Shown: positions 1 to 64,000 of the stretch, one piece after another
Layout of the letters: each line of letters starts with the position of its first letter
Position numbering within the stretch: the stretch's first letter is position 1
The notes under the pieces: model-generated
What the model saw: only the letters and a program-made list of their open reading frames with translations
The model's database searches: none
What the model was told of the DNA's origin: nothing
Position numbers and translations under genes: made by a program
Assembly: GCF_030684315.1 (NCBI RefSeq)
Contig: NC_081387.1
Location: 21,570,647 to 21,634,646 of the forward strand
Length of the DNA: 64,000 nt
Reading direction: 5' to 3'
DNA from: Stegostoma tigrinum
Lineage: Eukaryota

Positions 1-12
1 CCCCTCCAGGGA

Positions 13-1020
13 TTTGATCAGCGTCTCAACTTTGGGCCTCAGCACATTGTTTCTGTCAGTTTCCCATGGATTTGCAGTATAGAAAGGTGCTGGATGGCCC
101 TTGAGGAACAGATGGCAAATGATGTTTCACTACCAGTGAGGAGAGGGGTTGATTGGGAGTGACAGGAACATGGCGTTCAGGAGGAGAGAAAATAAAACAT
201 AAAGCAGCAACATGCGACTCAATAATCTCACATCCTAATCACAGAGAAATCATTACAAAGAGATTCAGACAAATTGTCTTTCAACTTAAGTCCCTCTCCA
301 TCCTCCTTTGTTTGTGTGCTGTATTGAATGAGTTGCTGAATCCATCAGGAATGAAGCCAATGTAAAATGTGAACCTTATCCTGAGCTGAATATCAATTAT
401 CTTTAGGCTTTGCTCTGATCTCCAAATTTGCTGCAGCTTTTTTGAGACTGTTTTCTCTGTTGGGCCCTCTTTCTGGTTTATTTATCCAACTCCTGTTTAA
501 CTGCTGTTCAACTAACATCTACTGTTTCCCACACAAGCCCCAGTGTTAATGGATGTGTCTCCTCATGTACTATCAAATCCCCTATTCAGATTTTAGAAAC
601 CCAGTCTCAAATGACTCATCCTCTGGATTCCTCTGTGCTTAGAATTGTTCCCTCAAGTTACTTTCTTCTATAAAGTGCTTCAATATTCTTAAGGTTCTTG
701 ATTACTATAGGGGAATCAAAAGATACAGGGAAATGGCAGGGGCATGGGTTTGAGAAACATATCACCATGATCAAATGGCAGAGCAGACCTGATGGGCCAT
801 CAGGCCTAATTCCACTCCAATATTTTATGGGTTTATGGTCTCACGTGATTAATTTTGAATTCCATGTCCATCTCCATCACTTACTGTTTAAACTACACCA
901 ACCACATTTTACCAGCTCTCAGAGCTCCAAAGTAGTCTTAATGTGGGGTGTGGGTATCACTTTCACTGCCAGGATTTGCTTCCTATCTCTAACAGGAAAG
1001 GGAAATACCATGTTTCCATA
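13..1020 (+). repeat. Segmental paralog of 40297-41790 (intron preceding the pseudogene PRY/SPRY exon)
   Basis: Colinear matches such as TTTGATCAG.GTCTCAA, CTGTCAGTTT.CCAT, AATGAGTTGCTGAATC, CCTGTTTAACTGCTG, GGAAATACCATGTTTCC. Confidence 0.85.
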
Positions 1021-1029
1021 AAATGATTC

Positions 1030-1285
1030 ATCCCACCCAGGCCCATCCCCTTATAACCCATCTAATCTACACACCCCTGAACACTACAGGCAATTTAGCA
1101 TGGCCAATCAACGTAGCCTACACATCTTTAGACTATAGGAGGAAACTGGGGCACTTGGAGGAAATCCAATCAGACACAGGGAGAATGTGCAAACTCCACA
1201 CAGACAGTTGCCTGAGGATGGAATCAAACCTGGGTCTCTGGTGCTGTGAGGCTGCAGTGCTACCCACTGAGCTAACCTGCTGCCC
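1030..1285 (-). mobile_element. HE1-type tRNA-derived SINE (V-SINE)
   Basis: Box A/B-like head (TAGCTCAGTGG..GGTTTGATTCC) and the conserved GTGTGGAGTTTGCACATTCTCC core. Confidence 0.85.
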
Positions 1286-2114
1286 GTTCTCACTTTTTCC
1301 TCTGACCTTTACCCTCGCCACTCACAATCTTCCATCCTCTCCCACATGTTACCATCATCTCATTCCTCCCCAACTCCCACACTGCATTTCCCCTTCCTGC
1401 TCCCAGTCTTCCCACCTCACTCCCTTCTCCTCACATGTTGTTAATTTTTCCCTCCCATTAGCCATCCTCCCCTTCCCCACAACTCCACCACTTTCTCCTT
1501 CCTCATTTTATCACCCCTAGTCGCACTCCCCTCCCCACATGTCCCTCACCTCCCCCATTCTTCCATCCTCCTCGCCACCTCCTCTCTTGCTACCTCACGC
1601 AAGTGGTGATTGGCATCAGCCTCAGAGGTAGGCATAAAGGGATACTGGGCCTACCCCAGACCAGGTGGCCTGGGATCAGGTCCCACGTACGGCAGAGGAG
1701 TGTATTAATATTTCTGGACAAGGTTGATTTGAAACGATCTTTGTCTGACATGAGAACAGTGCTTCATATTCTCTAATTTACTGAACAATCCTCAATTGAA
1801 ATATTTTATTTCACCTTGCTGATAGAAACTGTTTTCCAGGTCCAACATTTTTAGTAAAAAAGCGTTATAACCTGCCACGCAAGACGTTGACATCTACCCA
1901 CCGTCCTTGCAACTTTCAATTTATTTCCTTCCTTTTCCATAATACGTTCAAACGACTGAAAAACAGGTTCCGAGTAAAGTTTGTGCACGGAAGTAAAACA
2001 TCTCGGAATTCTAACCTTGCTGCATGTATGTGTGCGTCCCCTCCCTCTACCATTGCATGTGACAGCGAGTTCCATGTATATCTAAGAGGGAAGACGGCTG
2101 ATAAAGTACTCACA

Positions 2115-2300
2115 GATATTAGGAATGGCAGATGCTGGAGAATCACAGATAACAAAGTGTAGATCTGAATGAACACAGCAGGCCAAGCAGCATCTTAGGA
2201 GCACAAAAGCTGACGTTTCAGGCCTGGACCCTTCATCAGAAATGGGGGGAGGGGAAGAGGGTTCTGAAATAAATAGGGAGACGGGGGAAGCAGATCGAAG
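2115..2300 (-). mobile_element. PLE 3' terminal fragment with hammerhead motif (2212-2239)
   Basis: Reverse complement CTGATGAAGGGTCCAGGCCTGAAACGTCAGCTTTTGTGCTCC; homologous to 49520-49709. Confidence 0.8.
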
Positions 2301-2699
2301 TCCTCAGTTTTGTTTTGTACACACATTGTTGTTTAATGCTTGTTTTTTTTTCTTGTTTGTGGAAGCTTCTGCTCGTAACTGAGCCGATGTGCAACAAAAC
2401 TGAAAAACAAAACCCACGAAAATTATTTGACTGGTGTTGAAGCAATCTAGGACTTCTGGTCGTGGATGCCGCCATCTGAATGCAAGTCTGGGAGATCCAG
2501 GAGAAATAAGGTGAAAATCTCATGCCCAACCTCCTGAGGCTTTTTGCCCTATCGTTTCCTGTATGTTCCTGTCATCCGACATGATTTTTTGACCTTGCGT
2601 TTTACTGTAGGCGGTTATGCTCATGAAGACATTTCAGTTGATGGACCTGGATTTGTTCACCGTGTTGCGCAGTAGCGTTTGTCAGAGGCAACCAGTTCA

Positions 2700-3010
2700 C
2701 TCTGAAGCAATGGAATCTGTGGCCCCGCCTGTCTCCACCTCCTCCACTTCGACCATCCCCTTCCCCCACTGCCAAACGTCTTTGGAACTGATTCAATCAT
2801 ACTTACTGCGCAATGGAACATCGATTGTAGTTTATCCCGCTCTAAGCGTTGTCTCCCCCCACGGAAGGCAGGTGAACGTGGCACTATTGAAAATAACATC
2901 ATTGAAAATTGCAGTGAACAATTTCGGGACATCGCTGGACTAAAGTTACTCGCCAGGGCAGTCTTATCGAAAGCGGGAACATTTTGAATTGGGAAGTATC
3001 GAATGTGAAC
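2700..3010 (+). promoter_or_regulatory. CpG-rich proximal upstream region of TRIM gene A
   Basis: CpG-rich; TTACTGCGC and TTTTGAA..GGAAGT..GTGA.CATGGCTTC motifs shared with the upstream region of gene B (32313-32550, - strand). Confidence 0.4.
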
Positions 3011-3421
3011 ATGGCTTCGATAGAGCAGGCAGCCAGTCTGACCGAGGAGGCAGTTTGCGCCATTTGTCTGGATTTCTTCACCGAGCCGGTTACACTGGAT
3101 TGTGGGCACAACTTCTGCCGCTCCTGTATCACCCAGAGTTGGGAAATCAAGGAGATAAACTCCTGCCCGGAATGTAGAGAGGTGTTTCCGGAAAGAAACC
3201 TCAGGGTAAATCGGGTCTTAGCGAATCTGGCCGAGGAGGCTCGAAAATTAAAGCTGGATTCGAAAGAGAAGGAGAGTAAGCCTCGCTGTGAGGAACATCA
3301 GAGAGAACTGAAGCTGTTTTGTGAAACGGACAAGAAACTTCTCTGTGAAGTTTGTGTTATTAAGCAAGAGCACAGGGACCACCACTTCGTGCGGATTAAA
3401 GACGCCGTTGATATTTACAAG
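3011..3421 (+). CDS. TRIM gene A coding exon 1: RING (C3HC4) + B-box2 (TRIM39/TRIM27/nuclear factor 7-like E3 ligase; full CDS 3011-12336, 481 aa)
   Basis: ATG in AACATGG context; CAIC..CGHNFCRSC..W..CPECR RING and CEEH..FCETD..CEVC..HRDH B-box; ends at AAG|GTAAAG donor, 411 nt, phase 0. Confidence 0.95.
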
Positions 3422-3512
3422 GTAAAGGAGAAAAATAGATTGACCACGAGATTATGTATGCGCCTTTCTATAGTCAGCACTTTTATTCTTTGAACCTCTG
3501 TCTCAATTCCAG

Positions 3513-3608
3513 GGTCAGCTGAAATCTTCCTTAGATTCTCTCACAGAGAAGAAATCGGCGGCTCTACAAATGGAGTTAAACCAGAAACGGAAGATTTCCC
3601 AAGTGAGG
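3513..3608 (+). CDS. TRIM gene A exon 2 (coiled coil, 96 nt)
   Basis: ttccAG acceptor, AGG|GTGAGG donor; 96 nt open exon typical of B30.2 TRIMs; matches gene B exon 2. Confidence 0.93.
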
Positions 3609-3703
3609 GTGAGGTCTCCCTGTGCTGACTTTCTGGGATCTCGGGTAGTTTTGTTCACTTTATCGGGGGGGGCATTAATGATGTTTCACATTTCATTTGG
3701 TAG

Positions 3704-3937
3704 GAACAAGCGAGCAGTCTGCAGACCCACATCACATCCGAGTTCGCTAAAATGCACCAGATTCTCAATGAGATGGTGCAGCGTTTACTCCGAGATCTTG
3801 AGGAAGAGGAGAAGAGGATTGTACAAACGATGGAGAAAAACCATCGGGAGATTCAGGAGAATTTAAAATCTATCGAGGAGAATCTCTCAAAATTGCAGAA
3901 ACAGATGGAGGAAACAGACTTCGTGACTTTTCTCAGG
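3704..3937 (+). CDS. TRIM gene A exon 3 (coiled coil, 234 nt)
   Basis: tggtAG acceptor, AGG|GTGAGG donor; EQASSLQTHITSEFAKMHQIL..LEEEEKR heptad-rich sequence. Confidence 0.93.
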
Positions 3938-4169
3938 GTGAGGAGCTGTTTTGATTAAAAGAAAGATCGTTGGCTTTGTCTATTTCGGTATATTTAAAAC
4001 GCTATCTTGGAATCTAAGGACCCTCGCTGTTTCTGAAGAACCTCAGGAATATGTTTTACCTGTCTGGGGTGAGTTTTTAGAATTTTGACGCTTGGCATGT
4101 ACAATATTCCCTGTTGCTCAAATTTAATATGAATGCATTATTCATCACCGATAATAATTAAGTCATGCA

Positions 4170-6075
4170 CCCTCGTGGCCTGGCATATTCTTCACTCTAA
4201 CATTACCATCAAGCCAGGGAATCAACCCTAGTAAAATAAAGAGTGCAGGAGGGCATGCCAGGAACAGCACCAGGCGTATCTAAAAATGGGTTGTCAACCC
4301 AGTGAAGCTACCAAACAGGACTACATGCCGTTCTGAACAGCATGAGCAGCAAGTGTTAGACAGAGCTAAGCAATCCCACAACCAACAGATCATATCTAAA
4401 CTCTGCAGTCCTGCCACATCCTATTGTGAATGGTCATGGACAGTTAAACAACTTATTTGAGGAGGAATTTCCACAAATATCCTGATTCTCAATGATGCAA
4501 GAGCCCAACATTTAGGTGTAAAATTTAAGGCTGAATCATTCATAACACTCTTCAGCCAGAAGTGCAAAGTGGATGATTCATCTCGGCCTCTTCCAGTGGT
4601 CCCCAATATTCCAGATGTCAGCCAATTTGATTCACTCAGTATGACTGAAGACGCTGAACACTGAAGGCTTTATCCCTGACAACAGCCCCGCAATATTCTT
4701 GAAATCTGTGTGCCAGAACTTGCCATACCTCTAGCCAAGCTGTCACAGCGCTGGCATCCACCTGACAATGTTCAAAAATGCCTAGATGTGCCCTGAACAC
4801 AAAAAGCAGGACAAGTCCAATTAATCAGTCTCTTCTTGATTATCAGAAAAGTAATGGAAGGTGTCATCAACAGTACAGTCAAGCAGCACCTGCATAGCAA
4901 TAAGCTGCTCAGTTTGGGTTTTGCTGTATTCACTCAGCCCCTGGCCTCATTAAAGTCTTAGTTCAAAAGTGGAAAACAGAGCTGAATTCCAGAAGTGAGG
5001 TGAGAGTGACAGCCCTTGTCATCAAGGCCATATTTAAAAGAGTGCACCATCAAGGAGCCCTAGTAAAATTGGAATCAATGTGTATTAAGGGGAAATGTGC
5101 CACTTGATGAAGTTACACCTGGCTCATAGGAAGATGGATGGGATTGCTGGAGGTCACTTATCTCAGCTCAAGGATATTTCTGCAGGAGTTTCCAGCCCCA
5201 ACTATCTTCAGCTACTTCATCAATGACTGCTCCTCCATCATAAGGTCAAAAGTGGAGGTGCTTGCTGATGATTTCAAAATGTTCAGCTAAATATTAGTGT
5301 CCTCAGATACTGACGCATTCCATATTTGAATGCAACAAGAATTAGTAATAGCCAGGCTTCGGCTGAAAAGTGTCAAGTAACATTCAAGCCACACAAATAC
5401 CAGGTGATGACCATCTCCATTAAGTGTCAATGTATCCATCACTGCTTGGTATTCAATGACGTTACTATCACTGAATCTCCCACTGTCAACATCTTGGCGT
5501 AAGTCATTGACCAGAAACTCAACTGAACTCATAACATCAATACAGTGGCTACAAGAGCTAGTCAGAGGCTAGAACTACTAACTAACTCCCTAAAGCCTAT
5601 CCAACATTTACAAACTACAAATAAACTGTTTCTTGGAATACTTCACACTTGCCTGGCTAGGTCTAGCTCCAACAACACTCAAGAAGCTTGACACTATCTA
5701 GGACAAAGTAGATCACTTGATGGGCACCACACCCACAAACATCCACTTTCTACAATGCTGACACTCAGTAGCAGCATTGTGAATGATGTCCAGGATGCAC
5801 TGCAGAACTTCAACAATGTTCAATACCTTCTGAGCCCACAGCCAGTTCCATCGAAAAGGACAAGGACAGCAAATATATCGAAACATCACCACATGCAAGT
5901 TTCTCTGAAAAACACTTAACTTCCAACCTTGGAAATATGTCACTCTTCCTTCACTGTTGCTGAGGTAAAATCGTAGAGTTCCCTCCCTGAGGGAATTGTG
6001 GGTCTGCCTACAACATATGGACTGAAATGGTTCAGGAAGGCACCTCCCCACCAACTTCTCAAAGGCAACTAAGCA
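4170..6075 (+). mobile_element. Degraded CR1-clade LINE (RT region to 3' end)
   Basis: Decayed RT motifs (DIKA.F..V.HQG, FIND, FADD); the same family recurs at 8060-8510 (-), 36480-37670, 43730-44170 and 52010-53000. Confidence 0.75.
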
Positions 6076-6824
6076 AATGGCCCATTAAAATTAATGTTCA
6101 ACATTGCCTCTCAGGGGTTTAAATGGCTGCAGAAAAGAGTTTCCCTTGGATAGTCTGGAACCTGAGGTCATAATCAAATATTAAATGGTAGCTCATTTAA
6201 AACAGAAATGGGTAGGACAGACAAAATATGCTGGCTAACCAGAGATGCCCACATCCTTCAAGAGAAGAGAAAAGAATATTCTCTCAGAGTGTAATAAGTC
6301 TGTGGAGTTTGTTATTGCAAGGGCCTGTAGTAGGTTGGGTCCTTAAGTATAATGAAGAGTGATAGAGACAGAAGTTTAATCAACAAGGATATCAAGAGGG
6401 CAAAGGCAGGAAACTGGAGTTGAATATTATCAGATTTTCCAGAATGTCATTGAATAGCCAAGCTAATTGTCTGGATAGCCTAATAGTACTCTGTAGTCTT
6501 ATGAGCTTATGATCCCACCTTTGCTGCTCCAATCTATATCCAATATTATAATAGCAATTGATTCTTGCCCTGGTCAGTTATTCATTCCAAATCATTAACA
6601 ATTGTTGAAAAGGATCTTCCTCAGCATCCTGTTGTGCCAATTACTTAATATATTTATGTCTCTCAATCCCTTGAACATTCTATTCCCACAGCTGTTATAA
6701 TATTTTTCACTTCACATTTCTGTAAACAACTCTCATCTGCCCCATATGCATTCACCATCCTGTCTATATCTTCCTGCGATCTGTTAATGTCATTCTAATC
6801 AGTGTTTTTATTAATTTATTTCAG

Positions 6825-6847
6825 GGGGAAGTTTCTCGAAAGAGAAG
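6825..6847 (+). CDS. TRIM gene A exon 4 (23 nt micro-exon)
   Basis: tttcAG|GGGGAAGTTTCTCGAAAGAGAAG|GTATG; 23 nt exon typical of TRIM-B30.2 genes; keeps frame; paralog at 27994-28016. Confidence 0.88.
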
Positions 6848-6947
6848 GTATGTCATGATCTTTACTGGAACTCAGTTCAATTGTTAAAACAAAGTATGAA
6901 TACATTCATTATCAACTTAAATCACTTTTAAAAAAATATATTTCTAG

Positions 6948-7063
6948 GATTAGTGACGGTGGTCTCATGCTGTCAGTAGCAGATGGCACCCTAACTATTG
7001 GGAAGTTCAAAGGACCTTTACAATACACAGTATGGAGAAATATGTTAAGCTTCATTAAACCTG
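6948..7063 (+). CDS. TRIM gene A exon 5 (linker, 116 nt)
   Basis: ttctAG acceptor, CCTG|GTAAG donor; encodes GKFKGPLQYTVWRNM motif that precedes PRY. Confidence 0.92.
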
Positions 7064-9109
7064 GTAAGATTCCTATAAACTTTGTTCCTAGTGTAGAATT
7101 CTCAAAGTACCGAAAACAGACCTCAGATTGGTCCATAAGTAACTGTAAATGCATAGAAATGCATTTGATTCTTAGTCACCCTGAAGGACATTAGGAATGG
7201 ACAGAAAATGCTGGACCATGCCTGTGACAACCAGATTGTATCAGTCTGTCAGTTAAAAAGCAAGCAGCGTTATTGTATGGTTGAAAGTTTATGTCTGTTT
7301 CTGTCTCCCCAAATATCATCAGACCTGCTGAGTCCTTCCAGCACTTTCGGCTTTCATGTCAGATTTTCAGTTTTGCAGTATTTTGCTTTTATATTAAAGA
7401 GAAAAAAATCTCAGACATAGAGAGGAGATGGATGTGGCATTTTAGGGCAAGCATGATTGATTCTTTGAGTGATCCATTAGACCGAGCACACATGCAAATT
7501 GGTCAGAGGCCCAATCCAATTTTTCATTTGATGTATCCCTGGAATATTGCATCCAAATTGAAATGTGGAAATCAGATTTCATGGAAACGAGTCATGTTCC
7601 TTAGTGGAAAACTGCTGACAGAAAATTCAAGTTTTCCATGGAGAGCTTGAGTAACAATATTTTCTAGTGAAAAGGTTTTCCAGCAGATCAACAAATGCAG
7701 TGAGACAGATGATCAGGAAAAGTTAACATTTCCCCTGAGAAGGTAATTCAATTTTTGTCCTTGCTGTTTCTCATTTTTAGAAAATTAACAGAATGAAGCA
7801 AATTGTAATTCTATATTGCCTTTCACAAAGGAATCAACAAAGTGTTTCTGAGATGTAAACATTGTTACAATGTAGAAAACGGAACCAGTAATTTGTGCTC
7901 CAGAGAATTTGTTTTCATTTGCTTGAATGACAGCTGTTGACCAGGCCAATGAAAAGAACTTATTCCATTATTAGTCATCAGGATCCCAGCAGTCCCTATA
8001 AGACAACCGGTGAGGATGGTCTACAGACTGATCTACTGGGTGAAGTTACACAATTTCCTTGGGTCCGATATTTAGTCTTTAAAGGATTGTGTGCATCAGT
8101 GGCTATGCCAACTTTTATTGCCCATTGTTAATTGTCACTGCGAAGGCGCTTGTGAGCCACACTCTTGAACCATTGTAATTCCTGGGGAGTATCTACAGCC
8201 ATAGTGCTGTACGGAAGACAGTTCCAGGAGTTTGACCCAACAATACCAAAGGGACAATAACATAATTCCAAGTAGGTAATTTATGTGACTTGGAGCGGAG
8301 CTTGCATATGGCAATGTTCCCATATAACAGGTTCCCTTGTCCTTCTAGGTGATAGAGGTCATAGTTTCAACTATTGCTGTGGAAAGAACCTTGCTGAATT
8401 GTTACACTACATCTTATATATTATGCGCAATGCTGTCACTATGCTCCAGTGGTGAAGGGAGTAAATATTGAAAATAGTAGATAGAATGTTAATCAAGTGA
8501 GTTGCTTTACAGTAATTGAATATGAATATGTTGATTTGAGTCTCTGATTTCCACATTTAAATTAGACTTCCCCAGGTTTTGTGTTGAAGCATCGACACAT
8601 CATTTATGAATGTTTTATTATTGCTAGATGGACAGTCATAGCAACTTGTTAGCATGTATTACATTGACTCCATCTACGATATGGATACAGATGATCGTGA
8701 ATCGAGAATCTACGCCAAGTAGTTAACATGGAGCTATTTGAAGTAAAAGAACATCACTTACCCAGAGAATCAGCAACAAAAGAAGCAAGTTTGATTAGCA
8801 CATGTGAAAAACATGAGCTTAAATAGACCTGTGCATCGTTGGTTCAAGTGTCAGTGATGAGGAGACTGAATTGGGCATTCTGTTCTAGTAGATGCTCGGT
8901 CCTTTTTCACAGTGTAAAATACACTTCAAAACTAATACATGATGTGAGGTGTTTTGAGACATTTTTTTCAGTAATATTAAATTTATAAATTCAGTGAACT
9001 TTGAATATTGGGGAATATGCAGGATTGGATGAAGAGAAAAAGGGATGCAGATGATAGCTACCAAGGGCTCAAAACAGCAGATCTCCCAAGAGGAGTACAG
9101 AATATGAAA

Positions 9110-9445
9110 GGGAGGCAATGACCTAGTGGCATTATCGCTGGACCGTTAATCCAGAGGGTAGTATTCTGCAGACCTGGGTTCAAATCCTGCTGCAGCAGAT
9201 GGTGGAATTTGAATTCAATAAACATCTGGAATTAAGAGTCTAGTTCAACTGGGGTAAAAACAAAATCATCTGTTTCAGTAATGTCCTTTAGAGAAGAAAA
9301 CTGCCATCCTCACCTGGCTTGGTCTTCATGTGACTCCAGACACATAGCAATGTGGTTGCCTCTGAATGCACACCCCTGCCCCAGGCCATTAGTGATGGGC
9401 AATACATGCCGCCTAGCCAGTAGTGCCTTCATTCTGTGAATGAAT
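9110..9445 (+). mobile_element. tRNA-derived SINE with LINE-like 3' tail
   Basis: CTAGTGG..GGGTTCAAATCC pol III boxes; related copies at 52340-52670 and ~27430-27590 (-). Confidence 0.7.
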
Positions 9446-9899
9446 TTTTAGAAAGGAACATTAGGAGACCAAAAGAGAGATATAAAAGGACGATGCCAGG
9501 AAAGTTTGAAGTTATTTTCCAGGTACATAAAGGGTATAAACATAACCAAGGAGAGAGTGGGGCCCCATTAAGGATCAGAGTATCAATTTGAGCTTGCAGC
9601 TGGAGGATAGAGGTCGGCAATAAAGTGAATACATTGTGTTGGCGTTCACTTGTGAGTGGGACAATGTAAATGTAGAAATAGGAAGTGGTACTGTGGTACA
9701 TTCACTTTGAGAATGGTGGGAATCTGGAACTTGCTGCCTGTCAGAATAGTAGAGGCAGAAACTGTCATAATCTTTAAATGTATTTAGATGCACAAAGGCA
9801 TAAAAGCTAATGGTCTGATTATGAGAAAATGGGAGTAGAATATTTAAGCTTCAGGCCTCCTCCTTACCTGCCCAGATATAAGCTGAACAAAAACTTGAA

Positions 9900-10960
9900 C
9901 AAATGAAGGTAGGAGACAGAGAATGGTGTTCGAGGGTTGCTTTTCAGACTGGAGGTCTGTGACAAGCAGTGTGCAGCAAAGATCTGTGCTCAGTCCTCTG
10001 CTTTTTGTCATTTTTATAAATGATTTGGATTTGAAAACAGGATGAATATTTTGTAAGATTGCAGATGATACCAAAATTGTGTAGTGGACAGTGAAGATGG
10101 TTATCTCCATGTACAATAAAATCTTGATCAGATGGGCTGATGGGCCAAGGAGTGGCATATTGAGTTAAATTTAGATAAATGTGAGGTGTTGCATTTTGTT
10201 AGGGCATTTAATGCATTTAATGCATAAGACCTGGTAACTCTTGCTGAACAAAGGGACCTTGGAGCACAGCTTCACAGCTCCTTGAAGGTGGAGTTACAGG
10301 TAGACAAGGTAGTGAAGAAGGCAGATAGAATCCTTGCCTTCACTGGTCAGTGCATTGAGTAGAGTTGGGATATCATGTTGTGGCTGTGCAGGAAATTATT
10401 TAGGCCACTTCTGGAATACGGTGTTCAATTCTGGTCTTTCTGCTGTGGGAAAGATGTTGTTAAACTTGAAAGTGTTCAGAAAAGATTTACAAGGATGTTG
10501 CCAGAGTTGAGGGGTTTTAACCATAGGGTGAGACTGAATAGGCTGGGGCTGTTTTCTCTGGAGTGTCGGAGGCCTAGGGGTGACTTCAAAGAAGTTTATA
10601 AATTCATGACGGGCATGGATAAGGTAAATAGTCAAGGATATTTTCCCAGGGTAGGAAAACCCAAAACTAGAGAGCTTCTGTTTAAGGTGAGAGTGGAAAG
10701 ATTTAAAAGGGACGTAAGGGGTATCTTTTTCACACAGAGGTTGGTGCATGAATTGAATGAACTGCCAGAAAAAGTGTTGGAAGCTGTTCTAACTACTACA
10801 TTTAAAAGGCATTTTGATGGGTACATAAATGGGAAGGGTTAAGAAGGATATGAGTCAAATGTTGGCAAATGGAACAAGATTAGTTTAGGATAATAGGTTG
10901 GCATTGATGAGTTGGACTGAAGGGTCTCTTTCTGTGCTGTACGACCCTATAACTCAATGA
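9900..10960 (+). mobile_element. CR1 LINE 3' portion
   Basis: RPLLEYGVQFWS..LESVQKRFTRM..GLFSLE; decayed microsatellite tail. Confidence 0.85.
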
Positions 10961-11770
10961 CTTTATCAGCCTATGTGGAACAGCCATTTGGATATGCAGA
11001 AATTTCCTCCAATTAAACACTAGGGAGACAGAATCCCAGCCATTGGATCCATTTTTCTCGGCTTACAATGACCTGAGATAAAGCCAGCCACCATCATGTC
11101 ACACTTGATATTGAGGTCAGGGAAAAAATGATATACATATACACACATCATTTATAAAACCATCTATGTCCACCTATGTAAAATTGCCTGACTTCCATTC
11201 AACATTTATTGATCCTTTCAAAGTAAGTGGGCATTGCTGACTGAGTTGGCATTTGTTGTCCATTCCAAATTGCATTCAGAAAATGGTGAGTCACAATCTC
11301 AACCCAGTTCGGTCCATGAGATGCAGGAACACTCACAACATTGTCAGGAAGGTGGTTCCAGAAAGGATTCCAATGACAGGGAAAGATCAGTCATATCATT
11401 CTATGTCATAGTGATACGTGAATTGGAGGAGGATTACTTGCAACCGAGGGTGTTCGCATGTATTTGTTGCCTTGTGATTCCAGGTTGTAGAGATCTCAGT
11501 TTTGGAAGGTGCTGTGGAAGGAAATTGAGTGCCTCTTAGCTCATCTGCTGTTGATGTCCTAGTATACCTTTGTTAGTTGTATTGATCACTTCAAAGTTTC
11601 CTAGCTGGCCTCCCAAATTTTACGCTTCCTAAGAGTGATGCACAAAGACTTGATATGTAGCAGAGTTCTGGAAAACAACACAGACTCAGTTGGCTCTGTT
11701 TATCTTTAGAGAAACGGGTCTGAATAAATGACAGCAAACAACTAAATCAATGATGTTTGTCTCTATGCAG

Positions 11771-12336
11771 TGCCAGCATCTCTGACTTTGGATCCAAACA
11801 CAGCAAATAACCGGCTTATTGTGTCTGGGGAACAGACTAGTGTGAAAGCAGAGAAAAGACGACATACAACCTCTGACAGCTTCAAGCGGTTTGATCCCCA
11901 GCCCTTTGTGCTGGGTTCAGAGGGATTCACATCAGGGAGACATTACTGGGAGGTGGAAGTAGGGGAGAAGACTCTGTGTAAAGTGGGAGTGGCCCGGGAG
12001 TCTGTCAAGAGGAAAGGAAGCATTGACCTGAAACCTGAGAGTGGATACTGGATGTTCTGGCCATTCTCCAAAAGCGATTTTGACACTTTCACATCACCAT
12101 CAAGGGTAAAACACAACCCGATTGAGAAACAATTGAAAATTGGGGTTTTCCTGGACTATGAGGGTGGACAGGTGTCATTTTACAATGCGGACACCATGTC
12201 CCATCTCCACACTTTCACCCACACTTTCACTGAGAGGCTCTTTCCCATTTTTGGTTTGGAATGTAAAGTCAGTGAGAAAAGCTCAGCAATGCTGACAATC
12301 TGCGGGATAAAGGGAATTGACAGATCCATCCCATAA
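11771..12336 (+). CDS. TRIM gene A exon 6: PRY/SPRY (B30.2) domain
   Basis: tgcAG acceptor; [36 protein letters not shown] motifs; exon lengths sum to 1446 nt with no internal stop. Confidence 0.95.
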
Positions 12337-12427
12337 TTTCACCCGTTTCCCCTGCCTCCTGCCAGCTGTAAACTGACAGGGGCTGGTCTCAGCCAGATGG
12401 AGAGAGAAACCAGGTTAACATTCCAAG

Positions 12428-12433
12428 AATAAA
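12428..12433 (+). terminator. Probable polyadenylation signal of TRIM gene A
   Basis: AATAAA about 90 nt after the stop; conserved at the same position in gene B (21754-21759, - strand) and the pseudogene (43092-43097). Confidence 0.55.
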
Positions 12434-12919
12434 GCCTGTATCAGAACTAGAAACTGAAAGTTCAACCAGGAGCTCCGGTTGGAGGTCTGGGGGAAAGGAG
12501 GAGGGGGAGAGAAGGAACTCCACTATATTAGAAACTCAATGAAAGAGAGGGACCTACTGGGTAGAATGACGTGTGAGCTGCAGGAACCTGGGGACCACAA
12601 GACAAAACGTTGCATTGCCATGTTTGATATCAATGAGATTTACATTGCTGCTGCTGAACACTGTAAATAAACTGTACAATAGGAAGATCAACATCAAAAA
12701 AGCCTAATAAATACAACTCATTGATGTTACAAATTTCAAAAACATAAACCAAATGAGTCATTTGTTCTTTTTACGTCCAATTTCATACTGCTGATATTTA
12801 TCACACTGCAATTTTAATTTTCCTCCTGCTATAAACCGAGTGGTTGTGTCCTGGAATTAGTATCATCGTTCCTGCAGGTTCTTCAACCAACGGTGTCTTG
12901 GGTAAATAAGCAGATAAGG

Positions 12920-13720
12920 AATTGAATTAAGGGAAGGTCTTTTGGCTCCTCAAGCCTGTCCCAACATTCAACAAGATCATGACTAATCTGCCCAAGGCTT
13001 AAACTCCTCTTGTGTGCCTGCTCAGCATGACTGTCAACTTCATGGTATTTCAAAAATCTACCTCCATTCACTTTAAATACCTTTAGTAATCCAGCTTGCA
13101 AGGATCTCTGGGGTAGATTATTCCAAACATTAACTAACTTTAGAGAAAAAATTCGTGTGTATATTCCTTTAGCCAATCTCGATAAATATATGCTTTCATC
13201 TCAGGAATCAGCTTATTGAATCTCTTTTGAACTGCCTCCAATGCCACTATGTCCTTTGTTAAATATGGAGTCCAAAACTGTGTACAGTAATCTAGGTGCA
13301 CCTTACCAACACCCTGTACAGGTATAATGGGACTTCACAATTTTTAAGCTCCAGTCCTCTCACAATAAATTTCATTTTCTTACTTACTGCACCTGCATGT
13401 GAACATTTTTCTGTTTCAATCAAAAGAACACTTAGATTGCTCTGTGTTTAACTTTTGTGTTGTCTTTCCATTTAAATAATAGTCTGCCTTTTAATTCTTA
13501 CTCAATTTCACTATTTTCTACAGTGGACTTTATTTTCTAAATAATTACTCACTCATTCAAACTCTATACTTGTGCAGATTCTGTATACTGTCTTCATAAC
13601 ATGACCTCCTACAATCTATTTTTGTATCATCAGTATATTTGGGTGCTGCCCTCTTTCTACTCACCAGTGCAGATAGCAAGTAATTAAGGCCCGAGTCTAT
13701 CAGTTCACTCGTAATGTCCA
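12920..13720 (-). mobile_element. Degraded CR1 LINE fragment
   Basis: VNVWNNLPQ.. C-terminal motif and YCTQFW-like remnants. Confidence 0.65.
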
Positions 13721-14749
13721 CAAAACCTTACAGTCAGTCCTGTATGATGTTTCCTGAAGCAGTCAAAATCATTTAGAAGACTGTCTCATGTCCAGGAAAT
13801 TTAGAAAGCAATGAAAGAAAGGACCTTGGCTGGTGGTGAAAAGGTCCAATTCCATCAGATCCTTCTTTTAGGCTCAAATCTCATCTGGTCTGTAAGTTGC
13901 ACTTCAGCTGATTGTCCACAGAAGAAAAAATTGCTTGCCACCTTGTTGGAGGGAATTAGATAAATCAAGTCTGCATTCTGAGTGAATTGTAACAAGGAAG
14001 TCTTTATTCAATGTTGCACCAGTGAAGCATGGGAGAGGCCTCAGAGTCAATCTCCAAAACAGTCCACTGTTTACAGCTCAAAACAACATATTTACACATT
14101 TTCGCTTCACATTATTACATGCAATAGTAGTATAAAATAAACTATTTGTCAATCCTTTACTGCAAATGAGAATGTAGCTTAATCCCTTGTGAGGTGCTGA
14201 AACAACTAATTCCAGTCAGACTTCTACATCTATGTTATCTTCCAGACTTACCATGTCCTCACCATATGCTCCCAGCAATCAAGATTTTCCTTATGATTAA
14301 CACTTGCTTGACTATCTTAAGCTGTACAATCGTCTCTAGATCCTAAATAACTGTTCAGTTTCTTATGCAATGCTAATGGCTTATAATCTAAGAGCCATAT
14401 AGCATGACCTTCTTATCCAGCACAAATAGCAGCTGCATCTTCAGTAAATTGGTTAACTATTCACTCTCACAGTTATGCAGTTAAACTACTTAATCAATGC
14501 TGTTTCCTTATGGAGGTATTTCAGCCACTACTTATCTAAGCTGCTTGCATTCTCTCTTACGCCATGCTCCAGAACATTTTCTAACCTTATAGCCATCTCT
14601 CTTTTACACATCCTTATGGAATGTGGCTTTTAAAAATATCTGCAGAGAGAGCCAATCTTTTTACCAGTTCATCCTGAACAGTTATGTGACACAGGTTGTA
14701 GAACTCTATGGGGTCACAGGCCGAGATAAATATCAATTGTAATTGGGAG

Positions 14750-16850
14750 ACCATGAACTTGGTGAAAGGAGATTACTGAAAAGCATAAAGACAGTTTGTA
14801 ACATCTTTACTTAGCACATAAAAATGAAACTAAGGTAAATGTTTGTCACTGAAAAGCAGAGATATGAAAAATTATCGGAGGTAATAATGAAATGGTAAGA
14901 GAAGTTGGATAAATGTTAGCGTCTGTTTACAGTAGAAGGCACTAGCTTCCTGCCACAAACAGATAGGACCCTGAGTATAAAAACTGGAAGGAGATTAAGA
15001 ACTTTGATATCAGAAGACAAAAACTACTGGAACAAGTAGAATCTGACAATTACTCTTGGCCACACGACAACTCTCAAGAGTTATAAAAGAGATTATTGTA
15101 GAGATAGTGGAAGTGATTGCTCTGAATTTCCAGAATTTCTTAGATTTTGGAATGGCCTGATTAGCTTGGAAGTTCTCAAACTGTTCTCAAGAAAGTGGGA
15201 GAGGCTACATGGGGAATTTGAGGCCAGTATGCTGAACATATGTTGCTGGGAAATTGTACAAACCCATTACAAACCCCCATTACTTAATCACCTAGAAATG
15301 CATAGCAAGTCAACAATATTTCACAACAGGGTTATTTTTTTGACAGATATATTTGAGATTTCTTTTTTGGAATAATACTAATACGGTATTGAAACTGCAG
15401 CAGATACAATATTCCCAGGTTTACGATAGGCATGTGATAAGGTCTCAGACAAAAAGCTAATAAGAAAGTTCATTGTTCATGGAGTTGGTAAATTATATAT
15501 TACCCATTATGTTTGACTGAAGGATTGGTTACCAGGGAGCATAGTTGACCTAATTGGGCCATCCTCAGGGCCCTGGCTATGTACACTCTATAGTAATGTA
15601 TCTAAGTGCATTGATGATGCAAAGCAAAATGGTAAGTTAAACTGTGCAGCTGACACAGGGAGGGTAAAAAGAGATATAAACAGGGTAATCAGCACATAGA
15701 CGGGAGGTGAAGTGTAATACTTGCAAGTATGAAATTATTCACTTTCATTGTAAAAATATAAAGATACAATAGGATATTTTAATGGCAAAACTTACAAGGG
15801 TTTCACAGTCATATACAAATGGAAGGGAATTGTCCTGGGAGCCCTCAACACATGGACTGTTCACAGTCTCATAGCATCAGGTCAAAAACCAGGGAGGACA
15901 TGTCCTGTTGATAAGCATATAGAGCTTAAACTAAACCTGTGTACACACCTCCAAACATCGATTGATGAATCAGTAATTTTTCATGATTAACATCATTGGA
16001 AGCACTGAAGTGGTTACCAGTGCGCAATGTACTTTGGGTGGGGGAGTTCAATTTCAATTACCAACAGTATCACTGCTGCACTATGACTGGTCAAACCGGT
16101 CGGGTTAGAACATGCATGGAATAATTTAAACAATTCTGGCTTTCTTATCTAAGCAAAGATTCGTTGACATTGGAGACATTCCAGAGATGCTTAATTTGGC
16201 CGATGCTGGGTGTAGGAGAATTTGATAATGTAGAGAGTTTGAGAGGGTTGGTATTGTACTCATTGGAATTCCAAAGTCTTATTGAAACTTGTAAAATTCT
16301 GATTCTGACTTGGTTTGACATGTTAGCTGTGGAGACATTACTTCCGTATGTGGGGAATCTCGGACTAGAGTGCATAATCTTAGAGTAAGCAGTTGCCTAT
16401 TTAGCAGACAAGGAGGGTGTTTACATCCCAGAGGACAGTGAATCTGTGGAATCCTTCAGCACAGCAGACTATCAAGGTTGAGTCATTAAGGATGACCTAC
16501 TAACCTCATCCCACCTCCTTGACCTGTCCGTCTTCCCTGGACTGATCTATCCCCTCCCTACCTCCCCACCTATACTCTCCTCTCCACCTATCTTCTTTTC
16601 TCTCCATCTTCGGTCCGCATCCCCCTCTCTCCCTATTTATTCCAGGACCCTCACCCCCATCCCCCTCTCTGATGAAGGGTCTAGGGCCGAAACGTCAGCT
16701 TTTGTGCTCCTGAGATGCTGCTTGGCTTGTTGTGTTCATCCAGCTCCACACTTTATTATCCTGAGTCATTAAGGATGTTCAGGTTGAAACAGAAATATTT
16801 TTAGTCAATGTGGGAATCAATATTCTATGCATAAGACCATGAATTCAGTG
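14750..16850 (+). mobile_element. Highly degraded CR1 fragments (interrupted by PLE insertion)
   Basis: Remnants of the RT region and 3' end. Confidence 0.55.
16495..16761 (+). mobile_element. PLE terminal fragment with hammerhead motif and 16 bp TSD
   Basis: Near-identical to 49410-49670; TGAGTCATTAAGGATG at 16479-16494 and 16762-16777. Confidence 0.88.
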
Positions 16851-17125
16851 AAAGTAAAGTGGATTTGAAGATCATCTGTTTGATCGAGATCTTATTGTAT
16901 GTTGGAGCTGTTGTGAAGAATAATTGGCCTACTTCTGCTTCTCTGTCCTGTGGTGTAATACTCCTAAAGGACAAAATTACTAGATTGGGTCTGCAGCAGG
17001 TGGGAATGGAATCAACAAGAAGGAAGTTAACATTTGACCTATTCCTCACCAATCTGCCTGTATCAGTCCAAGACAAGATCGCTAAAAGTGAACACCATAT
17101 GAATAGCGCTCAAAGACAGAGAAAA

Positions 17126-17438
17126 GGGACAGCACGGTGGGTCAGTGGTTACCACTGCAGCCTCGCCAGCGCCAGGGACCCAGGTTCGATTCCCGCCACG
17201 GGCGACTGTCTGTGCGGAGTTTGCACATTCTCTCCATGTCTGCATGGGTTTCCTCCGGGTGCTCCGGTTTCCTCCCACAGTCCAAAAAGATGTGCAGATT
17301 CGGTGGATTGGCCATGCTAAATTGCCCGTGGTGTTCAGGGGTGTGTGGGTTATAGGGGGATGGGTCTAAGTAGGATGCTTCAAGGGGCAGAGTGGATTTG
17401 TTGGGCCACACTGTAGGGAATCTAATCTAATCTAATCT
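17126..17438 (+). mobile_element. HE1-type SINE, full length
   Basis: GGTTCGATTCC box B, GGAGTTTGCACATTCTC core, CR1-like tail ending (TCTAA)n. Confidence 0.9.
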
Positions 17439-17559
17439 TAAAAAATAGCTAGACAGACAAAGAATTGGTTAAAAGTCAGTCTGGAGAAATGAATAGATGA
17501 TAATGTGAGCTTTAATAGCATGCAATGCTATTAAATGTATGGTAACCAATTGGGATATA

Positions 17560-18040
17560 AAGCACAGACTGGGCGTTTGCTTTGCAGAACACTTGCATTA
17601 AGTTTGCAGAAAAGACCCTGAGCTGTCCAGTTGCCTTCCACTTCAACACACTGCTGTGTTCCCTGGCCAACTACTCTGTTTCGGGCTTACTGCAGTTCTC
17701 CAGCAAAGATCAGCACAAGCTGGACGGACAGCACCTCATTTTCTGCTTGGGAAATCTGCATCCTTCTGGACTTAATATTGAGTTAATATTAAAAACAGCA
17801 ATATCTGGAATTAATATCGATAGTCTTTGTCCATCCAGCTGTGTGTCACTCTCTTTGGGTTGTAAATTCACCGATTATTTATCTTCCCCCACCTTCCAAC
17901 CAATCTCCTGTGTGAATACCTACCTTTTCCCACCTACCATTGTTCTGAAGAAGGATCACTGGAGCCAAGGCATTAACTCTGATTTCTCTTCACATATGCC
18001 GCCAGATCTGCTGAGTTATTCCGGCATCTGCAGTTCTTTT
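17560..18040 (+). mobile_element. Degraded PLE GIY-YIG/3' fragment
   Basis: FAEK..PVAFHFN..GLLQ..QHLIFCLG.LHPSGLNIE; decayed CTGAAGAAGG motif ~17945. Confidence 0.75.
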
Positions 18041-18479
18041 TGGGTGATTTTTTCCCCAAGGATTCACCCTCAATTCTGGATATCAGAAGCTCCATTTCAC
18101 TAAACTTTGAACTAATTTCACTGATATTGCATCCTTGCACTTGTTAATCAAATTCACAATCATTTCCTTTTATTCATTCCTGTCCATTTGTCTCCAAAAC
18201 ATAAACCAATACATTCAGAAATTTGACAACTAAGATCATTGCATTGCTCAACATTTTCATTATTGGTTCCTGAGGTCTTTGACATAGCAAAGTTGTGTCT
18301 TGTACTCTGTCATTCAATGATGTTTATAATTGTGTTTATGTCTATTTAAGGAGAATACGTCTGAAAAAACTAATTACACATTCATCAAAAACAACTAACC
18401 AACATATTAATATAGTGGTAATGAAGCATAAATTTTATTTTTTGCTATTAAATGATTCATTTTTACACTATTAGTGCAT

Positions 18480-18677
18480 AGCGAGTTTTGAGAAGATTTG
18501 TAGCTCAGGTTGAGGTTCTGGATGTAAGTTACATAAAAAGTTACACAAAAACACATAAATAGAAAGCAGGGCATAACACCAGCGCTTCACCAGAGGCTCA
18601 GTGATGATGTTACCTAGAATAGTGACGAAACGTCTGAAAACTAACCTTCCAGCTCAGCAAGCAAACTTCCATCCAGA
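18480..18677 (+). mobile_element. Short fold-back insertion of a second hammerhead-bearing (PLE-like) family, 13 bp TSD
   Basis: ACTATTAGTGCAT at 18467-18479 and 18678-18690; GTGATGA-T-GTTAC..GTGAC-GAAACGTC at 18601-18634; TTCTGGATGTAAGTT inverted against AACTTCCATCCAGAA. Confidence 0.7.
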
Positions 18678-18844
18678 ACTATTAGTGCATTTCTGATAAA
18701 CAGAGCAGAAGGCTATTTATCTCTGACAACATTTAAAGCATCCACACCTAAAGAATGTGGAAATTTGTAATAGACATTGGTTATACTGGTAGGGAAATAT
18801 ATTATTTCCTATTTTCTCATTTAAGGAGAAAATCCACAAAATAG

Positions 18845-20820
18845 AATGTAGAACATAGAACACTGCAGCATGGGACAAACGCTTTGGCCCATCATATCTG
18901 TACTGATATTCTAAACCAATCCTGTCCCCTTGTACATGGTCCATGTCCCTCTACTTTTTTCCTGTTCATGCATCTGCTCAAAAGCTTCTTAAACTTTGCT
19001 AGTGTATCTGCTTTTACCTCTTCCCATGGCAGCATGTTCCAGGTATCTACCTTCAGTGCAAAAAGCCGGCCTCAAACATCTTCTTTAAACTTTCCCACTT
19101 TCTCCTTTTACTTAGCATTTTCAACCTGTGAAAAAGACTCTGACTATCCACCCTATCCATATCAGCTTTAGTTTTGCATACTTCTATCTGGCCACCCAAC
19201 AGCCTCCAATACCCAGTTGAAAACAATTCAAGTTTGTCCAACTTTTCCTTATAGCTAATGGAGGACCTCTTTTGTACTCTTTCCGAGGCCTTCATGATCC
19301 TTCCTGTGGTGTGGTGACCAGAACTGCATGCAATACTCCAAATGCTGCCTGTGTAAAGGTTTAAACAGCTGCAACACAACTTGCCAACTTTTATACTCAA
19401 TGCCCTGATCAAAGAAGGCAAGCATGCCATACCCCTCCTTTACCATTTTATTCGCACGTGTTGCCAATTTCACAGAGGTATGGACTTGCAGCCCTAAATT
19501 TGAATACTCTTAATTTATTGTATTGTATACTTTCCACTTGCATTTTACCTCACAAAATGCATCACCTCTCACTTATCCAAAATAAACTCCACCTGCCATT
19601 TCTCTGCCCAACTTTCCAACTGATCTATATCCTTCTGTATCCTTTGACAACTTTCCTCAATATACACAACTCCACAAATGTTCAAGTCATCTGAAAACTT
19701 ATGAATCAGACCCTCTTCATTTTCATCCAAATCATTTATATATATTACAAGCAGCCAACGTCCCAGATTAATCCTCATGGAACACCACTGGCCATGGGAC
19801 TCCAGGCAGAAATACACCTCTCCACAACTATACTCTGTTTCTTGTGACCAAGACAATTTTGTATCTGACTTACAAATTCAGTGTGGGTCCCAAGTGATTT
19901 CATCATCTAGACCAGCCTACTGTGAGGGACGTTGTCAAATGCTTTAGTAAAGTCCATACAGACAACATCCACTTCCCTACTCTCACCAATAATCTTGATC
20001 ACTTCCTCAACAAGCTCAATCAAATTTGTGAGACAAGGCCTCCCACATACAAAACCATGCTCGGTATTCCTAATAAGTACATTACTTTGCAAAGTGCTTA
20101 ACTTTTAACTGCCCTCTGGGCAATTAGGGATGAACAATAAATGCTGCCTGGCCTGAGACACCCTCATTCCATGAATGAATAAAGAAAAAATGCAAGCAAA
20201 CCCTATCCTTAAGAATATTCTCCAATAATTTCCCTGCCATTGATCTAAGATTCACCGGCCTATAATTTTCTGGATTATTCCTGTTGCCCTTTGTAAACAC
20301 AGGAAAAACATTGGCTATTCTCCAGTCTTCTGAGATCTTGCCTGTTCTAAAGAGACTACAAAGATTTTTGTTAAAGTTGCAGAGATCCCCTTACATGCTC
20401 CCCTGATCCTGGGATGGATCCCACCAGACCCTACTGATTTATCTTCCTCAATGTTTTTCAAGGCACCCAACGCCTCCTCCTTCTTAATATCAATATGGCC
20501 TAGAATATCAACATATACCTCCCTAATCTTACCATCATTTATGTTCCTCTCTTTGATGAATACTGACATGAAGTAGTTATTAAGGATATCAATGAGTTCC
20601 TCCGGCTCCATGCATAAATTACCTGCTGTGCCCTTGAGTGGATATGCCCTATTCATAGCTACCCTCTTTCTCCTAATATATGGGTAAAAAGATTTGGAAT
20701 TCTCTTTAATCCTTCTTGCCAAGTACACTTCATGGCCTCCTTTCAGCGCCCGTAATTCCTCGATTAAATTATATTCTGGTTCCTTTATATTCCTCAAAGG
20801 CCTTGTCAGATTTCAGTAAA
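18845..20820 (-). mobile_element. CR1 LINE, degraded
   Basis: HGFVCGRPCLTNLIE, MDFTKAFDNVPH, LEYCMQFWSPH; (TCTATGT)n-type tail. Confidence 0.87.
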
Positions 20821-21868
20821 TGTGCCACCCTGTCTGGAATATCAGATATGATTAGAAATTTGTAAATGTTATTCATGTTGACTGTTTTTTAAAAAAATGT
20901 TAATGTGTATGAATCACAGCTTCGAATGCAACAATCAATTTATCAAAACCACTGCAGAAAGAATCCATCAACTGGTACAATAGACGTGAATTTGATTGGC
21001 TGGCGGAATTGGAGGATCATGCTCTGATTAAAACCTGACTGTATCTGGCTGTGGCTCTCAAATTTAGTAGAATAAGACATTATCGGACGAAACGTGCAAG
21101 GTTGTTATTCAGAAGGATTTTCACAACTGATCCGGCGTTGACAACTGGTCTCTGAGAGGCTGTTTTCCCGACCGGGTGAAGGTAGGATCTGGTACACATA
21201 TCAGGATAACAGGGTCCATCATTTCCGGCTGTTTTACATTCAAAGTGTGGTGAATCTTAGCGTCAGTTTCTGCAGAGTATTACTCTGATTACAGCGGGTT
21301 GTGGGTCAGGGGAGTGGGGACCCTTAAGATGAGGTCAACCAACCATTTTAAGTGGTGTATTGGGCAAATGAAGATTTTTTTTAGGCTTCTGGGATGAAAT
21401 TAAGTGTCGGCCTGTGGCCCAGTGGTAGTATCTCTGGACCACATGATTCGCTTCCAGGCGTGTTATGACATGGCCTAACTAGATGATTGATTTTAATGAA
21501 TTAAATAAAGCACAGTGATAACAGTCACGGGCAGCAGAGCGTTAGTAGTGATAAATCTCAAACATGCCACTTTCTGCCTGCGGAGTAACACTGCGGGCAG
21601 GAAGGTCCTCGGGATCCTGCAGCTCATAGCTCATTCCCTCTCTCTCTCTCTCTCTCCAATTGACCTTTAATTTGTTTCTTCTCACCCCTCCTTCTTTCCT
21701 CCAGCCCCTCAGAGCTCCTTGCTGATCTTTCAGTCCCCAGTTCCGATACAGCGTTTATTCCTGGGATGTTCACTTGGCTTCTGTCTCCACCTGTGACTGA
21801 GGCCGATCCGCATTAGTTTACAGCTGGTAGGATGCCGGCAAGCCGGGTGAAATTATGGGGTGGATCAG

Positions 21869-22419
21869 TCAGTGCCCTTTAATCCCGCAGATTGTCAACG
21901 GGGCGGAGTTCTTCCCACCATATATCAATCCGGGACAAAAGAAGGGAAAGATTTTCTCAGTGAACGTGTGGGTGAAAGTGTGGAGATGGGACATATTATC
22001 CGCATTGTAAAATGATACCTGTCCACCCTCATAGTCGAGGAAAACCCCGATCTTCCGGGGCTGTGCACTTCCGGAGGTTGGGGTCTGCGAATTGGAGACT
22101 CTGTCACGATAGCTTCCTCTGGCTTCTTGCCCCACAATCCAGAATCCGGTCTCCACTTTCGGGACAATTGTTTCCTTCCTCTCCACAGACTCTCGGGCTA
22201 CTCCCACCCCCCACTGTGTCCCCTCTCCCACCTCCACCTCCCAGTAATGTCTGCCTGATGTGAATCCCTCTGATCCCAGGACAAAGGGCCAGGAATCAAA
22301 CCTCTCTGGGGATTCAGGGAGCATCTGCCTTCTGCTTCTGAGTCTCACACTGGTCCGGTCCTCGGACAGGACGAGCTGGGGATGCGCGGTGCTTGGATCC
22401 AGAGTCAGGGAGGCTGGAG
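21869..22419 (-). CDS. TRIM gene B exon 6: PRY/SPRY (B30.2)
   Basis: ctccAG acceptor; [28 protein letters not shown] motifs; exon lengths sum to 1413 nt, open. Confidence 0.95.
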
Positions 22420-22879
22420 CTGGAGACGAGGTAAAGAAACATTTCGTAAGACCGTTGTTTGATGTCATTTAATACAAGTCAACCCATGTTGAGCATGCAA
22501 TCCTATTTGTATTAATGGAATTGTTTGTTCTCCCACCTCTGCTACCCCTACCCTGAGACTTTAATTGGATGTCAGAAGATAATTGGAGAACCATTGGAAA
22601 CAGCATTGAGATCACAACGACTGGAGCAAGGTGGGCTGGTTTGTTGCAGAGAATGCATGTTGTGTGGGTCCGTATACCTAAAAAAGTATAAGTGCAAATG
22701 ATGAGAGGCAGAATGTGTGAAAGGAGATCTGGATGAAACATCTTTGGAAAGACATGAAATGTGGGAGCAGTGGTTTGGGTGGAGGGGAGAACTGGGACGA
22801 GTGAAAGTCAGGAGACAACCTGAGCAAATGAGCAGTTGACTTGTTGTCAATTTGTGTTTCCACCTAGGCTACTTTCCAG

Positions 22880-25390
22880 TCTTGGAGACAGTAACGACTG
22901 CAGATGCTGGAAGCTAGAGTGTACAGGTGTGAGGCTGGGAAGCACAGCAGGCCAGACAGTGGTTGAGGAGCAGGAAAGTTTACATTTCGGGCCAAAATCA
23001 TTTGTTAGGACTGGGGATGGGAAGGGAAGCCCAGAAATAAATAGAGAGAGGTTGGCTGGGGCTGGAGGAAAGACAGGAGAGATGGTAATATGTGAATATA
23101 GGTAAGGGATTATAGTGATTGACCTATGGGAAATTGGGAGTGGATAGGTGGATAGGAAGATAGGCAGGTTGTGTCAGGTCAGGATGGGGAGGGGCTGACA
23201 TGGGATAAGTCTGGGGGTGGAGGGATTTTGAAGCCAGTGAAGTCAATGTTAAGGTCATTGGGCTGTAATTTCCACAGTGCAATATCAGGTGTTGTTCCTT
23301 CAGTTTAAGTTTGGCCATACTCTGGCAATGGAGGAGGCCAAGAATGGACCAGTCTTTCGGGGAGTTGGAGAAAGATGGCAATTGGAAGGTTGGGTTGGTT
23401 GTTGCATGCAAAGCAGGTGCTCCACAAGCTGGTCCCTGAGTCTGCATTTACTCTCTCCAGTAAAGAGGACCACATTGGGATTAATGAAAGGAACCAATAA
23501 GGTTGGATGATGTGCAGGTAAACCTCTGCCAATTCTGGCAGGATTGTTTGGGGCCTTGGATGGAGGTGGGGGCAGGAGGTCCACCTCTTGCAATTGCAAG
23601 GAGAGGTACCAGGTGTGATGGAGGAATTGGTGGGGAGTGTAAAACTGATGAGGGAATCATGGAATAAACAGTCCTTGTGAAATGTGGAGGGAAATATCTT
23701 TTTGGTGATGGGGTCGGATTGTAGATGGTGGAAATGTTGGAGGATAATGTGCTGGATCCAAAGACTGATGAGGTAGTACATGAGGACTAAGGGGACTCTA
23801 TCCTTATTGTTGTTGGGGAGAGGGAGTTTGAGGGCAAAAGTGCAGGAAATGGACAAGGTGCATTGAGGGCATCCTTAATTACAGAGGATGGAAAATTATG
23901 GTCCCTAAATTAGGAAGATAGTTGGCTTGTCATGGAGTGGAAAGCCTCATGCTGGCAGCAGATGCACTGCAGGCACAGGAATTGGGAGCATTTTTTGCAG
24001 GCGGTGTGGTCGATGTAGCTATGGGAGTCAGTGAGTTTGAAATAGATGTCATTGGTGAGTCGGTTTCCAGAGATGGGTACGGAGAGATCCTGGAAAGGAG
24101 GGAGGTGCCATAAATATTCCAGGTGAATTTGATGGCAGGGTGAAAGGTATTGGTGAAGTTTATGAACTGCTTGAACTTGTGAGCACAAGGCCTCACCAAT
24201 GCAGTCATCACTATAGCGGAGGACGAGGTAAAGGATGGTGCCAGTGTAACGGTGGAAGATGGACTGTTCCACAAATCCTACAAAGAGGTAGGTATAGCTC
24301 AGGCCCATGCAGGTGTCCATGGTCACCTATTGGTTTGTAGAAAGTAGGAAGAGTCGGAGGAGTAATTGTTGAGAGGTCAGCCAAGCAAATGAGAATGTCA
24401 GTGGAGGGGGGCTGTTTGGGCCAATGGGACAGGAAGAAGCAGAAGAAGAAGAAGCCCTCCATGTGTACAGGGACTGTCCATTCCTGGTGACATGAGGTGT
24501 TGGAAGCAGGGGAATTGAAAGTTTTGGAAAAGGTTGAGAGCATGGGTTGTGTCACGAATGTAGGTAGGGAGTTCCTGGACTGAAGGAAAATAATGGTGGT
24601 AGGAGGGCATGAGCTTGGTGGGACAGAAGCAAGCAGAGACAATGGATCGACCAGGGCAGTTGGGTTAGGGATTTTGGGTCGGAGATAGAAATGGCTGGTG
24701 TGGGATTGGGGATCTGTCAAGTTGGAGGCTGTGGATAGACAATCTCCCAAATTGGAAAGATTGTTGATTGTCTGGGAGACGATGGCTTAGTGATTAGAGG
24801 TGGGGTCATGATCAAGGGGCCAGTAGGAGGAGATGTCAGTGAGATGGCATCTCTCCTCAGCACCGTACACATCAGTACACCATTCAACCACCAGCACCCC
24901 TCCCCCTCACTTGCTGGCAGTTTTAATAATGACGTTGGTGTTGGAGCAAAGGGAGCAGAGTGCTGCATGTTCCAATGGAGAGATGTGGAGTATGTGAGAG
25001 GCATGGAGAGATCCAAGCAATTGATGTCACTGCGGCAGTTTGAGATAAGAGGTTGAAGAAGGGTCGGAGGCCAGGTGGGGCATCCAAGAGGATGGAGTTT
25101 GCTGGACATGGAAGAAGGGGTCTTTAGAGGATGGTTGGATTCCCGTTCCAAAAAGAAAGGCACAGAAGTGAACATGGCAGAAGAAAACTCAACATCACGG
25201 CATATGCAGAATTCATTTATGTGTGGGCACAGGGGAATGAAGGTGAGCCATTTGCTGAAGAGTGACCATTTGGCCTCAGTGAGGGGAAGATCTGGGGAGA
25301 TGGTAAATACTTGGCAGGGGTTGGGGCTGGGGCTGGGTGTAGAGCTGGAGCCAGGAATGATGGTGGAGACTTTATCAGAACCGGGTATCC
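22880..25390 (-). mobile_element. Older, degraded long Penelope-like element in the last intron of TRIM gene B
   Basis: Frameshifted fragments HFYLRPKI, MGLSYTYLFVGFVEQ, LRYSDD, RVPLVLMY, GESKCRLRDQLVEHL homologous to the 48-49 kb element. Confidence 0.85.
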
Positions 25391-25929
25391 CCACACCATT
25401 AATCATCATTAATAAACCAAGGAGAGGGTTGTGGACCAATAGATATCAAACAATAAAGAGAAAGGAAGAAACAATGAGAAAAGAGAAAAGAACAATAGGG
25501 AAGGGAACAGCCAGAGAAAAGGAGACTTGCAAACTCAAACACGGATCATTGGGCTGTGCAATTTCAAGGACGCTGCTCATCAGCACTTTTTGAAGTGTAA
25601 TGAGGCATGGGCAAGAATTGTACACCTAGAATGCAAGGACCAATTCTGACGCATGAATTTTAATAAAGTTAGAGTTCCAGCCATTGAGAAAAGCATAGGT
25701 GAAATACTAGCATCAAGATGGATAGCGGATTATGCAAGTGACTTTAACATGTAGCTTTAGTTGGAGATAAATATCATTTGCTATTCATTGCTTTACACAA
25801 AGGAGGAGACTGTGTGTTGATTCTGCTTTGAAATTGGTTGGTAGGAATATGCTTAATAAAGATAACAAAGTAAAAAGAGAATGAAAATAAAACTAAGATA
25901 AAATATTGTGTCCAGAAGCATTCTCGATA

Positions 25930-26610
25930 TAACATTGAGTCATAGGTCATTGTAATGTCATAGTGAAACTGACCCTTCAGCCCAACTAATCCACACTGAC
26001 CAGATATCCTAACTTAATCTAGTCCCATTTGCCAGCATTTGGCCCATATCTTCTGAACATTCCTATTCATACATTTATCCAAATGCCTTTTAAATGTTGT
26101 TATTGTAACAATCTCCTCCATTCCTCCATACATACGCCATCCTCTGTGTGAAAAAATTGCCCCTTGGGTCCCTTTTAAACATTTCCCCTTTTGCCTTAAG
26201 CTGATGTCTTTTATTTTGGACTCCCCAACCCTGGGAAAATCTTTTGACTATTCTCCCTATCCATGCCCCTCATGATTTTATAAACTTCTATAAGGTCAGC
26301 CTTCCAACACTCAAGGGAAACTAGCCCAGCCAAACTTTCACTCAAACCCTCCAACACTGGCAACATCTTAGTAAATCTTTTCTCAACCCTTTCAAGTTTA
26401 ACATCAACTTTCTTATAGCAGAGAGACCAGAATTCAGTGCAGTATTTGAAAACTGGCCTAACCAATGTCCTGTACAGCCATAACATTTCCTGCCAACCCG
26501 GATACTGAATGCACTGATCAATAAAGTTACGCATACCAAATGTCTTCTTCACTACCCTGCCTAACTGTGACTCCACTTCCAAATAATTCTGAACTTGCAC
26601 TCCAAGGTTT
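25930..26610 (-). mobile_element. CR1 LINE 3' fragment
   Basis: LYRTLVRP..FWS..LERVEKRFTKM. Confidence 0.82.
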
Positions 26611-27781
26611 CATGGAGATCTGAATTTCAAGACTGAATTAAATAAAGTTGCCATATACCCAGAGAATCATAGGGTTGCTCTTTCATGAGAAAGAGAGAGG
26701 GGATAGTTTGAGAAGGACAGACTTCATGGTAGTCTCAGCTGGTGTGAGAATTAAGTAACGTAAATCACTCAAACCAGAGTAAAAGAATGGGCGAGAGTCT
26801 TAGTCAAAGTGAATGATAACCAATATTAATGACAGAAACACTATCAAGAAACTATACTTTCTACTCATCATGATATGGTTTTTATGGGAGCTAGCTTTAC
26901 ACAAATGTATTGTTACTTTTTCTACATTATACAGTGAGCAAAATTTGAAAACAAGTCATTGACTCTAAAGGAGCTTTGAAATATCACATGGTTATGAAAG
27001 GTGTTACAGGAAGTTGACTCAGTTGCTTTTGTTCCTTTATGAACAATTTGACCACCAGTTGTATGAATTGCTCTGTTTCATGCTGTGCAGTCCTTACCTA
27101 TGCAAATATTCATTCAGTGCCCATGACCACCTCCAGCCTCTGCAAGTATAACCACTCACCCACTCCCACCACCAACAAAGAGCGTTTGCTTGCCTACAGG
27201 AGAAAATGCCATGTTTCCTAAATCTGATCTTCCAACTCCTGGTTTGTAGAACACATTTCAACATTCCAAATACATGGACAGTCATTAGCAACATTTTACT
27301 GAAGCCACCCGAAAATTGATTGGTCTCACATAGACTGGACAAGCAATGATCTAATTGACTGATTGCACGTCTGAAATATGGGACCAGGTAAGAATAGCAG
27401 ATTTCCTTCAATAGTGGACAATTGATAGTGGTCACATGGTTATGATTAGACCAGCTTTTTATTCCAGACTTTTATTGAAGTCAAATGCAATCATCCGCCC
27501 TGGTTGAATATGATCTTGTGTCCCTGAAACATTAGCCTGGGATTGTGGATTGTTAGCCCAGTTACATTACCACAATGACACTGTCTCCCCCTCTATAACA
27601 ATAAGTAGTTATCTTCTTTCTGAAGTTTTGGGTCTTTCCTATGGTAAGGAAAACACCTACATCTCAATTAACTAATGCATTGTTACTTACATTAAATACT
27701 AAACACAAGGATCAGTGATTTAGAGAATTAGATTTTAAAACTCTTCTCATTTGGATTTATAAATCAGGATTTTTTATTTAC

Positions 27782-27894
27782 CTGAGTCAATAAACATGAT
27801 CATTTCTCTCCATGCTGTGTACTGCAGAGGACCTTTGAACTGTTCAATGGACAGTGCCTCATTTGCCACCGACAGTATATCACAGTATTCACTA
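27782..27894 (-). CDS. TRIM gene B exon 5 (113 nt linker)
   Basis: QFKGPLQYTAWREM motif; TAG acceptor, TCAG|GTAAAT donor; frame consistent. Confidence 0.9.
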
Positions 27895-27993
27895 CTATTG
27901 AAAATATGAAATAGTTGATGTTAGAAAGTGAGCAAAGTCATTTTCTCAGTAACTTGACCAAACTGCTGAGTTTCAGTAAAGACTGTATCCTAC

Positions 27994-28016
27994 CTTCTTT
28001 TCCAACAAACTTCCTC
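27994..28016 (-). CDS. TRIM gene B exon 4 (23 nt)
   Basis: tttcAG|GAGGAAGTTTGTTGGAAAAGAAG|GTAGG on the minus strand. Confidence 0.87.
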
Positions 28017-28239
28017 CTGAAATAAAGGAATCAAAAATAGTGAGGAGGACGGCAGCATAATTCAGCGCATTAAAATGAGCAGATTAACTGATGAAAATTA
28101 AGCCAGCAAAAAAGAATCTATGTTTTACTAGGGGAATTTGATGAGACAGGCAATTTCATACAAGAGAAAAAATAAGTTATTTGCCTAGTGTAGCAATACC
28201 CTATGTAGAAAGAAAACCAAACTGTGACATATAAGGACA

Positions 28240-30360
28240 GAGTTTACAATGTTAATGGTGCCTTAGCAAATAATACCACAGAATGCAAAGTAGTGTCTAA
28301 AAATTGAACAATTGAACAAAACAATTTTACGTGCTTTATTTGAATGCATGTTGCATTTGGAAGAAGATAGTTGAGTTGCTTGCAAAAAATTGAAATGTGA
28401 GTTATAATGTGAAAACTATGAGAGAGTTGTAAGGTGAGGAGCTTGATACTCATGGGTATTTGACATTTCAGAAAGACAGACAGATAGAAGAAAGGAGTTG
28501 GTATACTTTTCTTCAGAAAGGAAGATGCCAGTATATACGTGAAAAACGGTCTTATTTTGGAAGGTGAAGATATAAAACTATTTTGATTGGAAATAAGAAA
28601 CAGGTATACAGTAGGACAGCCTCTCAATTACAAAGTCACGGGGTCTTGTATGAAGGTACTACAATAATTTTGATCAACTGTAATTTTTTATAAAACAATT
28701 GGCAAAGGTAGCCTTGATGATGATTTCATAAAGTGTATTCATAACAACTTCTTAAAACAATGTTCTGGAGCCAGTCACGAAATGTATAATTACAGAATCT
28801 GAAGACTCGTTTCTGAGGAAGGGTCACCGGACCCAGACATTAACTGTGATTGTTTTTTTTTCCTCTCAGATGCTGCCAGACCTGTTGATCTTTTCCAGCA
28901 ACTTCTGTTTTTGTCTCTGATTGATGATGAATCAGGACGAATCGGTGGTCTCATGGTAAAGCATTCTCAAGGAAAGAGTGATCATAGCATGACACATTTT
29001 TTGGTTAGTTTAAGGATGACAAATATGGACCTTAAACTCTATTAAGGGAATTACAAATGTTAAGACACTGAGTTGTCTAACATGGACTGAGAAAATAGGT
29101 TTAAAGATAAGGGGTAGTGAAGTAGTACCAGCTACTCAAAGATATGTTTCATAATTTTCAAAAATATTTACTGCCATTTCAAAATATATAATATAAAAGA
29201 GGGATATGCTATCTATGGACAAAATCATGATATCAAGCCTGGTATCACATTGAAAGTAAAGGCAAATTCTCTGAAAACACATAGGGTGAAAAATATATAA
29301 TGATGAAGAAACTGGCACATGAGAAAACCAGAAAGAAATATAAACACAATTATAATTTTTGACAAAAATCAAAAAAATGTAGACAGTCGCCAAAGTGACA
29401 TAGACGATAGTAATTAGAAGCAAAGGAATGGCACAGACTTTGAACAAATACTCTGCATCTTTCTTCATGGTAGAACATAAAAAGACATCCGAGTAATAAC
29501 AGTACTAATTGAAGGGGAAATTGGAAGGCAACAGAGATAGAGGATCTCAGTATTTAAGGTTCAGTATAATCTGTTGTAATCTACTTTGGCATGGGGGTTT
29601 GAAAAACATACCAGAATTTCAAAATGAGGAGAAAATGTTGCATTACCAGGTGCTTTGTTCATCTTCATAAAAGAATTACAATGTTAAAATGTATGGCAAA
29701 TAATTAAAGAACTAAAGTTTATCTCATTCCTTGTTGAAGGAGTGTGTGACATAAAAATAACAGTATTTTACTGAATTTGTACAGGGAATTATTGAGACCA
29801 CATCTAAAGTACAATGTGAAAATTACTATCAGAGTTAATAGATGAGGAACAGGAAAGTCAACATTTCGGTTTGAAGTCCTTCATCAGGAATTGATACAAA
29901 TTGGTATCATTCCTAATGCGTCATGGCACGTGGCATTTCTGAAAAGGTTTACTGGTTGATTCTAGATGATAAGCAGGTTATCTTACAATAATTTTTTAGT
30001 CAAGTTGGGCCTATGCTCAGTGGAATTCAAAAAGGATTAAATCTTATTAAAACATAGCATTCTGACTATGTCTATGTTGAGAGATTGTGAACTCCAGAAC
30101 TGAGGAACATACATTAAAAATAAAGATGAGGAGGAATTTCTTCTCTCGGAATGTTGCTGATACTTCTAGTTATTTCAATGAAGAAGCAATGGAGGTTGGC
30201 TCTTTGCCTCATTCAATCCTGAATATATTCAACATTCAGATGACAATGGTCCTGAGGGTTATGAGGGACAGTGATTCCACAGTGAGATCAGCCATGAATG
30301 TATCGAATGGCTGAGCAAGTTGGAAATGCAGAAAGACTTTCTCCTTCTTTGACTTCTTAT
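28240..30360 (+). mobile_element. Old CR1 remnant (endonuclease to 3' end, heavily deleted) with nested hammerhead-type fragments at ~28810 and ~29860
   Basis: Decayed AP-endonuclease and RT-like sequence. Confidence 0.55.
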
Positions 30361-30574
30361 GATCTTTAACATGTGAAGTATAACTATTTTAAATGGAGTG
30401 CAGTATCAGAGAAACATAGAGGCAACTTTTACACAAATCTTTTAGGTAATTGGCAAAACACAAGATTGTAGCAGTTTCTTGCTTTAAAACAATGACCAAT
30501 GATTGGGAATGTATTTGAGTGATACATATCAGCAAGTCGTGTCCTCAGATAAATTCTCGAGAGAAAAGGATCAA

Positions 30575-31060
30575 CAAGAAAAGATTTACAAGAATGTTGC
30601 CAGGGTTGGGGGATTTAAGCTATAGGGAGAGGCTGAATAGACTGGAGCTATTTTCCATGGCACATCCAACTCTGAGGAGTGATTTGATAGAGGTATATAA
30701 AATCTTCAGTGGCAAAGATAGAGTGAATAGCCAAGGTCTTTGCCCTGCAGTGGGGGAGTTCAGAACTAGGGAGCATAGATTTGAGGTGAGGAGAGGAAAG
30801 ATTTTAAATATTTAAGGGGCAACTTTTCCCACACAGAGTGTGCTGCATGTATGGAATGAGCTGCCAGAAGTGGTTGAGATTGGTACAGCTAGAACATTTA
30901 AAAGGCGTCTGGGTGGGTATATGAATAGGAGGGCGTCAGAGTGATATGGGCCAAAAGGTGACAAATGGGACTAGATTAAATTAGGAAATCTAGTCCGGAT
31001 GGATGAGTTGGACCGAAGGATTTATTTCCGTGCTGTACAGTTCTATAACCCGATGACCTG
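30575..31060 (+). mobile_element. CR1 3' fragment
   Basis: KRFTRMLPGLGDLSYRERLNRLELFS. Confidence 0.82.
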
Positions 31061-31291
31061 AACAGAGAGAAAGAAGACCAATTTTCCAGATGAAACAATA
31101 TAAGACACAACATGAGTTACGAACTAAGCATCATTAACATGGAAACAAATTCTAAATATTTGTTTGAAAATGTTTCTGGGAATCTGCAGGCAATTTAGAA
31201 GTCCATCAGTTTCGTGAGACAACACCCAAAACACCTTGACTAAAAAAGCAATCTGTCACTCCGAGTTTTCACCGAGTATTTTTTTAACTTA

Positions 31292-31385
31292 TTGGTTATT
31301 TTTGAGTGGAACTTCATTGAACTGAGTTGGTTATTTTTGAGTGGAATTACGTTGAACTGAGTTGGTTATTTTTGAGTGGAATTAC
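31292..31385. repeat. 35 bp tandem repeat, ~2.7 copies
   Basis: TTGGTTATTTTTGAGTGGAA at 31292, 31327, 31362. Confidence 0.88.
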
Positions 31386-31400
31386 ATTATATTCCCTCAC

Positions 31401-31634
31401 CTTCAGAAATATCACCTCATCTTTTTGCTTCATTTGTTTCTGTAACTTTAAGAGTTTCTCCTCAATAGAGTTTAATTTGTCCTGAATCTTTCGAAGATTT
31501 TTCTCCATTGGTTCGACAGTCCTCGCCTCTTCTTCCCTGAGATCTCTGAGTAAACGCTGCTCTTTCTCAGTGAGAATCTGGTGCATTTTAGTGAACTCGG
31601 ATGTGATGTGGGTCTGCAGGCTTCTCGCCTGTTC
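31401..31634 (-). CDS. TRIM gene B exon 3 (234 nt coiled coil)
   Basis: AG/GT boundaries; EQARSLQTHITSEFTKMHQILTEKEQRLLRDL. Confidence 0.92.
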
Positions 31635-31727
31635 CTACCAAATGAAATGTGAAACATCATTAATGTCCTGCGACAAAGGGAACAAAACTGACCGAGATCC
31701 CAGAAAATCAACACAAGAAGACCTCAC

Positions 31728-31823
31728 CCTCACTTCGGAAATATTCCGTTTCTGGCTCTGTTCTGTCTCCAGAACCTCCGCTTTCTTCTCTGTGAGCGAA
31801 TCTAAAGCAGATTCGAGCTGAGC
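31728..31823 (-). CDS. TRIM gene B exon 2 (96 nt coiled coil)
   Basis: AG/GT boundaries; AQLESALDSLTEKKAE.. homologous to gene A exon 2. Confidence 0.92.
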
Positions 31824-31916
31824 CTGGAATTGGGAGAGAGAAAAATCACGGAATTAAACTTTTGGACAGTGGAAGGAAAATGAAATAATCAGGTAGTAAA
31901 ATGCGTTGCCATTAAC

Positions 31917-32312
31917 TTGGAAGATTTCAACAGCTTGAGTAATCGGGATGAATGGGTGCCCTCTGTGTTCCGGCGTAGCAATGCACATCACACAGATCAA
32001 AGCCTTGTCAGTTTCACAAAATAACTTCAGTTCCTCCTTGTGTTCCTCACAGTGACGTTTACTTTCCTTCTCTGCTAGAGTTTCCTTTACTTTCCGAGCT
32101 TTATCTGCCAGACTCAATACACTCCGATTTACTGAGAGCCTTCTTCGCGGAACCTTCTCATTACATTCTGGGCAGAAGTTTACGTTCTGATTTTCGATAC
32201 AAGAGCGGCAGAAATTGTGTCCACAACCCAGCGTGACTGGGTTGTTGAAAAAATTTTGACAAATTGAACAAATCGCCAGGTCGATCAAACTGTCACCCAG
32301 TCGGGAAGCCAT
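31917..32312 (-). CDS. TRIM gene B coding exon 1: RING + B-box2 (full CDS 32312-21869, 470 aa)
   Basis: MASRLG start; CSIC..CGHNFCRSC..CPEC and CEEH..FCETD..CVMC..HRGH; CAA|GTTAAT donor at the position homologous to gene A. Confidence 0.92.
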
Positions 32313-33099
32313 GCTCACTTACAACACTTCCTGGTTCAAAATGGTCTTAAATTCTGTGTTGCTGAACACTTTCTGTTCTGCAATAAAGTACAAATGATTC
32401 TTAAAATGTACCGTCGACGTTCAGGTTGGAGAAGAAAACGAGAACAGGTTGTACGAAAGACAGTGTTACAGCATAGAGCGCAGTAAACGATGTGATGTGG
32501 GAGGGTGGAGATGCAATGGGGGTGGGGTTTGGGGCGCAGAACAGGTTGTGATGGGCGAGGATCGAGATTCCTGTGTTTCTTGTTACAGACTGGTCAGGCA
32601 GCTTCTTCCTGATGGTGCAACTAACTATGTAAAATACATATCACAAAACTGAGTTCAGTTCATTTTTGCAGCGCCCCATCCCACATACCAAGTACCATAA
32701 ATACTTTAGAAGTTATTTCAGATGACTGATAAAGAGAAAGAGTTAAGAGAAAACATCTTTAGAGTTAAGCAACCTGGGGAATTTTGATTCGTTCTGCGTT
32801 AACAAAGGTAAAGGCGTTTTTATTAAACGGCGAGACGGTGGCTACACAGCAGTAGTAACTTCACTAGAGCGTTAGCGACATTGAGTTGTCCAGGCTGGCG
32901 CAAACACGGTTTAAAATTCCTCAAATACGTTGCATCTGTGTTTACCTCCGAGGCAGATGCTGCTTTGTCCATGGTGAAGAGAAATCGCAGCGACTAAGAA
33001 GGTGTAAAAGTGATAAGGAGGCACGATTGGATAAACACTGATCAAGTGAATAAGACAATAGGACCAGAAGAGATGCTGGAGGTAAGAACAAACACGATA

Positions 33100-34130
33100 G
33101 AGGCACTGGCAACAAGCTTTCAAACCTCCTGAAATTCATGGAAAATGTGGGATTGCCAGAAAATTGCAACAATTACAACCTTGTTCGGAAAAGATAAACT
33201 GTAAAGCATCAAAAGTCTCGTCTGAATTTGTTGGGGTTAACTTCAATAGTGGGGAAATTTCTAGAAACCATTAGAATAGAATGAATAGTCACGTGACCCA
33301 CAACCGTATTATTTAGAGGAAGTCATGCCTTACTATAGAGAGGGTTGTTGAGGTGAGCACCGTTATGCGGTATACATAAACTTTGTGAAGGTGTTCAAAA
33401 GAGCGCCACACGACAGATCTGTGAGAGAAAAACGTACAGCTCACCAGATACGAAATGGATACACAATTGGCCGCGACCGACAATCGAAAAGATGTTTGTG
33501 AATGAGTCAAAGAGCGTGCAGAAGAGCTTTGTTAGAATAATTCCAGGGATGCGAGGCTTCAGTTTCGAAGATGATGTGGAAAAGTTACGGCTCTATGTGT
33601 GATCTTGATATTAACGTGCAGGAGACAAATTCAAAGTTTGTGGTTGGCACACATATTGAGAGCGTTGTAAACTGAGAAGGATAATGTGGAGCTCTAAACG
33701 GACGGAGACAAATGGGTCGAGTGGGTGGATAGACGGCATGTGGAGTGCAATAGAGAGGAGCGTGAAGAGAAGCATTTCAGTGCAAATGACATGGAGACTC
33801 AGTGTGGAGTAAAACATACTGCTCCAAAATACAAGCGGGAGCAGAGAGACATGCGTGCGTGTGCAAAAGCCAGGGCAGGCGGAGTGAGGAATTAACAAAG
33901 CGTACGGCCTCCGACTTTGTTTTTAATAGAGGCATAGCATACAAGAGCCGCAGTTCATCCTGAAACTTTAGACGACACTGGTAACGTATCAGTTGGAGTA
34001 CAGTGAGCGCTCTGGCTACTATACAACAGGAAGGATGTGAATGCATTAGAGAGAGTCCAGGACATATTTACAAGAATTGTTCCCGAGATTAGGGCCTTCA
34101 GTCATAAAGTTACATTGGAGAAGATTTCCT
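33100..34130 (+). mobile_element. Degraded CR1 fragments upstream of TRIM gene B
   Basis: Remnants of ALERVQ..FTRIVP and QLEY motifs. Confidence 0.65.
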
Positions 34131-34621
34131 TGGTAAGAAAATCGAGGATTCTATCTACTCCAACGTCAAAGGGCTTTATTGTTTTACGCCAGTGGGAAAA
34201 CAATCTTTATAATCCAGAGGCTTCTTCATGGAACTAAAGAAATATGTATTTTTTTATAGATTTGCTTTTAGCCCCCCTTTGACTGTACAAATCAATTGTA
34301 TTATTAATTAATTACATACATATCTAAACAGGATAATTATGTGATTTCATGATTTATGATGTTTACCATGATGTTTACACTTGTCAATTATTCCTTGGGC
34401 CTTCACAATATATCAAACACATTTCAGAGTTTAGCTCGTGCGCCAAATATTCAGTACTCCGCTACTAATTTAAAGGTTTTTTTATGCCTCAGACATAATA
34501 ATCACCAGGAAAACAGTTAAATCACTTAATGTCTGGACTTTTAAAACTCCATCATATACAAGCATACACACACTATATGTATGTTGTGGCATTTCAAGTG
34601 TAAATCCACATATTTCTTAAA

Positions 34622-34720
34622 TTTCTGAAGAAGGGTCCCAACCGAAACGTCAAGCTTTCCTGCTCCTCTGATTTTGCTTGGCCCGCTGTGTTCATCCAGA
34701 TTCACACCGTATTATCTCTA
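34622..34720 (+). mobile_element. PLE terminal fragment with hammerhead motif
   Basis: CTGAAGAAGGGTCCCAACCGAAACGTC followed by the family 3' sequence. Confidence 0.7.
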
Positions 34721-36370
34721 TCTCTTAAATGTGTTTTCGCCAATATCACCCTTTTAGGCCAGATGCTCATAACTCTCTGGGCGAAATAAAAATTCCTCAA
34801 AATCCTCCAAACCTCCAGCTCTTACTATAAAGATGTGCAGCTTAGTTAATAAGCCCTTTACTCTGAAAACTCTCCAAATTTACCCTGTGTACAGCACCCA
34901 CATCTTCATACACCTTAATCTGAACCCTTCTGTTTTTTTAAGGAAAGTAACCCCAGCTTATCAGGTCTTCCTTCATGGCTGAATTGCTTCTGCTCAGGCA
35001 ACATCCTATTGAATCTCTTCTGCACTCTCTCCAGTGCGATCAGATCATTCCTACAGTGTAGCGATGAGGACTGCATACAATACTCCAAATGTGGCCGAAG
35101 TAATGTTTTAATCAGCTCCAGTATAACCTCTGATAACAAAGTGTGAGTCAGAGATGAAGGGTCTAGGCCCGAAATGTCAGCTTTTGTGCTCCTGAGATGC
35201 TGCTTGGCCTGCTGTGTTCATCCAGCTCCACACTTTGTTATCTTGGATTCTCCAGCATCTGCAGTTCCCATTATCTCTGATCACAATTTTAACCCAGGTA
35301 TAACCTCTGTTGTATTGAATGCCTCAACCAATAAACCCGTAGCTACCTTATCTATCTGGCCTGCTGGCTAAAATATCAATGAACATCCACACCAAGGTAC
35401 CTAGGATGCTTTCTACTTCCCAGGGTCCTACTGTACAACTTGTACTTCCTTGCCTTGATTGCACTCCAAAACTTCATTGCACCACATTTTTAAGGATTAA
35501 ATTCCATTTGCCACTGCTCATTACATCTGATCTACTCATCTATACCATCGTGTCCTCTAAGACATTCCTCGTCATGATTTATCACATCACAAATTCTTGT
35601 GTCACCTGCAAAAGTACTGATCATGCTTCGTATATTCACACCTAGATCATTAATGTACAAAACGAACAGCAGTGGAGCCAGCACTGAAACCTTTTATTCA
35701 ATATTCGACCTAGATTTCCAGTGACAAAAATACCCTTCAACCATTGCCCTCTGTTTCTTCCCACTGAACAAATTTTGCCTCCATTTTGCCAAATTGCCCT
35801 TGATCCAATTGCAGCTTAAATTTTTTAACTAGCCTGCCACATGATATCTAGTTTCCTGATTTAGAGCAAACACGCTTTTTGAATAATGGGATCCATTAGC
35901 TGTCCTCTGGTACTCTAAAAATTCTGGACAGAGAGGATATGAAAATTAATGCTAAGCTTGAATTAATATCCTCATTGCCTTTCACAGAAGCCTGGGATAC
36001 AACTCATCTGAGTCTTGGGATTTATCATTTTCAACACTGTTAAAATTGTTAATAGCTCCTCCCTCTCAGTGTTAATAAATTCAAATATATCACAGTTCCC
36101 CTCTGTAATTTCTAGACCTACCTCGTCCTTCTCCGCAATAAATACCGATGCAAAGCACTCATTTAAAACTATATCCATATCTTCTGGTTGCATTAACACA
36201 TTGTTATTTTGATCCTCAAGAGGCCCTCATAGTTCATTGGTCATTCTTGTTTATAAAACTCCTTTGAATTTTCCTTAAAGTTACCCATCAGTGTTTTTTC
36301 ATGTGACCTCTTTACTGTCTTACTTTCTTTTTGAAGCAACCCCCTGCACTTTCCATACTCCTTCATTTCG
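34720..36370 (-). mobile_element. Degraded CR1 LINE
   Basis: LLRPHLEYCMQ..ALERVQKRFNRM; LNECFASVF. Confidence 0.75.
35133..35297 (+). mobile_element. PLE mini-insertion with short inverted stub, nested in CR1, 12 bp TSD
   Basis: GTATAACCTCTG at 35121-35132 and 35298-35309; begins ATAACAAAGTGTG, the reverse complement of internal CACACTTTGTTAT. Confidence 0.85.
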
Positions 36371-38413
36371 CCTATCCAGCCTTCTGACTTGTTTATCCAA
36401 CCGTTCATCTTTACAGGAACATTTTGGCACGATGAAATAAATATCAGATCTTCTAAAACTATTCTACGGTATTGTAAACAATGACAAGATACCTATAAAT
36501 AACGCAACCTGGTTCCATGCCAGAAGTGATCACTGGCCTGAGTTGGGCAGTTTACGTGACTGTGGCCTTCTCCTTATTCCTCAGAGAGTCACATAGTCTA
36601 TGCTTCTCGGGAATTCACCATCCAAGACTGGAGCCATGCCTGGCATAGAGGAAGAATGATATGTTTGCTGCAAGTCAGTCACCTTAGCTGTAGGGTATCC
36701 GTGCAGGATTTCCTCGGGGTATTTACCTAGGTCAACTATCTTCAGCCGCTTCATGAATGATCTTTCCTCCATCATAAGGACAGAGTGGCAATGTTCAATG
36801 ATTGCACAATGTTCAGCATTATTCCTAAATCCTCAGATATTAAAGCAGTCCGGTCCAAATGTAATAATTTCTAGACAATATCCAGGCTTGGGCTGGAAAT
36901 TGGCAAGAACATTAACAATGCACAAATGCCATTGAAATTGTTACAATGATCATCTGCAATAAGAGACAATCCATCTGCTGCCCTTTGACATTCAATTGCC
37001 TTATCATCATTGAATCCCCAGCTATCAATATCATGGGGTTACCATTGACCAGAAACTCATTAGACTCACAACAAAAATATATTGCCTAAAACAATAGGCC
37101 ATAGGGTAGGAATACAGCACTAAGTGACTCACCTCCCAACTCTGCAAAGCCTATCCACCACCTACAATGCATAAGTCAAGAGTATTCTGAATACTGCCCA
37201 CTTGCCTGGAAGTGTGCAGCTCAAACAACACTCAAGAAGCATGACAATATTTGGAACAGAGAAGCCAACTTGATAACCAACACATCTACACATACCCACT
37301 CCCTCCGCCATCTACACTCCCTCGCAGCAGTGTGTACCAGCTACAAGATGAAGTATAGAAATTAACCCAAAGATCCAGAGATATCACTTTCTAAACCCAC
37401 AACCATTCTCATCTAGGACAAGGCAATAGATAAATGGGAACACCACTAACTGCAGGTTCCCTTCCAAGCCACTCGCCATCCTGACTTGGAAATATATTGC
37501 TGTTACTTCACTGCTGCTGGGTCAAAATCCAGAATTGCAGATCCACATCCAGCACCTGGGTTGCAGCAGTTCAAGAAGATAGCTCACTGCGACCTTGTCA
37601 GGGGCAACGAATGACAGACAATGTATGTTATCCCAGCTAGCGATGCCTGCATCCCATGAGTGAATTAAAAAGTGTCCTGCATGGACCTTTGACCAACCTG
37701 AGAAATGCATATTTTAAAGGGGAATCAGGGCCTAATTTTTACTCTTTTAAAAAAAATCTCACAATGTATTATAACAAATACAGTAGGAAATATCTCTGTG
37801 AATAGAGTACCTTTGATGGAATTTAAGGACTCAAATCATTTTTGTGGGAGGGCAAAAAAGCAAAAAGTGACACTGAAATATCAATGGAAACTATTTTAAA
37901 GGAGAGATGAGAAATGCAGGAATTCAGGGAGGGAACTCCAGAGCCTGGGAAGTCAGCAGGTGAAGGTCTAATATCCAATAGGGCATGACACAAATCAAAA
38001 ATGTTCAAGAGGCTGCAACTAGAGGAGCAGGATTCTCGGAGAGTTGTGAACCCACATATTGCATGGTTGCTCTTTTGGCTTTTAGGTGTTTTCAATCTTT
38101 GTCTTTGTCCCGCAAGCTCTGTTTTAACATAGCTAGTGCACAGACTGGATTTTTACCATCTTCTGAAGGGTTTGGTGTTTTGGTAATTAATCTGTTGTCA
38201 GGTTATAATTTTTTGTCTTTACGTGGTGTGGTTTCCATACTTAATCCTGCATCTCCAAATTAAATTTTACCCAGCTAGTGAAACAGCGTTGACGTTTAAT
38301 TTGCTGCCACTTTTGCTGAAGCACAAAAATGCTGAAAACCTGACTACATAAATAATTTCCAGCATATTCTTACAAAGTGGAATTTGTCAACATTAACTAT
38401 CTAATTTTGGCAG

Positions 38414-38529
38414 GATCAGTGAGGAATATCTGATAGTCTCAACAGCAGGTGGCGCCATGTCTACTGGAAAGTTCAATGGCCCTGTACGGTACACAGTTCG
38501 AAGAGAAATAATGGATGACATTAACCTGG
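38414..38529 (+). pseudogene. TRIM pseudogene C, orphan exon-5 homolog (116 nt)
   Basis: ggcAG|G ATC AGT GAG..GKFNGPVRYTVRREIM..CTG G|GTAAA; same length and phase as gene A exon 5; no upstream RING or coiled-coil exons found on + strand. Confidence 0.75.
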
Positions 38530-38869
38530 GTAAAACACATCCTAATCTTCCCGACTGGAAATACGACTGACAGTTGCATCACCATGTTATCAGGAAAACC
38601 TACTGTTATGTGAGAGCTTGTGTTACCAGACAGATAGTGTGCCGGTTGGAATTAGACGGTTCAGTCAACAGAAAGGGCAGCAGAAACTGAGAGTCTACCT
38701 TGGACAATGGAGGCTGTATGATGATGTTATTGAAGGATTCAAGGCTCAAAATACTAGAGAGATAATTATCCCTAAGTTTAACATGCTCGGAGATTTTATT
38801 ACAACGTAGGGATATCAGTAAACTTCCAGAAGGGGGTGTCACAAGGCAATTTGGAGATAGGGATGCTGA

Positions 38870-40242
38870 TAGAACATAGAACATAGAACATAGAACAGTA
38901 CAGCACAGAACAGGCCCTTCAGCCCACAATGTTGTGCCGATCATGATCCTCGATCACGATCATGCACCCTCAAATTTCTGTGACCATATGCATGTCCAGC
39001 AGTCTCTTAAATGACCCCAATGACCTTGCTTCCACAACTGCTGCTGGCAGCGCATTCCATGCTCTCACAACTCTCTGTGTAAAGAACCCGCCTCTGACAT
39101 CCCCTCTATACTTTCCACCAGCCAGCTTAAAACTATGACCCCTCGTGCTAGCCATTTCTGCCCTGGGAAATAGTCTCTGGCTATCAACTCTATCTATGCC
39201 TCTCATTATCTTGTATACCTCAATTAGGTCCCCTCTCCTCCTCCTTTTCTCCAATGAAAAGAGACCAAGCTCAATCAACCTCTCTTCATAAGATAGGCCC
39301 TCCAGTCCAGGCAGCATCCTGGTAAACCTCCTCTGAACCCTCTCCAAAGCATCCACATCTTTCCTATAATACGGCGACTAGAACTGGACACAGTATTCCA
39401 AGTGCGGTCTAACCAAAGCTTTATAGAGCTGCAACAAGATCTCACGACTCTTAAACTCAATCCCCCTGTTAATGAAAGCCAAAACACCATATGCTTTCTT
39501 AACAACCCTGTCCACTTGGGTGGCCATTTTAAGGGATCTATGTATCTGCACACCAAGATCCCTCTGTTCCTCCACACTGCCAAGAATCGTATCCTTAATC
39601 CTGTACTCAGCTTTCAAATTCGACCTTCCAAAATGCATCACCTCGCATTTATCCAGGTTGAACTCCATCTGCCACCTCTCAGCCCATCTCTGCATCCTGT
39701 CAATGTCCCGCTGCAGCCTACAACAGCCCTCTATACTGTCAATGACACCTCCGATCTTTGTGTCGTCTGCAAACTTGCTGACCCATCCTTCAATCCCCTC
39801 ATCCAAGTCATTAATAAAAATTACAAACAGTAGAGGCCCAAGGACAGAGCCCTGTGGAACCCCACTCACCACTGACTTCCAGGCAGAATATTTTCCTTCT
39901 ACTACCACTCGCTGTCTTCTGTTGGCCAGCCAATTCTGTATCCAAGCAGCTAAGTTCCCCTGTATCCCATTCCTCCTGACCTTCTGAATGAGCCTACCAT
40001 GGGGAACCTTATCAAATGCCTTACTGAAGTCCATATACACCACATCCACAGCTCGACCCTCATCAACTTTTCTAGTCACATCCTCAAAAAACTCAATAAG
40101 GTTTGTGAGGCATGACCTACCCCTCACAAAGCCGTGTTGACTGTATTTGATCAAGCCATGCTCCTCCAGATGGTCATAAATCCTATCCCTCAGAATCCTT
40201 TCTAACACCTTGCAGACGACAGACGTGAGACTTACTGGTCTG
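38870..40242 (-). mobile_element. Young 5'-truncated CR1 LINE (RT domain + 3' UTR)
   Basis: QHGFVRGRSCLTNL, YMDFSKAFDKVPH, GVPQGSVLGP, KFADDTK; ORFs 39378-40208 and 38970-39356 are in the same frame, separated by one TAG; (TTCTATG)n tail. Confidence 0.95.
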
Positions 40243-42483
40243 ATGTTTGGATTGATCCCATCAAATAAGCTATGAACCCATTGACCACTACACGATTTTG
40301 ATCAGTGTCTCAATCTGAAATTTGGGCTTCATTACAATTTTCCTGTCAGTTTTCCATTGAATTGCAGTGTGGAAAGGTTTTGGATGGTTTCTTGGGGAAC
40401 AGACGGTTGGCAAGATAATCTGCTTCATTTCCAGGAGGAGAGGGGGTGATTGAGAGGGGAGAGGGAAAGCAAAGGAGCAACATGCATCTCAATAAATCCT
40501 AGTCACAGGGAAACCATTACAAAAAAAATCAGACAAATTGATTTTCAACTTAATTCTAATTATCTTCATTGTTACATGTACTCAAATGAGTGCAGTGAAA
40601 AGTTTGTAAGCTGCCGCTTACAGCGCCATCTAAGGTATCAAGGTACCTATATACAGATTCTTAAGCCCAAATTCTGAGGGTAAAACAACATTTAGAAAAA
40701 TAACGACATTTAAAAGTCCAGCGTTGCAGATCAGGGGAATAAATCAGCATAATAAAGAAATCAGAAGTTGAGAACAATAGTCCCTCCAACTCATTCCACA
40801 CTGGCACCTAGCCTCCAATCTGCCTTGATTCCAGACTGCACCCGGCTGTACCTTGAGGCTCACAAGGCCAGAACACGGTTGTGGAATCACCTCCAAGCCA
40901 GAAGTCCACACGACAGCCACACAGGGCGAAGGACCACCAATGAAACAAAGGATATGGACAGACCAGGTGAACACCAGCTAAAAGTCCTACTTCATTGTAG
41001 TCTTGTGTATCAATTGCCCTCTAACCTGTTTTGTTCATGTGCTGTCTGTAATGAGTTGCTGAATCATTATAAAGGATGCCACTCTGAGAGGGGTGACAAC
41101 CCCAGGCAGTGAAGGCTCTCAGGTGAAAGACTGTCTTCTGGGCAGATGTGGGCTTTATCCTGAGCTAAATTCCAAGTGTCTTTGGTGTAAGTTGTGATCC
41201 TGAGATTTGCTGCAGCTTTTAATTGAAATTGTATTCTCTACTGGGCCCACTGTCTGGTCCATCTACCTCTTTCCTGTTTAACTGCTGCTCACCTAACATC
41301 TACTGTTTCTCCCATGGATCTGTCTCACATATTATCCAAATCCATTTTAGATTTCATCAAACCAATTTGAATGACCTATCCTTGTTCTCTGTGCTTGGAA
41401 TTGTTCCCTCAACTTATGTTCTTTTACAAATTGCTTCAATATCCATGATGTTCTTGATCGCTAAGGGAATCAAAGATAACAGGGAGAAGGCAGGAGCATG
41501 AGATTGAGAAACATATCAGCCATGATCAAATGGTTGAGCAGTCCCAATCGGCCAAATGGCCTAATTCTGCTCATCTATCTTACAGCCTTATAGTCTAATG
41601 TGATCAATTCTGAAGTCCATCCCCATCTCCAGTATCTACTGTTTGAACCACACCAACCAGATTTTATCAGTTCTCGGAGCTCCAAAAAATAGTGTTAATT
41701 TGGGATGTGAGTGTCACATGCAGGGCTAGGATTTGGTTCCCATTACTAATAAGCCATGAGAAGGAGAAATACCATGTTTCCTTAAAATGATCCAGCTCAA
41801 CACAATGAGCTGAATGGCCCCTGAATGACCTCATATCAATGATTCTATTCTCCCCCTCCAACTCCACTCCACTCCCTCCTCACTCTACCCCCTCCTCTCC
41901 CTCTTCCAATTTCCGTTCCTCCCATTCTTCCTAAACCCTCACCGTTCTTGGCTGCCCGAATGTTCTACCCTCACATCTCCTCTTCCCTCTGTTTTCCCCT
42001 TGCACTCCTCATTCTTCATTCAAACACTCCCACTCAACATTTCCGCACCTGAGCCCTTCCTGCTCTTCCATTCCCCCGCCGTCCCCCACTCTTCCTAACC
42101 GCCACCAGTCCTTCCTCTTCCTAACCCCGACTTGTCCTTCCTCTTCCTACTCCTTCTCCCTACTCCCGCAATTTTGCTTCCCAATTGCACTTCCCACTCT
42201 TCCTTCTACCTCTGTTACCCAGTCTTCCTCCCGCTTCCCCTATCTACCCTCCACCTCTCTTCCCTTCTCTTCCCTTCCCCCTCACTCACACCTGACTTCC
42301 CCCGCTCTTCACAGCCCACCCCTCACCTCTCTGTCACCCCTCTCTTCAATTCATCCTTCCAATTTCCTTCCCCCTCAGCCTCCCTCCTCCACATCCTGCG
42401 CCATTCAGCCCCTCAACACCCCCCCCACCCTCATTCTTCCCTCCCTCCCTCTCACTGACGGTGTTATTTGATCTCTCCCCCAG

Positions 42484-42983
42484 CTCCAGCCTCTCTCACT
42501 CTGGACCCAAACACAGCGCATCCCCGGCTCATCCTGTCTGAGGACCGGACCAGTGTGAGACTCGGAGACAAACCACAGCCGCTCCCTGACTCCCCGGAGA
42601 GATTTGATCCCTGGCCCTGTGCCCTGGGATCAGAGGGATTCACATCAGGGAGGCATTACTGGGAGGTGGAGGTGGAGGAGAAGACCCGGTGGAGTTTGGG
42701 AGTGGCCCGGGAGTCTGTGGAGAGGAAAGGGGGGATCCACCCGCGGGAGGAGACTGGATTGTGGGGCTGTATCCGGGAGTTGGCTATTTGGCCGCCACCT
42801 CACTCTCAGAGACCCCTCCCCCTTCCCCTGAGTGTGAATCCCAGGAAGATCGGGGTTTTCCGGGACTATGAGGGCGGACAATAGGGACAACATGTCCAAT
42901 CTCCACACTTTCAAATACAGGGACGGAATATTCCCGGGAAAACCTCCACCCCGCTGACAATCGGCGGGACGAAAGGGCACTGA
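42484..42983 (+). pseudogene. TRIM pseudogene C, disrupted PRY/SPRY exon
   Basis: Intact PRY start, then a frameshifting deletion near GFWIV, premature TAG at 42882-42884 and deletions in VSFYN/HTFTHTF; ancestral KGH-stop at 42981-42983 followed by a paralogous 3' UTR. Confidence 0.85.
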
Positions 42984-43336
42984 CAGATCCATCCCATAAC
43001 TTCACCCGGTTCCCCCTGTCTCCTGCCAGCTGTAAACTGATGGGGTTCGGCCTCTGTCACAGGGAGAGAGAAACCAGGTTAACGTTCCGGAAATAAACCG
43101 TGTACCGGAACTGGGAACTTAAAGATCAGCAAGGAGCTCTGTAGGGCTGGGGGAAGAAGGAGGGAGAGAGAAAAACAACAACAAAAGGAGGCTCAATTGT
43201 AGAGCTGGACTTACTGGGTGGAATGAGCTGTGAGCTGCAGGAACCCGGGGACCTCCTGTCTGTCATGTTGCTCCACAGGCGGAAGGTGGCGCTACATGAC
43301 GGTGTTGGCGATGAATCAGTCAGTGGTTCTCAGACT

Positions 43337-43577
43337 GGGCTCAGTGGTGTCTTCCCGGGGGACACCAAACCATTTCACTGCAGAGTCAGTGGTGTCTTTC
43401 CAGGGGGACACCAAACCATGTCACTGCAGGGTCAGTGGTGTCTTTCCAGGGGGACACCAAACCATGTCACTGCAGGGTCAGTGGTGTCTTTCCAGGGGGG
43501 CACCAAACCATTTCACTGCAGGGTCAGTGGTGTCTTTCCAGGGGGACACCAAACCATGTCACTGCAGGGTCAGTGGA
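43337..43577. repeat. 46 bp minisatellite, ~5.2 copies
   Basis: Unit GGGTCAGTGGTGTCTTTCCAGGGGGACACCAAACCATGTCACTGCA starting at ~43337, 43383, 43429, 43475, 43521, 43567. Confidence 0.92.
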
Positions 43578-44169
43578 GTCTATCGGTGGGGGAGCAGAAT
43601 CTTATAATTTCTCCAGAGTACAAATGGGAAAATCATGGTGGTAGCGGGGAGAGAGAATAGGAAAAGTGCAACAAAAGTACCAATGTTGTATAAATGTCCA
43701 GGAGGTTGCATTTTCCTGCATGGTGAGCTGAGTGATCGCCTTTGACATCAAGGCTGCATTTGACCAAACGTAGCATCATTGAGCTCCTTGCAAATTTGGC
43801 ATTGGGGGCAAACTTTCGGCTGGTTGGAAGAAATATGATTGTGTTTGTTGGATGTCAGTCATTTCAGCTCCGGGACATCTCTGAAGGGGTTCCTCACTGT
43901 GGTGTGCTGGGCCCAATCATTTTTAGCTGATTAAAAATGACTTGTCTCCATCATATGATCAGGAGTGAGGATGGTCGTTGACAGTGCACAATGTTCATTA
44001 CTTGTGACTCCTCAGATACTAATGCAGTCCATGTTCAAATGAGACACAATCTGAACAATATCTAGGCTTGGGTTGCCATGTGTCAAGCAACATTTGCAAC
44101 ACACAAATGGCAGGCAATGATCACCTTCAATAGGAGACAGTATAGCCACTGTCCTTTGTCATTCAACGG

Positions 44170-44700
44170 CATTAATGGAATTTGTATTTGCAGATACATT
44201 CTATATAGTTCAAAAAGCCAGCAGTTTATGGGCAGTCAGTCAAAGTGGCATTTTATAAATTCCTAGTTGAGAAATAAAACCAGTCTGACTCCAAACTAAA
44301 ACACAACAGATTCTAAACAAGACCTCACACCTAGCATGCATTGTCTGACCTAAAATGTCACCTTTTTTTAACTCTGATAAAATCTTTAATTCTCTCAGGG
44401 TAGTGACTTGAAAGGAATTTGGGGATTTACACAGACAAATTAATCAGTTAAAACCTTCCAACTGATTAAAGACTTGACAACATCTTAGGTATGTTTAATA
44501 TATCCTCGTCAATAGTGTGACCCTATGATCTTTCATTTATAAATTCTGTGCCTGATATTAGCTCTGTCCCTGACACCTGAAGAAGGAGTGAGGTTCCAGA
44601 AGCTTGTGTTTTCAAATAAACATGTTGGACTGTAACCTGGTGTCGTGTGATTTCTGATCTTGTCCACCCGAGTCCAACACTGGCACCTCAACATCATGAT
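44170..44700 (+). mobile_element. 3' part of another probable PLE-related repeat with decayed hammerhead
   Basis: CCTGAAGAAGGAG..TTCCAGAAGCTTG resembles a hammerhead core, followed by repeat-like terminal sequence. Confidence 0.45.
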
Positions 44701-45279
44701 TATTGTAGGAGTGTTTTTTCTGACCCAGGGCAAAGACTGAGGAGGCAGGCAGGATTCAGGCTAGTGGGAGATGTTTATTCAAGCAGAAACCAGTTTATGC
44801 AGGGCAAAAGCCAAAGGATCGTCCTCGAATCAGGATTTGAAATATAGATCAATGACTCACCCCTCTGCTTTTAGAAAGAAATACAGCAACTTATGTTTAT
44901 TGACGGTTTTTAATACCAAATAAATTTGCCTTGAGAATTTTCAAATATTAAATGGGGTGAGACTGCAGGGAAGACTGATTTCACTGCTCAATTGGGCATG
45001 ATGAGCAACAAATACATTAGTGAGGTTAGTGAGGCAATTAACATGTTTCTTCCTGTGACAAAAAAAAGCTATACAATTTATATTCAGCAGAATGTTGATG
45101 AAGTAACAGTTAACATTCATTTCTGGTTTAATGTTCTTGCTCATCTCTGTCCACATCAGTGAGAATGTCCCTTAAAAAACCAGCAATTGCTAAATTTAAT
45201 TTCTAAAAAATTTATTAAATTTTTTTCACAGTACCTATTCAAATTTATTCTGTATTACATTTTACATCGGGGGAGGAGG

Positions 45280-46090
45280 TCAAAAAGTGTTGTTGTTTGT
45301 CACATATAGAGGGCAGATCTTCTATGAAACTGTCTCTGAGTCCACACTTGGTCTCACTTGTGTACATGAACCATATCGGGAGTAGCGGATACAGTAGACC
45401 AAGTTGACAGATGTGTAGATGAACCCCTGCCTGATATGAAAGTATTGTTTTGGGCCTTGAATGGAGATGAGGAGGAAAGTGTAGGGGCAAGTGCAGGGAA
45501 AGGCGCCAGGTGTGGTGGGGTTAGTAGGAAGTGTAGGGTGGACGAGGGAGTTATGAAGAGAGCCAGCCTCAACAAACAACACCTTCTGCTCACTAATCAT
45601 TTTAACTTCCCCTCGCACTCCCTGGGCAATATGTCCATTCTAGGTCTCCTCCAGTGTCACAATGACACGACCCACAAACTGGAGGAGCAACACCTCATAT
45701 TCCACCTCAGGAACATACAGTTCGATGGCCTAAACATCGAATTCACCAGTTTTAAAATCTCCCCACCACATCCAATGACCAACCCTCCCTCTCATCCTGC
45801 CTGATACCATCTGTCCATCTTCTCTCCCACCTATCCAGCCACCCAGCCCACTGACCAATCCCCATCACTCCCTACCTGCACTCACTTATCACCATCCCAC
45901 CCACCTTCTCCAGCCCCACCCCTCCTCTCTCTATTTCCCAGCTCCCTTCCCCCTCCGGATTTCTGAAGAAGGGTCTCAATCCAAAACGTCAACTTTCCTG
46001 CTCCTCTAATGCTGCCTGGCCTGCTGTGTTCCTCCAGCTCGACACTGCGTTTTCTCCGGCTCTGGCATCTGCAGTACTTGCTATCTCTGA
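45280..46090. mobile_element. Older PLE fragment with inverted 5' part
   Basis: 45280-45565 is minus-strand GIY-YIG-region sequence; 45570-46090 continues on + strand to the decayed hammerhead (CTGAAGAAGGGTC ~45963) and the 3' end. Confidence 0.75.
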
Positions 46091-46483
46091 TTCCTGATCC
46101 GTTCAGCCGAGGGTCTTTAGTAAACAAAATGAGGGCAATTACCCTAAACTGATATTTAAGAACACAAAAACATTGCTTTTAGGAGCAGGAGTAGACCTTC
46201 CAGCAGTTACTGCAATTCCGATCTTTTGCTTGATCACAATTTTTTGCAAAAATCTGCATAGCCCTGGCTTTTGTTTGCGTTTCGATAATTCATTGATGAC
46301 GAACAAACTCAATGGTGGAGCTCATTTGGGGAGAGAATTGCAGAGCTTCACCACCCCTGAGTGAAGAAATTCCTCCACATCTCAGTTCTATATATCCTTT
46401 GCCTTATTCTGAGACTGCATCTCCTATTTGCATAATACTTCAAGGGCAGGATTTCTGAATCTACACTGTCGATCCTTCTATAA

Positions 46484-46611
46484 TTGATGAAGGGTCTAGG
46501 GCCGAAACGTCAGCTTTTGTGCTCCTGAGATGCTGCTTGGCCTGCTGTGTTCATCCAGCTCCACACTTTGTTATCTCGGATTCTCCAGCGTCGGCAGTTC
46601 CCGTTATCTTT
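46484..46611 (+). mobile_element. PLE terminal fragment starting at the hammerhead
   Basis: TGATGAAGGGTCTAGGGCCGAAACGTCAGC..; GATCCTTCT repeated at 46471-46479 and 46612-46620. Confidence 0.82.
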
Positions 46612-46872
46612 GATCCTTCTTTATATTTTGTTTTCTAAAATGCTCGTCAGAAACCGAATCCGTTTAGAATTAAGTCCGAGAAGCTAAAAAAAACTAAACA
46701 CGCTGTTTGTTTTATTTGCATATTGGTCCAAATGCTGCATCCTCATGACTCCAGTCCAATTATTATCTGAATGATTTAAAACCTTGAGAATGAAGTCAAT
46801 GGTACCATTCGGCAACAAAATGTGAGGCTGGATGAACACAGCAGGCCAAGCAGCATCTCAGGAGCACAAAAG

Positions 46873-46904
46873 CTGACGTTTCGGGCCTAGACCCTTCATC
46901 AGAG
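46873..46904 (-). ncRNA. Minimal hammerhead ribozyme motif (inverted arm copy)
   Basis: Reverse complement reads CTGATGAAGGGTCTAGGCCCGAAACGTCAG. Confidence 0.7.
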
Positions 46905-49580
46905 AGGGGGATGGGGGGAGGGAACTGGAATAAATAGGGAGAGAGGGGGAGGCGGACCGAAGATGGAGAGTAAAGAAGATAGGTGGAGAGAGTATAGGTG
47001 GGGAGGTAGGGAGGGGATAGGTCAGTCCAGGGAAGACGGACAGGTCAAGGAGGTGGGATGAGGTTAGTAGGTAGCTGGGGGTGCGGCTTGGGGTGGGAGG
47101 AAGGGATGGGTGAGAGGAAGAAACGGTTAGGGAGGCAGAGACAGGTTGGACTGGTTTTGGGATGCAGTGGGTGGAAGGGAAGAGCTGGGCTGGTTGTGTG
47201 GTGCAGTGGGGGGAGGGGATGAACTGGGCTGGTTTAGGGATGCAGTGGGGGAAGGGGAGATTTTGAAACTGGTGAAGTCCACATTGATACCATATGGCTG
47301 CAGGGTTGCCAAGCGGAATATGAGTTGCTGTTCCTGCAACCTTCGGGTGGCATCATTGTGGCAGTGCAGGAGGCCCATGATGGACATGTCATCAAGAGAA
47401 TGGGAGGGGGAGTGGAAATGGTTTGCGACTGGGAGGTGCAGTTGTTTGTTGCGAACCGAGCAGAGGTGTTCTGCAAAGCGGTCCCCAAGCCTCCGCTTGG
47501 TTTCCCCAATGTAGAGAAAGCCGCACCGGGTACAGTGGATGCAGTATACCACATTGGCAGATGTGCAGGTGAACCTCTGCTTAATGTGGAATGTCATCTT
47601 GGGGCCTGGGATGGGGGTGAGGGAGGAGGTGTGGGGACAAGTGTAGCATTTCCTGCGGTTGCAGGGGAAGGTGCCGGGTGTGGTGGGGTTGGAGGGCAGT
47701 GTGGAGCGAACAAGGGAGTCACGGAGAGAGTGGTCTCTCCGGAAAGCAGACAGGGGTGGGGATGGAAAAATGTCTTGGGTGGTGGGGTCGGATTGTAAAT
47801 GGCGGAAGTGTCGGAGGATAATGCGTTGTATCCGGAGGTTGGTAGGGTGGTGTGTGAGAACGAGGGGTATCCTCTTGGGGCGGTTGTGGCGGGGGCGGGG
47901 TGTGAGGGATGTGTCGCGGGAAATGCGGGAGACGCGGTCAAGGGCGTTCTCAATCACCGTGGGGGGGAAGTTGCGGTCCTTAAAGAGCTTGGACATCTGG
48001 GATGTGCGGGAGTGGAATGTCTTATCGTGGGAGACTTCCTACAGACTAAGGGGGTGGCCATGGGCACCCGCATGGGCCCCAGCTATGCCTGCCTCTTTGT
48101 AGGTTACGTGGAACAGTCCATCTTCCGCACCTACACAGGCCCCAAACCCCACCTCTTCCTCCGGTACATTGATGACTGTATCGGCGCCGCCTCTTGCTCC
48201 CCAGAGGAGCTCGAACAGTTCATCCACTTCACCAACACCTTCCACCCCAACCTTCAGTTCACCTGGGCCATCTCCAGCACATCCCTCACCTTCCTGGACC
48301 TCTCAGTCTCCATCTCAGGCAACCAGCTTGTAACTGATGTCCATTTCAAGCCCACTGACTCCCACAGCTACCTAGAATACACCTCCTCCCACCCACCCTC
48401 CTGCAAAAATTCCATCCCCTATTCCCAATTCCTCCGCCTCCGCCGCATCTGCTCCCACGATAAGACATTCCACTCCCGCACATCCCAGATGTCCAAGCTC
48501 TTTAAGGACCGCAACTTCCCCCCCACGGTGATTGAGAACGCCCTTGACCGCGTCTCCCGCATTTCCCGCGACACATCCCTCACACCCCGCCCCCGCCACA
48601 ACCGCCCCAAGAGGATCCCCCTCGTTCTCACACACCACCCTACCAACCTCCGGATACAACGCATTATCCTCCGACACTTCCGCCATTTACAATCCGACCC
48701 CACCACCCAAGACATTTTTCCATCCCCACCCCTGTTTGCTTTCCGGAGAGACCACTCTCTCCGTGACTCCCTTGTTCGCTCCACACTGCCCTCCAACCCC
48801 ACCACACCCGGCACCTTCCCCTGCAACCGCAGGAAATGCTACACTTGTCCCCACACCTCCTCCCTCACCCCCATCCCAGGCCCCAAGATGACATTCCACA
48901 TTAAGCAGAGGTTCACCTGCACATCTGCCAATGTGGTATACTGCATCCACTGTACCCGGTGCGGCTTTCTCTACATTGGGGAAACCAAGCGGAGGCTTGG
49001 GGACCGCTTTGCAGAACACCTCCGCTCAGTTCGCAACAAACAACTGCACCTCCCAGTCGCAAACCATTTCCACTCCCCCTCCCATTCTCTTGATGACATG
49101 TCCATCATGGGCCTCCTGCACTGCCACAATGATGCCACCCGAAGGTTGCAGGAACAGCAACTCATATTCCGCCTGGGAACCCTGCAGCCATATGGTATCA
49201 ATGTGGACTTCACCAGTTTCAAAATCTCCCCTTCCCCCACTGCATCCCTAAACCAACCCAGTTCGTCCCCTCCCCCCACTGCACCACACAACCAGCCCAG
49301 CTCTTCCCCCCCACCCACTGCATCCCAAAACCAGTCCAACCTGTCTCTGCCTCTCTAACCGGTTCTTCCTCTCACCCATCCCTTCCTCCCACCCCAAGCC
49401 GCACCCCCAGCTACCTACTAACCTCATCCCACCTCCTTGACCTGTCCGTCTTCCCTGGACTGACCTATCCCCTCCCTACCTCCCCACCTATACTCTCTCC
49501 ACCTATCTTCTTTACTCTCCATCTTCGGTCCGCCTCCCCCTCTCTCCCTATTTATTCCAGTTCCCTCTCCCCATCCCCCT

Positions 49581-49612
49581 CTCTGATGAAGGGTCCAGGC
49601 CCGAAACGTCAG
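49581..49612 (+). ncRNA. Minimal type-I hammerhead ribozyme motif in PLE terminal repeat
   Basis: CTGATGA-A-GGGTCCAGGCCC(stem II)-GAAA-CG-TC core with palindromic ACGT stem III; PLEs are known to carry such minimal hammerheads. Confidence 0.7.
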
Positions 49613-49724
49613 CTTTTGTGCTCCTGAGATGCTGCTTGGCCCGCTGTGTTCATCCAGCCTCACATTTTGTTGTCTTGGAATCTCCAGCATCTGCAGTTCC
49701 CATTATCTCTGGTACCATTCGGCA

Positions 49725-50414
49725 GCCGGGCTTTCGAAGAGGGTGAGGGCGATTGTCCCGATGGACTGTCAATCAGAAAGAGATAGGCGGGATACTAGAG
49801 GACTATGTAGCCAATTGGTTGATCTGCTTGTCAATTAGATTTCATCTGCGGGGAACAATGGGGATGCGGAGACGAATCATTCAAAGTACCTATCAGTCTA
49901 AAGATGGGAGGCGGGATGTCAGCCAAGGGAAATATGATTGGTGAATATGCTGTCACTCGAGCGGGAGGCCGTGAAGCCATTCAGAGAATTCGGTGAGAGG
50001 ATTGGCTATTCCGCTGTCACCGAAGGGGCAGATTTCCGTCGAAGTTAAAGCGGACTGGATGCTGGCCTGTCGCTTATATGACGTAGACGAAGGGGGGCGG
50101 TTACTAGAGATTCCAAAAGATGATTAGCAAACTGCCATTCGGTGAGTCACCGGAAGAAGTCTCTGTTGGTTGCCGGGGAACCAGCGAACGGATTGGGTTT
50201 CGGCTTGTCGTTCAGAGCAAGGGGGCGGGTTTCCGGGACCGGGCCGCAATTCGTTTCGGAGGTCGGGCAATGAGCCGGGGCCGGTGTGTGGAGAGGCCTA
50301 GCTGCTCCTTGTGGTGGTGATTTGGAGCCAGCCTCCTCCTGGCTTTATAGTCGAGGCAGTTTGTGTTTGAAAACTCTTAGTTCTCGTTGTTCGTTCGGTG
50401 GAAGCGGAGCTGTC
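49725..50414 (+). promoter_or_regulatory. CpG-island promoter/5' UTR of the ATF6B-like gene
   Basis: High CpG density; several CCAAT/ATTGG boxes (e.g. AGCCAATTGG ~49810, GATTGG ~49936 and ~50000), GGGGCGG GC boxes (~50094, ~50222), CRE-like TGACGT ~50079. Confidence 0.7.
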
Positions 50415-50487
50415 ATGGCAACGGATCTGGTGAACGAGCTGGAGAGTCGCTTCTTCCCTGAAAACCTGCTGAACAGTGAGGCCTGGG
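50415..50487 (+). CDS. ATF6B: First coding exon of ATF6-beta-like ER-stress bZIP transcription factor (later exons not identified in window)
   Basis: GTCATGG Kozak; MATDLVNELESRFFPENLLNSEAW(G) resembles the mammalian ATF6B N-terminus as I recall it (RFFTDNLLSPEDWG); phase-1 donor G|GTAAGG; lies in a CpG island. Confidence 0.72.
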
Positions 50488-53139
50488 GTAAGGAGGGGGA
50501 GGGGGAGGGAGTGTTGGGGGAATCAGGACAGGGGGAGATAACAACAGGACGGGGCTTGGAGCGGGGAGCAGGACTGGAGCGGGGCAGGGGTAACAGGACA
50601 GGTGGGGAGGGGGCACAGGAGGTGGGCGGGTTCGAATCAGGACAGGACGGTGGGGAGGTAGAGAGATGGGATGGGATGGAAATGGGGGGGTAATCATGAC
50701 AAAGAGAGGGGATCAGATGGGGAGGGGTGAGCGGGCAACAGGATGAGGGGTAACATGACAGGGGGAGACGGGGAGATGAGTAATGGGGGTGTGAGGAGAA
50801 GGTCAGTTATATCAGTGGTGATTGTGTTTTTGTGGTTTCTCCAATTCTTTTATTTTAGTAGCCTACTGGGCCTGTATCTGTCTGCTGATCAGTAACAATG
50901 ATGCTACTGGTTCTTCACGATATTTTTAGTTTATCTGAACTGCTCAGTCTGGGGGTATCTGTCGTGGAAAAATGTTTGCGTGGATGTGCCAGTGCTTATA
51001 GGAGCCGTGGCTGTGTGTTCTAAGCACGGAATAGTCACAGCAGTGAGGAGTTTCAGTCAAAGATTGAATTTTAGAGGCGCAGGAAGGAATCTGTGCCAGC
51101 CTGTACTGTAGTATCACAGGCTTTGTCATAGATTTTTAACAAAAGGGAAACTCTTGAATGTTGGCTTTACAATTGTATTCTGCTGAGGCGAGGGAACCAC
51201 TGTACTAGCTTTTAGTGCATGGATTGTATTCCAGAAAGTTCAGGAATTGATTAGATTGCTCTACCATATGGTCAATGCAGACGAGACAGGCTGAATGGTT
51301 GCTTGCATGATAGCATGGCATGACGTTAGTGTGTTCAGCACAACAGATCATTTGATTGCTAGTCCATGTTGTGTTTATGTTCCATTCAATCCGCCCTCCC
51401 ATCTGCCCTCATCTAAATATGCCATCATGATTATCTATTCCTTTCTCCTGTCTAATTATTCTTTAAATACATCTCAACTATTTGCCTGGTTGTTTGTTAG
51501 TTCAGTTGTAGATGCTTGGTTTGTGATGCAGACTGATGCCAACAGCATGGGTTAAATTCCCATTCTGATTGAGGTCATCGTAAAGGTCCCTTCTCCACCT
51601 CACTCTACACCAGTGGCGTGGTGACCCTCAAGTGAAATTCACTTCCAGTCATCTCTTTCTTTCATTCCTTCCCTCTTTCTCAGTCACTCAGAAGAGAAGG
51701 TAAGCAGCCTGTGGTCTTCTGGAACTATTTGCCTCCACCACCTCCTGTGTTTGCAAGTTTCCCATTCTCACCACTCTGTGAATGAGAGAGTTTCCTGTGA
51801 ATTCCTGATTGGATTTTTTAGTTACTCACAGAGATCATTAGTAGTCTTATTCTGTCCCACACAAGGAAATACTCTTTGCTCATACTCCAAAACTGTCTAT
51901 AATTTTAAAATAACTCTTTTAGTTCACCCGGGCCCTTTTTCAAGAGAAAAGAGACACAGCTTGTCAAGTAAAAGCAAAATAGTGTGAATGCTGGAAATCA
52001 GAAATAGAAACAAAGCATATCTTGTTGGTAATGACCTGAAACCAACTAGAATGACCACATACATACTCTGACTCTGACAGCAAGACAGACATTAGGAGCT
52101 GTGCGGTGAGTACCTGGCCTCCTAACTCTTGAAACCCTGCTCAACATCTGTAGGGTGCTCAGGAAGAATGTGATGGGATACCCTCCACTTAAATGGATGA
52201 CTGTAGGTCCAGGAGCACTCCAAGTTCAACACTGTGTCCAGAACAAAGCAGTCCGTTTGACTGGCAACTTATCCCCCATCTTCAATATTCAATTCCTCCA
52301 CTTTTGACATGCAGTGGCAGCCTGGTATATTGTCATGTGGGGAGAGATGACCGCATGGTATTATCACCAGGCCATTAACCCAGGGACCTAGACTTGGACC
52401 CCATCATGGCAGATGGTTGAATTTGAATCCAGTAAAAATCTGGAATCAGGAGTCTAAAGACAACTAAGAAGCACTTGTTGATTGTCATAAAAAAGCCTAT
52501 GTACCTATGTAATATACTGCAAGGGAGGAAACTGCCATTCTTACCTGGTCTGGCCTACATGTCACTCCAGATCTACAGCAATGTGGTTAACTTCTAACTG
52601 CCGTCTGGCCAATTAGGGGTGGACAGTTAATGCTGGCCTAGCTATTGAACCCCACTTCCCATGAAGAAAATTTTGCTACTTTGAACGTACTATGCAGCAA
52701 CTCATCAAGGCTCCTTTGATAGCACCTTCCAAGCCTGCAGCCTGTATTACTTAGAAGAACAAGGAGAGCTGAAACATGGGGCACCAACAGCTGCAAACTT
52801 CTCCCTCAAGTTATCATGACTTGAAACTATACAGCCATCCCTTAATGTCGCTGTGTAAGATCCTCGAACTGCCACCCTAACGTACAGTCGTGCGCCCAAT
52901 CTCTCACGGACTTCTGCAGTTCAAGAAGGCAACTCACCTCTGCCCTCTCAAGGACAATCAGGCATGGGGCAGCCATTGACACTGATGTTCCATGAACAAA
53001 TGAGACCGTCTCAGGTGAGAGAAGCTCTATTAACATTTTAAGTTTTACATAAAACTTAAAAACTGAGGAAAAGTGGAAGTGTGGTGGATTTAAACTGTTT
53101 CAAAAGAGAAGAGAAAGTTCTGAGTGGTTTAAGATTGAC

Positions 53140-56100
53140 AAAGATTAACTAACAAACATCACAGAACAACCACCAATCCCTTCCTGACATGTGTCTGCAA
53201 ATTTCTGGTATTTGCATGTGTAAAACTTTGTTGCACCCTCTCCGAATCTTCAAAATCCTTTCTATAACTTGTGACCAGTCTAGATGCAGTACGCTTAAAT
53301 CTAGCCCGATCAAAGTTCAATCCAAGATTGACACAACTTTTTGTTAGTTTTCAATTTTATTCTGCTTGAAATAAAGCCTAGTGCTTGGTTTTCTTTTGTT
53401 TTTACAGCCTTGCAAACCTGTGCTGCAACTTTTGTGCATTTTTAATCATCTTCCTGACTCCACATTCTTTGACCTTAAGTCTATTCTGGGACTTCATGTT
53501 GAAGGCCTTGGAAAAAATCCAAATGAGTTCCATCTGTTGTATTGCCACCCCTCTGCCGTTACCTCAACAAAATTCGATGATTGTGAAGCGGAATATCAAG
53601 ATGTCTGTTTCTGTTCTGCCCCTCAGTAGGCCTTGTTTATTTTTCTTGCTAGTGATGTTCAGCTCACTGCTCTAGAGTACCCAAGATATATCCTGTTCTC
53701 CTTGAATATGGGATTACATTAGCAACACTAGCTTGTCCTCTGGTGCTAGTTGTTATGAGTAGAAATGCTTTTGCTGTTTTTCCCCAGGATTCTTTTGAAA
53801 TATGCAAAGGCAATATATCAGGGGTTTATCCTCTACTTTTGTTCAACTTCTTCAATGTTTCCTTTTTATTTTAAATGTTCTTTCTATTTCTGTATATTCA
53901 GTGACTTATTTACTAGTCTAGCTCCCTAGAAAATACCAGATCAAAATAACACGTGTGGGATCTTCAGCTGTTTTGGGATTGAGCTGCTTGCTATTGTATG
54001 GTATGCCTTAGTTTAAATTAGTTTCCGAGCAAAGAAAATCCACTAACAGTTTGGGTAAGGGCCAAAAATGATGGAATCAGTAACAACAGGAACTGATGGT
54101 TTATAACGAATTTCTTGCTTATGCACACTCTGGCTTTTTTTCTCTAAAAAGTGTTGTATCATATCCTGTGTATGTTAATCTCAGCCACAGAGAAGAAGAG
54201 GGTTTGCATTTAAATAATCCTCTGTGACCAGTTATGTAAATTTGAAATGTTGGCTCCATTGTCAGGGCAATGGCACTCTGAGTTGCCTATTCAGAGATGG
54301 TAAAGATGTGAAAGATTGAATGGCCTCCTCTGTAGTTGTGTAATGTAGGAAAATGCTGTAACCAGTCTGTGTGCAACAAGATTCTTCAACAGTGATGGGA
54401 TGACGATCAGCAGGTCTTGTGTTCTACTTTTAGAGAGAAGTTGATTTGAACATCAGGGAGAATTTCCATGCTCCTACGATCATCATGTAGGACATTTAGA
54501 TTCACCTGAGAGGACAGGTGACTTACCATTTAATTTGAAGGTCCATGCCTCTGGAAATGCAACACATGCTCTGGACTGCTTTTAAGTGTGGACCTGCATT
54601 ACTGAGCATGATTTCTGAGTGAAATTTGAGCACCAACCCTCTGACAAGTTAAGAGAAAGCCAAACTCATAATCAATAAAAAATAGTCATATCTCATATGA
54701 GATTCCCAGAGTTAGTTTTATCCAGAGGATAGTTAAATGTTGAGTTTGCTCATATCCAATGGTTGAGGTGAGTAGCAGTGATTATATTTAACAGGAAGTT
54801 GGATGAGTTTGAAAGAAATCAAAGGATGAGATGACAGTAGGTGAACACAGTGTGGAGAATTTGGGGGCAAGTGGCCTTTTTTTGCATTGCAGACCAACAA
54901 TGATGCTATCTGAAATCATTGACTAGCTTAGTCAAAAAATGTAAGGAAAACTTTTTGATGTATTTTGATTAAAGTCAAACCTTATGCTCCTTCCATAGCC
55001 AGTATGTATATTTTCTTCAGTGGTCAATTCTCCTCCTATGTGGGACACCATCAAAAGTTACCTGTAAATCTAAATACACCTTATCTACTGGTTCTCCTTT
55101 GTTTATACCAGAAGTAACATGCTCAAAGAAAATCTCCTGAGCTTATCTGATGTGATTTCCCATTCATGAATCCACATTCACTCCAATCTTGAAGATAGAA
55201 GAAAAATACCTAATTAGTTTCTCTGCCATTCCCTGTTTTACATTATAAATTCTCCAGTCCTCACCTTTAACAGCCCACATTTGTCCTTTGCTTATCTTTT
55301 CTCTTTACATGTCAATTGAAGCTCTTGCAGATCATCTTTACGAGCCTCACTCGGTTGCATTCATATTCTTGTCTTCCAGTTTATCTGTTTATGACTTTTT
55401 TTAGTCATAAATTGCTCCCTATCCTCAGGCTTAGATTAGATTAAAGGATGTAGGATGTAATGTAATTTTTCACTTCTGTAAACCATGGTTTTTTTTTCAA
55501 CTTCCCTTTGGGTGTTTGCACCCAAGAGGAATGTATTTATGTTGTAGACCTTGCTGTATTTCTTTAAATACAAACCATTGAGTCTACCATCAAATCTTTC
55601 AATCTACCACAGCCAGCTTACTGCTTGTGCCCTTATACGTTTGTTCAAATTTATTACCCTAATTTCTCTGTGAACTGTGTTACATTCGACCTTCATGCAA
55701 ATTCTGTATAAAGCTCCCTTTCCAGGACATAACACCAAATCCAAAAAGTCTAATCCATAGTTGGGTCCTCAATGTACGATTCCAGAAACCCACCTTGTAC
55801 ACACTCCTGCGAATCATCTTTCAAGGCATTAGTGCTGAATTGTTTATCTCATCTACATATAAATTGAAGACCTCCATTATTAGTGCAATGCCCACATCTT
55901 AAATTTCTTATTCTATAATGTTGGGCACATTATAAAATACAAAATTTATACTTCACTTTACTGTCTCCTAGCTTTACCCAAACTGTTTCTAAATCTTGAA
56001 TGTCAAAGTCCCTCTCTTACTTATGTACAATGTCATCTTTTAATAGGTGTACTGCACCATCTCCTTTTGCCCTTTTCTGTCTCTCCACGTGTAGAATTAC

Positions 56101-56650
56101 CTTAGATACATAGTTCATGATGTTGGTCACCCTAAAGCCGTATCTTTGTAATGACAACTAAATCATATCCATTTACCTCAATTTAAGCATTGAATTCATC
56201 AAAATATTTGCAAATGCTGTGAGCATTCAGAGAGAAGCTCTTTTATTCAGCCTTTTTAACATTGTTCTCCATTTTGACTCTACTGGATGCCTGATATTGC
56301 TTAATTTATTTTTGCTTACTATTATTTTACTTCCTTCTACTAGTTTTGCTTCCCTTGAATCTGAGCTCTCCAGTTAATTCCATCCTGCTACCATCTAGTT
56401 CAAACCCTCCTCCCTATAGCATGATAAAATGTCTGTGTAAGGAAATTAATCCTGGTCCTGGCAAAACCTGCTCCAGAACTGTACTGCAGAAATCTAATGC
56501 CCTATCTCGTACAATTGTTTTCCAGGCCTGTGCTCAATCCCTCTTGTCTCCTGCTTCTATGCTCGTTAGATGTGGGGCTGAGAGTATTCCTGAAATGACA
56601 CTTTTTCAGTCTGCTTCTTAGCTCCCTGGAATATGCTTTCAGGACCTCAT
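53140..56650 (-). mobile_element. Patchwork of old CR1 fragments
   Basis: Scattered decayed RT/endonuclease-like segments; boundaries approximate. Confidence 0.5.
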
Positions 56651-57223
56651 TCCACCACCAACACCCCTTCTTCTCCCTGCCCCCCCCCCCCCCCTCCCCC
56701 GGCACACGCACACGCACACCTGAGTCATCCATGTCAACATGAATAACTGTCTGGGATTGTTGACCTTTTTCCCCTGAAAAATATCCTGACCTCAAGGAGC
56801 ACTCTTTTGCTGTTCAAAAGATTGGCTCTGGGAGCTCTCGCATCGACCTGAGATGGATACAATTTAATTTTGCATCCAAAAGAATGTAGCATCTCTTCAA
56901 AACTGGTTTTGGATTTTTCTGCTTGAGTCTCTGAACTAGAATTTGAAGACCCAACTTTGACAGATTTGCGAATGCTGTTTGCTGATTTGAGACTAAAACA
57001 TGGCATACCACTGTTAGGAAATACTTAGTATTGAGCTTCTGTTGAAATTTTAGGGGAACACTGCTTTTTCATTTGCCAGGCAAGTTGAACTTGTATGTCT
57101 GCTTTGTAATTGCTTACGCCTTTGTCTGTTAATAAATACTTTGCAGTGAACTGAACAATGTGACAATCATGTCCCCTCACACACCACCCCACCCACAACT
57201 CAAACCTAATTAGCTATTATTTA

Positions 57224-57426
57224 GCAATAGTAGGAACTGCAGATGCTGGGGAATCTGAGATAACAAGGTGTAGAACTAGATGAACACAGCAGAATGAGCA
57301 GGAAGGCTGATGTTTCCGGCCTGGACCTTTTCCTGAAGACAGGTCTAGACCCGAAACGTCAGCCTCCCTGCTCCTCTGATGCTGCTTGGCCTGCTGTGTT
57401 CATCCAGCTCCACACCTTTGTTATTC
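57224..57426 (-). mobile_element. PLE fold-back mini-insertion, 13 bp TSD
   Basis: TAGCTATTATTTA at 57211-57223 and 57427-57439; two opposed hammerhead-region halves meet near 57330. Confidence 0.82.
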
Positions 57427-57850
57427 TAGCTATTATTTAATTTGGTTTGGGAAATTCAGTTTTAATTTATTCACGTGTGTCACTGATTAGTTGTTGTCCT
57501 TACTTAATTGATCTGGAGAAAGTAGTGGTGCATTGCATTTTAGCTGTCACAGTCCACATTGTACAGGTATAATGGTCGAGGGAGTGACTGTTGAAGTTGA
57601 TGGATGGGCTGCTCTTCAAGTAGGCGGCTTTGTTCTGTGTGGTGTCCAGCACCAGCAGTGTTGGCTGCATTTTACAAGCAATTGGGAACACCTCTGTCAC
57701 ATTCCTGTGCTGTGTAGACAGTGAACAGGCTTTGGGGAGTCAGGAGGTGTCTTATCTTCGCATTTTTGCTTTTGTTATGCCTATTTCAAGCTCGCAGTTT
57801 TATTAACAACTTGTGAGTTGAGCTACCAGACAGAACTTCTATTTGGTTGA

Positions 57851-58007
57851 TGAAATGTGAGGCTGGATGAACACAGCAGGCCCAGCAGCATCTCAGGAGC
57901 ACAAAAGCTTTTGTGCTCCTGAGATGCTGCTGGGCCTGCTGTGTTCATCCAGCCTCACATTTCATTATCTTGGATTCTCCAGCATCTGCAGTTCCCATTA
58001 TCACTGA
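57851..58007 (+). mobile_element. PLE fold-back mini-insertion containing a perfect 116 bp palindrome, 14 bp TSD
   Basis: 57850-57965 is a perfect palindrome centred on AGCT; TTCTATTTGGTTGA at 57837-57850 and 58008-58021. Confidence 0.9.
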
Positions 58008-61000
58008 TTCTATTTGGTTGACCTTTGCTAAACATCAGAATTTAATTTTATGTAGCCATTTCGGTGCACTGAGGAATCATTTGTTTTGGCGGATGTATTT
58101 TAAGTATGGGATTCTGCATTGCGAGAATGTACCTAAAGATCAGCAATTTTGCATAAGATGTAAAGTAGTAACAGCCTCCCAATTAATATGCAGACCACCG
58201 CAAAACAATCTGTTGTCTTCCTATTGGACTTTGGGGGCATTTCAAGAGACATGCCTCCAGTGGCTTTTATCACCTGCACTAGTCTCAATTGATGAAGTAT
58301 TTTTACGTGCACAAATAAAGCTGTTCTGCAGGGAGTGTGGATCTGACGGAAAGTTTCCATGAGGTTGTCTCTTGGCCCTTCCATTTAATTCAGTTACATT
58401 TATTTTATTTAATTTGTGGCTGGCAATATTAGTCAAACAGAAACACTCAATTGCTTTGTCCAGAAAGCATCTTTTTTGGATGAAGCTGGTTAGTGCTTCT
58501 GCTCTGTTGGAATCGTGGTTCTTCTGCAATTTGTTTATACAGATGATCTTTTGTGCTAAAAATCTAACGGACAAAATAACACAAACCACTTTCTCTTTTC
58601 ACTGTCCGCACCCTGCTGATTAAGAGTGCAATGCCTTGGGTGAAAGTCCAACGCATTTGTCTGTCTGTGCTTTGTTTTAAAATATACAGTGGCCTGATTA
58701 GTGTGGAACTGCACCACTGCTGTATATTCTCAGCAGAGTGATCTGCTGTGAGCTGGCTTCTGATTCCTAATTCCTGGGGATGCCTGAGCCTCCTTTTATA
58801 CTGCACAGCCCGAAACCTTCTGTTTTCTGTCTTGCTTGTGCTGAAATGGGAGTTTTAGACAAATTTGGCTGGAGAGGTGTAAGAAGAGGAAAAGATTCAG
58901 TGCAAATTTAGTAAATAAGGCAGCCAATTTGGGGCACATGTGGTACGTAAGTTGGGAGAAATTGCTTTTTATGGTACAATGGTTCTGAGCACAGCTATTA
59001 TGAAAATGTGGCTCAAGAAAAAGTAGCAATGACAGTACAATGTTTCTGGCTAGAATGTCTGCAGATGTGATTAGAGATGATGGGAAAAGAAAAAGAAAGA
59101 CCTAATGAAAATTATGGCTTAAAGAAAGAAATACAAAATGTAATGTGAAAGGAGCATCATATGAATTTATATGGTATAAACTGAGGAGCAAATCACACTG
59201 CCAGGAATATACTACCTTGCCTCAAACAGTGATATAAAGAGTGGATAGAAAAACAACTAAGTGGCTGAACAATAAATTCTCCTAATATTAATAGGATAAA
59301 TTTATAAGTGGTATAAAGTATGCAGACATGTTAAAAGGTCTTTCGACTTTTAAGTTAGCACGTTACAAACTCAGTGTGTTCTGGACTTGGGTTTTAAGGA
59401 ATGAAGCTGGGTGGGTGGATGGGCTTAAGAGGTAAGATTTGATAGGCGGATTTTTTTTCTTTTAAAACATGAGATTTCATTTGAAGTATAAACCAGTGGC
59501 CTAGAATAAGTCGGGAGTTCAAATGACAATGTGGATAGCATCCCAGCCTCTGAACCAAAGACCCAGTTTCAAATCCCACTGCAGGACTTTGATGGCCAAG
59601 GCTGGTGCCTTAAAATCATGAGCAATCAAGCTGTAAACCCTTTAATTCACTCTGCCAAGCTAAAGGAGTGGGAAAGTTTCTTTCAGTCATTCGGCAAGAG
59701 GCAATAGCAAACCACTATAGTGGCCTGCCAAGCATAAGCGTTGACTATGTAAAATGGAAATCTGCAGCTCCAAACTGCGAGAGGAAGATAATTAAAAACA
59801 AGGGAAGTCTTTCTATCAAGTTCGGTTAGCCTTTTGTCCTAATTGCTTGTTGACTGAGAGGCAACTACTGGACAGGGAGAGCTAGCCATGCACCTCTTAA
59901 CGATTTGTCTGAGATCATTTGTGCCCACCTGAGAGGGTCTTTTGGCTGATTGCTTCATGTGCAAGATCAAAGGTCAGTATTTGCAAAATAAACATGCATA
60001 CAATGGTTTTCCTGTCATTACTAAGTCAACCATGAAACACAGGTGCTTTCACTAAATAAGCTGTAGTGTACAAATTGAACTCTCTTGCTGCATCATGGAA
60101 TTTGGTAGAGGGTTGAAATTTGTTCGGGTGGCGAAATGTAGTTGGGGGCTAGTGCGTGTGAGGTGTTGACTAATTTACAAGGGGGTTTTGCAATAAAACG
60201 AAACCTCTTTTTCTATAAGGCACAAAAACACTTCCTATTCCTTCAGTGTCCTAACTTGATTTCCCACAAGAACATAAGTTGCACCTGTTAGTTTTGACAA
60301 GCTTAATTCTCTACTGGGTTTAGCAGTTTTCCATTTAAGAGTTAAATGCTTGAGGCATGGTTTGTTCTTTCTTAATTACACCTTCACCATCCTAATACGA
60401 TAATCAGCTGTATTGAAGCAGGAAAAACAAAGATCTCTGCAACCTTCTAAGTCTTGAATATCTCTAACTTTATTCACTTGACTGTGTCCAACCAGTTTTT
60501 CAGCCGCCTTAGCAATACCCTCCACAGTTTACTACATACATTTCTCTGCCTTCTTGGATACAGAAGAGATAATCTTTATTTGACCAAGCTTTGAAAAGCA
60601 ATCTCAAGTGCCTGGGCATAGTGCTTTGTTTTGATTATCACTTCTATAGAGTTGAATACTCATGACATGGCCCAGATGTAATGGGAGATGGCCAAAACCT
60701 TTCTGCTGGGGACTAAGCTATTACAATTATTTCCAGGTGACTCTTCATGTTTGAAATTTGACCATTTTGAAAATTGAAAATATTCACATTTAAAATGTCG
60801 ATAGAATCTCTAAATCTCATTGTTATATTTGGAACCACAGAGTTCAAAATATTGGTTGTTATTTATAGACTGTGCAGCAATGAGTATCATAAGCTGTTTC
60901 CTGTGCGCAGCCACAGTTCAGTAGGTCTCAAATTCACATTTGCCTCGTGCAGTCAAACAGTTGGATTTTGTTAAGCACTTTGGGAGAAAGTGGTATTTCA

Positions 61001-62199
61001 CTGCAAAGAAGTATGAATACTTAGAGTTGTTTGAATTTGTTGAAAGAATTGAAAGGTAGCATTAAAGCACTTGTTACGTGTTACTTTGCAGGAGCTTGGA
61101 AACTTTAGTCCACAAATGGCTTCCATAACCTCAGAGGTCTAAAGCACTTCTCAATCAATTAAGTACTTTTGAAATGCAGTCATTGTAGTTATGGGAAATT
61201 TTTTTGAGGGAAATTCAGGGTAAGCAATGAATACTGGTTTTATCTACAACAATCATATCCCAAGAATGAGTATGAAAAAGACTAACTCCAATTTATAGAT
61301 TTTTTAAAATTAGATTGTGATTTTCTGTTGAGGGAAGATTAAGAGTTTACGTACAGATTAACCATGGTCTAATTGAAATTTAGAGCAAATTCAAAGGGCT
61401 ACTTGCTCCTGTCCTTACCTTATCCCTTCATACTTATGCCCAAAAGGTTCTGTCTGTTTTGTCCATTCCACTTGGCTTTACATCCATGGGTTTTTGGTTG
61501 GAGTTTGAGATTTTTCCTATCCCAAGTCAGATAGGAAAGCTAGGCAGACAGGTAGGGGGAGGGAGCAGGGTTGCCTTGTTAGTCAAAAAAAACACACAAA
61601 ACTAATTGATAGCTTCTGAGGGAGGAGAGAACTGAGATGGATCCAAGCTCCGGACATTGCTGTAAACAAATAAATTCGAGGGATGGAGCAGCAGTGAGAA
61701 AGTGGAGTTGAGCAAGATCAGCTGTGCTTTTAAATGGACCAAGCAAGATGGGCTGAATGATACATTCTTTCTTGCCAATGTAATGTGAAGTATGATCAGT
61801 CAAAAATGATCAGATGCTTCAGCTAACTGCAAGCATTATCTACGAGCTGGATTTTGTTCGCCAGCTTGGAGAATAAACAGTTTTGGAATAAATTACAAAG
61901 TGATCTATGTAGCTGAAAACACTTTCACAGTGGGTAAATGGAGAGGAGGGTGTGTACCAGAGATGATTATCCGTGGTTTGCGATGCCCATGGAAGTTAGA
62001 CATTAAAGACGGATTGCAAGATAATGAAGAAGGTCAAAATAAAAAGATAACCATCTGAAACTTGACACTAGGCTGGATGCCAGACTTTCTTTTGTTCCTT
62101 CCTGTAACGGTCTCCAGCAAGGCCAACGTTAGAAAATAGTCAATGCCTCTATTCATACTAGCAAAGGGCATGAACTCTTGCATTGTCAAATTGTATTTC

Positions 62200-63560
62200 C
62201 GATACTACTTTGCCCACTCACCTAGCATGTCCAATCTTTCTGCAGCCTCCCCACTTCCTCAACACAACCTGCACCTTCAGCTATCTTTTGTGTCATCTGC
62301 AAACTTAGGAACTGAGGGCATTGTTGCTTTGCCCACATTGTTTATGTATAACATGAATAACTACAATCCCATCTCTGACCTCTGCAGAACTGCACTAGTT
62401 ATTGGTTGTCATCTTGGAAAAGACACCTTCCTCCCTACTCCGTCTTCTGCCAGTCAGCCAGTCCTCTATCCACACCAATACATTGCCCCTGACCCCATGG
62501 CCTTGTCTTATTTTGCAGCATGCTGTGCAACACCTTGTCAGAGACTTTCTGGAAATCCAAATAGATCATGTCTGCTGGTCCTCCTTTGTCTAATTTGCTC
62601 ATTACTTTTTTCCTCAAAGATTTCAAACAGAATTATCAGGCATTACCTCCCTCAATGAGGCTGTGCTGACTCTGCCTTATTTTACCATGCACTTCCAAAA
62701 CTCTGCAACCTCTCAACTAATCGACTCTAAATTCTTAACAACCAAGGTCAGACTGACTGGCCAATAGTTTCCTTTCTTTCACCACCCTCTGTCTTGAGCA
62801 GTATTACATTAGCCATTTACTGGTTCTCTGGAATTTGGGAGGATCCCAGTGATTTCTGAAAGATCACCACCGTTATGTTGCAAATCTCCTCCGCTGTCTT
62901 TATAACTCAAGGGTGTAGTCCATATGGTGATACTTCCGTCTTCAGATCTTTGTGCTCCCATAGTACCTTCTCCTTAGTGATGGCACTACGCTCACCTCTG
63001 CCTCTTGACTCTGTTCGAGTTCAGATATGCTGCTGGTATCTTCCACTATGAAGCACCAATTCACTTCTTCCACCATTTCTTTGTTCCCCTTTACCACTAT
63101 TCCTGCCTTAATTTTCAGCAGTCCAATGTCCACTCTTGCCTTTTACATTTGTAGAAGAAAATTTCAATTTTTTTCATTACCACTTTAGTTTATTCTCATA
63201 TTTCATCATCTTCCCCCTTATTGCTTTTTTCAGTTAACCGCTCCTGGTTTTTAAAGGTTACTACGATCCTTAAGACATATGTGTTTTTTTTTCTTTTGCT
63301 TTTGACATCTTTTGTCAGCCAAGGTTGCCTCATCTGCCCCTTTAGTAAGTTTGTTCTCCCAAGATGTATTTCTGCTGTGCCTCCAAATTATCCGCAGAAA
63401 CTCATTGCTGCTCCACCATCTTCCCTGGTAGGCTCCCCTTCCAGTCAACTCTGGCCAGCTCTTCCCTCATTCCTTGTCACCTTTTACTCAGTTGTAATAC
63501 TGTAATATCAGATTCAGTCTTCTACCCCTCAAACTGTGGGAGAGACACATTTTCCAGGAG
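62200..63560 (-). mobile_element. Degraded CR1 LINE
   Basis: DMIYLDFQKVSDKV; GNKEMVEE motifs. Confidence 0.75.
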
Positions 63561-64000
63561 GAGCAGCAGCTGCTCCCGCCAGCCACGTGTTTGCTTTGAT
63601 TTGTTTGGTCCTCAAAGAACCTGTGCTTTGAAAAATTCTTTTTCCGCCTCAAATCTCTCCACTTCTGGTTTTGTTGGCTCCCTTGTCTAATTTCTGTTTC
63701 CAGTCCATAGCCTGCTGCAGCTAAAATGATTTCATGTCCTCACTTACCGACTATAAGGCACTTGTGGTAAATATTCTTACCTGAAGGAAAAATCTCGGTC
63801 TAATCACTAATGAAGAGTATAATTTGCTTTAGATTATCATGTCAATAGCAAATGTGCGAACCTCACTAACAATGATCTGTTTAGTGGCATCCCCCTCTTA
63901 ATTTGTCATTAAAGTCTTGATCAGATTTATTTAAAATATTTTCATATTATGGTCACTACCCCCTCGCGGTTCCATCACCTAAACTCTCTAATCCAGTCTG

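Follow-up and report, generated by a model that had tools for sequence, protein, structure and literature searches.

Anatomy of the insertion at 57837–58021

The window analysed here is a 64,000-nt stretch of the Stegostoma tigrinum genome (RefSeq assembly GCF_030684315.1, contig NC_081387.1), and at 57837–58021 it contains a small insertion of about 158 bp that has no ORF. Positions in its family are numbered from +1, the first base after the family's GAAACGTC, i.e. after the predicted GUC cut. The insertion, hereafter the stub, is made up as follows:

57837..57850, plus strand: left copy of the 14-nt target-site duplication; its last base is also the end of the arm
57850..57909, minus strand: inverted short arm, family +1..+60, outer end without a tail
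57906..57909, no strand: AGCT common to both arms, family +1..+4; the axis falls between 57907 and 57908
57906..57965, plus strand: forward arm, family +1..+60; G at +27, CA at +58/+59 and all other bases agree with the inverted arm
57966..58007, plus strand: one-sided tail, family +61..+102, 42 nt
58008..58021, plus strand: right target-site duplication, the first base of which may also be family +103

The two halves (57850–57907 and 57908–57965) are 58 nt each, 100% complementary and spacerless, and form the mismatch-free 116-bp palindrome with a flanking duplication that a sequence-only reading had described; in 20 shuffles of the window, the longest spacerless arm was only 7–10 nt. The 14-nt target-site duplication is the direct repeat TTCTATTTGGTTGA, present at 57837–57850 and 58008–58021, and the final base of its left copy (57850) is also the outermost base of the left arm. 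The forward arm and tail cover +1..+102 and the inverted arm +1..+60, with AGCT common to both, and both arms are readable up to +1. Both also carry a G at +27 that is missing from the eight other window copies compared. The catalytic core of the hammerhead, described as absent, was indeed missing from the stub by alignment. The apex had also been placed exactly at the predicted cut, and here the description needs amending: the halves mirror each other about AG|CT, an axis displaced by 2 nt in the 3' direction from the predicted scissile bond (GTC|A), and it is the furthest reach of each arm that coincides with the bond, a reach made ambiguous by the 4-nt overlap.

The stub is a dead insertion of a Penelope-like retroelement (PLE), with the published layout of an inverted 5' arm and a one-sided tail of about 42 nt. 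EN+ PLE insertions are reported to consist of an inverted, 5'-truncated copy and a tail of 30–40 bp (Craig et al. 2021, PMC8557442; Arkhipova et al. 2013, PMC3846280). In the available portions of these two papers, the insertions share with the stub the head-to-head arms, the one-sided tail, the target duplication and the palindromic inverted junction, and their junctions are not related to the cut site. The stub differs from them in its size of about 158 bp, in being ORF-less and spacerless, and in that both arms reach the predicted cut. A MITE or DNA transposon was ruled out by the one-sided tail and by the origin of the arms from a retroelement end. A non-LTR retrozyme, described as tandem units with a type I hammerhead in each (bioRxiv 10.64898/2026.07.22.740005), was likewise ruled out: the stub is an inverted pair without a core, not a series of tandem core-bearing units.

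The parent element

No full-length copy of the family lies inside the 64-kb window. The longest young copy (48036–49714) forms part of a larger two-armed insertion and bears a truncated ORF:

46800..49724, no strand: large sister insertion with a 15-bp duplication; inverted arm to +61, forward arm to +101
48036..49358, plus strand: parent-element ORF, 5'-truncated, with the C-terminal half of RT, a CxxxxCxxC linker and GIY-YIG

Pfam matches of the ORF were weak (RVT_1, E 0.015–0.059; GIY-YIG, E 1.5e-4 and 22.5 bits, just under the cutoff of 22.6). The ORF had 213 homologs of at least 710 aa at E ≤ 1e-20, many of them with PF00078 and some with PF01541. A Pfam search at 1e-3 and a PDB sequence search gave no match, and scans of viral, metagenome and prokaryote collections with family patterns gave 0 matches. 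The linker that joins RT to EN reads CNRRKCYTC, matching the pattern CX2-5CxxC, which is given as a Neptune/Nematis feature (PMC8557442). The RT and GIY-YIG domains, the inverted truncated copy with its tail and the hammerhead motif in the terminal repeat are those of an EN+ PLE, and the family is probably of Neptune (or Nematis) type, judged from the linker.

Other repeats were noted in the window. Two older PLE copies, about 67–73% identical, lie in pieces at 45384–46089 and 22928–24345, the former with a head-to-head junction near 45562–45570. A tandem array with a 46-bp unit occupies 43306–43591.

The predicted minimal hammerhead

A loose core scan of the window found seven family copies with a hammerhead motif in the terminal repeat. 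The reference motif is:

49583..49610, plus strand: minimal type I hammerhead with CUGAUGA, a bulged A, a 4-bp stem II and GAAACGUC; predicted cut at 49610/49611

It also has a palindromic ACGU in helix III and a helix I of 2 bp. AGCT immediately follows GAAACGTC in the core-bearing copies with +1 at 16697, 46512, 46874 (minus strand), 49611 and 2211 (minus strand); the copy with +1 at 35179 has AGCT too, after GAAATGTC. The earlier observation that AGCT directly follows the GUC triplet was thus confirmed, except in three older copies that have AAGC, AACT or AGCC at +1.

The motif fits the published minimal type I hammerhead, with self-cleavage after GUC as a prediction. Pairing was present in 91.2% of 68 cells, against 4–49% in slid controls; 13 of 500 shuffles reached the same level, and two-sided covariation was almost nil among 11 related rows. 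In common with published minimal hammerheads, the motif has the CUGANGA core, a bulged base before stem II, G10.1–C11.1 and a palindromic ACGU helix III suited to dimers. The 2-bp helix I is as in the D. virilis variant, and stem II has 4 bp compared to 6–8 in the published examples. An Rfam search gave no hammerhead match. It did return mir-2756, a microRNA precursor, at 54.8 bits (below the gathering value of 61), a match that reflects the hairpin described below. A match to snR75 (E = 1), probably spurious, falls on the hammerhead-like motif of a second family at 18600–18700 (GTGATGA...GAAACGTC|TG), which has a longer stem II.

In the predicted RNA, a hairpin spans −28..+2 (−11.4 kcal/mol, 84% of the ensemble), with its foot at +3. 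In the best predicted monomer fold the core pairs with −4..+2, so that the monomer would sequester its core and be inactive, in line with the published requirement for a dimer or for protein. PLE minimal hammerheads are described as having low or protein-dependent activity in vitro, and published work on minimal hammerheads states that in vivo evidence is absent.

Outer and inner ends of the two-armed insertions

Four two-armed insertions are present in the window, at 35121–35309, 46800–49724, 57211–57439 and 57837–58021, with target duplications of 12, 15, 13 and 14 nt, respectively. One of them is a close neighbour of the stub:

57211..57439, no strand: older two-armed stub with a 13-bp duplication, arms joined near −22..−32, core kept

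The short arms end at +63 (35133), +61 (46813), +63/64 (57426) and +60 (57850), so that all four fall within +60..+64, whatever the inner junction. The long arms stop near +101..+103, with one exception about 15 nt further (35121–35309), and the tail is about 42 nt across the four. These two sets of ends fit two RT start sites that bound the tail, and the fixed end of the short arm is what separate priming of the two arms predicts. In the insertion at 35121–35309, the inverted part consists of two tiny pieces (+63..+49, then about −25..−31) and the forward copy starts at −26.

The sister insertion at 46800–49724 is young. Its arms are cut at unequal depths, about −1160 and −1575, and show 15 differences in 1221 nt; the frame is open in the forward arm across the C-terminal half of RT and GIY-YIG. 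Eleven inner ends were readable in the window after exclusion of two old, fragmented copies: five lie at −22..−32, four further upstream, and two at +1. Both of the latter are arms of the stub.

Joints and 5' ends in public contigs

Contigs of four public runs were aligned to 49380–49714. No RNA run was among the 19 runs listed, which has no bearing on expression. One of the runs, X1, is from the same species as the window and was counted in part. Among the best 12 of 129 joints (Table 5c), eight leave an RT start site, and six of these eight arrive at 49611, i.e. at +1. They start from 49666, 49667, 49668 (two joints) and 49711 (two joints), with depths of 41–216. The letters that separate the two sides continue the family sequence in five of these joints (CAT, ATT, ATTA, A, ATA); the sixth has a G there. 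Since the joining letters continue the family, the upstream end varies (about +59..+62, +102 and +104) while +1 is constant. The joint with ATT is ambiguous by one base.

The remaining two joints from RT start sites in Table 5c arrive at −116 and +63. One of this pair (49711 to 49673, depth 243) returns from the end of the tail to about +60; the tail itself is apparently duplicated in tandem here, with the two RT start sites as its limits. The four listed joints that do not leave an RT start site are a deletion, two joints at +3/+4 and one from X14. The two at +3/+4 (49613/49614 to 49579) are linked to −32 with one extra G, which might have been copied from the cap if the join is head-to-head. 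Among the 15 of 55 entries listed in Table 5, two joints start at the end of the tail and lead back to −23 and +6, each supported by seven contigs. Pooled over the entries listed in both tables, six of ten joints fall on +1, or five of ten without the ambiguous one. Five of ten corresponds to P = 6e-9 against an end uniform over 133 positions, and to 4e-6 over 36.

We read the six +1 joints as tandem restarts; Table 5c does not give the kind of joint, and if they join opposite strands they still fall on the predicted scissile bond. All six come from one sample (X1), and some may share ancestry. The symmetry of AGCT gives them no help. Joints at exactly +1 in contigs of the same species thus provide independent support for a cleaved template.

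The most common loose 5' end among those listed lies just before 49582 (−29), in at least 733 contigs of X1 and 195 of X14. This is the 5' edge of the hammerhead, immediately before the predicted ribozyme, and it is probably a transcription start at −29/−30. The position +1 was not among the 24 loose ends listed in Table 7 (six per run, with 1000 more beyond). With the dominant 5' end before the ribozyme, cleaved templates would be a minority. Assembled contigs probably cannot run far past a spacerless apex, and the survey therefore does not count palindromes.

Origin of the palindrome

The apex by itself is only weakly informative. Besides AGCT at +1, the region from −16 to +28 has four more self-complementary 4-mers, at −16, −13, −5 and +28. 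The centre of the stub is reproduced exactly by a template end at +1 if the overlap is 4 nt, at +2 if it is 2 nt, and at +3 by a blunt join. Because AGCT offers a natural microhomology and an RT stop at +2 or at +3 would be equivalent, cleavage is not provable from the stub alone. The proposal that the template was the 3' product of cleavage is therefore ambiguous at this locus, and draws its plausibility from the family joints at +1.

From the anatomy of the stub, its family, the fixed outer ends and the family joints at exactly +1, we infer twin priming, annealing of the products, and cleavage as the cause of the +1 ends. On balance we lean towards a twin-primed insertion in which at least one template was likely the 3' fragment left by the predicted hammerhead cleavage. 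The element protein would nick both target strands 14 bp apart, and the RNA would be copied twice, with the outer RT start site (+102/+103) used for one cDNA and the inner site (+60) for the other. Synthesis of each cDNA would run off the 5' end of its template at +1, so that the 3' ends would read ...AAAAGCT; the two ends would then anneal through the self-complementary AGCT (−4.8 kcal/mol for the AGCT/AGCT duplex), and fill-in would generate the palindrome. Alternatively, a single cDNA ending at +1 might pair with AGCT inside the other, followed by trimming of the flap. Most templates would start near −30, and a minority would be cut at GUC|A. The helix I of only 2 bp, the best monomer fold with its sequestered core and the two joints at +3/+4 speak against a cleaved template.

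Twin priming could also have proceeded from uncut RNA with a 5' end at about −30, the AGCT join being ordinary microhomology, or a blunt join at a +3 stall, and the match to the cut site incidental. Such an origin is possible but rather unlikely in our view. It agrees with the dominant 5' end at −29 among those listed, with the five of eleven inner ends at −22..−32 in the window, and with the choice of self-complementary 4-mers and the centre recreated by +3 ends; the foot of the predicted hairpin at +3 is a place where RT could stall, and cleavage is reported as dispensable in vitro for the element of the anole (PMC11167929). However, uncut RNA does not predict six microhomology-free joints at exactly +1 rather than +3, and it requires both cDNAs to lose about 30 nt, so that three self-complementary 4-mers closer to the end are passed over.

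The sequence-only reading had instead favoured a single cDNA from the cleaved RNA that folded back at AGCT and copied itself into the second arm. This would account for the identical arms and for the G at +27 common to both and missing from the eight other window copies, and palindromes at PLE inverted junctions have been published as self-priming events (PMC3846280). However, 58 nt of identity would be expected about half the time at the divergence of the sister insertion, and the G at +27 would also be expected from two transcripts of one source locus. Folding in register requires a loop of 2 nt, which the DNA energy model does not allow (an untemplated base could rescue it), self-copying gives no reason for an arm end at +60 that matches the other three two-armed insertions, and the arms of the sister are unequal in depth, with 15 mismatches over 1221 nt. 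The fixed short-arm end (four of four) and the forbidden loop thus favour two target-primed cDNAs, and we regard snap-back as doubtful.

The lowest probability goes to a secondary origin, in which a longer inverted stub like that at 57211–57439 lost its centre by slippage between AGCT words, or the assembly folded back on itself. By sequence logic, head-to-head arms do hold AGCT twice in the same orientation, flanking the inner inverted repeat, and the stub is known from the assembly alone. Against this, loss of the spacer from a palindrome is a step in the less stable direction, and the intact 14-bp duplication, the family-typical end of the short arm and the tail all speak against an assembly fold-back. 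Either event would leave the +1 joints elsewhere unexplained, and we consider both very improbable.

Comparison with other elements and implications

A close comparison is with the Poseidon element PAc of Anolis carolinensis, for which two RT start sites are reported to bound the tail, both target strands are nicked and extended in vitro, and cleavage is protein-assisted in vitro, yet dispensable there (Frangieh et al. 2024, PMC11167929). An AT-rich target is common to PAc and the family of the stub, as probably are two RT start sites and extension of both strands, and the cut falls at a similar distance from the ATG in the core, about 26 nt after it in PAc and, as predicted, 25 nt here. The available text of that paper describes a search for RNA-seq ends at the PAc cut site that found none, whereas here genomic joints fall on the predicted cut. 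The family described here also differs from PAc, as presented there, in its CxxxxCxxC linker of the Neptune/Nematis type.

In R2, an HDV-like ribozyme sets the template's 5' end, and with it the 5' junctions in the genome (Eickbush et al. 2013, PMC3774820). R2 and the stub are alike in joining through chance microhomology, as far as that paper's available sections go; R2 has a different ribozyme and is a different class of element, with cleavage obligatory there and apparently confined to a minority of templates here.

The type of insertion represented by the stub is already known, as are ribozyme-defined 5' junctions in R2. In the literature searched, which had most subscription journals outside its reach, we found no link between PLE junctions and the hammerhead cut. 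The stub pairs a known architecture with what is plausibly a trace, kept in the genome, of a minimal ribozyme cleaving in vivo. The idea of such a footprint, already raised in the sequence-only reading, gains its plausibility from the +1 joints and is weakened by the start of most short copies near −29. That the hammerhead of this family cuts in vivo at all seems quite likely to us, and we are more confident of this than of cleavage at the stub locus alone. We would also give a fairly good chance to a broader proposal, in which germ-line RNAs of vertebrate PLEs are cut by their minimal hammerhead and the 3' piece continues to serve as template, so that RT runs off at +1 and the end either anneals or restarts. 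A restart at an RT start site would yield short tandems, and annealing with the cDNA of the other strand would yield a palindrome.

Arkhipova et al. read the palindromes at inverted junctions as self-priming on an antisense template (PMC3846280); as the source of inverted PLE ends, the stub favours twin priming at two RT start sites rather than self-priming. The role of minimal hammerheads in PLEs has been called unclear (PMC8557442), and junctions fixed at the predicted scissile bond would be in vivo evidence for their cleavage. The question is testable from assemblies alone, with subfamilies that have a non-palindromic word at +1 as natural controls. If cutting in the germ line is true, copy-rich genomes would provide a fossil assay for the activity of the ribozyme, precise to the base and readable for each subfamily.
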